NCBI GenBank assembly: GCA_001600695.1
Contig: BCKQ01000001.1
Span: 1,510,171-1,574,170, forward strand
Source: Ascoidea asiatica JCM 7603
Taxonomy: Eukaryota > Fungi > Ascomycota
Reading direction: 5' to 3'
Length of the DNA: 64,000 nucleotides
Below, piece by piece: positions 1 to 64,000 of the stretch; the first letter of the stretch is position 1; each line of letters opens with the position of its first letter. The notes below the pieces were generated by a model, which was given only the letters and a program-made list of their open reading frames with translations, searched no databases and had not been told where the DNA came from. The translations under genes and the position numbers were made by a program.

Positions 1-222
1 AGATATCAAACAACCAGCAAAAGTAATAGTTTTGCAAATGATTTAGAAAATCAGTCAGTCAATGAATCAAATAACTCAATCAATGAATCTAGAAACAAAT
101 CTATAATTAAGCCCAATAACTCTCTTAATGATTCTTCTATTAGTTCTATCAAAAATAGTTCAATCAATAATGACACTTCCAAAGACAATTCGATAGATGA
201 TCCCACTGATAATAAATTATAA
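1..222 (+). CDS. 3' end of a gene starting upstream of the window (Ser/Asn-rich tail)
   Basis: Frame 1 is open from base 1 (RYQTTSKSNSFANDLENQ...DPTDNKL) to TAA at 220-222, followed by AT-rich 3' sequence. Confidence 0.7.
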   Translation, partial: RYQTTSKSNSFANDLENQSVNESNNSINESRNKSIIKPNNSLNDSSISSIKNSSINNDTSKDNSIDDPTDNKL

Positions 223-1268
223 ATATAAAATAGAATTTAGCAAATATACTATAGATAATAAAGATGATATACAATATACCTGTAAAAATCAAATCGCTTT
301 TAAAATAAATTGATGATTTTAAATCCAAATTCAGAAATCCCCGATTTTATATATGTAAATTTTAATACTACTATTATCATGAAAATCATTGTCTTGTAAT
401 TGTTCCTGTTTTGAATATTTTTAAACTTTTTTCACCACACCTCTAGTGATAACGATTTCTCATAATAATTATATCTATGTTGTCAAGTGAAGATAAAGAA
501 CTTGTTATTTATTAAGGGTAAGCTTAATTCATTTCATGGTTGAACTGAAATTTTAGAAGTGTCTCGAAAAGAAAAATTGCTTTAATCTTTTACTTGACTG
601 TTATTGAATTTGTAAATAGCATATGTATTATTATATTTTCCATTTCCATTTTACTTATATTTCAGGTTACTAGCTTCCTGATTAATATCATCCTTCTGTA
701 ACGATTTTTTTCCTAATTGCTTTTTTTTCATTATAACAATTTTTTCAATAAATTTGTTTAACTTTTTAAAGAAGTCGAATAGAATTACCTATTTCATCGT
801 CAAACGAAGAAAACAATGAACTTAATAATAAAAAAAAGGTTGTTTATTCAATTGTTTCAAACAGAGAGGATTGAAAGAACACTGACAATTCGAATAAGCT
901 TTATAGTGTTATTTTGTCAGTATTGTTATTGTGCCCGTTTCGTTTGGAAGAAGCCAGGACAAATAATTAGGATCACCGTTGTTCCTTATATAAATATTCC
1001 GTCCTGAATTTAACGGAAAAGTTTAATACAGTTCTTGTGAGAAGAAATTCATGAATCATTGATAGATTCTTGAATCAAATATTCAATTGAATGTCATATC
1101 CATATCATATTCAGATCATATTCATATCGTATTCATGTTAATGTTTATTTAGATTAATTTGGTTTCATTATAAATTGATTTTATTGATTATAAACTGTTT
1201 TTTATTTTTTAAAAAAAGGATTTCTAAAATAAAATAGAAAAAATAACAACCGATAATTATTATCAATA

Positions 1269-2600
1269 CTAATCAGCATATTCTTCCCATCCATCAGGTT
1301 TCTTTAATTTGTTAACTGTAAAAAATTTATTAACGCAACTATAACCTTTCCAGGTAAAATCATCTTTTGGATTACACATACATTTATTTGCAGTTCTAAT
1401 TTCTTTATTAACAGGACAATTATGAAATGGAACATGATAATAACCAACATCACCAAAAAAATGAATTTGATCCTTTGGTAAAAATAATGCAGCTGCAATT
1501 GAATGAACTGGTGCATCACCCCATCTTTCATAAAAAAAACCACCATTTTTATCAAGATATGTGAAATAATCAATATATGCTTGTGATCTCCAAAATGCTA
1601 ATGAACCAACTTCAAAATTTGACCAAAAATGACATCCATTATATGTGTTACCACCATCATCAGAAACAAAATCCATTGCGTTATCTTTTGGTAAATATTC
1701 TGGATGTTCTTTGATGAAATTTCTTGTAGTATCCCATAATGTTGGGATTGTTTCTTTATATTCTGGTAATGAAATTGTAAATCCATAAACTTTATTATTA
1801 TCTCTCATAAATTTAAAAATATCATAATCAATATCACAATAAATTTTAATATCTGGTTCAACTCTCCAATACCATTCATATTCCATCATTAAATCATGTC
1901 TAAAAAAAAATCCAGATTCATATCTACACATATGTCTATAAGATATTGAATCTCCATAAATAATTTTTCTTTGTTTCATATCTTCTCTGACTGCTGCTGC
2001 TTTTTCTGTGTCGATCCATTCTGGAAAACTCCATTGTTCTTTATCAATTAATCCATATTTAGTTTTACCTGATACTAGAGTTGTTGTAACTCTTTTGAAT
2101 TCTTCAGAAAATTCATCATCATTTAAAAAAACCCAATCATAATGAAATTTATGATTAAATCTATCTTCAACGTTTCTAATTGATTGAACTATACTCCATA
2201 AATCAGAATTTCTTGCTAATGTTACAAATGTTGCTTTTAATCTATCTTCAACATTAACACCTAATTCTGGAGCTTTAACTTTTGTAAAACCATCTTTATC
2301 AGTAAATTGTCCAACTGAATTAGTTACTGGAGTTGTAATTTTTTCTTTTTCTTTTTCTTTATTATCATCTTTAACTTGATTAGTTGAATCTGCAGGAGTT
2401 CCAGCTCCTGCAACGGGATCTGCTATTTTTTCGTCTCCAGTAGCTGCTTTAGTTTCTGTAGTTGAAGTTAAGCTTGAGCTACTTGGTAATTTAGATACAA
2501 CATATGCAGATCCTGAACCTTTAGAAAGTATAAAAGCACATAGCATTAACCCACAAACAAAGACTGCGAATCTAATTAATCTAGCATTAGATCTAGCCAT
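1269..2600 (-). CDS. MNT1: Golgi alpha-1,2-mannosyltransferase, GT15 (Kre2/Mnt1/Ktr1 family)
   Basis: Type II signal anchor (RSNARLIRF, like C. albicans Mnt1) and GT15 motifs [40 protein letters not shown]. Confidence 0.92.
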
Positions 2601-3651
2601 TTTTGAATTAAATTAAGTTAACTTAATCTCTTCTAATATTTATCTTGAAATATATTACAATTTGATTTTTTTTTTCTAAAGAAGAACGAATTCTTTCAAA
2701 TAGCGAGACAATTCAATAGAATAAGATAATAATAATAATAATATAATTAGAGAACTGAAAAAATGCTTTGATATTGAAAAAAGGATATTGGAGTATTGAG
2801 TCAATTCAATAAATATTCAAAAATTTATACTTTTGATAACACGTTAATAAGAAATTACAAAGATTTGATGATTTCACCTCTGAGTTTGAAATTGAGCTTG
2901 CGCTTGTTGTGAATTGTGATTTTAACGTTAACGTTCTTCTGACATTTCTTTTCAAAGCCTAGCACGATACCACTCAGCAATGGCTTTTCCTTCAAGGCTT
3001 GGAGGAGACCCGCACAACTGGCTTCTTTTTGGAGACAAGGCCTGAAATTGAAGAAAAAAAGAAAGAAAAGAAAAGGCCTTGATGCAAACTTCGGGTCACG
3101 TTAAAAAAACGTATGGAAAGCGTACAACAGAATTTCCACGCATGCTCCTTGATTCTATAAATAAAACCACAATAACTCTCAAAAATATTAGAAATATGAG
3201 AAATATGAGAAATTATTTAAAAATAATGCAGTAATAACTAGGCTATGAAAATATCAACGAAGAGAAATAATATCAAAAGCCTCCAATTTCTAAAAAAAAG
3301 CTAACAGAATTACGATCTTTTTTCAAGAAATATGACAATATGCATTTTGGCTCTCAGACAGATAAATTATTTTTCAAATATTGTATGTGGTTGAAATTAT
3401 GCCAAACTGTAATTTAACTGAAAACCAATATCTATTTGAAAAAAAATCACAAATGTAAACAAAAACAATAAACAATAAACTCTTAATTAACGTAATATAT
3501 AAATCATTCTATAATTTATATCCTATAAATAAATGATTGAGTAAATAATAAGTGAAATCACAGAAGAGAGGAAAAAAACTACTTTTAAAAAAAGTTAACA
3601 AACTAAATAAAAAAATAAAGAATGTAGAAAAGTTATCTTAAATTATTGAAA

Positions 3652-3780
3652 TGAAGGAATGAGTGAAGGAATGAATTAATGAATGAATGAATAAATAAAT
3701 GAATGAATGGATAAATGTATAAATAAACGAATGAATAATTAAATAAATAAATGATTAAAAAAAAATAAATAAAAAAATAA
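3652..3780. repeat. Degenerate (GAAT/AAAT)n microsatellite in the CLA4 3' region
   Basis: gaatgagtgaaggaatgaattaatgaatgaatgaataaataaatgaatgaatg... Confidence 0.8.
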
Positions 3781-3876
3781 GTAACAAATGAATTTAAATG
3801 GAAAACAATTGAAGCAGCACACTTTATTTTAAAAAAAAAAATTTTAAATAAAAAATATGAGAAAACAAATTTTCAA

Positions 3877-6800
3877 TTAACGAGCGCCCTGAAATTCCAT
3901 TCTTTTGAAATTTAATAATGGTGCTAATCCTGTAATCGGACATGCCTTTTTGATAAAATTTTGGCTTAATAATTCATCTGCTGTTGCTCTACCACGAGCA
4001 TCAACACATAAACAAATTGAAAGAAATCTTTTAATTGCTTCACTTAATTCATTTGGTCTTTTTAATCTTGGTGTACCATTTTTTGCAATTAAATATAAAG
4101 CTCTTAAATGATCTTCTTCTAAATATGGTGGTTCTCCTTCAATCATTTCAATTATCATTATACCTAATGACCAAATATCAACTTTTTCATCATATTGTTT
4201 CTGTTTAATAACTTCTGGTGCCATCCAATATGGTGTACCTACAATTGTAACTCTTTTACTCTTTTGTTGAGTTAATTTTGCACAATATCCAAAATCCGTT
4301 ATTTTAACATTTCCATCAAAATCCATTAAAATATTATCTGATTTAATATCTCGATGTATAATATGTCTTTGATGTAAAAATTTTAACCCTTTTATAGTTT
4401 CTAAAGTAATTGAAGAGATTTGTGGTTCAGTTAATTTTTTATTTTTTTCAATTACATCTGTTAATGCTCCACCCTGCATGAATTCCATTATAACCCATAA
4501 TTCCAGATTTCCTCTTAAATATGCTTCAATAAAATTAACAATATTTTTATGTTGAGAATTTTTCATAACCAAAATTTCATTAACAATCAAATCTTTCTTT
4601 TGTTGTTCAGCTAAATTCATTTGTTTAATTGCAACTTTTTTACCATTTCTTTTTAATGAAGATGCAAGATAAACTGTACCTGAAGCTCCTTGACCTAATT
4701 TTTCAACTAGATGGAAGTATGGTTTAGGATCCGTATTTATAGTAACTGATCTTAACTTAATCATAATTTCTTTTTCACTCAATGTTGATAATCTTCTCTC
4801 TTCTTTAGTCTTGGTCATTGCATGTGCATTACTATGACTATCTTTAGGTATGGGTGTTAAATCTTTCAATGTATCTCCTAATCCTGCTTTTTGATGTTGG
4901 TGTCCTTTTGGTCCATTATTATTGTTATTTTTAACATTACTAGTAGGAGTAGCAATATTACTTTTTAGGCCATTATTATTTTTATTGCCGTTGTTATTAT
5001 TATTTATATTCTGATTTATATTATCATTCTTCTTTTCAATATTTGAATTACTATTTTTAACTAGATTATTTTTACTTTCCTCATTATAATTTTGTTGATC
5101 AATATATTGATCAGGTTTCTTTTGAATGACGGAAGCTCCTCTAGAAGATGATAATGAAGATGACTTGGATGATTTTTGCTCAACATCAACTTTTCTAAGC
5201 GATTGAGATGAAGGCGAATTAAATTTATCATTTGAATAAACACTAATTGGAGTTAAATCTGCTGCAGGATAATCTGGACTTGAATTAATATTGTGTTGTT
5301 CATTGGAATATTTATCTTTGTTAAATCCTGTTTTTAATTTCAAACTCGGAGGAGTTGATTGTTGTTGTTTCAAGGAATTAAACTGAACTTGATTTAAACC
5401 AAATTTATCTAAGGAAGGCTTTCTAGGTAAACCAGGTTGAGATTGATTTCTTGGTAAATTTTGTGGTGGTGCAGGAGCTCTTCTCATTGGAACTAAATTT
5501 CCATCATTATTTGTGTTATTAACAGGACGAGAAACATTTTGATTTCTTAGGTTAGAAGGAGGTATAGGTGCTTTTCTAACAGGAGTAAAATCATCTAAAG
5601 TATCAGCTCTCTTTGGAATTTTACTTGATTTTGAGGAAGGAGGTTTTGACCATTCAGTTAATTTTTCATTTAAGAAATTATTTCCATCAATTGGAGATTT
5701 TCCACCATCTAATAAATTTGGCATAACTGGAGCTTTATCATCATCTTCATTATTACTTTCAGTGAAAAATTCTAAAGCTTCTATAACAGCGGTTGGATCT
5801 TCAGACCAATCATCATCAGTAATTTTTGAAGATTTAAGTAAAGTTTTCCAAGTATCTGGTAAACCTGTTAAATTTCCTGAATTTGGATCAAAACCAACAT
5901 GAACAGTATGAGTAAAATTAGTTGGACCAGAAACACCAATTGAAGGTTTTTTAAATTGATTTGAATTATTATTATCATTAGAATTATTATTTTTAAGTTG
6001 ATTTTTTTTTCTATCAATATTTGCTTTTATTGCTTTATTTATTTCTTCAATCCATTTAATTATATCATTAGAATTTGATTTAGTTGAAATAAATAAAGAT
6101 TTTTCATTTGATTTTAAAATTATTTGAAAAGAATCATTTCTTGAACCATTTTTTAAAACATCTTTAATTGAAGATAATTTTAATTCAATGAATATTAAAT
6201 TATCACTATTAAAATAATCTATACCATCAATTGTACCATCATTTGTATTTATATCTGGATTTGAAAGATTTTTAATTTGAATTGCAGGATTGATATTTGA
6301 AGTATTTGATTTTGTAATTTTATAAAAAATTAAATCAGTTTTTGTTAAAATTAAAAATTTTTTTGACCATTTTGAAAATAATAAACCATCTTCTTTAATA
6401 TATATGTACCCTTGATGAATAATTGATCGACTTAATGGACTTAAAGTAATTGTTTCACCAGTTTCTTTTGGGGTTATAGTTAAAGGATCATTAAATGATA
6501 AATTACTATTATTTAAAGTTGAATTATTTGAAGATATATTATTTGCAAATTTTTTTGTAAAATCTGAAGAATTATTACTATTATTATTTTTATTATGGAG
6601 ACTATTATTATTTACAGTTGAATCAGAATCACTAATTGTATAATTTGAAGTTGAAAGAGTGGAATTACTATATTTACTTGATAAAGAAGATTCACTTCTT
6701 AAATTTTTTAAAGCTGGAGGTCTAATTGGAGGATTAAAATCATTATATGAGGGTTTTTTATTTACTATTGGAGAAGATAAGTTTGTTGTTGAATTTGAAC

Positions 6801-6993
6801 TTGAATTTGAATGATTATAAATATCATGATTTATACTAGAATTAAAACTTGCATTAGAACTTGGATTAGAATTTGAATTAGAGTGTTTTGAAGATATAGT
6901 TGGAGAATTAATTGGAGGCATATAACCTCTTTTTGGATCTAAAGTTGAAATATAACTTGAAGAAACATTTGAATTGAATTGATCAAAAGACAT
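3877..6993 (-). CDS. CLA4: PAK-family kinase with PH, CRIB and kinase domains
   Basis: PH domain (HQGYIYIKEDG...WSKKFLIL), CRIB (VSGPTNFTHTVHVGFD), kinase (GQGASG, HRDIKSDN, GTPYWMAPEV). The PH domain distinguishes Cla4 from Ste20. Confidence 0.93.
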   Translation of the reverse strand: MSFDQFNSNVSSSYISTLDPKRGYMPPINSPTISSKHSNSNSNPSSNASFNSSINHDIYNHSNSSSNSTTNLSSPIVNKKPSYNDFNPPIRPPALKNLRSESSLSSKYSNSTLSTSNYTISDSDSTVNNNSLHNKNNNSNNSSDFTKKFANNISSNNSTLNNSNLSFNDPLTITPKETGETITLSPLSRSIIHQGYIYIKEDGLLFSKWSKKFLILTKTDLIFYKITKSNTSNINPAIQIKNLSNPDINTNDGTIDGIDYFNSDNLIFIELKLSSIKDVLKNGSRNDSFQIILKSNEKSLFISTKSNSNDIIKWIEEINKAIKANIDRKKNQLKNNNSNDNNNSNQFKKPSIGVSGPTNFTHTVHVGFDPNSGNLTGLPDTWKTLLKSSKITDDDWSEDPTAVIEALEFFTESNNEDDDKAPVMPNLLDGGKSPIDGNNFLNEKLTEWSKPPSSKSSKIPKRADTLDDFTPVRKAPIPPSNLRNQNVSRPVNNTNNDGNLVPMRRAPAPPQNLPRNQSQPGLPRKPSLDKFGLNQVQFNSLKQQQSTPPSLKLKTGFNKDKYSNEQHNINSSPDYPAADLTPISVYSNDKFNSPSSQSLRKVDVEQKSSKSSSLSSSRGASVIQKKPDQYIDQQNYNEESKNNLVKNSNSNIEKKNDNINQNINNNNNGNKNNNGLKSNIATPTSNVKNNNNNGPKGHQHQKAGLGDTLKDLTPIPKDSHSNAHAMTKTKEERRLSTLSEKEIMIKLRSVTINTDPKPYFHLVEKLGQGASGTVYLASSLKRNGKKVAIKQMNLAEQQKKDLIVNEILVMKNSQHKNIVNFIEAYLRGNLELWVIMEFMQGGALTDVIEKNKKLTEPQISSITLETIKGLKFLHQRHIIHRDIKSDNILMDFDGNVKITDFGYCAKLTQQKSKRVTIVGTPYWMAPEVIKQKQYDEKVDIWSLGIMIIEMIEGEPPYLEEDHLRALYLIAKNGTPRLKRPNELSEAIKRFLSICLCVDARGRATADELLSQNFIKKACPITGLAPLLNFKRMEFQGAR

Positions 6994-8063
6994 TATTAGA
7001 AAAAAAAGTTATAAATATAGAGTTTGATAATTAAGCGCTATGACTTAATTATAGATTGATAAATATTATATTTTTTTCAATTTGTAGTAGGAAAAAATAA
7101 AAGAAAACTAAAATTAAAGGAAATCTGAGCTTTCTATAATGATTTTCAAAAACTAAATATAGAGGAATGAAAATAAATTGAAATTGGAAATGATTGAATT
7201 GAGTAATAAGAACAGAAAGATGATTTTATTTGATTGAAGTATTATATTTTTCAATTATTTCAGTAATTTGAAAATATAAGATAAGATATAATAACTCTGT
7301 AATCAATTGCGAACATATGATAATTCAAGATTTAATAGTTAATGAAAAATGTGAATAATATCCAAGTCTATGATAGATTTTTGAATTGAATTCAGTCTGT
7401 TTGTAGTTTGAGAAAAATGAAAAAAATAAAATAATTTAAAAATGATTGATACTATTGACGTTTCCTTCAGTTTTTCAAAGATGTAATAATTTTTTTTTCA
7501 ATATATTTATAAAATAATTGACTCAAATTTAAAATTAAATTTTGTAACTGAAAATAAAAATTAAGTTAATGCTTATGATGGTAATAAAAAAAAGAATCTT
7601 TATTTTAATGGAATCTAAATTTAAAAAAGAAAAATTCTCATTATTCTTCCAAACCAGAAATTATAGAATGAGGAAATGTTATTGGTAATTGGATGTCCTG
7701 TGCTCGTTGGCTGTGGTAAACTTGGTAAATTTGGTGAACTTGATGGGCTTGGGTCTTATCTCATACCAAAGAAAAGTTCAAGAATGAATTGATCCCTAGA
7801 TTATCTCTCTGCTTCCTTTATTTCCAAACATATCAGACATCTTTTGGGACTCGACGTTTCAACGTCCCTTGGAATATTTCACATTTTAGTTTACAGTTGA
7901 TTTCTGAGCTTTTGAACATTTGTTGTTCTGAATGGAAATTACAAACAACTTCCACATTTTCCATATTTTCCTATTTTCAGTCTCCACGAATTTTCATGTT
8001 TTGCTGCTTGGTGGCTCATTGCTGCCGAATGCGCGGAACCGCAGTCTCAGCAAACTATGCGGC

Positions 8064-8090
8064 ACGCGTCCATAAGCAAAAACGCGCAAA
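8064..8090. promoter_or_regulatory. MCB element ACGCGT (8064-8069) plus ACGCG (8082-8086) in the GC-rich part of the CLA4/TPO5 divergent promoter
   Basis: Exact motif matches; function inferred. Confidence 0.4.
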
Positions 8091-9070
8091 GGAACAAGCC
8101 TAGAGGTGTATATTACGTAATCATATTATTTGAACCAATATTCATTTTTTCGGTAATGCAGCGGAGGGTGCTTTCCCGCAATAGCTTTTTGAACCTTTAA
8201 AAATATCGAAGCTTTTCATTTCCTGTTTCTAAACCACAAAGAAAAATACTTCTTTTGCTTTGTTTGATGTTTGCTATTAATCTAGAATAAACAACTTGTT
8301 GGATAATATATGGTTCCATATTAAGAAAAGAAAGATAAATTATCCCCCAAGGTTTTATTTAATGATTTAACTTCATAATAAATGAGGTTTTGGATGTGGA
8401 GTTTTAATATATTTTGAAATTGTTTGTTGAGATTATTGTAAAGTTCTTTTTTTGATTTGTTTTGATTTGAATATTACTAGATATTTAAAACTACCATAAT
8501 TCTTGATGTATATCTCTAAATCCCAGAGTTTTCTTCAAAATCTCTAATTATTCTTTAATTACTGCACATAAATATATGAAAATAATTTTAATGATGAAAT
8601 AAAATGTAAAAGAAAAAAGCACCTTTGTCTTTCAGAATTTTAGTAAATTTCAAATTACGGATTCTTTTCACAAGCAACTTCCCTATTTTTGCAGGGTAAC
8701 TTGTCTGCTCTTTTCATCAGCCATGTTACGTAATCAATGTCCCAATTGTTAACATATTCTGTAAATTTAACTTTTTGAAGGCATTTTTGATAATTATTAG
8801 AATTTTGAGCTCAATATTTAGTTTAACTAAAGCTTTAATCAATGTAAAGTAAATTGAGTAAAAATAAAGAAAAGAATTATGTTTTGAAAATTTGGTTCAA
8901 AGCTAATAATTTTAATTTAATGGTAAATATTCATGAACTCTAGAATTTAATCTATCCAATCCATTCAAGAACAGAATAAAAAAAAGGTTATTCCTTTGCT
9001 AAAAATAATTTTTTTTTTCGGTTTTTGCTAGAAAAACTGGGGATTGAAAGGTGTACAATAATCACCAATT

Positions 9071-11149
9071 ATGGCTAATACATCCTATAACCCATTAAAC
9101 ACAAATCAAAATAATGATAGTGAGGAAATTGAAGTTGGACATTTTCGTTATCATCAAGATCTTGATCGAAAATTAACTCTAAGTTCTCTTTTGGGTCTTG
9201 CATTTTCTGTTATGAGTGTTCCTCTTGGAATTTCAACTCAGATGTACAATGGTTTAATTGACGGGGGTGCAGTAACAATATTATATGGTTGGATAATTTG
9301 CACTTTTTTTTCTTTTATTGTTTCTTTGTCACTTGGTGAAATGTCCGGAAAGTATCCTTCTGCTGGAGGAATTTATCATTGGTCTTATATTTTTGCTAGT
9401 GAGAAATACAATTTATTATGCTCATTTTTTTGTGGTTGGTTACTATTAATTGGAAATTGGTTAATGTCATTATCAATTCTTTTTTCAGGATCCCAATTTC
9501 TCTTATCTATATTTGGAATTGCAGATACGACTTATCATCCTCATAGTTATGTCACTTTATTAGTATTTTGGATTTTAGTATTATTATGTGGTTTAATAAA
9601 TTTGAAATTCCCAAAGTATTTGGATATAATCAATAGAGTTTGTATATTTTGGACGATATACACTGTTCTCATAATAGATATTTTGCTATTATTTTTTGCT
9701 CCAACTTTTCATAATTTCAAATATGTTTTTACAGAATTCGATTCGACAAGATCTGGATGGCCTGCTCCAATTGCTTTTATTGTGGGTCTTCAACAAGGTG
9801 CTTTTACATTACAAGGATTTAATTTAATTCCAACAATGGCAGATGAAGTAAAAGAACCTGAAAAAAATGTTACAAAAGGTATGATTTTCTCTGTAATTGT
9901 TGCAGGTATAACTGGTTTAATATTTATAATTCCAATAATTTTCATATTACCTGAATTAACTTTACTTTTAGATGATGAATCAAATATTTTACCAATTGAA
10001 TTAGTGTTCAAAATATCTTCCAATTCATTAATAATATCTTTTTTACTTGTAATTTTATTATCGGGAACGATTTTATTTGGTGGTATAAGTATTTTTACAG
10101 TTGCCTCAAGATCTGTTTATTCATTATCAAGAGATAATGGATTACCTTTTTCTGAATTATGGACAAAAGTTTCACCAGATAAAGATAAAAATACAATACC
10201 TAATAATGCTATATATCTAACAACTGTTGTTTTGTTTTTAGCAGGTTTTTTATCCTTGATATCTCCTTCAGCATTTGGAGCATTTGTTGGATCTGCAGTT
10301 GTTTGTTTATCTAGTTGTAATATAATTCCAATAATTTCATCTGTATTAAATAAAAGGAAAAAACTTAAAGGTAGTTTTTTCAGATTAAGATCATTTGGAT
10401 ATATTGTAAATATAATTTCAGTTTGCTGGTCATTATTACTTCTTTTTGTATTTTCCTGTCCTCCAAAGATTCCAGTTACTCCATTAACAATGAATTATTC
10501 AAGTGTCTTTTTTGTAGCGAATTTATTGTTAATTTCATTACTTTATTTATTTTATGGTAGAAAACATTTTCATGGTCCATTAATTGAACTAAAAGAAAAT
10601 GAAATTAATCAAACTGCAAATGAATACAATCATATTGGTAATAATACATCGGAAGAAGATTCAATCATATTTGAAGCTCCTATAGAAAATAGAATTGAAA
10701 ATCCATTTGAACAAACAAATGAAAATGTATCAGATAGTCATAGAGATAATATACCATTACAAAATATTTCATTATCCACTATACCCGAAATACCCTCTTC
10801 ACCTATAAGTATTCAATTAGAAAATGAATTTGATAGTGATATAGAAAGTGTATTAAGTATAGATAGTGATTTTGATAATCCAATACCAAATAATGATGAT
10901 AATTCAACTTCACTAAAAAACAGATCAGCTAAATCAATCAATGATTCTTCAAAAATACTGAAAAGTAGTTCAAAGACCAATATTCTTACTGATTTTAATA
11001 ATAAATCAAATAATTTAGGCTATAAAATAGGGTCACCAGATTCTGAAACAGGAAATGAATCATCCTTTGTTTACATTAGTTCAGGATCTAATGTACATAT
11101 ACCTTTGGTAAATAACAATTTTTCAAATAATTTAAAGGAAAAGAAATGA
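9071..11149 (+). CDS. TPO5: APC-family amino acid/polyamine transporter
   Basis: About 12 TM helices. Matches remembered Tpo5 segments: GWLLLIGNWLMSLSILFSGSQ, QQGAFTLQGF...ADEVKEPEK, SRSVYSLSRD. Long acidic C-tail. Confidence 0.82.
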   Translation: MANTSYNPLNTNQNNDSEEIEVGHFRYHQDLDRKLTLSSLLGLAFSVMSVPLGISTQMYNGLIDGGAVTILYGWIICTFFSFIVSLSLGEMSGKYPSAGGIYHWSYIFASEKYNLLCSFFCGWLLLIGNWLMSLSILFSGSQFLLSIFGIADTTYHPHSYVTLLVFWILVLLCGLINLKFPKYLDIINRVCIFWTIYTVLIIDILLLFFAPTFHNFKYVFTEFDSTRSGWPAPIAFIVGLQQGAFTLQGFNLIPTMADEVKEPEKNVTKGMIFSVIVAGITGLIFIIPIIFILPELTLLLDDESNILPIELVFKISSNSLIISFLLVILLSGTILFGGISIFTVASRSVYSLSRDNGLPFSELWTKVSPDKDKNTIPNNAIYLTTVVLFLAGFLSLISPSAFGAFVGSAVVCLSSCNIIPIISSVLNKRKKLKGSFFRLRSFGYIVNIISVCWSLLLLFVFSCPPKIPVTPLTMNYSSVFFVANLLLISLLYLFYGRKHFHGPLIELKENEINQTANEYNHIGNNTSEEDSIIFEAPIENRIENPFEQTNENVSDSHRDNIPLQNISLSTIPEIPSSPISIQLENEFDSDIESVLSIDSDFDNPIPNNDDNSTSLKNRSAKSINDSSKILKSSSKTNILTDFNNKSNNLGYKIGSPDSETGNESSFVYISSGSNVHIPLVNNNFSNNLKEKK

Positions 11150-11873
11150 TGATAATATTCAGCTAATTAAACCAATATTACAATGAGTTTAAGGAAGTAG
11201 CTGTTTTTCATTTTCAGTCAGCTATTCACACTTGTAATATGAACAATAATCAAAAATATACTTCAAACCCATAACTCACAGGATGAAGTTGAATACCAAA
11301 AACAAAAAAATTTCAAAAGAAAATAAATCAAGGGAAAGTTAATTAGCTCATATTTTGTTTTGTTGTAAATATATTTTGTAAAATTTTGTTTTTTAACCTT
11401 TTTTTAATAATTTCTTAAATTCTCTCGCTGAAGAATTCAACACTCGGATTATATTCTATTATTTGTACCTTTAATATTTTATTTATTCATGAATAAAAGA
11501 CTTTTTTCTAGAAAACTGTATTTTTTATAAATGATTGTAAGTTAAAGATGTTACAGTTACCGGTTAGCGGATAAGAATTTCTAGGCATTATTGACTTCTT
11601 AGATCGATTGATGGCAAATTCATCCAACATTTATTGAAATAAATTTAAACAGGGTAACCATTTACTCTACTGAAAATATTTTTAGAAAGTATTATTTAAA
11701 AAATATTAAAACTAAGCAGTAGCGGCATTGAATTAAATATACTGTATTAAACAATTATAACTATTTTTTTAACAATTAATATTATCAAAATAATCTATAA
11801 TATCAAAAATAATTATAGTATAGTAATAGCTTAATAGTTAATAGACTTTGTAATTATTTAAATATATTTAAAG

Positions 11874-12785
11874 ATGTCTGAAAGAAAAGGTGTACAGAAA
11901 TATTATCCTGCAGATTTTAATCCGCAAGATGTTCGAAAAATGAGTAAAAAATTAAAACTAAAACAAAAAAAAGATAAAGATAATAAATTTCAAGTTCAAA
12001 CTGTTAGATTAATGGTTCCATTTACTATGAGTTGCTTAAAATGTAAAGAATTTATACATAAAGGTAAAAAATTTAATGCCAAAAAAATTTCAACTGATAA
12101 AACATATCTTAATATAAAAATAATTCAATTACAAATAAGATGTCCAGTATGTAATAATGAAATACGATATAGAACAGACCCTAAAAGTGCTTTTTACATA
12201 ATGGAATCTGGTGCAGAAAGAAATTACATTCCAACTAATAATACTAGTGAAGTTTTCAAAAGTGAAACAATGGAAGAAACTTTAGAGAGATTAGAAAAAG
12301 AAGAGAAAGAAGAAGAAGAAAGAAAAAAAGAATTGAAAGAAAAAGGAATAAACGGTGTAAGTATCAATAAAAATAAAGCAGTTGAAAAACTTCAAGAAAA
12401 ATTAAAATTAAATGAAGAAATAGAAAAAAATCAAAATGATTTAAATGATATTTTACAAGAAAATAAGAAAAGAGAGGATAACATTAATTTAAATAAAGTG
12501 AATTTGGACTTAAAAGAAAAAAAAGAAGAAAACTTAAAGAATTTAGATAAATTTGATGATTTATATACAAAAAAAATGTTTGAGAAAAAAAAAATTGATT
12601 TTGGGAAATTTGAAGATTTTAAAACTAAATCGATTTCAAAAAATGGTTCTACGATGAATAATTCCTTCTCAAACACTATCCCAAAATCATTTCCTAATAA
12701 ACCAAAACAAGAAATTTCGAAAACAGTGATTGGTATGAAGATTAAAAAGAAATTTACACTTAAAAAAAGAACCAAAATGTTATGA
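11874..12785 (+). CDS. YJU2: Splicing factor Yju2/Cwc16 (CCDC94)
   Basis: MSERK...KYYPADF N-terminus, VRLMVPF, CxxC...CxxC zinc site, RTDPK. Confidence 0.92.
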   Translation: MSERKGVQKYYPADFNPQDVRKMSKKLKLKQKKDKDNKFQVQTVRLMVPFTMSCLKCKEFIHKGKKFNAKKISTDKTYLNIKIIQLQIRCPVCNNEIRYRTDPKSAFYIMESGAERNYIPTNNTSEVFKSETMEETLERLEKEEKEEEERKKELKEKGINGVSINKNKAVEKLQEKLKLNEEIEKNQNDLNDILQENKKREDNINLNKVNLDLKEKKEENLKNLDKFDDLYTKKMFEKKKIDFGKFEDFKTKSISKNGSTMNNSFSNTIPKSFPNKPKQEISKTVIGMKIKKKFTLKKRTKML

Positions 12786-14770
12786 ATCTAACAGTCGAGG
12801 AAGAAGAACAAATTCAAATTCAAATTTAAATTCAAAAGCACCAATTTCTACTTCTTTCGATTATCTTGCATCTTTTGCTTCTCCTGAGCTCATCTCAAAT
12901 ACACTTAAAACTTCAAGCTTGTTTTTTTTTTTGCTTTCCTTCTAAACACTCTCACTCAAATTTCTTTCATTCATTAACCGCCGATTCAATCTCACTTCTA
13001 TTTTATTCAATATTCTTAAAAGATAACAATATTAAAAGTAATGGCAAGTAATAAGATAAATATCAATTAAGATACTATAAATAATTTAAATCATTTAAAT
13101 AATATTCTGGCGGTTATTACTATACTCAAATTCAGGTTTTTCAAGTGTTTTAGAAGTATTTGTACTCAGTTTTTCACTTTGTTTCGTTTTCAAATTTGTA
13201 AAATTTTCTTTGTCATTTCTTCTGCATAAATATTTTGGTAGATTTTTTCTTACATTCATGGTTCTTTTCTTTGACATTCCTTTCATTAAAAGAATATCTA
13301 TTTTTCGAATTAAACAATTTTTCTGATTTAGTTTGGCTTTTTTTCAATTTGAGTTATACTTTTTATTATTTGGCATTATAATATTAACTTTCTTTCTTTC
13401 TGTAGATAATTGTTTTAATTCTTTATTACGTGTTTTCAGTCACTTTTTATTAGCCAAGGTAGATTTTTTAGATTTTTCTGGAATATTTATGTTTAACTAA
13501 AGGGATAAAATGATAAAAATGTGCATGACTTATACGAGTTGTAGTTGAAGTTAGAATGGAATAAAAAAGCCAAGATTTAAATTGGAAGAATAGAGAAGTC
13601 TCTTGATTTATTAAATTTGAATATAAAGAGATAATTTTTAAGAAACTTTTGAATAAATGTAAGTTATTTAAATTTAATAGATTTGTAGATAAATGAAACA
13701 ATTCAGGTTTAAATAAAAATCAGAAATTTTTTGAATAATAAAAATTAAATTTCCATTGAATTGAATTATTTATTAAAGAATTTATAAAGCTATAATTAAG
13801 TTCTAAGTTATTAATATTTAAAAATCTAAAGGTCTAAGAAATAAAGTTTTTAATAAAAACATATAAATGATTGAATTAAATTCAAACTTTGATACATATA
13901 ATATGATTGTTCTAAATTGAAATAAATAAAACTTATTAAATATTAAAGGAACATTTAATGAATCATTATTATCTGAAAAATCATGCTGTGATTTAGATTT
14001 CTAAGGCTCATTGAATTAATGAAAATATTTAGAAAACTTTAAAGGAGTTTTAAAATTAGATAAATCAGTCAATAGATCATTATTAAAAATTCCGATAATT
14101 GTTAATAGTTTGATTATGTCATATGAATTAAATTAATTTTATTGTTTTGGGGATTAAAGTTAGGATTATTCAAGAAAGTATTAAATCTAAGTACTATTTG
14201 TTTGTCATTATAATATCTTCTAAAGATAAAATATAACTCATAACTTAAAAAATTTTTAATTGTTAACTTAATTAAAACTAAGTTTAAAGAAAAAATGATT
14301 GAATTTAAAAAATGAAACATCCTTATATATTTTTTATCAGAATAATGAATATCATACCCATTTTTAATTCTTTTTTTATGAAATTTGGACTATTTAGTAT
14401 TACTAAAAATTAGGAAATAATAATCATCATGAGACAAAATTGGATTTTTATTGATTGAAATTAAATTATTAGAAAAAAATTTCTGTATCATTGATTATTA
14501 AATCTTTTATTTTTTTTTAAACTATTGTCTTGATTATTATTTGTCTTGATTAAATTTAGAAAAAAAAGATTCATTTTTTGTTAATAATTTTTCTGTTGTC
14601 GTATTTTTGTAGGTCTTAAAATATTAAAAAATGATCTAGATTATTTAAATCATTATTATTTGAATTGAAATGTTGAGTGGAATCTCTTTTCGATGAAACT
14701 GATAATGAAATTGATATTGAAGTTGAATGTGAACTATGCTGATTGAGAGTAAATTTACTTGTAAATTTGA
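12782..14770 (-). pseudogene. Heavily decayed ORF of unknown family
   Basis: Long stretches of protein-like reading on the minus strand, broken by many in-frame stops and frameshifts. The ORF-track fragments at 13095, 13468 and 14114 lie within it. Ends approximate. Confidence 0.55.
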
Positions 14771-15018
14771 ATCAAAATATATTTTTATGCCTTAGGCACG
14801 TGTAGTTATATAATATTTTGTTTTTTTTACATTACCTTTCTTGTTTTTACGTTACCGGCATTTTTCATTCTTTTAATTATTGGTATTAATTTTGTTATTT
14901 GAAAAACTTCAGAATTTTAGTTCTGTACTTCAAGATTTCAAGCTTTCGAAATATTCGATTTCATAAACACAATTAGTTTGCTGGATTTGTGTTGATTAAC
15001 TAATAAACATCTTTAGAA

Positions 15019-16053
15019 ATGCAGAGATATTTGACCAAAACACCATTAGCTCTTACAAGTTTGGCCAAGGTTTCACCATATGCTACTAGAATTTTAGTAT
15101 ATTCTGGAGGTCAAAATAGAAGATGTTATTCCGTACAAAATCAACCCAAACAAGTTGAAACCAACAAAGTAACAGAAACAAATCGTCTTGAAAAGACTGC
15201 AACAAAATTTTGGGAGAAAGTTTCTATAAAAGAAGAATTAGATTCCAGAACTAATTCTAAAATTATTTTAATTCAATTAGATAATAAGCCTATTAGAACT
15301 CCTATGGGTAATCATTTATTCGTTCCAATATACAAAAAATTATTGGCTCATTTAATAGTAAATGAATGGAAAAGATTGCCAAATTTAAATATAAAGCCAT
15401 TTCAATTACCTTTAACAAGTGTTGTTTCAAGAGGTGTAGATTTATTAACTGCTGAATTGAGTGAAGATGAAGAACTTACTGCAAAACTTGGAACAAGAGA
15501 AGATATAGCTCTAGATTTGTTAAGATATTTGGATACCGATACTTTATTAGTTTTTTCTCCTTATCATGAATTCGAAGGAGCTTTAAGAAAAGAACAAGAA
15601 GAGTTATATAGACCTTTAATCAAAGGAGCAGAGGAATTATTTTCTCAATACTCTGAAACTCCTATAATACTAAACTATTTAGATTCAGAGACTGATGGAA
15701 TTAGAGGAAATAATCAGAGTATAGAAACAAAGAAAGCAGTTCTAGAATATTTGAATTCTCTTTCAATATGGGAATTTGTTGCCTTAGAAAAAGCTGTATT
15801 AGCATCCAAATCATTTTTATGTGGAGTTGCAGTTGTAAGATTGATGAATGCAGAAAGTTCTTTAGCAGGTGTTAAAAAACCATTAAAGAATAGTGTTGTT
15901 TATGATGTTGAAAAAATTGCAAGAGCTTGCACTTTGGAAGTCATACATCAAACTAATAGATGGGGAGAAGTAGAAGATACTCATGATGTTGACAAAGTTG
16001 ATATAAGAAGAAATTTAAGTTCTGCTTCTTTAATTGCCTTTAATCCTTCTTAA
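15019..16053 (+). CDS. ATP12: Mitochondrial F1-ATPase assembly chaperone
   Basis: Mitochondrial presequence, ETNRLEKTATKFWEKV, LRYLDTDTLL, WGEVEDTHDVD. Confidence 0.95.
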   Translation: MQRYLTKTPLALTSLAKVSPYATRILVYSGGQNRRCYSVQNQPKQVETNKVTETNRLEKTATKFWEKVSIKEELDSRTNSKIILIQLDNKPIRTPMGNHLFVPIYKKLLAHLIVNEWKRLPNLNIKPFQLPLTSVVSRGVDLLTAELSEDEELTAKLGTREDIALDLLRYLDTDTLLVFSPYHEFEGALRKEQEELYRPLIKGAEELFSQYSETPIILNYLDSETDGIRGNNQSIETKKAVLEYLNSLSIWEFVALEKAVLASKSFLCGVAVVRLMNAESSLAGVKKPLKNSVVYDVEKIARACTLEVIHQTNRWGEVEDTHDVDKVDIRRNLSSASLIAFNPS

Positions 16054-16557
16054 TCTTTAACTTTTCAAATTTTCTCGTTAAAAACTTGTATATAAATAAA
16101 TTGAAATTAAATAGATAAAAGAACATGAATTTATATCTCAATATTTGGTCTTTATGTATTTTGAAAGTCAAGAAACGTAAATTACTTGAATCAATCTCTT
16201 TTATTCTTGTCAATAATTCAAAATTTATTACTAGTTTTGCTTTAACTGTTGGTAACTTTGTTTTTAAATCCTCACATCCTTAAACTGCAGTAATTGCAGA
16301 CAGAACGTTACCGTTAGGGCTAAAGCATTAAAACATTAAAATAACTAAAATCAGATTATGTAATTAAATATGGAATATGACATAATCGCTTATAAGTAAA
16401 AACTCAGAAAGTTGAAACTTGTCAATTGAAAAGACACCAAGTATCAAAATACTGAAATAGTTTCAATTGAAGAATAATCTTTTGAGGTGTGTATTTGATA
16501 TATTCAAAAAAAATAATTCAAAGCATTTTATAATAAGTTGAAATTATAAATATAAAG

Positions 16558-18192
16558 ATGGTTGTTTTATCGGCTTCAATTTGTTCAAGAGCAGGAAAGC
16601 CTCTTATTTCTCGTCAATTCAGAGATTTAACTAAAGATCGTGTTACTGCTTTATTAGCTGCTTTTCCAGCCCTTTTAAATGAATCAAATTCTCAACATAC
16701 AACTGTTGAAGATGGGATGGTTAGATATGTTTATCAACCTTTAGAAGATTTATATATTGTTTTAATCACAAACAAGCATTCAAATATTATACAAGATATT
16801 GATACTTTACATATATTTGCTGAAACAATTACTTCATTACTCAGAACTATTGATCAAAGAGAAATTTTTGAGAATGCTTTTGAAATTTTAAGTGCCTTTG
16901 ATGAAATAGTTTCTCTTGGATTCAAAGAAAACGTAACAAGTTCTCAAGTTTTATCATTTTTAGAAATGGATTCTCATGAAGAAAAAATTCAAGAAATTAT
17001 TGAGAGAAATAAAGAATTAGAAGCTACTGAAGAACGTAAACGTCGTGCTAAAGAAATTCAAAGAAAAGAAATGGCTCGTCGTGATATGGAATTTTTTCCA
17101 AATTCAAACAATTCTTTTGGTTCTTCTTCTATTCCTCAACCTCAACAACATGTTTATACCACCACCACTACTAGTGTTCCAGATTCTCCAATTGTACCAA
17201 CAAATACTGTATCAAAAGCTAGGATTGCACCAAGAGGTAAAGGTTTACAACTTGGTAAAAAATCTGCACAAAATCAATCTCAAATTATGGAACCTTTACT
17301 TAATCTGGAATCATATGCTCCAGAACCAGAATTATATCAAGATAATACAAATACTTTTGAACCAGAATCACAAAATCAAACTCAAAATCAAGTATTTCAT
17401 GAACCTCAGCCTCCACATATTGAAAATAATGGTATACTAATTATTGTGAATGAAAAAGTTTCTGCACAAATTAATAGAGATGGTTCAATTTTATCATCGG
17501 AAGTAAAAGGTGATTTACAATTACGTATAAATGATGCAGATTTAGCTCATTCGAAAATTTTTGTTAATACTCAAGGAAAAGCAGATGGAATTCAATATAA
17601 AACACATCCAAATGTTGATAGGAATTTATTCAATAAGCAAAATTTAATTACATTAAAAGATTCGAGTAAATCTTTTCCATCTAATGATCAATCTTTAGGT
17701 GTTTTGAGATGGAGAGGTGTTGGTAAAAATGATGATGAGAAATTTCTTCCAATATTATTTACAATTTGGTTAACAGCTTCAACAGTTAAACCTGGATTTT
17801 TTGATGTAACTATTGAATATGAATTAACACCAAATTATTCTAGTGAACCTTTTGAAAAATTTTATATTAATGTTCCAACATTTTCAGATGTTTTCTTAAG
17901 AGGTGATTCAGAGACAGATAATTCATTAACATTTGAATTTGATGAAGATACAGGAGCTGTTTTTATAAAAGAATTATCGTCGGGTGATTCTACCGGTACT
18001 ATTGAATTTTCTGCAGAAGCAAATGAAGAAGATGTATTATTCCCAATGGAAGTTAAATTTTCAATTGAAAATCCAACTGTTACACTAGGAAAAGTTATGG
18101 TTCAAGATGTTGTTAGTATTGATAATGAAGAAGAAAGTTTACCATATGATGTATTTGCAATTACTGCTAGTGATTCTTTTGCTATTGTTTGA
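16558..18192 (+). CDS. RET2: Coatomer delta subunit
   Basis: MVVLSASIC...ISRQF, VRYVYQP, MDSHEEKIQEII, mu-homology domain with QYKTHPNVD. Confidence 0.96.
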   Translation: MVVLSASICSRAGKPLISRQFRDLTKDRVTALLAAFPALLNESNSQHTTVEDGMVRYVYQPLEDLYIVLITNKHSNIIQDIDTLHIFAETITSLLRTIDQREIFENAFEILSAFDEIVSLGFKENVTSSQVLSFLEMDSHEEKIQEIIERNKELEATEERKRRAKEIQRKEMARRDMEFFPNSNNSFGSSSIPQPQQHVYTTTTTSVPDSPIVPTNTVSKARIAPRGKGLQLGKKSAQNQSQIMEPLLNLESYAPEPELYQDNTNTFEPESQNQTQNQVFHEPQPPHIENNGILIIVNEKVSAQINRDGSILSSEVKGDLQLRINDADLAHSKIFVNTQGKADGIQYKTHPNVDRNLFNKQNLITLKDSSKSFPSNDQSLGVLRWRGVGKNDDEKFLPILFTIWLTASTVKPGFFDVTIEYELTPNYSSEPFEKFYINVPTFSDVFLRGDSETDNSLTFEFDEDTGAVFIKELSSGDSTGTIEFSAEANEEDVLFPMEVKFSIENPTVTLGKVMVQDVVSIDNEEESLPYDVFAITASDSFAIV

Positions 18193-18471
18193 ATAAACTG
18201 TTATTATTAGTATCATATATAATATTATTTTTCTAAATTTTATAATGTAGAATTTACTTTAGTTTGAGATTGATAATTTTTGTCAATCTTTTATCAAATA
18301 TGTAACTTTTTTTTTTTTAACAAACAATATAAGTTTTTTTCATATTTTCTTTCAAAGTTAATAATCATTTAATTTGTATAGTTACTTAGCTAATTATATA
18401 TATATATATATATATATATTGAAACTTTATAAAAGGAGAATATTGAATAGAAAACAGAATTGATTACAAGA

Positions 18472-19527
18472 TTATTTCTTACGTTTGTAAATTTTATTTA
18501 AAAATGCAGTAAGAACTTCACCTTTAAAACCTCTTGATTCATCAATTTTACTAATTTTTAATCTTAAATCATTCGTAATTTTTTCTTCATAATCATAAAA
18601 CATTTTTTCAATATTTAACTCATTAAAAATTTTTTTACAAACTAATTCCATTTCAGAATTTTTTCTACCATAATTATCATCTAATAATTTTCTTTGATCT
18701 TCATTTGCTAATTTTAAAGCAGTATTAATAACCCAAGAACATTTATTATCTAATATATCAGTACCAATTTTACCAATTTGTTCAGGTTTACCAAAACAAT
18801 CTAAGAAATCATCTTGAATTTGAAAATATTCACCTAATGGAATTAAAACATCTTCAGCTTGTTTTAAATCTAAATCATTTGAAATTCCACACATAAACAT
18901 AGCTAAAGCAACAGGTAAATAAAATGAATAATAAGCAGTTTTATAAATAACAATAAATGAATGTTTTTGTAAATTAAATTTTGATAAATCAACATGATCT
19001 TCAGGAGCTGTTATTAAATCTAATAATTGACCTAATTCAGTTTTAAAAGTTACATCATGAAATAATTCAATTAAATTAATATAATAAGAATCATTTCTGA
19101 AATGATTTCTCAAAAGAATATAAATTACAGCTTCTAAAATAAAAGAATCATTAATTGCAATTTCATTAACATTTTCTACTTTATACCAACATGGTTGACC
19201 TCTTCTTGTAATTGATTTATCCATCATATCATCAGCAACTAAGAAATAAGCTTGTAATAATTCAATACACCAACCTAAAATTGCAACTTTTTCATATTCT
19301 TTTTCAGATAAATCATTAATTGAATTATAATTTTTTAAAATTATATAAGTATCAACAACAGATAAACCTCTATTTAATTTACCACCTGGAGTATTATAAT
19401 TTAAATTATTTGTTAACCAATCAATTGCATCTTGTGGAATTTTATAAGAATTTAAAATTGATTGAATTTCTTCAACAATTTTTGGAAATATTGATAAAAA
19501 TTTAGTTCTTGAAGCAGCTTTATCCAT
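18472..19527 (-). CDS. ERG20: Farnesyl pyrophosphate synthase
   Basis: GGKLNRG, LVADDMMD, FQIQDDFLD motifs. First ATG is at 19527 (the track start at 19557 is GTG). Confidence 0.96.
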   Translation of the reverse strand: MDKAASRTKFLSIFPKIVEEIQSILNSYKIPQDAIDWLTNNLNYNTPGGKLNRGLSVVDTYIILKNYNSINDLSEKEYEKVAILGWCIELLQAYFLVADDMMDKSITRRGQPCWYKVENVNEIAINDSFILEAVIYILLRNHFRNDSYYINLIELFHDVTFKTELGQLLDLITAPEDHVDLSKFNLQKHSFIVIYKTAYYSFYLPVALAMFMCGISNDLDLKQAEDVLIPLGEYFQIQDDFLDCFGKPEQIGKIGTDILDNKCSWVINTALKLANEDQRKLLDDNYGRKNSEMELVCKKIFNELNIEKMFYDYEEKITNDLRLKISKIDESRGFKGEVLTAFLNKIYKRKK

Positions 19528-19876
19528 TTTTTTATTTTTTTTTGAAAAATACTTCACGATTTTAATAATAATTTACAAAAGGAATAATGAATTAAGAAAA
19601 GAAAAAAGAATTATGTTAATTATTTTGAGATATACAGTATATAAGTGAATAAATAAATATATTTCTTTATAAATGTTTTCAGAATTGAAAGGAAGCGAAT
19701 ATTCGACTCGATATTGGATATCGATAGCTATTTATCATTTCTTGTGTAAAAGTAGTATAAATTTAGCATAATTTTAGTGTTAGGCTCGCATCTAACGTGG
19801 AGCTTAAACGATCGTACACATCGTTATGAAAAATGCAGTTACCCTGAAGTAACGTTGCAGTGGTAATTTAACCACA

Positions 19877-20625
19877 TTATGAACCAGTATACATGAATTT
19901 GACTATTTTGTTTATCTCAGCATTCTGTAATTGAGCAGAATAAAAGTTATTTTCATTATTGTTTTCATCTTCGGTTTCATCTATGGAATTGATGTTACCA
20001 TTGAATAATTCATTTTCAATTTCTTCTTTCTTTCCAGATTCAATTTCCTTTTGAGTGAAATCACCGAAGAATTTATGGTCTGTGACTTCATTTTTAGCTT
20101 GATCGAAGCACCAATATATTAATTTATCATCGTCATAATTATTATTAATTATGTTATTATTATTATGATTTGAATCATTATTTTGGTTGTTTTGATTATT
20201 TTGATTATTTTGATTATCATTGATATGATTATTTAATTTATCAATTAATAATTCTGAATTTTCAATCCATTCTTCAACTTCAGGTAATGGTTTTTTTCTT
20301 AATAAAGAATTTAATAAACTTTCATATTGAGTACTTGGAAATTTAGGTAATGGATAAACATTTGAATTAATTAAGATATTTGAATTTTTTGATAAAGTTT
20401 TTGAAATTGTAACTAATTGTGTTATTATTATATTATATTGATTTTGAATTGAAGGCCAATCTGGTAATTTTTTTGATCTTAAAATATCATTTTTTAATTT
20501 AACTAATGATGTTGATAATAAAATTAAATTATTTCTTAATTTTTCTAATTGTTCTGTAGGTATTGCAGTAAAATCATATTCATCTTTATTTTTATTTCCA
20601 TTTTCAATTATTTTATTATTTTGAA

Positions 20626-20674
<49 letters not shown>

Positions 20675-20740
20675 AATATTTGGATTATTATTTTGATTAC
20701 TAGAGTTTTGTCTACTGATATACTGTTGCAATAAAGACAT
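19877..20740 (-). CDS. MED8: Mediator subunit Med8 with poly-Asn inserts
   Basis: LPDWPSIQNQY, VYPLPKFP...LLRKKPLPEVEEWI, C-terminal KFMYTG. ATG at 20740 (the track start is TTG). Confidence 0.9.
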
Positions 20741-21253
20741 TTTTTTATGAAAATGGATGGGCAATATCAAAAATAAATTGAGACTGTTCAAATACTTCTC
20801 TTATTAATATATTCTATTAACTTTACTATAAATATGATAATTTTGATAATAATTGTATGTACTCTTTAACTGTTATTTAGTTTAGTTTTTATATTATTAT
20901 TATTGAAAGAGACACGTGCTTTCTTTTCGGTGAAGTATTATTGAAACCAAAAATATGGATGGATTTACAGGACCTTGTTGCTAAAGTTTGTTATTTTGAT
21001 ATTTACTGTAGTTTTGAAATTGAATTTGAAATTGAATTTAGACTGAAGATTAAATTTTTAGTTTTGAATTTAATGAAATTGATTGGAATTAAATAAGTTG
21101 ATATAAAGTTTTTTAAAGAAAAAATTTAGAAACACGTTTAGTAACTTATAACAACCAATAAGGATAGATTAAAATAGAATATGAGTATTAAGTAGGTATT
21201 CTAAGAGTAATTTTTATTACAAATACTAATTTTAATATATCAAATTAAAAAGA

Positions 21254-22427
21254 ATGCCATTTATTAAGAGAAATACACTTCCTGAGTTACATTCAGATGT
21301 TTACATTAGAAGTAATTTAAATCGAAAAAAAGAATTTTCAACTAATGATCTTATTAACAATAAATTACAAGTTAATGATAATGATAATGATAACGAATAT
21401 GAGTCCGATAATGATAGAGATAATGACAAAGATAATGATAATGATAATGAAAGTGATGATACAGTAATAAGAAAAAATCTTAAAAATTCAAATAAACAAT
21501 TTCTGGGTAATAATAAAAGAAGTTTTAGTATTGGGAATGTATTTAATGGAATTCAAGAATCAATGAGTAGAACATTTTCGCAATCAATTATTAATCCACA
21601 ACTGAGTAATGAAATAAATAATGAAATTCAAAGTAAATTTACAAATTCTAGTAAAAATACAAATACAAATACAAATACAAATACAAATACAAATACAAGC
21701 ATAAATAAATTTAAAAACAAAAAAAGAAATAGTACAGGAGATAATTCTGAGATTATAAGTAGTAATAATTTTGAAAATAATAGTAGTATTATTAATGAAG
21801 ATAATAATAAAAATTTAAGATTTAATAATCTGAGAAGTTTTACATTTAATGGGAATGAAAATAAATTTCCATTTAAATTAAAAACTCCAATAAGTACAAT
21901 AAAGTCTAGAAATAATAATAATAATAGTAATTTTGATAATATTATAGAAAATACTGATAATTATAAGAATAATATAATACCGGTGAGTCCAATAACACCT
22001 AAAACACCAGTTACACCAATGGGACAAATTGCAAATTATAATAATTATAATAACAGGAATATTAAAAGAAATAATAATTTGAATAATATAAACAAAAATA
22101 AATTACCAATAAATGATCAAATACCATCATTTAAACCATTAATAAATAATTTAGATTATGAATGGAATAAAATTGATATTATTGAAGATGTTAAAGAAAT
22201 GAGTAAGAATATTATACTGAAAAATTCATTTAATAATAATACTTGTAATAATTCTAATGAAGAGGAAGTGGAAGAAGAAGAAGAAGAGGATGTTAAGAAT
22301 TTAAAAGCTTTAAAATCTAATCAATTTAAATTAATCAATACTATAAATGATTTAAATAAAGAAATTGAATTAAATTATGTTGAACATAATGAAAAATTAT
22401 GGAATGAATATGGTTATCAAGATAATT

Positions 22428-22460
<33 letters not shown>

Positions 22461-22648
22461 ATAGTGTAAATGGTAATGGAAATGGAAATGGAAATGGGAA
22501 TGAACTAGATCCTAAAGAAATCAAAAAATTGAAATTATTATACAATGATGATTATTTTAATAAAGTTTCTAGTTCTATAAATGATATAGAAAATGATTTA
22601 AATAAAATAATCAAAGTAATGAAAAAACTTGAAAATAATCATGATTGA
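21254..22648 (+). CDS. Asn-rich uncharacterised protein; possible YBR197C/YPL077C (DUF5315-like) homolog
   Basis: Mostly low complexity, with a short conserved-looking block (EWNKIDIIEDVKEMSK...LKALKSNQFKLI) and a C-terminal coiled coil. Lies among genes that neighbour YBR197C in S. cerevisiae. The CDS is solid; the family is tentative. Confidence 0.6.
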
Positions 22649-23136
22649 TAAATAATTTTAATACAATATTTTGAATATAATCTTTTATTATTTCTACTGT
22701 ATTTTATATTTTTACATTGGGTACCCACAAATTCGGCGACGATAATGCACATGTTTTATTTTTAATATTAACCATTAACGTTAGAAGTTAAATTGAATTT
22801 AGTTAATATCTGATTGAAATAATTGTTCAAAAAAAAATTATATAAAAACCATTGTCACGGTTCAAATTGATTTTATATTAGCCACAAAATAAAGATATGT
22901 AATAAAACGCCTTGGTACGACTAATTGCAGAAAAAACGCGTTTTTTTCAAGCAGATTAAATTTGTCAGATCAACATTCAATTTTTTGCCGAGCTGGCTTA
23001 AGCTGATTTGAGTTAAATTGTGAGAAAAAAAACAAATTTTGGTGAAATGACACAAACACGAAAAAATCAAAAAGGAAGTGAAATTGCAAGGGGATCAATC
23101 GTAAGGGAAGTTAAGGAGAAACAAAAACAGGAGAAT

Positions 23137-23190
23137 CACAAGCAACACAAGCAACACAAGCAACACAAGCAACACAAGCAACACAAGCAG
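23137..23190. repeat. (CACAAGCAA)x6 tandem repeat
   Basis: Direct reading; the last copy is CACAAGCAG. Confidence 0.95.
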
Positions 23191-23380
23191 GTGTTTGCAC
23201 GGTTTGTGAGTCGAGATGGGCTTGAGAATATTCAATCCAGCCATTGAGACAAGGAAGAACTGTGATTCTCTTGTGATTCTCTTTTGTTTTGTGTGTGTGG
23301 ATTCCATGAGTTTACCTCTTTGGCGCAAGACTGATTCAGATTCGACAGCGTCAAAGATCGAGCAGCAGAAACTTCGTTCG

Positions 23381-23422
23381 AGAGTCATGCTCAGAGTCCT
23401 TCTCAGAGTTCTTCTCAGAGTC
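23381..23422. repeat. Degenerate 12-bp tandem repeat (AGAGTCCTTCTC), ~3.5 copies
   Basis: agagtcatgctc agagtccttctc agagttcttctc agagtc. Confidence 0.85.
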
Positions 23423-24393
23423 AGAGACTGCTCGTGGTTTGGGATGAGAAGCAGCGATGTCTGGGATTGATCTCGACAAAGTCCACTTGCTTCACCCACT
23501 TCGCATACTTTGGTGATTGTGGTGATTTGAATCGAATTAAAGTCAATTTTGGTTCCTTCAATTTCATTTCATTTCATTTCATTTAATTTAATCTAATTTA
23601 ATTTCATTTCCCATTTCAGAATCCACTTTTGTTTCCGGTTTGGGAACTTACAGTTTTTTGTTTTTGATTTTGCGTTTTTTTATCATTTTTGGGTCCACTT
23701 TCTTTTCTTGTTGTGGCAGATATAAATCATTAGGGAAATAATTAAAGTACTGGGAATAGTTAATATTGTCAAGCAGTGAGCCGTTGCAGTGAACAATTTC
23801 CTCTGATACGTAGCGCAGTGAGCGAGCAGTGGGATAAATTTAAATTTATAAGTGTCTAACTTTATACCGCCATACTGAACTGTAATCAAAACAGTCCAAA
23901 AAAACCAACTGAAGAAAGAAAGGTGTGAAAAATTAAAGATTATCAAAGAAGAAGATAGTAGAAAAAAGATAAATAATAAATAATAAAAGAAGGTAGCGAA
24001 CGCTAATCAAGATTAAAATACTTTAAAAGAATAATCAAAAACAACTCCACTCAAACAAGTCGAAGGTTTATCACTTTTTTATTAGTCTCACTTTCACTAT
24101 TTGCTAAAACATTGCTAATTCATTTTCATTTCTGCTATATTTTACTTTTTTATTTTTTATCTTCTTTTCATCTTTCATTTTAATTTTTTTTTATTTTTTT
24201 GATTTTGTTTCCTATATCATCAATTCAAATCATTCAATTCATAAGAAATTTTGCAATTGATTTCATTCACTAGATTTATTTCTCTTCAATTCCTTTTTTA
24301 TTCATTTATCTCTTACCAATTATCTATTATCAATTATCAATTATCAATTATCAATTATAATCTGTATCAATAACTATATTTTTTATTTTAATA

Positions 24394-27300
24394 ATGTCAT
24401 TATCAAATTTATCTTTACAAGTTTTAAATGATATTCAATTACAAATTCAAGCTGATAATATATCTTCATTTTCTGAAAATTCAGATTCAACTTTAAGATC
24501 TTCACTGTCAAAATTATTAAATTTATCAAATTTATCAAATTCAAATTTATCAAATAGAAATTCTTTAATTTTAAATAATAATTCAAATAATATAAAACCT
24601 AATTCAAATATTAAAAATTCAAAAATTTTATCAAATATAAATATTTCTGATATAACTGATATTTCAAATATTTCAAATATTTCAAATTCATCTAACGGTA
24701 ATATATCTAATATTTCTAATGAAACCAATGAGACAAATAAAACTAATGAAACTAATAATACCAGTGAAACAAATGAAACTAATGAAATTATATATAATAC
24801 AAACATTACAACAAATACAACAAATACAAGTATATCGAATTCTGATGAATTAATTAAAAATAATAATAAAGATAATATTCAAGATGATGATGATCAAATA
24901 CAAATTGAAAAAGAAATGAATAATTTAAAATCTTCAATAACTTTAAATACTTTATCTTCTTATATAACTGATCTAAGACAATCTGAACAAGTTTATTTAA
25001 ATGATTTATCTAAATTATTAATATGTTCAAATTCTCATTCAAATTCAATCAATTCTATAAACTCAAATTTAATTCTATTAAATAAAATTCCAATTTCTTC
25101 TTCTTCATCTACCAACAAGAATAATGATAATAATAATGATAATAATAATAAAAATGATAATGATATAAATATTAACAAAAATAATTATTTCGATTTCATA
25201 ACTTCAATTAAAAATTTATTACTTTTACATAATCAATTAAATTCAATATTATTAATAAATTTTAACCTTAATTCAAATATAAATTTAAAAAATTTAATTA
25301 AATTAATTTTAAATTTCGCAATTTGGTCAAAAAAAATTTCAAATTTTTATAATACTTATACTAAATTTTATTCATATAATATTCAAGATTCAGAACCTGA
25401 ATTATATCTTAAAAAAAGACCATTTATAAGATTAAAATATTTATCAAAATTAATTAATCAATTTAATCAAATTTTTTTATCAATAAATTATCCTAATTTT
25501 TCAAATAATTTAACTGATATTAATCTTTTAATAAATAATAATATTCATAATAAAATTGATAATAATAAAAGAAATTCAAATGAAGAAAATAATAAATCTA
25601 ATATAAAAGAAAACAATCAAAATTCTATAAATAATATTTCTGACTTAAATGATAATGAAGAAGATATACAAACTGAAATCGAAATTGAAAAGGAAAATGA
25701 TATCATCAATGATAACAATAACGATAACAATAACGATAACAATAACAATAACGATAACAATAACGATAACAATAACGATAACGACAACGATAAAGATAAA
25801 GATAAAGATAATGATGATAATGATAATGAAAATGAAAATCATGATTATCAAGAATATTTAAATATTTCAGTTAAAAAAATTTCTTTAAATTTTCAAATTT
25901 CCTCAATTAATATTTCAAAACAATTAAAGGCTTCAATAATCAAATTACAAAATGAAAAATTTAAAATTGATCAATCAACAATAAATTTTAATCAAGTTAG
26001 AGATCTTTATACTTTAAGAAATTCTTCTGGTTGCTTTTATCTTAATCAAGTAATGAAAAGAGATTATTTTGAATTTGAATTTATACATAAATTAGATTAT
26101 ACAACAAATAAAAAATTAATTGAAATTTTTTTATTATCAAATGATGTTAATAAATTTCCTTTATCAAATTTAAATGATTCCGATTTTAAATTAGATGATA
26201 TTCATTCTTTAGCTCTTTGTTCTGTTGAAAATATTGGTAGAAATTTATTATTTCCTTCTTTTAGAAAAAATGAATTAAAATTATTATCAATTAATTCAGA
26301 TTCATTGACAAATGAAGTTGTTTTAACTGTACCTGAATCCTTAGATAATTATTTTTTAAATGATTCTAATAATAATCAAAATAATTTAAATACTGATCAT
26401 ATTATAATTAAATTATCTTGTCCAGATTCTGTTCAATTTAATTTATGGATCCCGATTTTTACTAAATTATTTGATTATCATACATCGTTACAAAAAGTTA
26501 AATTTGAAAGAAATTTTTTCCTGAAATATAAACAAGTTAAACGAGATTTATTATTTCAAGATGGTTTAGGTTTAACTTATGATCCTTTTATTGATAATCA
26601 ATCAAATAAAAATAAAAATTCTTCAATTAATAATAGACCTATTATGAGAAGACCATTATCAGTGAGATCATTAAATCAATTAAGATCAACTAAATCAACT
26701 CCAAGTTTTGATTTTAAAAAATTCCCTCCTTTACCACAGCCGGAAAACTCAGATAATTCAAAACAAAGTAGTTTAATTGATCCAAAAAATAAAAATTTAT
26801 CTTATACTGATAGTAAGAAAAAATATGGTAATCCACCTCTTTTTGGCTTAGCAATTGATTTTGATTCTCATACTCCTGATTTAACTTTAAAAGCTGATGA
26901 AAAATATATATCTCTGCCTGAGTCAGATAGTTCAAATGATAATGAACTGCATTTAACTGATAAAAGTCTGGAAGAAGAAAATGATGATATTGAAGATGCC
27001 AATGATGATGTCAAGAACGTTGATGTTATTGTGGATAACATGAAAGAAGATTTCAACGATTCTTTTTATTATAATGATAACGAAGAAGATGAAGAAGGAG
27101 AAGACGATGATGATGATGATGATAATTTGTCTTTAGTCAGTATTCATGATAATGAACAAGAAGCACAAAATGAAATACAATTTGTTAATATTGCCAATGG
27201 AAATCTTTCTAGTAGTAATCTTTCAAGAAGAGCTACCATGGTTGTTGCTAGTAATCATAGATCAACAAATAGTGTAAAATTAATTTCAATTCAGCCAAGA

Positions 27301-29772
27301 AAGTCTACTGAATTACATCTTGTCAAGCATAGTGCATCAAAAAGTGAATGTTTTCAAAGAACTTTAAGCACCGAAAATTTGACAAAAGTTAATACCCAAG
27401 AACAGGGGGATTCCAAAGATAATATTATTCAGAATCTTAAGGATTTTGAAATTAAAGACTTCAAGCTCAAGGATTTCAAACTTAAAGACTTGAGAATCAA
27501 TCCAAACTCAATAGAAGAGAAACCAAAAGATGAGAACATTTCCGAAGATTCAACAAAGGATATAAGAGGAAGAACTATACCAGAAGTAAAAATTGATTTA
27601 CAACCAGTTGAATCATTTGAAAAATCAAGCACTTCAATAAACAATAACCCACCTGAAAATAACAGTTCTACTTCATTACTTAATCAAAATAACTTAACTT
27701 TACTTTCTGTTAGTGGCATTGGGATATTAAAAGATGATTCAAGAAACTCCCTTTCTACTATTAAAAATAATAGTAGTCCAGGTATGCTTATGTCTACACC
27801 TCAATCTCTGACTTCACCGATAACAAACGGAAGCCATTTTTCATATGATTCTGAAACTCAACATTCTCCTACCAAGAGTTCCCTGTTTCAATATCAAAAT
27901 ATGTCTAGTTGTACAGTTATAGCTAAAAACGATTCAGCATCTCGTCTGGATTGTGTATTGGTCAATGATGATGTAGAAGTTAATACGATTAAAGAAGAAG
28001 ACGAAAATGATACCGAAGAAGAAGTTGTTTTAATATCAAACTCGTCCAAAAGTGAAATTCAAGTAAAAGAAAAAAGTCTTCATTCTGTTACATCTGATAA
28101 AAAGAAAATGAAAAGAAGATCTATTCTCCACACTTTAAGTGTTGGCTATAAAAAGTCCTATCATAACATAAAGGGATCCCTTGGTAATCATAAATCATCA
28201 AATACAGATGACTCAAAACTTCAAACAATTGATCATTATTCAACCAATGGCAACAAAAGTTTAATTCATGTTCAAGCTGATTCACATAATATGAGAAAGG
28301 CTAAATCAATGCTGCTACTCTTAGAAAATAGTGATTCTTCTTTCATGAAAAGTATGAAATCAAATGAAAATATGAATAGTACTAGCTCCTTTGAAACGGA
28401 AAGCGAAGAAGAACATGAGGATACACAAACAGATTTGAGGTCATATGAAACATCTAAATCAAGAAATAGAAAGGGATTGAAAATCAGAACATCAATTTCA
28501 AATTTAAAATCTTATCATAGTAATAGAAGCTCCAGTATATTTCGTGTTCGTTCAAATTCCACTGCTTCTTCTTCGGTAATATCTCCAGTGAAGGCGACAT
28601 TAGACACACTATTCTCAGAATCTTCTATTCATATTTCATTTCCATGTACTGCTGCAACATGGGATAACAATAAATGGACACAATTATATCCCGACAAAAT
28701 CTTTGGAGCCATTTCTTTTAGTTCTAATTACGGATTTTTAAGCTTTTATAATAATGATCCCAAACCAATGAAATCAAGCTTGAATGAATGCTTATTAGTA
28801 TTGCCAATTTTAGAGACAACTTCCTGTCGAAAAACAGTACCTATCGGACTTCATATAACTACATCTAAAAGTGTTGATTTTAGAGATCCTATATCCATTC
28901 TAATTAATTGTTCGACTGAATTGCTTGAGCCAATTATGTTGAATGTTGATAAAGCAAAAAAGATAAAAACCAGTAATCCACTTATAGTATCACAAGTATT
29001 ATCTGCAACAACTCCTGATGATGTATTATTAGGATTTCCCTCCAGTTCTTTGCATATCCCTCAAATAAGTGACGGAAGTGGCTCTGCATTTTCATCTGGA
29101 TCTGAGGTTGGATCACAACAATCAAGTAGACATAAAAGCTCTATTTCACTTAAGTTTAAGCCTTTAAAATCAATTTTTGGAACTCATTTGAATGATTCAT
29201 CTACTCCTACAACTTCGACATCCGTAACTTCAAAATGGTCCTTTTTTACACCTTCTCCTGCATCCTCTAGATTTACCAATTCGAATGTTCAAAGAAATAT
29301 TGATATTCAAAAAACATTGCAAAATTTAGTTGATGAAGAAGCATATAAATCAACAACTTCTATACCTCAACTTAAGTCTCAAGATATCTTAATTAAAAAT
29401 CTTCGAGAAAAAGAGCATTTAATAAAATCTGTTAAAATCAAGCTCCACAATAGAAGTTCCGAAAATGATAATTGGCATTCTGTTTCTATGGGTCTATTAA
29501 ACTTATTTGCCTTATCTCATTTTGGGCTATATAAAATTATTGTATCTAATGTTAAAACTGGGACCGTTGAAATTAATACAGTTATCAGAGGAAAATGCAT
29601 TTCTAGAATAGGAAGATCAGGTATATGCATTACAGTTCAAAATGAGCGATTATTCTCAGACCTGTCAGAAACTACAATCTTTAAAGAAGATAAAAACTTT
29701 TGTAATTATTTGATAGAATCTCGAAATTCAAAAGAAGCAAATAACCTTTTCGAACTTTTAAATTCAAATTAA
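24394..29772 (+). CDS. 1792-aa protein with a degenerate DH-like N-region, PH-like domains and long low-complexity linkers
   Basis: Uninterrupted 5.4-kb ORF. DH-like LRQSEQVYLNDL and KRPFIRLKYLSKL. C-terminal PH/RanBD-like pattern (NWHSVSMGLLNLF...ISRIGRSGICI...YLIESRNSKEANNLFELL). Confidence 0.75.
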   Translation: MSLSNLSLQVLNDIQLQIQADNISSFSENSDSTLRSSLSKLLNLSNLSNSNLSNRNSLILNNNSNNIKPNSNIKNSKILSNINISDITDISNISNISNSSNGNISNISNETNETNKTNETNNTSETNETNEIIYNTNITTNTTNTSISNSDELIKNNNKDNIQDDDDQIQIEKEMNNLKSSITLNTLSSYITDLRQSEQVYLNDLSKLLICSNSHSNSINSINSNLILLNKIPISSSSSTNKNNDNNNDNNNKNDNDININKNNYFDFITSIKNLLLLHNQLNSILLINFNLNSNINLKNLIKLILNFAIWSKKISNFYNTYTKFYSYNIQDSEPELYLKKRPFIRLKYLSKLINQFNQIFLSINYPNFSNNLTDINLLINNNIHNKIDNNKRNSNEENNKSNIKENNQNSINNISDLNDNEEDIQTEIEIEKENDIINDNNNDNNNDNNNNNDNNNDNNNDNDNDKDKDKDNDDNDNENENHDYQEYLNISVKKISLNFQISSINISKQLKASIIKLQNEKFKIDQSTINFNQVRDLYTLRNSSGCFYLNQVMKRDYFEFEFIHKLDYTTNKKLIEIFLLSNDVNKFPLSNLNDSDFKLDDIHSLALCSVENIGRNLLFPSFRKNELKLLSINSDSLTNEVVLTVPESLDNYFLNDSNNNQNNLNTDHIIIKLSCPDSVQFNLWIPIFTKLFDYHTSLQKVKFERNFFLKYKQVKRDLLFQDGLGLTYDPFIDNQSNKNKNSSINNRPIMRRPLSVRSLNQLRSTKSTPSFDFKKFPPLPQPENSDNSKQSSLIDPKNKNLSYTDSKKKYGNPPLFGLAIDFDSHTPDLTLKADEKYISLPESDSSNDNELHLTDKSLEEENDDIEDANDDVKNVDVIVDNMKEDFNDSFYYNDNEEDEEGEDDDDDDDNLSLVSIHDNEQEAQNEIQFVNIANGNLSSSNLSRRATMVVASNHRSTNSVKLISIQPRKSTELHLVKHSASKSECFQRTLSTENLTKVNTQEQGDSKDNIIQNLKDFEIKDFKLKDFKLKDLRINPNSIEEKPKDENISEDSTKDIRGRTIPEVKIDLQPVESFEKSSTSINNNPPENNSSTSLLNQNNLTLLSVSGIGILKDDSRNSLSTIKNNSSPGMLMSTPQSLTSPITNGSHFSYDSETQHSPTKSSLFQYQNMSSCTVIAKNDSASRLDCVLVNDDVEVNTIKEEDENDTEEEVVLISNSSKSEIQVKEKSLHSVTSDKKKMKRRSILHTLSVGYKKSYHNIKGSLGNHKSSNTDDSKLQTIDHYSTNGNKSLIHVQADSHNMRKAKSMLLLLENSDSSFMKSMKSNENMNSTSSFETESEEEHEDTQTDLRSYETSKSRNRKGLKIRTSISNLKSYHSNRSSSIFRVRSNSTASSSVISPVKATLDTLFSESSIHISFPCTAATWDNNKWTQLYPDKIFGAISFSSNYGFLSFYNNDPKPMKSSLNECLLVLPILETTSCRKTVPIGLHITTSKSVDFRDPISILINCSTELLEPIMLNVDKAKKIKTSNPLIVSQVLSATTPDDVLLGFPSSSLHIPQISDGSGSAFSSGSEVGSQQSSRHKSSISLKFKPLKSIFGTHLNDSSTPTTSTSVTSKWSFFTPSPASSRFTNSNVQRNIDIQKTLQNLVDEEAYKSTTSIPQLKSQDILIKNLREKEHLIKSVKIKLHNRSSENDNWHSVSMGLLNLFALSHFGLYKIIVSNVKTGTVEINTVIRGKCISRIGRSGICITVQNERLFSDLSETTIFKEDKNFCNYLIESRNSKEANNLFELLNSN

Positions 29773-30147
29773 TCTCACACCAATAAATTTACCATTTTTG
29801 TATAATTTTTGCCTCAGCTTATTTTTTTTTCTTCTTCAATTTCTATTATAGTTAAATTTTTTTTCTTAAATTCTTTATTTTCTTTCAAACTTTTGTTCAA
29901 TTTTTTTATTGTTTTTTTTGTAATTCTAGTTGGGTATAATAAACGGTTTATTTTATTTTGTTTTAAAATTACTAAAATCAGAATATCTTAAAATAATTCT
30001 GATAATTTCCATTACACACTTTTGGAAGAAGTTAAATGAATTCAAAAGATAATGAAGCCTTCATAAAAAAAAAAAAAAAAAAAATCTCCGTTTACTTCCA
30101 CTATGGAATACAGGTAGAACATATGCACTTTATATAAGACATTAAGA

Positions 30148-31677
30148 TCATAAATTCTGATTATCTTTAACTTTAGCCGCTGCTGGCTTCCAAACATGTA
30201 AAGAGTTATCATTTGAAATACTTGAAATCATCCATTTATCGTTAGGGTTCCAAGAAATATCATTTACACCACTCATATGACCACCATGAGTAAACAACAA
30301 AATATCATTGTCTTTCCTTTCTGAATTATTTTGAGAATCTTTTAAAGCTTCTTCTTCCGAAAGACCTTGGTCATAATCTTTTATAATTGATAAATCTTCA
30401 TTTTCTTTGATTTGACTAATATCCCATAGTTTAACTCTATGATCATCTTGTCCTCCCGAAGCCAATATAGTTGGAAGATTATTGTTCCACTCTAGACAAG
30501 AAATTGGACCTTTATGAGAGTGAGCTATAGTATAAATAGGATTTGATAAATCTCTTAAATCCCATATCATGATATTGGCATTAGAATCCGCAGTTGCACA
30601 GCAAAATATATTTTGTAAATTGAAAGAAATAGAATTGATTCCAGTTTTATGAGAAGTAGTATTACTATTAATGGGATTACTTTTTTTAGAAGTTCTGATA
30701 TCAAATATTTTTAATGAAGAGTCTTCTCCCACTGTTCCGAATATTGAATCGTGTTTATAAAGCCATTTAACATCATTTACTCCACCTTGATGTATCGAGC
30801 TAAATATTGTAGAAGGAGTTTTAATGATATTATCTTTTAAAGAAATAAAAGAAGATTTTAAATCCCAAAGGCAAACGTTACCATCTAATGAAGATGAAAG
30901 TAGAAAACCTTCTTTATTATAATTGAAAGATAAACCATAACCTTCCTGTTTATGAAAATCTAATGTTATCTGAGGTTTAAATTTTTCTTTTTCTAATATT
31001 ATATTGGTTTTTGAATGTTTTGTTCTATCAAATATATAAACTTTTCCAAAATTATTTATAGTTGAAAATATATCAGGTTTTTGAGGCATATATCTTAATT
31101 TATTTATTTCTCCATTATGTAATATCTTTTGTTTTACAGATATTTTTTTAAAATAATCTTCAGTTAAATATTCTTTTTTTGACAAAAATTCTTGTTTTTC
31201 AGAATCATAATTATCAATTGAAATTAAATCTCCAGTTAACTCAGAAACTGAAAAGTCTGCCAAATACAAGTATTCTGACGCATAAGAAGAAGTAAATGAC
31301 CCATAAGCTAGTCTATATGTCGAGGTATTTTTAATTGCGTCTTTTTGAACATCAGGAAGAAATTGGATAGTTAATGAAGGCCATATTAAAGATGAAGTTT
31401 GAAGATAATCATATAGAAAAGGAGCATTTTTTTTCCATATTCTATATTCATCTTGTGATTTTTTATCAATTGCTGATGTTTGAATATCATTGAGGTTATT
31501 TTCTTTGTTAAGTGAACTATTTTCCTGATTATCTACCATTTTGATCATCTGAACATCATCACTAGGAACTGTATTGTTGGGAACCTCACTAACATCTATT
31601 ATCTCCACATCTTGAACTATATGAACATCACCAGTGATTTCAATATCGTCGCTTTTATTTATTTCTGTTGAATTCAT
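30148..31677 (-). CDS. MSI1: RBBP4-family WD40 histone chaperone (CAF-1 p48 subunit)
   Basis: WKKNAPFLYDYL...WPSLTIQFLPD, GSFTSS, WD repeats, LLFTHGGH. Neighbours RIM2/PGI1/MED8 as MSI1 does in S. cerevisiae, favouring MSI1 over HAT2. Confidence 0.85.
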   Translation of the reverse strand: MNSTEINKSDDIEITGDVHIVQDVEIIDVSEVPNNTVPSDDVQMIKMVDNQENSSLNKENNLNDIQTSAIDKKSQDEYRIWKKNAPFLYDYLQTSSLIWPSLTIQFLPDVQKDAIKNTSTYRLAYGSFTSSYASEYLYLADFSVSELTGDLISIDNYDSEKQEFLSKKEYLTEDYFKKISVKQKILHNGEINKLRYMPQKPDIFSTINNFGKVYIFDRTKHSKTNIILEKEKFKPQITLDFHKQEGYGLSFNYNKEGFLLSSSLDGNVCLWDLKSSFISLKDNIIKTPSTIFSSIHQGGVNDVKWLYKHDSIFGTVGEDSSLKIFDIRTSKKSNPINSNTTSHKTGINSISFNLQNIFCCATADSNANIMIWDLRDLSNPIYTIAHSHKGPISCLEWNNNLPTILASGGQDDHRVKLWDISQIKENEDLSIIKDYDQGLSEEEALKDSQNNSERKDNDILLFTHGGHMSGVNDISWNPNDKWMISSISNDNSLHVWKPAAAKVKDNQNL

Positions 31678-32176
31678 TATATAAACTGCATGTCTTTGGT
31701 GATTATTTGATTACTTTTTTGGCAGTTGTTTTCATTGAAATATAAACTTGTTTTTCCATGTTTTCGAGTAAGAAATTTCAAAATCCATTTTCCCAATCTC
31801 ACAATCTCAAAACATTAAATTCTTGGATTCTTTCTTTAATATTGACGTTAACTATGCTTCATGAGCCGGAAACAACCAAAGAATTCTGCATCCGGTAACT
31901 ATCAAAAACACAATTCGGAAGCCTAAAACGTGATATTTTTGTTATCCGGTCCTGGAAAATTTATTTGAAAAATTTAGACTTGACATTCGCAGTTTCCATA
32001 AATTTACTGTATAAATTTTGCTTATCGATTAATATGGTAAATGTTTTACTATTGTTTTTGCTTGTTTGCTTCGAAGTTACAAATGGTTAAAAGAGTGCTG
32101 GAGTGTGAAAAATACAAGAAATAACCAAAGCCATCAAGGGTAAATTTAAAAATATTTTAAAGATAAGTGGAATAAT

Positions 32177-33340
32177 ATGTCATCGAGAATTAATCAAGAA
32201 CGTTTTTTTCAGATTGAAAAAGATGCAGAAGAATCATCTGCCTTTTTGAGTTCGGATGAAAAATCTTCAACAATGAAAAATACAAGTTTTATTCCATATA
32301 TCGATAATAAAAAAATACAAATACAAAAAACTCAACAGATAAATCAAACCATTAATAAAGAAAGTGTAAAACCATGGGTTCATTTTGTAGCTGGTGGTAT
32401 AGGTGGTATGGCTGGAGCTATATTTACATGTCCATTAGATGTTGTTAAAACCAGACTTCAATCTGATGTTTATAGACAAGTTTATGCATCAAAATTTCCT
32501 GTAAATTCAAATCCAATCATAAACGCAGGTAGACATTTTGGAGAAACATTTAAAATTATTGGAAATTTATATAAAATTGAAGGTTTTAGATCATTATTTA
32601 AAGGTTTAGGACCAAATTTAGTTGGAGTAATACCTGCAAGATCAATAAATTTTTTTACATATGGAGTTTCAAAAGATATTTTAAAAAGTAGATTTAATAA
32701 TAATCAAGAATCAACATGGATTCATTTACTTTCTGCTGCAAATGCAGGTATATGGACATCAACAATAACAAATCCTATATGGTTAGTTAAAACAAGATTA
32801 CAATTAGATAAATATTCATCCAAACAATCAAATATTGAAAGAAAATATAAAAATTCATTTGATTGTACATTAAAAGTTTTTAAAAATGAAGGTATTAAAG
32901 GTCTTTATAAAGGATTATCAGCATCCTATTTAGGATCAGTTGAAGGAGTTTTACAATGGGTTTTATATGAACAAATGAAAATGATTATAAAACAAAAAAG
33001 TAATAAAAATAAATTTGAAAATCCAAATTATATTAGAAGTAATATGGATTCATTTGTTGAATGGGCACAAAGATCAGGAAGTGCAGGTTTAGCAAAATTT
33101 ATTGCTTCAATTATTACATATCCACATGAAGTTATTAGAACGAGATTAAGACAAGCACCATTAAATAATGGAAAATTAAAATATAATGGAATTGTACAAT
33201 CTTTTAGATTAATTGTTAAAGAAGAAGGTTTTGCAAGTATGTATGGAGGTTTAACACCACATTTATTAAGAACAGTACCAAATAGTATTATAATGTTTGG
33301 TACATGGGAAATTTTAATCAAACTTCTATCAAATCTTTAA
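32177..33340 (+). CDS. RIM2: Mitochondrial pyrimidine nucleotide carrier
   Basis: VKPWVHFVAGGIGGM, three carrier signatures (PLDVVKTR, PIWLVKTR, PHEVIRTR), GLGPNLVGVIPARSINFFTY. Confidence 0.93.
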   Translation: MSSRINQERFFQIEKDAEESSAFLSSDEKSSTMKNTSFIPYIDNKKIQIQKTQQINQTINKESVKPWVHFVAGGIGGMAGAIFTCPLDVVKTRLQSDVYRQVYASKFPVNSNPIINAGRHFGETFKIIGNLYKIEGFRSLFKGLGPNLVGVIPARSINFFTYGVSKDILKSRFNNNQESTWIHLLSAANAGIWTSTITNPIWLVKTRLQLDKYSSKQSNIERKYKNSFDCTLKVFKNEGIKGLYKGLSASYLGSVEGVLQWVLYEQMKMIIKQKSNKNKFENPNYIRSNMDSFVEWAQRSGSAGLAKFIASIITYPHEVIRTRLRQAPLNNGKLKYNGIVQSFRLIVKEEGFASMYGGLTPHLLRTVPNSIIMFGTWEILIKLLSNL

Positions 33341-33780
33341 TCAAATCTTCAAACAAATCTTTAATCAATTATTTAAAGATCAAAAAAACAAAAAAAAAAC
33401 ATATATATATATTGTATTATTATTATTCTCAAAACCAAATTTGAGAATGATTTTTCATTTCTTTTTCTCCAGGTAAGTTTTTGTACATATATAAATTATA
33501 CCTATTATGTTTCTTTATTTCTATTATCTTTTTACATTTTATTTTTTATCAAAACTTAATCATTTTTTCTTTTGTCAATTATACAGTATGTAATAATCTT
33601 GTAATTTCTTTTTTTTTACATTTTTTTTTTAATGAATAATTATCTTGTGAATAGTTTTATTTTAAATAAATAAATGAGTTATTTAAAAATTAAGTAAATA
33701 TATATTATTATTAGTTGTATTTATATATCAATATAAGTATATTAGTGTATTAGTGTATTAGTTTTTTATTATAAATTTCA

Positions 33781-35613
<1,833 letters not shown>

Positions 35614-36029
35614 TTAATTGATTAATTGATTAATTTAATTGATTGATTGATGGAGAATAATTGATGGATATAATTGAGTATATAGCAAATTAGATAGGGA
35701 AATAAAGAAATGAAGAATTAAAAAAGATACAAGAATAATATAAAATAAATGGGGAAATTGATTATTTTTATATTGTAAAAGAGATAATTGACAGCAATAT
35801 GTTGTAGTGGTTAGTGGAGTATCATTGATGAGATCCATATCCTGATGAGCAAAAGTGTCGGAAGCATAACATTATTTAGTAGGTAGTTCATCAAATAGTA
35901 GCAGAATAATGAGAGTGGCATTGTTGCAGCGGGTGGTGTCAGTGGACGAGCAAGCAGACAAAGACAAGAGACAGGAGCAAGAGACAGCAGAGAGAGAGCA
36001 CCCAGCAGACTGGCCTTACCAGCTAAATA

Positions 36030-36094
36030 CACGTGCAGTGTTTCTTCCCGGAGCTTTTCGGCAGCTTCAGGCCCAGTGGCAGATCTCGCACGTG
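36030..36094. promoter_or_regulatory. Two CACGTG E-boxes (36030-36035, 36089-36094) in the PGI1/GPI2 divergent region; candidate Tye7/Cbf1 sites
   Basis: Exact motifs upstream of a glycolytic gene; function inferred. Confidence 0.45.
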
Positions 36095-36294
36095 CTGATC
36101 CACCAGAAAGAACACACAGACAGAGAAACAGACAGAGGAGGCAGTGCATTCCTCTCCAGACGATGGTGACGCTGCTCGCTTCTCTTTTCCAGCTGTTTCT
36201 GCTGCCGGTGCTTCCAGCTCTTCTTTTAAAATACTGTTATTTCTTCAGTTTATGCTCCTTACCTCTTCTAATCTGGTACTCCTGTTATATCGAC

Positions 36295-38028
36295 ATGGCT
36301 AGCTCACTTTCTAACGACGCCAATGACATTAAACACTCCAGAGAAGATAAAGCTATAGAGCATAAAGAGTCTATAGAATCCATCAATTCCATAGAATCTA
36401 TAATAATACAGAAACCACAAGAACTACGACAGTATAAAGAAGGTAAAAATCAAGATCAAGAACAAAGAAATTTAAATCCAAATTCAAATTCAAATAGTCT
36501 TAAAATTCCTTCACATTTAAATTTCAATTCAAATCAAAATAAAAATAAAAATAATTTACAATTAAATTCAAAATTAAAAAGTATTAATGATAATTTCACT
36601 GAATCTGATTTCACAAATTTTTTATTAACTCCAACTTTACCATCTTTTAATGATTCAAATGATGATTTAAGTAATGATTTGAGTAATAATTTAAGTTTTG
36701 ACTTAAACAATAACTCAAAGAATAGTTCAAAGAGTAACTTAAATGATATAACTAACTTAAACAATAATTCAAATGATTTAATAATATCTCCTTCAGACTC
36801 AATTCAAATTCAATTACCAGTTAACTTAGTTAAAAGTAATCCAGTTAAAAATACTCTCATAAAGAATACTTCAGTAAAAAATAATTCAATTAAAAATACT
36901 TCAATAATAAATACTTCAATAACAAATAGAACAAGATCAAAAACAAGTTTTTTGAATAAAAATTCGAATAGTAATCATATTAATCATATAAATCATAACT
37001 TCAATCATAATATTAATCATAATATAAACTTTAAATCAAGAAATAGAAAAAATTCATTCTCTTTAGAATATAAATCAATTCAAAGAAAATTCTCAATCTC
37101 CAATTCAAATTCAAATTCAAATTCAAAACTAAAAGATAATTCAAAATTTAAAGATCATAAATTTAAAAAAAAACCAGAATGGAAAAAATTATTATATTTA
37201 AAACAAAATTATCCTGATAATTATACAAATAATTCATTTTTATCTCAATTAAAAAGAAATTCAACAGTTTTAAAATACTCTTATTGGAATTTATTAAATG
37301 ATTTTACTAAAATTACAATCAATTTATCTAATTTATCTCTTGTTTATTTAATTTTTTATATCTTTTATTCAAATAAATTTCAATCTATTAATAATTTTAA
37401 TTATTATAATGATTATTTAGAAATTATTATAACTTTAATTATATCTTTATTCACTCTTTCAATTTATATCTTCTATATTTCTTATAACAATAATAATAAT
37501 AACAAAAATAATATTGTTGAAAATTTTAATTCAAGTTTAATAATCTTATTCACTTTATTATCTTTATCTCCAGTTTTAAAATCTTTATCAATCTCAACTT
37601 CAAATGATTCAATTTGGGCTTTATCTTTTACTTTATCAATTTTAAATTTATTATTATCAATTAAATCTTTTAAAAATTTAAATATTAATATTCTTTTATC
37701 AATCTCAATAATCTTAGCTTCAAGATTAAATTCAAATATTTCTGTATTTTCATTTATTTTCATTTCTTTTCAAATTTTTACAATCTTACCAATTTTTCAA
37801 TCTTGGTTATTCATTAATTTTAAATTTTTAAATAAAATTTTTAATATAATTTATTTCAATTCAATTTCAATTTCAATTTATTTAAATTTAAATTTTAATC
37901 TTGCTTTTCTTTGGTTATTCATTAATTTCATAATCTTATTTATTTCTCCAATTTATTTCCTTTTCTTACAAAAATATAAAAATGAACTTCAAGGTCCTTG
38001 GGATCCTGCAAATCCAATTTTATTATAG
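36295..38028 (+). CDS. GPI2: GPI-GlcNAc transferase subunit PIG-C with a long N-terminal extension
   Basis: WKKLLYLKQNYPDNYT...FL, LSPVLKSL..STSNDSIWALS, LASRL, YKNELQGPWD. Last available upstream ATG is 36295; another in-frame ATG is at 36163. Confidence 0.88.
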   Translation: MASSLSNDANDIKHSREDKAIEHKESIESINSIESIIIQKPQELRQYKEGKNQDQEQRNLNPNSNSNSLKIPSHLNFNSNQNKNKNNLQLNSKLKSINDNFTESDFTNFLLTPTLPSFNDSNDDLSNDLSNNLSFDLNNNSKNSSKSNLNDITNLNNNSNDLIISPSDSIQIQLPVNLVKSNPVKNTLIKNTSVKNNSIKNTSIINTSITNRTRSKTSFLNKNSNSNHINHINHNFNHNINHNINFKSRNRKNSFSLEYKSIQRKFSISNSNSNSNSKLKDNSKFKDHKFKKKPEWKKLLYLKQNYPDNYTNNSFLSQLKRNSTVLKYSYWNLLNDFTKITINLSNLSLVYLIFYIFYSNKFQSINNFNYYNDYLEIIITLIISLFTLSIYIFYISYNNNNNNKNNIVENFNSSLIILFTLLSLSPVLKSLSISTSNDSIWALSFTLSILNLLLSIKSFKNLNINILLSISIILASRLNSNISVFSFIFISFQIFTILPIFQSWLFINFKFLNKIFNIIYFNSISISIYLNLNFNLAFLWLFINFIILFISPIYFLFLQKYKNELQGPWDPANPILL

Positions 38029-38238
38029 GGTAACCCTACATTATATATTAAATACTAAATACAAACTTAATACACTCACTGTATTAAATATATAAAATAC
38101 GAAATATATTAAATGTCAAATATATTAATTACATAAATAAATAAGTAAATAGATATTAATCAATTTATTAATCATTTGATATAGTAACTAAAATAAATAT
38201 ATAAATAATTTTCCAAAACCATTATTAAGTAATTCAAA

Positions 38239-38325
38239 ATGTCAAATCAAAAAAATCAGAAATCTATCAATCCATCAGGTAATCAACAATCCAATATTAA
38301 TAATAATAATAATAACAATAATAAC

Positions 38326-38374
<49 letters not shown>

Positions 38375-41300
38375 TTAACAACAATAGCAATAACAACAAT
38401 AATAATAACAATAATAATAAAAATGGTCCAAATACTGCAAATAATTCAAATTCAAATAGAAATCAGAGAGGTTCTCAATTTTCTCCTTCTGATTTAAATA
38501 AAATTGTTTTAGAATATTTAAATAAAAAAGGTTATAGAAAAACTGAATCAATGTTAAGACTTGAATCTCAAAGACTGTATACTTCAATTCCAAATCCTGT
38601 TAATCCAAATACAACTCCAATTCAAAATCATCCTCCAAATCCATCTATTCCAATTCAAGCTCAAAAATCTTCAACTACCATAAATAATAATACTAATAAT
38701 AATAATATAAATTCAAATTCAAATTCAAATCAAAATAATAATAATACTAATGGTAATGGAATTATAAATAAATCTACACCTTCAAATACAAATACACCAA
38801 CACCTACAACTAATACTTCAACTCCAACTCCAACTGCAAATATAAATACGAATGGAAGTACAAATACAAATATAAATGGAAATATTAATGGAAATGCTAA
38901 TCCAAATTCAACAATATCTTCAAATATTCCAAACAATACTTCCATTTCTAATAATAACGTTAATAAAATTAATACCGATAGCTCTACAACTAATACAAAT
39001 AACTCAAATAATGTAAATAATTCAAACAATACAACTAATATAAATAATAATACAAATAATGTAAATCAACGTCCGATTTCAAACCAATCAAATATGCTTA
39101 ATTCTTCAAATAATCGAAATATTCAAAATACTCAGAATATTCAAAAAAAAGATCCCAATTCATTATTAGACAAATTTAATATAGATAAAGTTGATCCATA
39201 TTTATATGATAGAGCTTATAGATTATTAAAAAATTGGGTAGAAACTTCTCTTGATATTTATAGACCTGAATTAAATAAAATTTTATATCCTTTATTCATT
39301 CATTGTTTTTTAGATTTAATTGAAAAAAATGAAAGTGATAATGCAAAACTTTTTTTTAATAATTTCAAAAATGATCATTTAATTTTACATAAATCTGAAA
39401 TATTAAAATTAAATCCTATTTATTTGATTGAACATTTAAATAATAATCCATTAGCAAAAGCTTTTAAAAATTTGAAATATAAATTATCTTTATCTAAAAA
39501 TTCTTTATATTTATTATTATATTTCTTACATGAAAATGAATCTGTTGGTGGTGGTTTATTAATTAGATTAATAAATCAATATTTAGAATTTTCCTCAAAT
39601 AATAATTCTTTTCTATCAAATATTAATTTAAATCTATCTGATTTCTCGAATAATAAATTAGATTCTTCTTTAACTGAAAATTTAAATTTACAATCACATT
39701 TAAATCCAAAAGAAGGCTTACCAGGCTATTCAACAATTAATGAGTTAAATAAATTTAATCAACAAGAGGTTAAATTAGGTAATTATCCTATGGAAAATGA
39801 TTTTGCTCAAGAAATTGAAGCTGATTTGAAAGATCAAGATGAAAAAGAAGCTAATAAATTAGCTCAAAATAATAAAGCTTCAACCAGAATTACTTTATTT
39901 GAACAATTTCAAAAAATGAAAAAAGAAAATGTAATCACTGTTCTTGATGCTCCTAAAAAAGATGGTGAAAAAACGACCAAAAATACAAATAATAATAACA
40001 ATAATACTAGTACTAATAATATTACTAGTAATGCTAATAATAATAATAGTAATAATAATAATGATAATATAAATAATAACGCACCAAATAATTTGAATAC
40101 CAATACAAACAATATTCCAACTTCTTCTAAACCTGATATATCAAAAATGCATACACCTTCTTCTCCTACAAATGTACCGTTAATTTCTCCTGCAAAAAAT
40201 ACTTTACCATTACCACAAAAATCGTTTTTTGATCTTAAAAGAGAATTACTAAAAGTTCAAGATGCAAGAACCAGAATTCACTTAGGGGCTCAACAAGCTT
40301 CTGCACCTAGTGTTTGTATGTATACTTTTCATAATACTAATGATTCATTAACATGCTTAGAATTTAATGAAAATTGTAATTTGATTGCAGGTGGATTTGA
40401 AGATAGTTATATTCAATTGTGGTCATTAGATGGGTCCTACTTAAAATCAGTTGTTAAAAACGATAAATATAACGAAGATTACTCAAGAAAATTGGTTGGT
40501 CATAGTGATACTGTTTATGGATTATCTTTTAGTCCAGATAATAGATATCTCTTATCAGCTTCAAGTGATAAAACTACAAGATTATGGTCTTTAGATACAT
40601 ATACTTCATTAGTTTCATATAAAGGCCATCTTGAACCTATATGGGATGTTAAATTTAGTCCATTTGGGCATTATTTTGCAACAGCTTCTCACGATCAAAC
40701 TGCAGCATTATGGAGTTGTGATCATATTTATCCATTAAGAATTTTTGCAGGACATTTAGATGATGTTGATTGTGTTGAATTTCATCCAAATTCTACTTAC
40801 ATATTCACTGGTTCAAGTGATAAATCTGTAAGAGCTTGGGATGTGGCGTCGGGTAATTGTGTAAGAGTCTTTTTAGGCCATAGTGCGGGTATAAGCTGTA
40901 TGGCTCCATCTCCAGATGGAAGATGGTTAGCAACTGCTGGATATGATTCTCTAATAATTCTTTGGGATATTGGTACCGGAAAAAGAATAAAGGTTATGAG
41001 AGGACATGGAACCTCAACATCCATTAACTCATTATCTTTCTCAAGAGAAGGAAATGTTCTTGTTAGTGGTGGAAATGATAATTCAGTGAGAGTATGGGAT
41101 GTTAAAATGGGAACTGCAGAATCAAATTCTGAACCTGAGAAATTTCATCTTAAGGGTGACTTCACAACAGCTACTCAATCATTAGATAAAATTGGCGGAT
41201 TAGGAAATAAACTAAATCTCACATCGAAAAAGGACTCTATTATGGGAAACAAAAATGAGGCTACTGAAAAACGTCGTAAAGAAGTAGTAACAACCTTTGA

Positions 41301-41397
41301 TCATATGGCTCCTTTTTTTACCAAAAACACCCCAGTTTATAAAGTTAAATTTACTAGACGAAACTTATGTCTATCTGCTGGCGCATTTAGAGGGTAA
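38239..41397 (+). CDS. TAF5: TFIID/SAGA subunit Taf5
   Basis: LisH (DLNKIVLEYLNKKGY..TE), NTD2 (LYPLFIHCFLDL), PSVCMYTF, WD40 repeats, TPVYKVKFTRRNL. Confidence 0.96.
38298..38420 (+). repeat. (AAT/AAC)n poly-Asn tract in TAF5
   Basis: About 40 near-consecutive Asn codons. Confidence 0.95.
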
Positions 41398-41631
41398 ATA
41401 ATTTGGTTTTGAATAATCATTTATTATTTATTACTTTTCAAAATAATTTTTTTTGATGAAAAATTTGAAAAGCTTATGTATTTTTATCGTTAAATTAATT
41501 TCTAACATGTATTTTATCTCTTTTAGTTATTTCAAAACATAAAATTACATAAAATTTAAAAACAATGTTTCGAATTGAGTCGATTCAAAGATATAAACTA
41601 TAAAATTTGAGAGATTATATTCTTAACTCAA

Positions 41632-42662
41632 TCAATCATCACCACGACTTCTAGGTTTCTTTTTTTCCGCTTCTATTTTCTTTTCTTCTTCAATTTTGTT
41701 AACGTAAGCTGCAACAGTAGCATTATCTAATCTTTCATATTTATCAGGTCTCATCACAGCAATCTCAATGTTTTTAGCACCTGTTTGTACAACTTCTAAA
41801 AGACTTCTAATTGCTAAAGAAACAGTTGCTTCTTCATCCATATCAGCTTTGTGATTTTTTTCTAGAAATTCACGAACAGTTTTACTACTTCTACCTATAG
41901 CATTAGCTTTCCAAGCTGAATATATTCCAGAAGGTTCAGTTTCATATAATCTTGGAGTTTTATCATTACTATCAAAACCTGCAATTAAGGTGGCAATACC
42001 AAATGGTCTAACACCACCGGATTGAGTATATCTTTGTTGAACACCAGCAACATATTTAGTCAAATATTCAATTGTAACAGGATCCTCTAAATTTAATTTA
42101 TGTGATTGAGCTTCGACTCTTGCTTTATCGATTAAAATTCTTGAATCCGCATTTAAACCAGCATAAGTCAATAAAACATGATTATCAATCTTATTAATTT
42201 TACTTGGAGTTGTACGAGGATCTTGTAATTTTAAAGTACTTCTTCTTTCACAACCTAAAACAACGACGGAACTTCCTTTGACACCAACTGCACAGGTTCC
42301 TCTTTTGACAGCTTCTGAAGCATATTCAACCTCTTTAAATTAATAAAAATAAAAGTTAGTAAATTAAATCAAAAAGTTAACAATTGAGTTCTATTATTTC
42401 TGTTTATTGAAATTATCAATTGGAACATACGAAAAACATGACCATCAGGACTAATTATATATAACTGTTAGTAAATTGAATTGAATTGAAGTAGATTAAA
42501 TTGCTTTGCTATATCTTCTTTTGATCTTCACCAGGTCTGATACAATTTCTGATCAATTATCTTGAACGGTGGCGATGGAACAGAAGCAATTTGAAAAAAA
42601 ATGAATTAAGAACTGAAAAAAACATACCTGAAAATTGATAAAGCACGATCGTAACCACTCAT
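41632..42662 (-). CDS. PRE6: 20S proteasome alpha-4 subunit, 3 exons: 42628-42662, 42431-42450, 41632-42332 (251 aa)
   Basis: Splicing gives [30 protein letters not shown]. Introns 42451-42627 and 42333-42430 both start GTATGT, contain TACTAAC (42467-42473, 42355-42361) and end TAG and AAG respectively. Confidence 0.95.
42568..42575 (+). promoter_or_regulatory. Rpn4/PACE-like element GGTGGCGA inside PRE6 intron 1
   Basis: GGTGGC core in a proteasome gene. None seen in the PRE6 upstream region. Confidence 0.5.
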
Positions 42663-42984
42663 TGCTATTCTTTTATTCTAAATAATAAATAAATTAAACT
42701 GTAATATAAATTCAATTGAATTGTAAAAATATTAATATTCAATTACCGAAAGCGAAGTGGAGTTTAACTATTTCTTAGAATCTGTAAATAAGCATTACTG
42801 ATATTTCTTTATCAAAGCGATTGAGATTCAACAGTACTGAGAGAGCGACGGGTAACGGATCCCACTCAAACATATCAAATATCAAATATCAAATATATCA
42901 AACATTATAACTTTAACGATATTAATTTTTCAGAACTCCAACACATGTTTTAAAGAATACTCAACAAATCAAAAAAAAATAGAA

Positions 42985-44205
42985 ATGGACAATATAATTG
43001 CAGAAAAGAATACCCAGGAGGCGCAGATAAAAGTGGGTAATATAGGTCAAAAACCTACAAGTAATGATGCAAAAGCATCTCCCAAATTTGAGATAATTGA
43101 GGCAGATCCTCCAGAAACAGTTGGGCATTTAGATCCAAGAAATAGAGCGAATTATTTATATCAAGCTTCAAATTTGCTTTTGAATTCAGATCCTACAGCT
43201 GACTTTGACAAAAAAGCAGTATCTGATGATTCATTTAATGCAGTATTGTCAAGATGTTATAACAATAACTTACAATGGATTGTTAAAAAGTCACTTATAA
43301 AAATTTCTCCTTCAATTAAACGAACGATTTGTAAAAAGTGTTTTAGAGCACAAATACCTGGAAAGACATGTAAAATTAGGCTTGTCAATAATAGTAAATT
43401 GAAAACTCCAAATAATGATATATTAACTGTTAAATGTATTTGTCAAAATGGCGAAAAGAGATATCCAATTGGAAAAAATAGATCTTATAAGCTTTTCACT
43501 GAAAGAGAAGATATAGTGTTTCCTGTTATAAATGGAGTCGTAATTAATAAAAACAAAAAGATAAATAAAGACTCAAATAAGAGTCAAAATAAAAACAAAA
43601 TAAAAAATAAAAATAAAAATAACAATAACAATAACAATAAAAATAACAAAAATAAAAGTTGGAAAGATAAAGAAAATTCAAATCAAAATATAAAAGGGAA
43701 GAAATATGATAATCAAAATTCGAATGATAAAATAAATAATGGCAGCCTTGAATTGGATATGAATATATTGATGGGAAACGAACCTTCAAAAGATTTGATA
43801 AAGGATTTGAATAAAACTGAAACTAAAAATAAACACAAAAATCAAATAAGTAATCATATTGTTGAATTGGATATGGATATATTGATGGGAGATGAAATTC
43901 TAAAAGACTTGACAGACGATTCGAATAAACCTGAAACTGAATATAAACAGAAAAATCAAATAAATATCCATAGCCTTGAATTGGATATGGATATATTGAT
44001 GGGAGAGGAGCCTCCAAAGGATTTGATAAAAGATTCAATTAAAACTGAAACTGAATTCAAACAGAAAAATCAAATAAATAACCATAGCCTTGAATTGGAT
44101 ATGGATATATTAATAGGAGACAAACTTCCAAAAAAGGATTTGGACAAAACTGAAACTAAAGATAAAAAGAAAAATTCAAATGAGCTTGTGCTTTCTTTTG
44201 ATTGA
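42985..44205 (+). CDS. RPR2: RNase P subunit Rpr2/Rpp21 family protein with a repetitive C-terminal extension
   Basis: RANYLYQAS, ISPSIKRTICKKC...IPG, C.C zinc ribbon. Confidence 0.85.
   Translation: MDNIIAEKNTQEAQIKVGNIGQKPTSNDAKASPKFEIIEADPPETVGHLDPRNRANYLYQASNLLLNSDPTADFDKKAVSDDSFNAVLSRCYNNNLQWIVKKSLIKISPSIKRTICKKCFRAQIPGKTCKIRLVNNSKLKTPNNDILTVKCICQNGEKRYPIGKNRSYKLFTEREDIVFPVINGVVINKNKKINKDSNKSQNKNKIKNKNKNNNNNNNKNNKNKSWKDKENSNQNIKGKKYDNQNSNDKINNGSLELDMNILMGNEPSKDLIKDLNKTETKNKHKNQISNHIVELDMDILMGDEILKDLTDDSNKPETEYKQKNQINIHSLELDMDILMGEEPPKDLIKDSIKTETEFKQKNQINNHSLELDMDILIGDKLPKKDLDKTETKDKKKNSNELVLSFD
43732..44175 (+). repeat. Four coding tandem repeats of 114 bp (38 aa)
   Basis: GAATTGGATAT recurs at 43750, 43864, 43978 and 44092. 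Confidence 0.95.
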
Positions 44206-44325
44206 AATTTCTATAGAATTTATATATATTCTCTCTTTAGCTTTATAGACAGCTTTTTGACGCATCACGATTATTTTATTATTTTAGATATTTTAGATAT
44301 TTTAGATAATAAACTAAGAATAAAT

Positions 44326-45372
44326 TTATGAGAAGTTTCTAGAGATCGCGTTGCTTGTTATCCTTGCAAATTCTTTTGTAGATTTACATGTAGATACAAA
44401 ACTATGTTTAATTGATTCGTCCTTTGATATATCAATGTAAATATTATTACTATTTTTAATATCCTCACTATTTTTTTTAGTATCATAATATCTTGAAAGA
44501 ATTAAATCTCTTGTCTCATTTGAGACCCAATGATCTTTTTTAGCGAAAAAAAGCCATATTTTTTTAATATCCAAATCTTCAAAAAAATCATCATTGAATT
44601 CTTTATCAAATTTTATTTCATTCATTTCTTCTTTAGCTAATTCTAATGCTTCTTTAACATAAAATGGATTTGTAATTAGATTGATTGAATTTGTTTTAAA
44701 AGATGCAGAAGTTTTAACTGATGTAAATTGCAAAATCAATTTTATTATCCAAATTGGTATCAGATTACTTATAAAAGAACTTAGGCTTGAGATATAAGTT
44801 GGAAAATTTGGTAAGAAAGATAAAATTGTTGATAATTTTGAACCATTTTCTGATTTTGAAATATCTATGATTGTTGGAGTTATTAAACCAACAAATTTTA
44901 TTGAATAACTTGATTTTAATTCTGAAATCATTCTTTGAATGATATATGCACCAACTGAATGACCTAAAATATATAAACCTCTTTTATTTTTATTCTTATT
45001 TTTAGATTTTTTTTTGTTTTTGTTTTCTTCTTTGAATATCTCATTTATTATATCAATTTTATGTTTAATTTGATAATCTAGATCAAAATACTGATACTCA
45101 TGATTAATACTCTCATTGATATTTATGTCTTCATAATTTTTTCTTTTTTTACAATCTTCAATATTACTAAAACCAGCTTGAGAAATACCTAAGATTTCAA
45201 AATTTAATAATTTTTCAGAAATCTCATTTAAATAATCTTCATAAAATTCAATTAAACCTGGATTTCCTGGGATGAAAACTAATAATGGATTATTTGAATC
45301 TAATGGAGTTACTTTGGGTTTTATTTGATAAATGCTTGTATAAATTGAATCAAAAACTAAGCCAGAATACAT
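44326..45372 (-). CDS. Lipid droplet-associated alpha/beta hydrolase (LDAH / YPR147C-like)
   Basis: FIPGNPGLIEFY, GHSVG nucleophile elbow, DHWV, HSF. Confidence 0.88.
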   Translation of the reverse strand: MYSGLVFDSIYTSIYQIKPKVTPLDSNNPLLVFIPGNPGLIEFYEDYLNEISEKLLNFEILGISQAGFSNIEDCKKRKNYEDININESINHEYQYFDLDYQIKHKIDIINEIFKEENKNKKKSKNKNKNKRGLYILGHSVGAYIIQRMISELKSSYSIKFVGLITPTIIDISKSENGSKLSTILSFLPNFPTYISSLSSFISNLIPIWIIKLILQFTSVKTSASFKTNSINLITNPFYVKEALELAKEEMNEIKFDKEFNDDFFEDLDIKKIWLFFAKKDHWVSNETRDLILSRYYDTKKNSEDIKNSNNIYIDISKDESIKHSFVSTCKSTKEFARITSNAISRNFS

Positions 45373-45768
45373 TTTCTATTTCAATAATCTTTTTTACAAA
45401 TTAAAATAATTCAAGTATTTTAAATATACTTAAATTATAAATTATAGATTATATCAGATTCTACTAAATCATTATAAATTAAAATATAATATTAGATCAA
45501 TTCATGAAAATATGTTTTCTCGTCGAGTAAGAAGTCAAGATTTAACTAAATTTGAAAAATATTTCGTCAAAGGTAAGTTAACGTTACCGCGATAAAACTT
45601 TTTGCTACGCTTCTACATTGGCTTCTACATTGGGATAATATTAAAGATTTGGTTTCTTAAGTATTTTTTTACACCAAAGATAACAATTCTTGACTATTAT
45701 GTAAATTAAAAGTCCTTAAATTTAAAGCCATATATATAATTTTTTTTAACATCTGTGATTTGAGGTTT

Positions 45769-46527
45769 TTATTTTTTCTGACCTTGTGCAGCAACTGCAG
45801 CAGCACCAGCGGCTGCTGCTTCAGGATCTAAATAGTAAGGAGCCTTTACTGGTTTCAAGTTATCATCAAGCTCAAACACCAAAGGAATTCCAGTTGGAAT
45901 ATTGATTTCAGAAATCTCTTCAGAAGATATTCCTGTTAAATGTTTATATAAACCTCGCAAAGAGTTTCCATGAGCTACCACTAATACAGTTTTATTTAAT
46001 AGCAATTCTTTTGAAATTTCGTCTTGCCAATATGGTAGCATTCTTTTAATAACTAATTTCAAAGATTCAGTTTTTGGTATAATTTGAGGATCAATACCAA
46101 AATATCTTTCATCATTAGATTGACTAAATTCATTATCATCCGAAATTGGAGGTGGTGGAATATTATAGGATCTTCTATATGTTTTAAATAAATCAGCGCC
46201 AAATTTTTTCAATGCTTCAGATTTATCTTTACCTTGTAAATCTCCATAATGCCTTTCATTTAATCTCCAAGATCTTTTAACATCTAGAAATAATCTATCT
46301 GAAGCTTCTAATAAAATATTTGCGGTTTGAATGGCTCTTGATAATTTCGAAGTAAATAAAATATCTGGTTTTAATCCAGATTCTTTTAATAGAATTCCTC
46401 CATTTCTTGCTTCTTTTTTACCCTTTTCAGTTAACTTAACATCAACCCAACCTGTAAATAAATTTTTTTCATTCCATTCACTTTGTCCATGACGAACTAA
46501 AATTAGTTTTTTGGTTTCAAATGGCAT
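45769..46527 (-). CDS. GPM1: Cofactor-dependent phosphoglycerate mutase
   Basis: LVRHGQSEWNEKNLFTGWVDV, LNERHYG, AHGNSLR, AAAVAAQG tail. Confidence 0.95.
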   Translation of the reverse strand: MPFETKKLILVRHGQSEWNEKNLFTGWVDVKLTEKGKKEARNGGILLKESGLKPDILFTSKLSRAIQTANILLEASDRLFLDVKRSWRLNERHYGDLQGKDKSEALKKFGADLFKTYRRSYNIPPPPISDDNEFSQSNDERYFGIDPQIIPKTESLKLVIKRMLPYWQDEISKELLLNKTVLVVAHGNSLRGLYKHLTGISSEEISEINIPTGIPLVFELDDNLKPVKAPYYLDPEAAAAGAAAVAAQGQKK

Positions 46528-47346
46528 TTTTATTAATAGTTTTTTTGGTTAGATTTTTAAATTCGGTTCTATATTGAAATTAGATTTGGAATTAAAGTGA
46601 AATTAATAAGAATTTTAAATCAAATCATTTTGAAGCATATTTATATTTTACTTGATTATTTTTGAGCATTTTCGAAAAGATGAATTATTCTAAATAATTT
46701 TGGCTCCATAAAAAAATGAAAAGCTACTAACTATGATAAATAAGATAATAGCCAATCAGCAAGATATTTTCAGACAGTTCCAGTAAGTTCCGAACATATT
46801 CTAAAGTAAAAACAAAAGAGTTTGATTTGATATTCTAAATTGATTATTATTATTATTTTTATTATTATTATTTGCAGTAATTTTATTATTATTTATCTGA
46901 ATATTATGAATGTAATTCAATGTTGGTGTTTATTGATTGGTATTTCAATTTAGCTTTCCCCGGGGTCTGTGAACAAATAAAGAATACGGTTGAAAGAATT
47001 AAAAAAGGATTTTAGAGGAAGTTTAAATAAAGAAAAAATAATAATCTACTATGTTTTTCGTTAAAAAATGAAAAATCAATTAACCACAGGCTACATTCTA
47101 TTACAAAATACAGAAAATGATTCCAAAAAAGAGTTTTTTATTATAAGTGAATAGAAAAAGTTAATAGATAAGAAACAAAAGTAAATATAAAAAAAGTAAA
47201 AAAGTTTTTAGTAAAAAAGAAAAAGAGTTATAAGTTTTTTCATATATTTTTTTGTATTTTATGAATTTTTTTTTGGGGTTTTATGATTTTGGGAATTTAT
47301 TAGGAGTTTTTTGGATATGTTTATTTAGTTATTCTTTTTCTTTTTA

Positions 47347-48675
47347 TTAGAAAATACCACCAGGAAATTTATTATCAATAGTAGGATTACTTTCAACTGT
47401 TAAAAGCATCATTCCATGAATTGAGGTATGATGAGGTTCATTGAAAAGATGGTAAAATATTTTAAATATATCTCCAAAGAACTTATCTACAATATGTTTG
47501 ATGAATTATTTGGTCCAGTCTACAAGCTTTTCTTTGGTATATTCATCAGCAAATCTTTCTTTTCTACAATAAAAAACGTTGAATCCAACAGAATGTGATC
47601 AGGATAAAGCATCAGCAAAATCAGAATCTGATGATGTACTTGACATATTATAAAGATTAGAAGAATCAGTATTATCATTTCTTTTAACAATGGAAGAAAA
47701 TTGTTGGACATCTTTGCCTTTGACATAAATTTTATCATCTTTTTCAGCTGAGTTTTGTTTTTTATTGTAATATTGATAAATTGCACTAGTTTCAGGAGTA
47801 TAAGCTCTAATAATACATTGACTTCCATTTTCAAATAATCCAACTTCTAATTCAATATTTCCCATAAATATAGAAAATTCCCATTTTTTAACTTTTGTTT
47901 TACTATTTTTAGTTTCCTAATTGAGAATACTTAGTAAAAACAATTTTATTATTTGAATCGTAACCAATAATTTCTGATGATCAAAGTTTATAACCTTTTT
48001 TATCATGTTTCATAAATCTATTATTTACAACTTCCTTAGCAAAAGCAAAATGACTAAATTTAAATTTCTTCTTACAATTGAAATCAGAATTAAAATCAGA
48101 AACATTTTTATTTGATTATGATCAATTGTAACAAGAGTAGTACCTACAGTTAAAATCAAAGCAGAAGTAATTAATAAAGTGCTAGAAGCAGTCAAAGTGG
48201 TTCCAATTGAATGAGCACTACATTCAAATGCTTTTCCTGGTGCAATTTTCCATTCAGCACAATTACCAGCATGAATAAAAACACCACTACAAGAAATGGA
48301 CATTTTTGCAACATTAAAAGCAAGACCAACAAAATTTTCCATAGCAGATCACATTTCACCTGCAATTAAAGTAGTTCTAGCGGGTGTAAGTCCATTATCA
48401 GTTAAATTTTTTTGATTTTTTTTAAATTATGCATAATTGAAGTTATTAATATCGATTGCAGCGCTTTCGGTACTTTTGACAATACTATTATTTACAATAG
48501 TAGTAGTGATATCGGGATTGACTGATTGCTCATCATTTGAAGTGGTGGTTGAGTTGAAAAATAAATTGAAAGATGAACCTAAAGTTGGAGGTTGAGATGG
48601 TAATGGAACTGGAATTGATTGAACAGTTAACAAGATTATAAGATTAGTTCAAAAAAATTTAGATGATAATCTCAT
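47347..48675 (-). pseudogene. Disrupted secreted preprotoxin gene, K1/KKT killer-toxin-like (~442 aa reconstructed)
   Basis: ATG at 48675 followed by a signal peptide. Six internal stops (48649, 48427, 48349, 47981, 47599, 47506) and two compensating frameshifts (~48113, ~47917). Cys-containing hydrophobic alpha-like region, Kex2 KR at 47680-47685, beta-like GFNVFYC segment. Confidence 0.7.
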
Positions 48676-49908
48676 TTTGAAATTCAATTTAATTACTTAA
48701 TTATTTACTGTAGTTATTAATATTATGATTGATTTTCTTTTATTTTTATATTTTTATATTTTTATTACTAGTATTAAAATAGTATATTAACCTTAATAAT
48801 AGAAAATAAAGATTAAAATGTAAAGAGCAAAAAAGAAGAAAAAATATAGACTCTCCATTTAGCAGAGAGAATATATTCTGTTTATATATTCAATTTATTC
48901 AGTATAATTCATCTTCAAAGATTGATTATATTTTAGATGAATAGCAAATTACAATTATTTACATGTTTGATTTTGCTTTCATTAGATAACATTTTAGACA
49001 TTTAAGGAATTAGATATGATAATTCAGATATTTAGTCGTGTTTGATTCCAATTTATTATAGAAATATCATAACTTATAAACTTTATTTTATTTGAATTAA
49101 TCTATGTTATCTGATTCCATTATATCATAATATTGTACTTTTAATATTTAAAAAAATGGACCAAAAAGTAGTGTTATACGGAAGATTCTATTCTTTATAC
49201 CATGGTCTGTACCACAAATATGGTTTCTACTTTGATATATGCTGTTCGATAATATACAAACACAGATAACACTGATATTTTTTTAATCATTGTTGAAAAA
49301 AATTGTTGCTACTTGAACTTCAAGTAACATATAATATTAAGCAACAATTTACCACTTCCTATTCAGAGTTTCTTATTGTGATTTTCATTCAGTTTTGCTG
49401 TATATTTTAGAATTTTCAACATAGTATGGAACGCAAAATCAAAAACTCCAGTCAAAAATAAAGTTCAGCTTGATGCATTATAAAGCATATGATACTTGAT
49501 CATAAACGTTATTTTAACAATCTTAGAAAATGGTTTTTCATATTTACAAGTTTCTGCAGTTATACAATTATTGAAAATTGCAGGCCAAGTACTATATTAT
49601 AGCTTATAAGTAAGAATTTCAAATAGTTCAACAAACCAATTTCCTAATTTAAAGCAAATTAACAAAAAGGGAATTAAAAAATTTTAAATAGAATCTTTTC
49701 AGTTCTTTTGAGATTAATTGGAAAAATGCCAGAAAAAAAAAGTGAAGCAAAGTATGTAAAGTTTAACAGCATTAGTTTTGAGAATACTAGCAATCTACAT
49801 TTTTACAAAAATTATTTTATACATATGTAAATTAGTGAAATAAAAAAAAATTAAAAGAGAAGTTCCAAAGAGATTAGGCAATAAATAAATAGAAATTTTA
49901 TCTTTAGT

Positions 49909-50931
49909 TTAATTCAAATTCATCAGATTACTGAAAGTCGAAATTTCATTTGAGCATGACATTTGATTAATTTGAAAAGACTCTTGACTACCATTTGGTT
50001 GATGAGTATCAATGTTACTTAAATTATTCAAATTGCTTAAACTATTCAGGAGATTTATATTATTCATATTGTTATTTGAATTAGAATAACTTATAGAATG
50101 TATAGAATTTAGAGTCCGGGAATTAAGATTATTATTCATAATATTTAAAGATGAAGTTAAGACTTGGATTTGATTCTCTAATTCTTTAATTTTCAAATTT
50201 TTTTTTTGAAGTATTTGTATTATTTGCTGCTTATTCATTTTCGAGGTTTGAGTAATTTCACGGTCCATACTATTTTCATTTTGATTTTTATTTTGATTTT
50301 CAGATTGATTTAATTTATTACACATTTGATTCTGTTTATTATTTGAAGCGGTATTTGATTTATTTAATAGATTTGACTGCCCCACTTGTTCTACCTGCTT
50401 TGACTTTTGTGATAGATTTGATTTTTTGAAATGTTTTTGGTTATTTGATTCTTTTCCATTTTCTTGACTATTTTTTGATAAAATATTGCTTTTTTCACTT
50501 AATGTTCCCATTTTCTGATTTGGAGGTCTAATAACCTTGATACCAGCGCGATTAATCATTCGTCTAATATATCTTGAACTAATTGGCTTTTCTGGATTAT
50601 TAGGCTTAACTACTTTTTTAAATAAATCATTAACATAATCAAAAGACAAATAATTTTCATGATTTTCATAAGTTCTCAATAACTTCAAAAAACCTTCTTT
50701 TTCCTCATCACTAATCAATTTTTGTTTTTCGATTTTATCTTCCATAGAGCCACTTGTTTTTCTTAATTTTTTATAAAAACCGGATCTATCAATGGCGTAG
50801 TCTTTACAAATATCTGTTACTTTTCTTTTCCTTTCAAAAGATCCTCGATTGATATATTCTTTAATTGCCAATTGATATCTTTGTTCCTTTTCTTTAATTT
50901 GTTCAAGTGACACAAATTTTTTCCTTGCCAT
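49909..50931 (-). CDS. Pogo/Fot1/CENP-B-like tandem HTH DNA-binding protein lacking the DDE domain
   Basis: psq-like HTH (YQLAIKEY...VTDICKDYAIDRSGFYKKL) then CENP-B-like HTH (QKLISDEEKE...ISSRYIRRMINR), followed by a Q/N-rich linker and coiled coil. Confidence 0.65.
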   Translation of the reverse strand: MARKKFVSLEQIKEKEQRYQLAIKEYINRGSFERKRKVTDICKDYAIDRSGFYKKLRKTSGSMEDKIEKQKLISDEEKEGFLKLLRTYENHENYLSFDYVNDLFKKVVKPNNPEKPISSRYIRRMINRAGIKVIRPPNQKMGTLSEKSNILSKNSQENGKESNNQKHFKKSNLSQKSKQVEQVGQSNLLNKSNTASNNKQNQMCNKLNQSENQNKNQNENSMDREITQTSKMNKQQIIQILQKKNLKIKELENQIQVLTSSLNIMNNNLNSRTLNSIHSISYSNSNNNMNNINLLNSLSNLNNLSNIDTHQPNGSQESFQINQMSCSNEISTFSNLMNLN

Positions 50932-51383
50932 ATTTACGAAGCTTTCCTAATAAACTTTCTCACATAACATTAAAAATAAAAACCATGAATACAATGAGAT
51001 TTAACAATTATTAATCAAATATTTCCTCTTCCTTATTAATATTCCATCTCTTCCTTCTTTGCTTTATTTATCTTTCCTCTTTATTCAATTTAATCTTAAT
51101 TCTACTCTTCTTTTGTTCCATTATTTTAAACTTCGAGCCTTTGTGCAAAAGCACCATGTGATCACAATCTCTCTCTTTTTCACTTTGTATCTTTTAACGC
51201 GAAAGTCGAAAAATAACGGTTAAAAAATATGAACGAACTTAAGTTACTGTTTATTTACCAATAACGATAGCCTAAACGTTACGTCGTTACTGAGAGTTTA
51301 TTGTTTAATATCCGCTGGTTGAAGAAAACAAAATTATTTCCGCTTTTGATTGGTGAAAGTAAGTTTTAAGAGTTAAACCCGCA

Positions 51384-51391
51384 TCACGTGA
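51384..51391. promoter_or_regulatory. TCACGTGA Cbf1-type site upstream of ATM1
   Basis: Perfect palindromic motif about 250 bp upstream of the ATG. Confidence 0.5.
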
Positions 51392-51634
51392 ATATATGTT
51401 TAATCATAAAGTTAAATTCACTCCGATTGTAGTTACAGTAGCCGGTAAAGCTTGAATTTATTGGATTCTATCCTTGAATTTTGATTTGCATCAGCTTGAC
51501 TCAATAGATATAAAGACAATTGATAATGTTGATATTCTTCTTCTGAAACATTTCAAATAAATTGAATCATTTTAACCAAATCATTTATTTTTCTGATAAC
51601 TCTGTTGGTTAGAGGTTTCTAAATTGGTATAGAA

Positions 51635-53860
51635 ATGATTATAAGGTCTCCAGTTAGACCCTTTGTTTTTCTGATAAGAGAATTCAATTCTTTTAATTGC
51701 ACCTCCAATAGTGGAAAAGCTTTATCGAATTTAGCTAGTGATAATAAATCATATTTTTTCAAACCTAATGGTAATTTTTTATCCCATCAATTGTTTTTCA
51801 CTTTAAATAAGAGAATTGATCCCAAATTTATTTTAAAAAAAGCTTTTTTTCATACAAATTCGTTAATTAATTCTCCTAAATCTGTTAATTCTAACAATTC
51901 TGAAAATTCTGTTAAATCATCTGATAAATTAACATCAAGTTCAAAGCCTAAAAAAGCTCTTTCAACAGAAATTTTTGATAATACTAAAATTTCAGAAAGA
52001 GATATCTTGAAAGAATTACTTACAAAGTTATGGCCTAAAAATAATCCATGGGCTAAATCAAGAGTAGTAATTGCACTTTCATTATTAATTTCTGCAAAAT
52101 TATTGAATGTTCAAGTTCCTTTTTTTTTCAAATCAATTATTGATGGCATGAATATAGACTGGCTTACTGAAGCGGGAACTGTAACAACATTAATTGGTGG
52201 AACAATTTTGGCATATGGTACTGCAAGATTTGGTGCTGTATTATTTGGTGAATTAAGAAATGCTGTATTTGCAAGAGTTGCTCAAAATGCTATAAATAAA
52301 GTAGCTCATGATACTTTTGTTCATTTATTAAATTTAGATCTTGGTTTTCATTTAGCTAAACAAACTGGTGGTTTAACTAGAGCTATAGATAGAGGTACAA
52401 AAGGTATTTCATATGTTTTAACTGCAATGGTCTTTCATATATTACCAATTTCTTTTGAAATTACAATGGTTTGTTCTATTTTGACTTATAATTATGGTAT
52501 GCAATTTGCTGCTATTACTTTTGCAACAATGCTAGCATACTCAATTTTTACAATCAGAACTACAACTTGGAGGACCGCTTTTAGAAGACAGACAAATAAA
52601 GCTGATAATCAAGCTGCAAGTATTGCTTTAGATTCTTTAATAAATTATGAAGCTGTTAAATATTTTAATAATGAAGCATTTCAAGTTTCGAAATATGATA
52701 AAGCTTTAAGAAAATATAATGATGCAAAAGTTAAAGTGGCAACTTCTTTAGCTTTCTTAAATTCTGGTCAAAATTTTATTTTTACTTCCGCTTTAACTTC
52801 AATGATGTATCTTGCTTGTCATGGTGTTTCAACAGGTTCATTAACTGTAGGAGATTTGGTTCTTATTAATCAATTAGTATTTCAATTATCCGTTCCTTTA
52901 AATTTTTTGGGTTCTGTCTATAGAGATCTTAAACAATCTTTACTCGACATGGAATCTTTATTCAAGGTTAATTTAGTTCCAATTAAGATTAAAGATTCTC
53001 CAAATGCAAAACCTTTAGTTTTAACTGGTGGTAAAATTGAGTTTGTTAATGTCACTTTTGGTTATCATCCTGATAGAAAAATTCTTAAAGATATTTCTTT
53101 CGTAATTCCTGCTGGTCAAAAAGTCGCATTAGTTGGTCCTTCAGGTTCTGGAAAATCTACAATTTTGAAATTAATTTTTAGATTTTATGATGTTGATAGT
53201 GGAAAGATTTTGATTGATGGTCAAGATATTAGAGACGTCTCTTTAGAAACTTTAAGAAAAGCAATTGGAGTAGTTCCTCAAGATACTCCTTTATTTAATG
53301 AATCCATTATTGAAAATATAAGATATGGTAATTTGAATGCAACTGATGATGAAGTTAATACGGCTATTCAAGAAGCTAAATTATCAGGATTAATAAAAGA
53401 TTTACCTGATGGTGTTAATACAATTGTTGGGGAAAGAGGTATGATGATATCTGGTGGTGAAAAACAAAGATTAGCAATTGCTCGATTACTTTTAAAGAAA
53501 GCTCCAATCACTTTTTTTGATGAAGCAACTTCTGCCTTAGATACTCAAACTGAGCAAGCTTTACTTAAGGAAATTAGATCAATTTTTGATAAAAATAATA
53601 GTACTCAAGTTTCAATTGCACATAGATTAAGAACAATTGCTGATAGTGATAAAATTATCGTTCTTAAAAAAGGTAAAGTAAAGGAAGAAGGTAATCATTA
53701 TCAATTATTGCAATCAAAGGATTCTTTATATTCCGAATTATGGAATATTCAAGAAAATTTGGATCTTGAAGAACAAATGTTGAAAGAAGATGAATCTAGA
53801 GTTAAGAAATTAAAGGCTCAAATGCAAGAAAAATTAGGTGTTAATGAGAAACATGCTTAA
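51635..53860 (+). CDS. ATM1: Mitochondrial ABC half-transporter (Fe-S export)
   Basis: [30 protein letters not shown], Walker [28 protein letters not shown]. Confidence 0.96.
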
Positions 53861-54250
53861 TCAATAAAATAATTCAATAAATTAATTGCTACCTTTTGGA
53901 CATATATCAAGTCTGCTTATAAATATAAATTCTTAATATTTTCTTGTATAGTAATGATAGATTTTTTAACTAATTTCCTAATATAAATTTTTGTTTTTGA
54001 TTTTTTTGAAGGATGCATATATGAATATATATTAAAGTACATGTTGAAGAATCATCAAGAAGTGAAAAAAAGTGCAAAAAAAATTGCTAGATAGTTTATA
54101 AAAGTAAGAAAAAAAACTATCATTGAAAATTAATAAAAAAATAAATGCCATCATATCTAAGACTTGAAATTAACTTAACTGTTGAATTCAAGTAATTTCG
54201 TTAAAAAAAAAAGTGTTGCACACATAAAACTAAAATAAACTAAAGGCTTA

Positions 54251-57085
54251 TTAAAATAATCCATCGATTTCTCCATCATCGTTTACTTCAACATCCATGA
54301 AGCCGCAATGAGTTGGTAAGCCAGGAATTGTTTGGATTTCAGCCGCTAAAGCATAAAGATATCCAGCCCCAATACTAGCTCTAACATCTCTAATAGGAAA
54401 TGTAAAACCAGTAGGAACACCTTTCAAAGAAGCATCGTGGGATAAAGAATATTGAGTTTTTGCAATACAAATTGGTAAATTGCCAAATCCTTGTTTAGTG
54501 TATAAGTCAATCTTTTTTTGAGCTTCCGGTAAAAATTCAACTTTTCCAGCACCATACATAACTTTAGCAATAGTGGAGATTTTATTTTCAACTGAATCAT
54601 TAGTTGGATATAAAAATTTAAAGTCTTTTGGTAAGCTTGAAGCTTCAATAACACCTTTTGCAAGATCTACTGCACCTTTCCCACCTTCTTCCCAGTGGTT
54701 AGAAACAATAGCATCAACTGCACCAGCTTTGAGTGAAGCCTCACGAATAATTTCATGTTCTTTTTCAGTATCAGAAGTCATTTTATTTATGGCAACTACA
54801 ACAGGTAAACCATATTGTTTTGCATTTGAAATATGTTTTGCTAAATTAGCACAACCTTTTGATAATAATTCAATATTTTCTTGAGTATATTCTGGAGCTA
54901 AGGCAGTACCTGCTTTAACTTCAGGTCCTCCACCATGAACTTTCAATGCCCTGACGGTTGCAACAATGACAACTACATCAGGAACTAATCCAGATGATCT
55001 ACATTTGATATTAATGAATCTTTCACCTCCCATTGTAAAATCAAAACCAGCTTCAGTAATAACATATCCTTCTTCTTCTTTGGTTTGTTTTTCAGATAAA
55101 TTTTGATCAACACCTGCAAGTTTTAAAGCAATTTTATCAGAAAGGATTGAATTAGCACCAATAGAAATATTAGCAAAAGGACCAGCATGAATGAAAACTG
55201 GAGTTCCCTCTAATGTTTGCATAATAGTAGGCTTTATGGCATCAACCAAAAGAGCTGTTAAAGCACCAGCAGCTCCAATATCTTCACATGTAATTGGTAC
55301 ACCGGCTTTAGAAGAGGCAATAACAATTTTTCCTAATCTTTCTCTTAAATCCGGTAAAGAGTTAGCTAGAGCTAAAATTGCCATACATTCAGACGCAACA
55401 GAAATATCAAAACCAGTTTTTCTTGTCATTCCTCTTTCAGTTGGAGCTTCGCCTATGGTAATACCTCTAAGGAATCTATCATTACAATCAACAACTCTTT
55501 TCCAAGTGATTGATTCTGGATCAATATCTAATCTTGCAAATTTAGTAACTTCTTCTGGAGTTAAATCATTTGGATCAGTTTTATTTATTTCTAATTTTTC
55601 TAATCTTTTTAACATTGAAGGAGTGAACTTTCTAATACCTTTTTTAGTTGAAACTAATCTTCTATATAAAGGACCATCTTTTTGAGTATTTTCATGAAAA
55701 ATTCTAGTATCAATTGCAGCAGCTAATAAATTATTCGCCATTGAAATAGCATGAATATCACCAGTTAAATGCATATTAAATTCATCCATTGGAATAACTT
55801 GAGAATAACCACCACCTGCAGCACCACCTTTAATACCAAAAGTTGGGCCCATTGATGGTTGACGGACATTTGCAAAAACAGTTTTTTTCAAATGAGCACC
55901 TAAAGCTTGAGCTAAACCAACAGTTGTAGTTGATTTTCCTTCACCTAACGGAGTTGGGGTTATACCAGTAACAAGAATATATTTACCATTTTTTTTATCT
56001 TTCAATCTATTTAAAATTGATAATTTAACTTTTGCTTTTGTTGAACCATAAGGTTCTAATTCAGAAGACAAAATTCCAGATTCTTTTGCAATTTTTGTAA
56101 TTTCTTTTGGTTTTTGATCTCTTGAAATTTCATAATCTGAAGGAACTGGTTTTAATAAATTTAAAGGTAATGGAATAAAATTTTCTTTTGTAAAAGAAGA
56201 ACCTAAAGAATAAAATCTTTTTGCAGAGATTAAAACATTGTCAAGTAACATTGCAACAGTCATTGGGCCAACTCCACCAGGAACAGGAGTTATTTTTGAA
56301 GCAATTTGAGAAACCGAATCAAAATCAACATCACCAACCATTCTTGCACCTGATTTTTTTGAGGAGTCTGGGATAAAATTTGTACCAACATCAATTACAA
56401 TAACATTTTTTTTTAAATTATCTTTATTTAAAAAGTTTGGTTTACCAATTGCAGAAACTATAATATCAGCATTTTTCAAATAATAATCAATATTTTTTGA
56501 TTTTGAGTGTAAAATTGTAACAGTTGAATTCTGATCTTTTAATAAGTTTGCAACTGGAGAACCAACAATATCAGATCTACCTAAAACAACAGAGTTTGTA
56601 CCATCTAAATTAATTTTTTCAAATTCTAATAATTTCATAATACCTTTTGGAGTAGCTGGTTTAAAAAAAGGATTACCATTTTTTTTAAATAATTCACCAA
56701 TATTATTTGAGTTAAAACCATCAACATCTTTTTTTGGTGAAACTGAATTTGTTATAATTTTTTCATTTAAATGAGATGGTAAAGGTAGTTGAACAATGAT
56801 TCCATGAATTTTAGAATCATTATTTAAAATTTCAATTTTTTCAATTAATTCATCATTTGTAATTGAAGTTGGTAATTTTAATAAATGACAAATTATTTTA
56901 CTTTCTTTTGCAGCTTTAATTTTCATTTTTACATAAGTTGAAGAATCTTTTCTTTCACCAACTTGAATAATTGTAAAAGATGGTAAAAAATTTGAATTTT
57001 TACATTGTAATGAAGTTATTTCTTTTTCGATATTTGAACGAATAATTGAAGCAATTGCTTTACCATCAATTTTTTCTGCAGTCAT
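54251..57085 (-). CDS. ADE3: Trifunctional C1-tetrahydrofolate synthase, cytosolic type
   Basis: TPVPGGVGPMTV, TPTPLGEGKSTT, GIKGGAAGGGYSQV. No mitochondrial presequence (in-frame TAG a few codons upstream). Confidence 0.92.
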   Translation of the reverse strand: MTAEKIDGKAIASIIRSNIEKEITSLQCKNSNFLPSFTIIQVGERKDSSTYVKMKIKAAKESKIICHLLKLPTSITNDELIEKIEILNNDSKIHGIIVQLPLPSHLNEKIITNSVSPKKDVDGFNSNNIGELFKKNGNPFFKPATPKGIMKLLEFEKINLDGTNSVVLGRSDIVGSPVANLLKDQNSTVTILHSKSKNIDYYLKNADIIVSAIGKPNFLNKDNLKKNVIVIDVGTNFIPDSSKKSGARMVGDVDFDSVSQIASKITPVPGGVGPMTVAMLLDNVLISAKRFYSLGSSFTKENFIPLPLNLLKPVPSDYEISRDQKPKEITKIAKESGILSSELEPYGSTKAKVKLSILNRLKDKKNGKYILVTGITPTPLGEGKSTTTVGLAQALGAHLKKTVFANVRQPSMGPTFGIKGGAAGGGYSQVIPMDEFNMHLTGDIHAISMANNLLAAAIDTRIFHENTQKDGPLYRRLVSTKKGIRKFTPSMLKRLEKLEINKTDPNDLTPEEVTKFARLDIDPESITWKRVVDCNDRFLRGITIGEAPTERGMTRKTGFDISVASECMAILALANSLPDLRERLGKIVIASSKAGVPITCEDIGAAGALTALLVDAIKPTIMQTLEGTPVFIHAGPFANISIGANSILSDKIALKLAGVDQNLSEKQTKEEEGYVITEAGFDFTMGGERFINIKCRSSGLVPDVVVIVATVRALKVHGGGPEVKAGTALAPEYTQENIELLSKGCANLAKHISNAKQYGLPVVVAINKMTSDTEKEHEIIREASLKAGAVDAIVSNHWEEGGKGAVDLAKGVIEASSLPKDFKFLYPTNDSVENKISTIAKVMYGAGKVEFLPEAQKKIDLYTKQGFGNLPICIAKTQYSLSHDASLKGVPTGFTFPIRDVRASIGAGYLYALAAEIQTIPGLPTHCGFMDVEVNDDGEIDGLF

Positions 57086-57449
57086 TTTAAAAGAAACCAG
57101 ATACTAATTAAAATAAAGACAAAGAGATAAAAAAAGTAATGATTACTATTGAAGTCTTATTCAATTCTTATTGAATAATGTATAAATGCTTAATGGAGGA
57201 TTAATTAGTGTTTATTAATCAATATTGAATTAAATATGAGTAATAATTTAGGTAAAAAACAGGGTTTTTATATAAATTTTGATAAGTCGAAATTAAAACT
57301 CGATTTATACGATAAAAATTGAAAAAACGTTGAGATTTACGGAAGAATGCGATCACAGGAGTACCGATGAATTGGTTTCAAAGATTTAATTCAAATGGAT
57401 ACATAGTTAAATTATATTTAATAGTTTAAATTATGGTTAAAAAGAGAAA

Positions 57450-58298
57450 CTAAGAAGTTATTACATTATTAAAAGAACCTTCAGCTTCTTTAATTTCCCA
57501 AAAAGTTTTATTAACATCATGATTACCATAATATTTCCAACCTTTTTCAGTTACATGATAAAGATTAATTGAACCACCAGAATAAGCATCTCTATGAGTT
57601 GCGGCTAAAATTGATCTTTTACCTAATTTTAAAGCTTCATCAACAGATAAATCCCATTTATAATTTGAATCAAGTACACCATAAGCAAAAGTTTGACCAG
57701 AACCAACACAAAATATTTCACCTTTTAATCTTGTACCGTCAGAATCTACATAATAAATTGAAGGACCTTCTTTTTTTGTATAACCACAAATCATTGTACC
57801 CATTGATAAACCCATACCTTTATATTGATAAACTAAATTTGATAAGATTTTGGAAGCAGCAGCAATTGAAATTCTTTCTTTATTTCTTAATTCATGTAAT
57901 CTACATTGAGAACCTAACCAAGTTTCCCAAAATTGACAATCTGCAGCACCACCTGCCATTGTACCTAATAAAAATGGATTAATTTCTATAACTTTTTTAA
58001 CAGTTTGAGATGCAATCCAAGAGCCTGCACTTGCTCTTGAATCTACAGCTACAATTATACCATGTTTAAATCTAAATGCTAAAGTTGTAGTACCATGAGC
58101 AATTTTAATTTTTGCATCTGGATTAATACTATCATCAGTATTTGCTCTAAGAAATTTAGTAGGTTGAGTAATTGGTGGTAAAGAAATTGATGGTGCAATA
58201 TTTGAATTTAATGAAAGTTTATTAAAATCTTGTATATTTGAATCAAAATCATGATCTGAGTGAGATTGATTATTTAATTTATTAATTATAGCATTCAT
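57450..58298 (-). CDS. PRE2: 20S proteasome beta-5 subunit
   Basis: Propeptide followed by IAHG|[37 protein letters not shown]. Confidence 0.97.
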
Positions 58299-58499
58299 GA
58301 TTGAGAATGTATTTGATTAAATAGAATTGAATTGAAATGAATTGAATTAAACCAAGGAATATATAATAAGTGTATTGAATATGATAAGATGAAAAGTATT
58401 TTGTTATATTCTGGTTTGATTCAGGTTCAGATTCAGGTTCAGATTCAAACTCTTCATCGCTATCTTCTCAGACACCATAAAAGATAAAAACAGACTGAT

Positions 58500-58508
58500 G
58501 GTGGCAAG
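58500..58508 (+). promoter_or_regulatory. PACE-like Rpn4 site GGTGGCAAG upstream of PRE2
   Basis: 8/9 match to GGTGGCAAA, about 200 bp upstream of a proteasome gene. Confidence 0.7.
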
Positions 58509-59469
58509 TCCACTGGGAAAAGCGAAAAAGAAAGACCGGCTAGTCACGTTGATAAGTGACGCCGGAAATGTGGAAGTAGTATGATAATATTGGAGCTGGT
58601 TTCAGGCGTATTGAATATATTAGTGTGGCTGGTGTGTTGCCTGTTTCTTGTAGTCCGGTGTCGGAGAAAAGAGGAACAATAAGCACATCTCGCGCTTGGC
58701 ACAGGGGAAGCTCCAAGGGCGGTGTGATATCATACTGCAAAGGCAACTGCAAACAGACCAGAACCACCTGAGATCTCAGAAACAGTCTGCAGAAGAGCAG
58801 TCTGAGGATAATGCATTTGAGTAATTTCTTCATTCATTTGCTCTTTCATCTCCATCACCAAAACTATCTTAGCGTTTAATTGTCTCCATTGTCTTCATCA
58901 TTTTAATCATCTTCTCTCAAGATTCAATTCAATATACATAAAACCATTTCTCATTACTCTTTTGAATTGATCTTCTGCTACTTTTCTATCTCTTTTTTTC
59001 AATATCTTGCTATCCTTACTGCATATTGCTTTCTCATCTCAATTCATATCAGTCATATCATTCAAATAATACATACCATTCATTCATAAATATTCTTAAT
59101 CAATTCAACTCATTTCAATTCTTTTTAGCATTACTATAAATTCATTCAAATCAAATCATCTAATACAATTGTAATAAATAGTATAAAAAATCATTCCTCT
59201 TTTGATCAATTAGGAAATTGAAAATTACAAATCAAATTACAAATCAGAAAAAAAATCAATAAAAAAAAAAATCATTAAAAAAAAAAATTAAAAGGTATTC
59301 GATTATTCATTATTATTTTGTGACGTATGTTTTTAATAAGTTTAAATATAAATTTAAATTTAATCACAAATACATATACAAAATTATTAAAATTACTAAA
59401 ATTATCTAATCTTCAATAAATAAAATTTATAATTCAATCAAATCACATACTTATTTATCTATATATTCA

Positions 59470-62400
59470 ATGGATGGTTTAAACTCATCTAATTCTAATC
59501 ATGATAAAAAAATAAATCCTGACATAAATAGTAATAAAAGTAATAACAGTAGTAGTAGAAGTAACTTAACTAATCAATTTCAATATAATTCAAGTACTTC
59601 TTATCCTTCCTTATTATCTATATATTCTCAACCACAATTTTTTCGTTCAAGGCCTATATCTACTTCAAATCCTATTCAAAACAGGCAATCCATAAATAAT
59701 TCTTCAAATGATCAAAATGATTTAATCGAAAAAAAGAGGGATTCAAAATCCTCAAAACCTTCAATTGCTTCAAAATTGAATATAAATAATTCTTTAATTA
59801 CAAATTCTTTAATAGATTCAAGTCTTATACATTCCATGACAAATAATTCTAATTCTTCAATTGATTTATATAATAATTCTCGTCAATTAAATGATAATAT
59901 AAATGATAATGGTTATTCATTTGATAATAATTTTTTAAATTCTCCTGCTTTATCTAATTCTTTAATTTCTCAAAATAATTTAATCTCAAATTCAATTTCA
60001 AATTCATTATCCAATTCAAATAATAAAATTAAAAGAAGTCAAACTTTAAATTTCGAAATTAATTCAAATGATAATATTGATAAGTTATCTAATCCGAATC
60101 CACATTCAAATATAAAACCAAAATCAAAAATTTCTTTATCTAATTTATCTAAATATCTAAATGAAAAAAAAGTTAAGTCTAACAATAATGATCTTAATAC
60201 TAATATAAATGATAATGAAAAAGATAGTGACAATGATATAATAAAAAATGATTCAAAATATTCAAAAAATTCAAAAAATTTTCCACCCAAATTTTCAAAA
60301 TCAAATAAACTGTGGAATCTGATTAATTTTTCCGAAAAAAATAATCAAAAGCTATTAATTAATAAAAGATTAAATACAATAAATAATTCCAAAACAAATA
60401 TTAAAAATAAGAACAATAAAAATATAGATATCATTAGTAATAATGACAATAACAATAACAATAATAAAAACTCAGAAAATTTTGATCTTAGTTTAAATTC
60501 ATCTTCATCTTCTCCTTCTTTTTCTCAAACTCTTAGAACAAGCCAGACTTTTCCAAAATGTTCAACGCTTTTAGAAAGAGATTTCCCTGTAGAAATGGCT
60601 GCTTTTTCTTTATTACAAAAAGATCATAATGGTGAATATCATATAATATCTGATAATGATTATTTAAATTTAAATTCAAATAATTCAAATAATTTAAATG
60701 ATAATATCATAAACTCAACTTCAGATCTACAGCGACATAATGATAACAATGACATTGATAAGAAAAGTCCCTATTTAAAACAAGAAGCTTATCTCTCTTT
60801 AAGTTTTTCTCATCGATCTTTAAATAATTATGATAATTATGATAATTATAACATTGAAAAAAATTCTATTAATAATACTTCAAATACCAATATTGATGAT
60901 TCATATAATGAAAATTCTACTCTTTCAAAATATGGTGGTGCAATTATACCTTCAAAAGATTTTACTCCAAATTATAAAACAAAAAATTCAAAAACTAAAA
61001 AACTTGGTTTAACAAGAGCTCATGTACCTGATGCAACTTTATTATCTTTATTAAATAATCAAAAGTCATCTGATTTAAATGGTTTTATAAAAAATACAAT
61101 TTTACATCCAACTGTTTCAATTTATCATAATTTTGAGGAATTAATTGGTTTAGAAGATGAATATATTCCTGGTGTAGATTTTAAAAATTCTTTATTTAAT
61201 TGGTTCAAAACTGAAGATGAGTTAGAAAAATTCGGTCAATTACAAAATTTCAATCTTAAAAAAATCAAATTACTAAAAAAGTCTTCTACAAAAAAAAGTT
61301 TTTTCCCAAAAAATTCTTCACCAAAAAAATCTATTTTTAAAAGTACAGATGAATCACGAAATAGAAATAATTATCCAGTAATTGATGATGAAATTTTGCC
61401 AAATAATATTCCAATTTCTAATAAAAGTCCTGAAAAATTAAGTCTTTTATTTAATTCTTCAAATGATTTAAAAATTGAGAATAAAACAAATTCAAAAATA
61501 AAAACAAAAATAAAACCCAAAAATGACAATAAAAATGGAAATGAAAATAAAAATGTAAGTAAAATTGATGATTTCACTGATCTTCATTATTTTAATTCAA
61601 ATTTTTTTAATGAAAATCTTAAAAATTATAATAAGGATATCTCAAATTTTGATAATGTTTTGGAAAATGAGAAAAATTATGATAATTTTCATGGTGGTCA
61701 TAAAAAAATTGGGTTAACTAAAAAAATTTTAGAAGGAACTTCCAATAAAATTTTAAAACCGACTCAATATCATGGAACAATTATAACAAGAGATGTAAAT
61801 CCAGATAGAGAAAGAAAAAAACTTCATTCTGATAATCATCCTTTTATGCATCCGACAAGTTTACCATCCTCTTTAAATCTAATATCACCAGAATTAGTTA
61901 ATGTTAATAAATTTTTACCTATAGGTGAACCACATAGATCATCATCAATTTCAGAAACTGTTTTATTACCTAAAGTTGTTAAAGGTTCAAACTCTTCAAC
62001 CTCAAATAGTATAGAAACAAATTCCCCAGTATCCTTTTTCAATGATAATAGTTCCTCAGCTAATTTTTCAAGTAATTTATCAGCCAATTTATCTAGTAAT
62101 TTATCAGAAAGTATATCGGATTTAGATTATGAGAAATCATTAGATAAATTACCAAAAAATTTTTCTTCTTTAAATTTTGTTCAAAGAAATAAATTATTAT
62201 CAAAAATATCACCAGATGGTGATTATAAAACACTTTTACCATATGCTAGGAAAAAATTTCCAGAATTAAGAAAAAGAAAATCAGATGCTTCAGCATTTTT
62301 ATCTAGTATTAATTCATCAATTGGTGTTAAAAATCCAGAAAAATTACAAAAATTAAATTCAAAATTAAAAAATAATAATAATAATAATAATAGTAATAGT

Positions 62401-63798
62401 TTGAAATCTAAGAATGATGATTCATCTCCAAAGGATAATGTTGACTCTAAAGGTTCAATAGTACTTGCACATCAATTAGATAAAATAATTGGATATGGAT
62501 CATGGGGAGTTGTTAGAGAATGTCATCTTGTTAAAGATGCAAATGTTAAGAGAGCTGTTAAAATCATAAGTACTCTTTATCCAAGTGTTAAACGTAGATT
62601 TAAAAGAGAAATTAGAATTTGGTCAAGATTAAATCATAAAAGAATTTTACCATTATTTTATGTTCATGAAACAGATCACGCAATATTTTGTATATCACCA
62701 AGAATTTATGGTGGAACATTATATGATCTTGTTGCAACATGGGGAGCATATGACTCATATAATCCATCATTTCCGATGACAAAAAGATTAAAAATTATTA
62801 GATTATTTTGTTTTGAATTACTTGATGGATTATCATATATGCATTATAATGGGATTGTTCATGGAGATTTAAAATTAGAAAATTGTTTAATTGATGAAAC
62901 AGAAAATGAAAATGGAATTAAAGAAAACCATATTTTAATTACAGATTTTGGAATGAGTAGATTTTATTTAAAACCAAAAGTTAAACAAAGTTCAATATCC
63001 TCAGTTAGAAGTTTTTTTTCTGCGGAGGATTATGATGATGATAACCAAAGTTGGAAAAATTCATATGGTAGAGAATTCAATAAAAGAAATGATAATAATA
63101 ATGATGATGATGCTTTATATTTTTCAGTTAAAGCATCAGATAAAATAAATATTCCAAGATCATCATCAACAGAAAATTTGGTAGGAATTGATCGTAGAAA
63201 TAGTAGATTGTTTAGAATTATCTATAATAGAAAATTTGTTCATGATGATTCACCAATTCTAATGTCAAGAAATTTTGGTCCATCAATTACTTCAACAACA
63301 TATGAAATAAATTCAAATTTAGAAAATGAAGAAGAAAATAATTCAAATTTTTCAGAAAAAAATAAGAAAGATTATGAAGAATTTGGTATAAATAGTGCAA
63401 ATAAATTTTTAGAACCGATAAAATTCAATAATTTTGGAGAAGTTTTAAATGAATTTAATGATAGTAAAGGTACATTACCACATTCACATATCGGATCAAT
63501 GCCATATGCATCACCGGAGATTTTAATGGATGATCCACCTCCATTAGGACCAACAGCTGATATTTGGGCATTTGGAGTTTTACTATATACAATGATTGTT
63601 GGAGAATTACCATTTAATGTAAATTTTGAACCAAAACTTCGAGAAAAAATAAAAAATGAAGAAATTGATGAAAAAATTTTAAAAAAAGCATGTTTTTATG
63701 ATCCTGATTTAAATAAAATTGTCAAAGGATGTTTAACCAAGGATATTAACAAAAGATGGGATTTAAACAAAATTGTTAATGCAATTAATGAAAGATAA
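59470..63798 (+). CDS. NNK1: Ser/Thr protein kinase with a long low-complexity N-terminus (Nnk1-like)
   Basis: IIGYGSWGVVREC, VHGDLKLENCL, DFGMS, large insert, HSHIGSMPYASPE...PLGPTADIWAFG. Upstream LPKNFSSL.F.QR block. Confidence 0.8.
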   Translation: MDGLNSSNSNHDKKINPDINSNKSNNSSSRSNLTNQFQYNSSTSYPSLLSIYSQPQFFRSRPISTSNPIQNRQSINNSSNDQNDLIEKKRDSKSSKPSIASKLNINNSLITNSLIDSSLIHSMTNNSNSSIDLYNNSRQLNDNINDNGYSFDNNFLNSPALSNSLISQNNLISNSISNSLSNSNNKIKRSQTLNFEINSNDNIDKLSNPNPHSNIKPKSKISLSNLSKYLNEKKVKSNNNDLNTNINDNEKDSDNDIIKNDSKYSKNSKNFPPKFSKSNKLWNLINFSEKNNQKLLINKRLNTINNSKTNIKNKNNKNIDIISNNDNNNNNNKNSENFDLSLNSSSSSPSFSQTLRTSQTFPKCSTLLERDFPVEMAAFSLLQKDHNGEYHIISDNDYLNLNSNNSNNLNDNIINSTSDLQRHNDNNDIDKKSPYLKQEAYLSLSFSHRSLNNYDNYDNYNIEKNSINNTSNTNIDDSYNENSTLSKYGGAIIPSKDFTPNYKTKNSKTKKLGLTRAHVPDATLLSLLNNQKSSDLNGFIKNTILHPTVSIYHNFEELIGLEDEYIPGVDFKNSLFNWFKTEDELEKFGQLQNFNLKKIKLLKKSSTKKSFFPKNSSPKKSIFKSTDESRNRNNYPVIDDEILPNNIPISNKSPEKLSLLFNSSNDLKIENKTNSKIKTKIKPKNDNKNGNENKNVSKIDDFTDLHYFNSNFFNENLKNYNKDISNFDNVLENEKNYDNFHGGHKKIGLTKKILEGTSNKILKPTQYHGTIITRDVNPDRERKKLHSDNHPFMHPTSLPSSLNLISPELVNVNKFLPIGEPHRSSSISETVLLPKVVKGSNSSTSNSIETNSPVSFFNDNSSSANFSSNLSANLSSNLSESISDLDYEKSLDKLPKNFSSLNFVQRNKLLSKISPDGDYKTLLPYARKKFPELRKRKSDASAFLSSINSSIGVKNPEKLQKLNSKLKNNNNNNNSNSLKSKNDDSSPKDNVDSKGSIVLAHQLDKIIGYGSWGVVRECHLVKDANVKRAVKIISTLYPSVKRRFKREIRIWSRLNHKRILPLFYVHETDHAIFCISPRIYGGTLYDLVATWGAYDSYNPSFPMTKRLKIIRLFCFELLDGLSYMHYNGIVHGDLKLENCLIDETENENGIKENHILITDFGMSRFYLKPKVKQSSISSVRSFFSAEDYDDDNQSWKNSYGREFNKRNDNNNDDDALYFSVKASDKINIPRSSSTENLVGIDRRNSRLFRIIYNRKFVHDDSPILMSRNFGPSITSTTYEINSNLENEEENNSNFSEKNKKDYEEFGINSANKFLEPIKFNNFGEVLNEFNDSKGTLPHSHIGSMPYASPEILMDDPPPLGPTADIWAFGVLLYTMIVGELPFNVNFEPKLREKIKNEEIDEKILKKACFYDPDLNKIVKGCLTKDINKRWDLNKIVNAINER

Positions 63799-64000
63799 AG
63801 ATATATAAATTATTTTTCATTTTTGTCAATATTTGTTTCCTTTTGTATAAAACTATTAACGAATTAAATGCATTTTTTTTTATTAAATAACGTAAGCTCA
63901 AAGAAAATATATCAATTTTTTTGAAATATTGTTATTTTTTGGATTGTTTTTCAAAATTGAATTGAAAGTATTTTTATAATTCAATTATTAAATGATATCA

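Follow-up and report, generated by a model that had tools for sequence, protein, structure and literature searches.

A decayed chromosomal gene of Ascoidea asiatica and its intact paralog: a candidate K1-type killer-toxin-like family

A gene on the minus strand of the 64,000-nucleotide stretch of Ascoidea asiatica JCM 7603 DNA analysed here (the window) is certainly dead, carrying eight disabling lesions in a single coding sequence that we rebuilt from three reading frames, from an ATG at 48675-48673 to a TAA at 47349-47347. As far as every search could see, it belongs to a three-member family confined to this genome, one member of which keeps an intact frame. We lean, with considerable reserve, towards the view that the product of this family is a secreted, membrane-active protein of the K1 killer-toxin-like type that is processed by Kex2, and that the window copy is the oldest relic of the family. 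An initial annotation, made from the letters of the window, had read the locus as a dead gene for a secreted, multi-domain, cysteine-bearing protein in an internal, gene-dense setting, and this reading is borne out by our analysis. The kinship with the K1 toxin of Saccharomyces cerevisiae that it also proposed fares less well: the sequence signal is suggestive at best, homology is not established, and descent from K1, K1L or the chromosomal K1-like KKT genes is possible, not demonstrated.

A dead gene and its two paralogs

The coding sequence of the window copy lies in frame 0 down to about position 48118 and again from 47916 on, while the stretch between 48115 and 47918 lies in another frame. 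It shares 83% nucleotide identity over 1.33 kb with its closest paralog, and the lesions were placed by base-by-base DNA alignment to this paralog, with the codons then checked individually (Table 1). The alignment confirms the count of six in-frame stops and two frameshifts in one gene that had been proposed from the window's own letters. Since the first stop falls at codon 9, the window copy yields no product. All eight lesions are reproduced in read-derived data: Logan contigs match 47419-47839, 47836-48609 and 48583-49100 with zero differences and zero gaps in three DNA runs, which come from two samples and two studies of the same organism and may include the assembly's own source data. 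A second set of Logan contigs, with 56-95 differences to the window, corresponds to the paralog. Because contigs identical to the window carry the lesions, an assembly error is ruled out.

We give next to no credence to the idea that chance reading-frame fragments of AT-rich DNA, and no gene at all, make up the locus, or that it owes its form to an assembly artefact or to a genetic code in which TGA is a sense codon. The low G+C content of the window (25.6%) and the share of TGA among the stops (four of six) would fit such an account, but both paralogs show long open frames, with protein identities of 59% and about 80%, and the contigs from three runs agree with the window exactly. In addition, where the window copy has stops the paralogs read W, G, R/S, L and R/K, and neighbouring genes such as GPM1 and ATM1 translate normally in the standard code. 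As the stops fall on different paralog residues, five different amino acids in all, they represent mutations, and an alternative genetic code is ruled out.

Table 1. Positions of features in the window copy (window coordinates) and in the intact paralog (residue numbers).
Copy	Feature	Position	Strand	Basis or remark
Window	5' flank/promoter region common to both paralogs	48676..49023	-	blastn of flanks, three-way alignment
Window	TATA-like ATATATAA	48882-48889	-	214 bp upstream of ATG; kept in all three copies
Window	Start codon (48675-48673) and 20-codon signal-peptide remnant	48616..48675	-	cut by TGA at codon 9; hydropathy of intact paralog
Window	Lesion: TGA	48649-48651		W in closest paralog
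Window	S/T/N-rich pro-region, delta-like	48397..48615	-	carries TAA 48427-48429
Window	Lesion: TAA	48427-48429		
Window	Alpha-like domain	48118..48396	-	Gly/Ala-rich helix, Cys, loop, Cys, hydrophobic helix
Window	PAR in alpha-like domain, non-conserved	48376-48384	-	
Window	Lesion: TGA	48349-48351		G in paralogs
Window	Cys codons of alpha-like domain	48289-48291 and 48220-48222	-	
Window	Hydrophobic helix of alpha-like domain	48130-48207	-	
Window	First frameshift site	48116..48117	-	DNA alignment and agreeing contigs
Window	Lesion: 1-bp deletion relative to paralog	near 48117		frameshift
Window	Gamma-like charged domain, best-conserved family block	47680..48115	-	holds TGA 47981-47983 and second frameshift
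Window	Lesion: TGA	47981-47983		R or S in paralogs
Window	Lesion: 2-bp deletion	near 47917		second frameshift
Window	Conserved Cys in QCII motif, gamma-like domain	47809-47820	-	
Window	Conserved KR closing gamma-like domain	47680-47685	-	
Window	Beta-like C-terminal domain	47350..47679	-	TGA 47599-47601, TAA 47506-47508; terminal Cys gone
Window	Lesion: TGA	47599-47601		L in paralogs
Window	SYC-type motif (YCRK), beta-like domain	47560-47571	-	
Window	Lesion: TAA	47506-47508		R or K in paralogs
Window	Terminal Cys codon gone	3' end of window copy		C in both paralogs
Window	Present stop codon TAA	47347..47349	-	codon check
Window	3' flank common to closest paralog; duplicated unit ends here	47212..47346	-	flank blastn and alignment
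Intact paralog	Hydrophobic signal, VQS before likely cut	residues 1-20		
Intact paralog	S/T/N/D-rich stretch, three sequons	residues 21-60		
Intact paralog	Gly/Ala-rich helix closing at Cys 97	residues 66-98		
Intact paralog	Short hairpin	residues 98-121		
Intact paralog	Cys directly ahead of next helix	residue 122		
Intact paralog	Strongly hydrophobic helix	residues 126-155		
Intact paralog	Sequon common to all three copies (NIT/NIS/NVS)	just after 155		
Intact paralog	Charged middle domain, most conserved	residues 180-312		Cys 267; C-terminal KR 311-312
Intact paralog	C-terminal domain	residues 313-411		Cys 339 in SYC motif, long predicted helix, last residue Cys 411

Searched in all six frames, the genome (20.3 Mb, 71 contigs) yields exactly two further family copies. 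One, at G000:C2:2178555-2179787, has an ATG start, a signal peptide and 411 uninterrupted codons, and so supplies the kind of intact paralog that the initial annotation had suggested looking for; the other, at G000:C2:791617-792918 (L002:742-2046, minus strand), is open but for codon 37, a TGA that corresponds to TCA (Ser) in the window copy. Synonymous divergence groups the window copy with the single-stop paralog as its sister (dS 0.25) and places the intact copy as their outgroup (dS about 0.5). Counted against the 411-residue copy, the window copy has gathered 44 private amino-acid changes since the split and its sister 15, a difference that points to relaxed constraint on the window copy; with so few private changes in the sister, its premature stop looks recent. 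Between the two open copies dN/dS is 0.54.

The duplicated unit measures about 1.86 kb (window 47212-49023) and includes its own promoter, with similarity among the copies reaching some 350 bp upstream of the ATG and some 135 bp past the stop. That the copies have this upstream sequence and a TATA-like box in common indicates that they spread as DNA duplicates, and for the same reason we reject a retro-copy of a satellite transcript. All three copies lie at internal sites, far from the ends of their contigs (2.71 and 2.50 Mb) and amid core genes: the window copy has GPM1, ATM1, an Rpr2-type RNase P subunit and a lipid-droplet hydrolase as neighbours, and NAD synthase and GLE1 lie beside the second copy. 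No tRNA gene occurs within 8 kb on either side of the window copy, and this, together with its internal position, leads us to reject a subtelomeric or tRNA-targeted insertion. The suggestion that the gene was captured from a dsRNA element or acquired horizontally finds no evidence here, as the copies share a promoter, have no tRNA nearby and are not subtelomeric.

Two observations on the surroundings may be recorded. The genome, which is very AT-rich, is odd for a budding yeast in its size of 20.3 Mb, its 71 contigs, the 25.6% G+C of the window and its many Asn-rich low-complexity proteins. A 340-residue N/Q-rich ORF adjoins the relic (window 49909-50931, minus strand); it matches no transposase or HTH family in Pfam at E<=10, and its best row, Mating_N at E 0.006, is below that family's cutoff.

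Domain layout and predicted processing

The three copies, read together, bear out the K1-type order proposed earlier for the window copy: a signal, a pro-region, a hydrophobic region with cysteines, a spacer closing in KR and a C-terminal domain. All of the peptides quoted in support of that order are located in the window copy. One of them, GLTPAR, had been taken to end the pro-region in the manner of a Pro-Arg cleavage site; the peptide is present, but its Pro-Arg is private to the dead copy, and both paralogs read PAG instead. In the intact paralog the N-terminal hydropathy peak (1.33) falls at residues 8-26, and small residues at -3 and -1 (VQS) are found in all copies, consistent with a cleaved signal peptide. 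A second and higher peak, 1.91 over 19 residues, falls at 133-151.

Five cysteines are conserved (97, 122, 267, 339 and 411), two in the alpha-like, one in the gamma-like and two in the beta-like part, and the window copy retains codons for all except 411. The terminal cysteine is the last or second-to-last residue in both open-frame paralogs. The KR at 311-312 is the sole dibasic site conserved family-wide and is followed by DE, ND and ND across the three copies, while the alpha/gamma boundary has runs of KK and is devoid of KR or RR. The C-terminal 250 residues are highly charged, with 48 K+R and 38 D+E. The sequon past the hydrophobic helix is kept in all three copies, which argues that this region is lumenal. 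On the same strand of the window copy a second frame stays open for 107 codons (47520-47843, minus strand); this ORF is open in the sister paralog as well (L014:4488-4811), and is probably a by-product of AT-rich codon composition.

On the strength of this layout, we propose that the intact protein is a K1-type secretory preproprotein that would enter the endoplasmic reticulum through its signal peptide. Its pro-region could be N-glycosylated. In the alpha-like module that comes next, the hydrophobic helix may be the membrane-active part, and would be shielded during export by the gamma-like middle domain. Kex2 would cleave at the conserved KR-x-acidic site, and the beta-like C-terminal domain would be held on through the conserved cysteines. 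The mature product of such a pathway would be a pore-forming, killer-toxin-like antifungal protein.

Searches for relatives

K1-type killer toxins are so divergent that most of them escape sequence searches. We tested kinship directly against K1, with K1L and KKT covered indirectly through the library search; for the comparison scripts the window copy was joined with an X at each break, and for database searches it was used piece by piece. The K1 sequence was a 316-codon ORF on a 1801-nt contig (L017:14-961:+), found with a degenerate DNA pattern in the viral collection and named 'M1 killer toxin' in UniRef and nr. BLASTP of K1 against the intact paralog returns a non-collinear best HSP with an E-value of 0.30, and a collinear HSP in the beta part, which pairs the SYC and YKL motifs, with an E-value of 0.48. 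The motifs that the initial annotation had lined up with K1 by eye are real and are paired by BLASTP, but the similarity is at chance level. The non-collinear match joins residues 59-87 of the intact paralog to 238-266 of K1 (10/29 identical), pairing the Gly/Ala-rich helix of the paralog (M-x-x-A-x-G-N-x-x-G-L-A) with a helix of the K1 beta domain, and it may be either chance or a hint of rearranged modules.

Profile comparisons give a similar picture. Aligning the family to K1 with hhalign yields a probability of 0.9%, and less than 3% overall; the family HMM gives K1 0.8 bits, a score equalled by 55 of 2000 domain-wise shuffles. With the three-copy profile, hhalign scores of shuffled sequences reach the real score in 1/100 cases for the beta-beta pair, 1/100 for alpha-alpha and 11/100 for gamma-gamma, and five non-collinear domain pairs are at chance. 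One further non-collinear pair, family alpha against K1 beta, rivals the collinear ones (1/60 shuffles), and the alpha-alpha score is mostly that of one hydrophobic helix laid on another, a kind of run that shuffling breaks. Overall the shuffle tests against K1 are marginal, with p of about 0.01-0.1. K1 itself has no match in this genome at E<=10, and in the word-index search it matched nothing but itself.

Wider searches were equally spare. Exhaustive HMMER with the family profile against 1.84 billion representatives, public proteomes included, gave no match at E<=1e-3; with this result and the hhalign and HMM scores, the profile-level membership in the K1 family that the initial annotation had anticipated is not upheld. 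Pfam, searched with the six stop-free pieces and both paralogs, gave only chance rows at E<=10 and no match to DUF5341, and a sequence search of the PDB gave a single chance row (E 4.6). A word-index homology search found no match with the intact paralog (E<=0.01) or the family alignment (E<=10). Neither metagenomes nor viral contigs yielded a related locus, a degenerate DNA pattern written for the conserved FN[EK]PHHTSIHG block had no match in metagenomes, and a search for encoding contigs showed the protein not to be on record. It was a PSI-BLAST search with K1L that first brought the KKT genes to light, at e<1e-80 (PMC7888664); the family, if it is kin to KKT, is far more distant than these genes are from one another. 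Members of the K1 superfamily share only 8-32% mutual identity (PMC13211469), so that a blank sequence search is not unexpected.

AlphaFold models of the intact paralog, built on a shallow alignment, are unusable, with a mean pLDDT of 40.7 at full length and 35.6 for residues 61-411; at this low confidence, strands appear at 242-272 and a long helix at 350-380. Foldseek with the better of these low-pLDDT models found no meaningful match at E<=1e-3 in BFVD and the PDB. The models published for K1 and its homologs are likewise of low confidence (bioRxiv 10.1101/2024.10.11.617966).

The ESM Atlas (7.7 million clusters) provides a lead. Nearest to the intact paralog there lie three unnamed clusters from Ascomycota, 378, 313 and 272 residues long, with scores of 0.90, 0.85 and 0.84, and the same three clusters are the nearest neighbours of K1, at 0.88 each. 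The 378-residue cluster is also K1's top structural neighbour (TM 0.46 over 197 residues). This uncontrolled coincidence, for which 'recognition' of the paralog was low (1838), is unlikely to arise by chance if the search is specific; the three clusters might, alternatively, be hubs that attract secreted fungal proteins of poor recognition. We regard it as a pointer that makes the K1-type reading more likely, and not as proof.

Alternative readings and comparison with known killer toxins

On the main rival reading, the same features could belong to an orphan membrane or cell-surface protein of the secretory pathway with no killer-toxin kin, in which case the K1-like order would be a coincidence and the window copy simply a dead paralog. 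Such a protein would be anchored by its signal peptide and the helix at 126-155, with the Lys-rich C-terminal two thirds cytosolic or structural, and we regard it as a possible, if doubtful, account. Its appeal lies in the length and hydrophobicity of the helix, which suffice for a true transmembrane segment, in the heavy charge of the last 250 residues, and in the absence of any significant match, be it to K1 or to another protein; it would also accommodate an internal rather than subtelomeric location, and a family in which the middle domain, and not the putative toxic alpha part, is best conserved. On the other hand, three conserved cysteines in the C-terminal part, the sequon beyond the helix and the single KR-x-acidic site fit a lumenal, processed protein better, the family and K1 have their three nearest Atlas clusters in common, and the inactivation of two of the three copies fits the high turnover reported for KKT genes (PMC7888664). 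At the opposite extreme, the gene could be a true member of the K1/K1L/KKT sequence family, captured from a dsRNA satellite or gained by horizontal transfer, that later became a pseudogene. The layout, the short collinear motifs present in K1 and the multicopy, often pseudogenised state of KKT genes (PMC7888664) speak for this, but we consider it improbable: the exhaustive profile search is blank at a threshold far more lenient than the level at which KKT genes were found, K1 does not match this genome, the shared upstream region with its TATA-like box marks DNA duplicates and not satellite retro-copies, and the position is neither subtelomeric nor near a tRNA gene.

Between these stands the reading that we favour, of a Kex2-processed, membrane-active protein of K1 type. 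In its fuller form, which we hold tentatively and at a little under even confidence, the three copies represent a new sequence-orphan branch of the K1-type pore-forming killer preprotoxins, in a very AT-rich yeast outside the known KKT hosts, that was duplicated as DNA into core regions and is now decaying. If this is true, the range of K1-type antifungal proteins extends to a new yeast lineage, and such toxins live and die at internal chromosomal sites, not only in subtelomeres or on dsRNA; the intact 411-residue gene would then be a new antifungal toxin candidate, with the window copy a record of its turnover. The window copy itself is inert; it is of value as a dated relic, and for having led to an intact paralog open to assay. 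Should the family encode no toxin, the window copy would be an ordinary pseudogene, derived from an orphan gene restricted to its lineage.

Compared directly with K1, the family has the same delta-alpha-gamma-beta order, a middle part ending in KR, and cysteines near the start (SYC) and near the end of the C-terminal part. In both, a cysteine stands directly ahead of a hydrophobic helix, and the short motifs G-x-K-x-SYC, YKL and a terminal acidic-F-x-G-x-C occur collinearly in K1 as well. The differences are equally clear. The cysteines are distributed 2+1+2 (five) in the family and 3+0+3 (six) in K1; the intact paralog is 95 residues longer than the 316 residues of K1; and the family is without RR at the alpha/gamma boundary and without a conserved Pro-Arg, although some K1 homologs likewise lack the Pro-Arg and alpha/gamma sites (bioRxiv 10.1101/2024.10.11.617966). 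The helix of the family is strongly hydrophobic, whereas that of K1 has been described as amphipathic and pore-lining (PMC13211469), and the family resides on chromosomal DNA with its own promoter, whereas K1 is encoded by the M1 dsRNA satellite of S. cerevisiae. At the gamma/beta boundary, K1 homologs follow the consensus 'LAKRxDxP' (bioRxiv 10.1101/2024.10.11.617966), and the KR-x-acidic site of the family fits its KRxD part.

KKT genes, the chromosomal K1-killer-toxin-like genes of Kazachstania, Naumovozyma, Tetrapisispora, Torulaspora and Pichia (PMC7888664), resemble the family in being chromosomal and multicopy, with pseudogenes at least as numerous as intact copies (PMC7888664). The dN/dS of the open paralogs is within the range of 0.23-0.72 reported for KKT paralogs (PMC7888664), the gamma/beta site is of the KR-x-D type, and KKT proteins reach lengths of up to 390 residues. 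Unlike the three internal copies described here, KKT genes are mostly subtelomeric or beside tRNA genes, and their best-conserved domain is alpha, whereas in the family it is the middle domain.

By predicted fold, the K1 superfamily comprises K1, K1L, K2, K21, KHS, K45 and K74, which have as their core a membrane-active central helix wrapped by a 4-7-stranded antiparallel sheet, with a disulfide that pins the helix to the preceding element, and which carry a strand-helix-two-strand motif towards the C-terminus (PMC13211469). The family differs from the K2/K21/KHS branch in that the intact paralog does not match Pfam DUF5341. It shares with the superfamily, and with SMKT of Millerozyma farinosa, a hydrophobic central helix in the alpha part and, in a model of low confidence (pLDDT 36-41), a beta-rich middle and a long C-terminal helix. 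Moreover, Cys 97, which closes the first helix, and Cys 122, directly ahead of the second, mirror the positions that are joined by the disulfide of the K1 superfamily.
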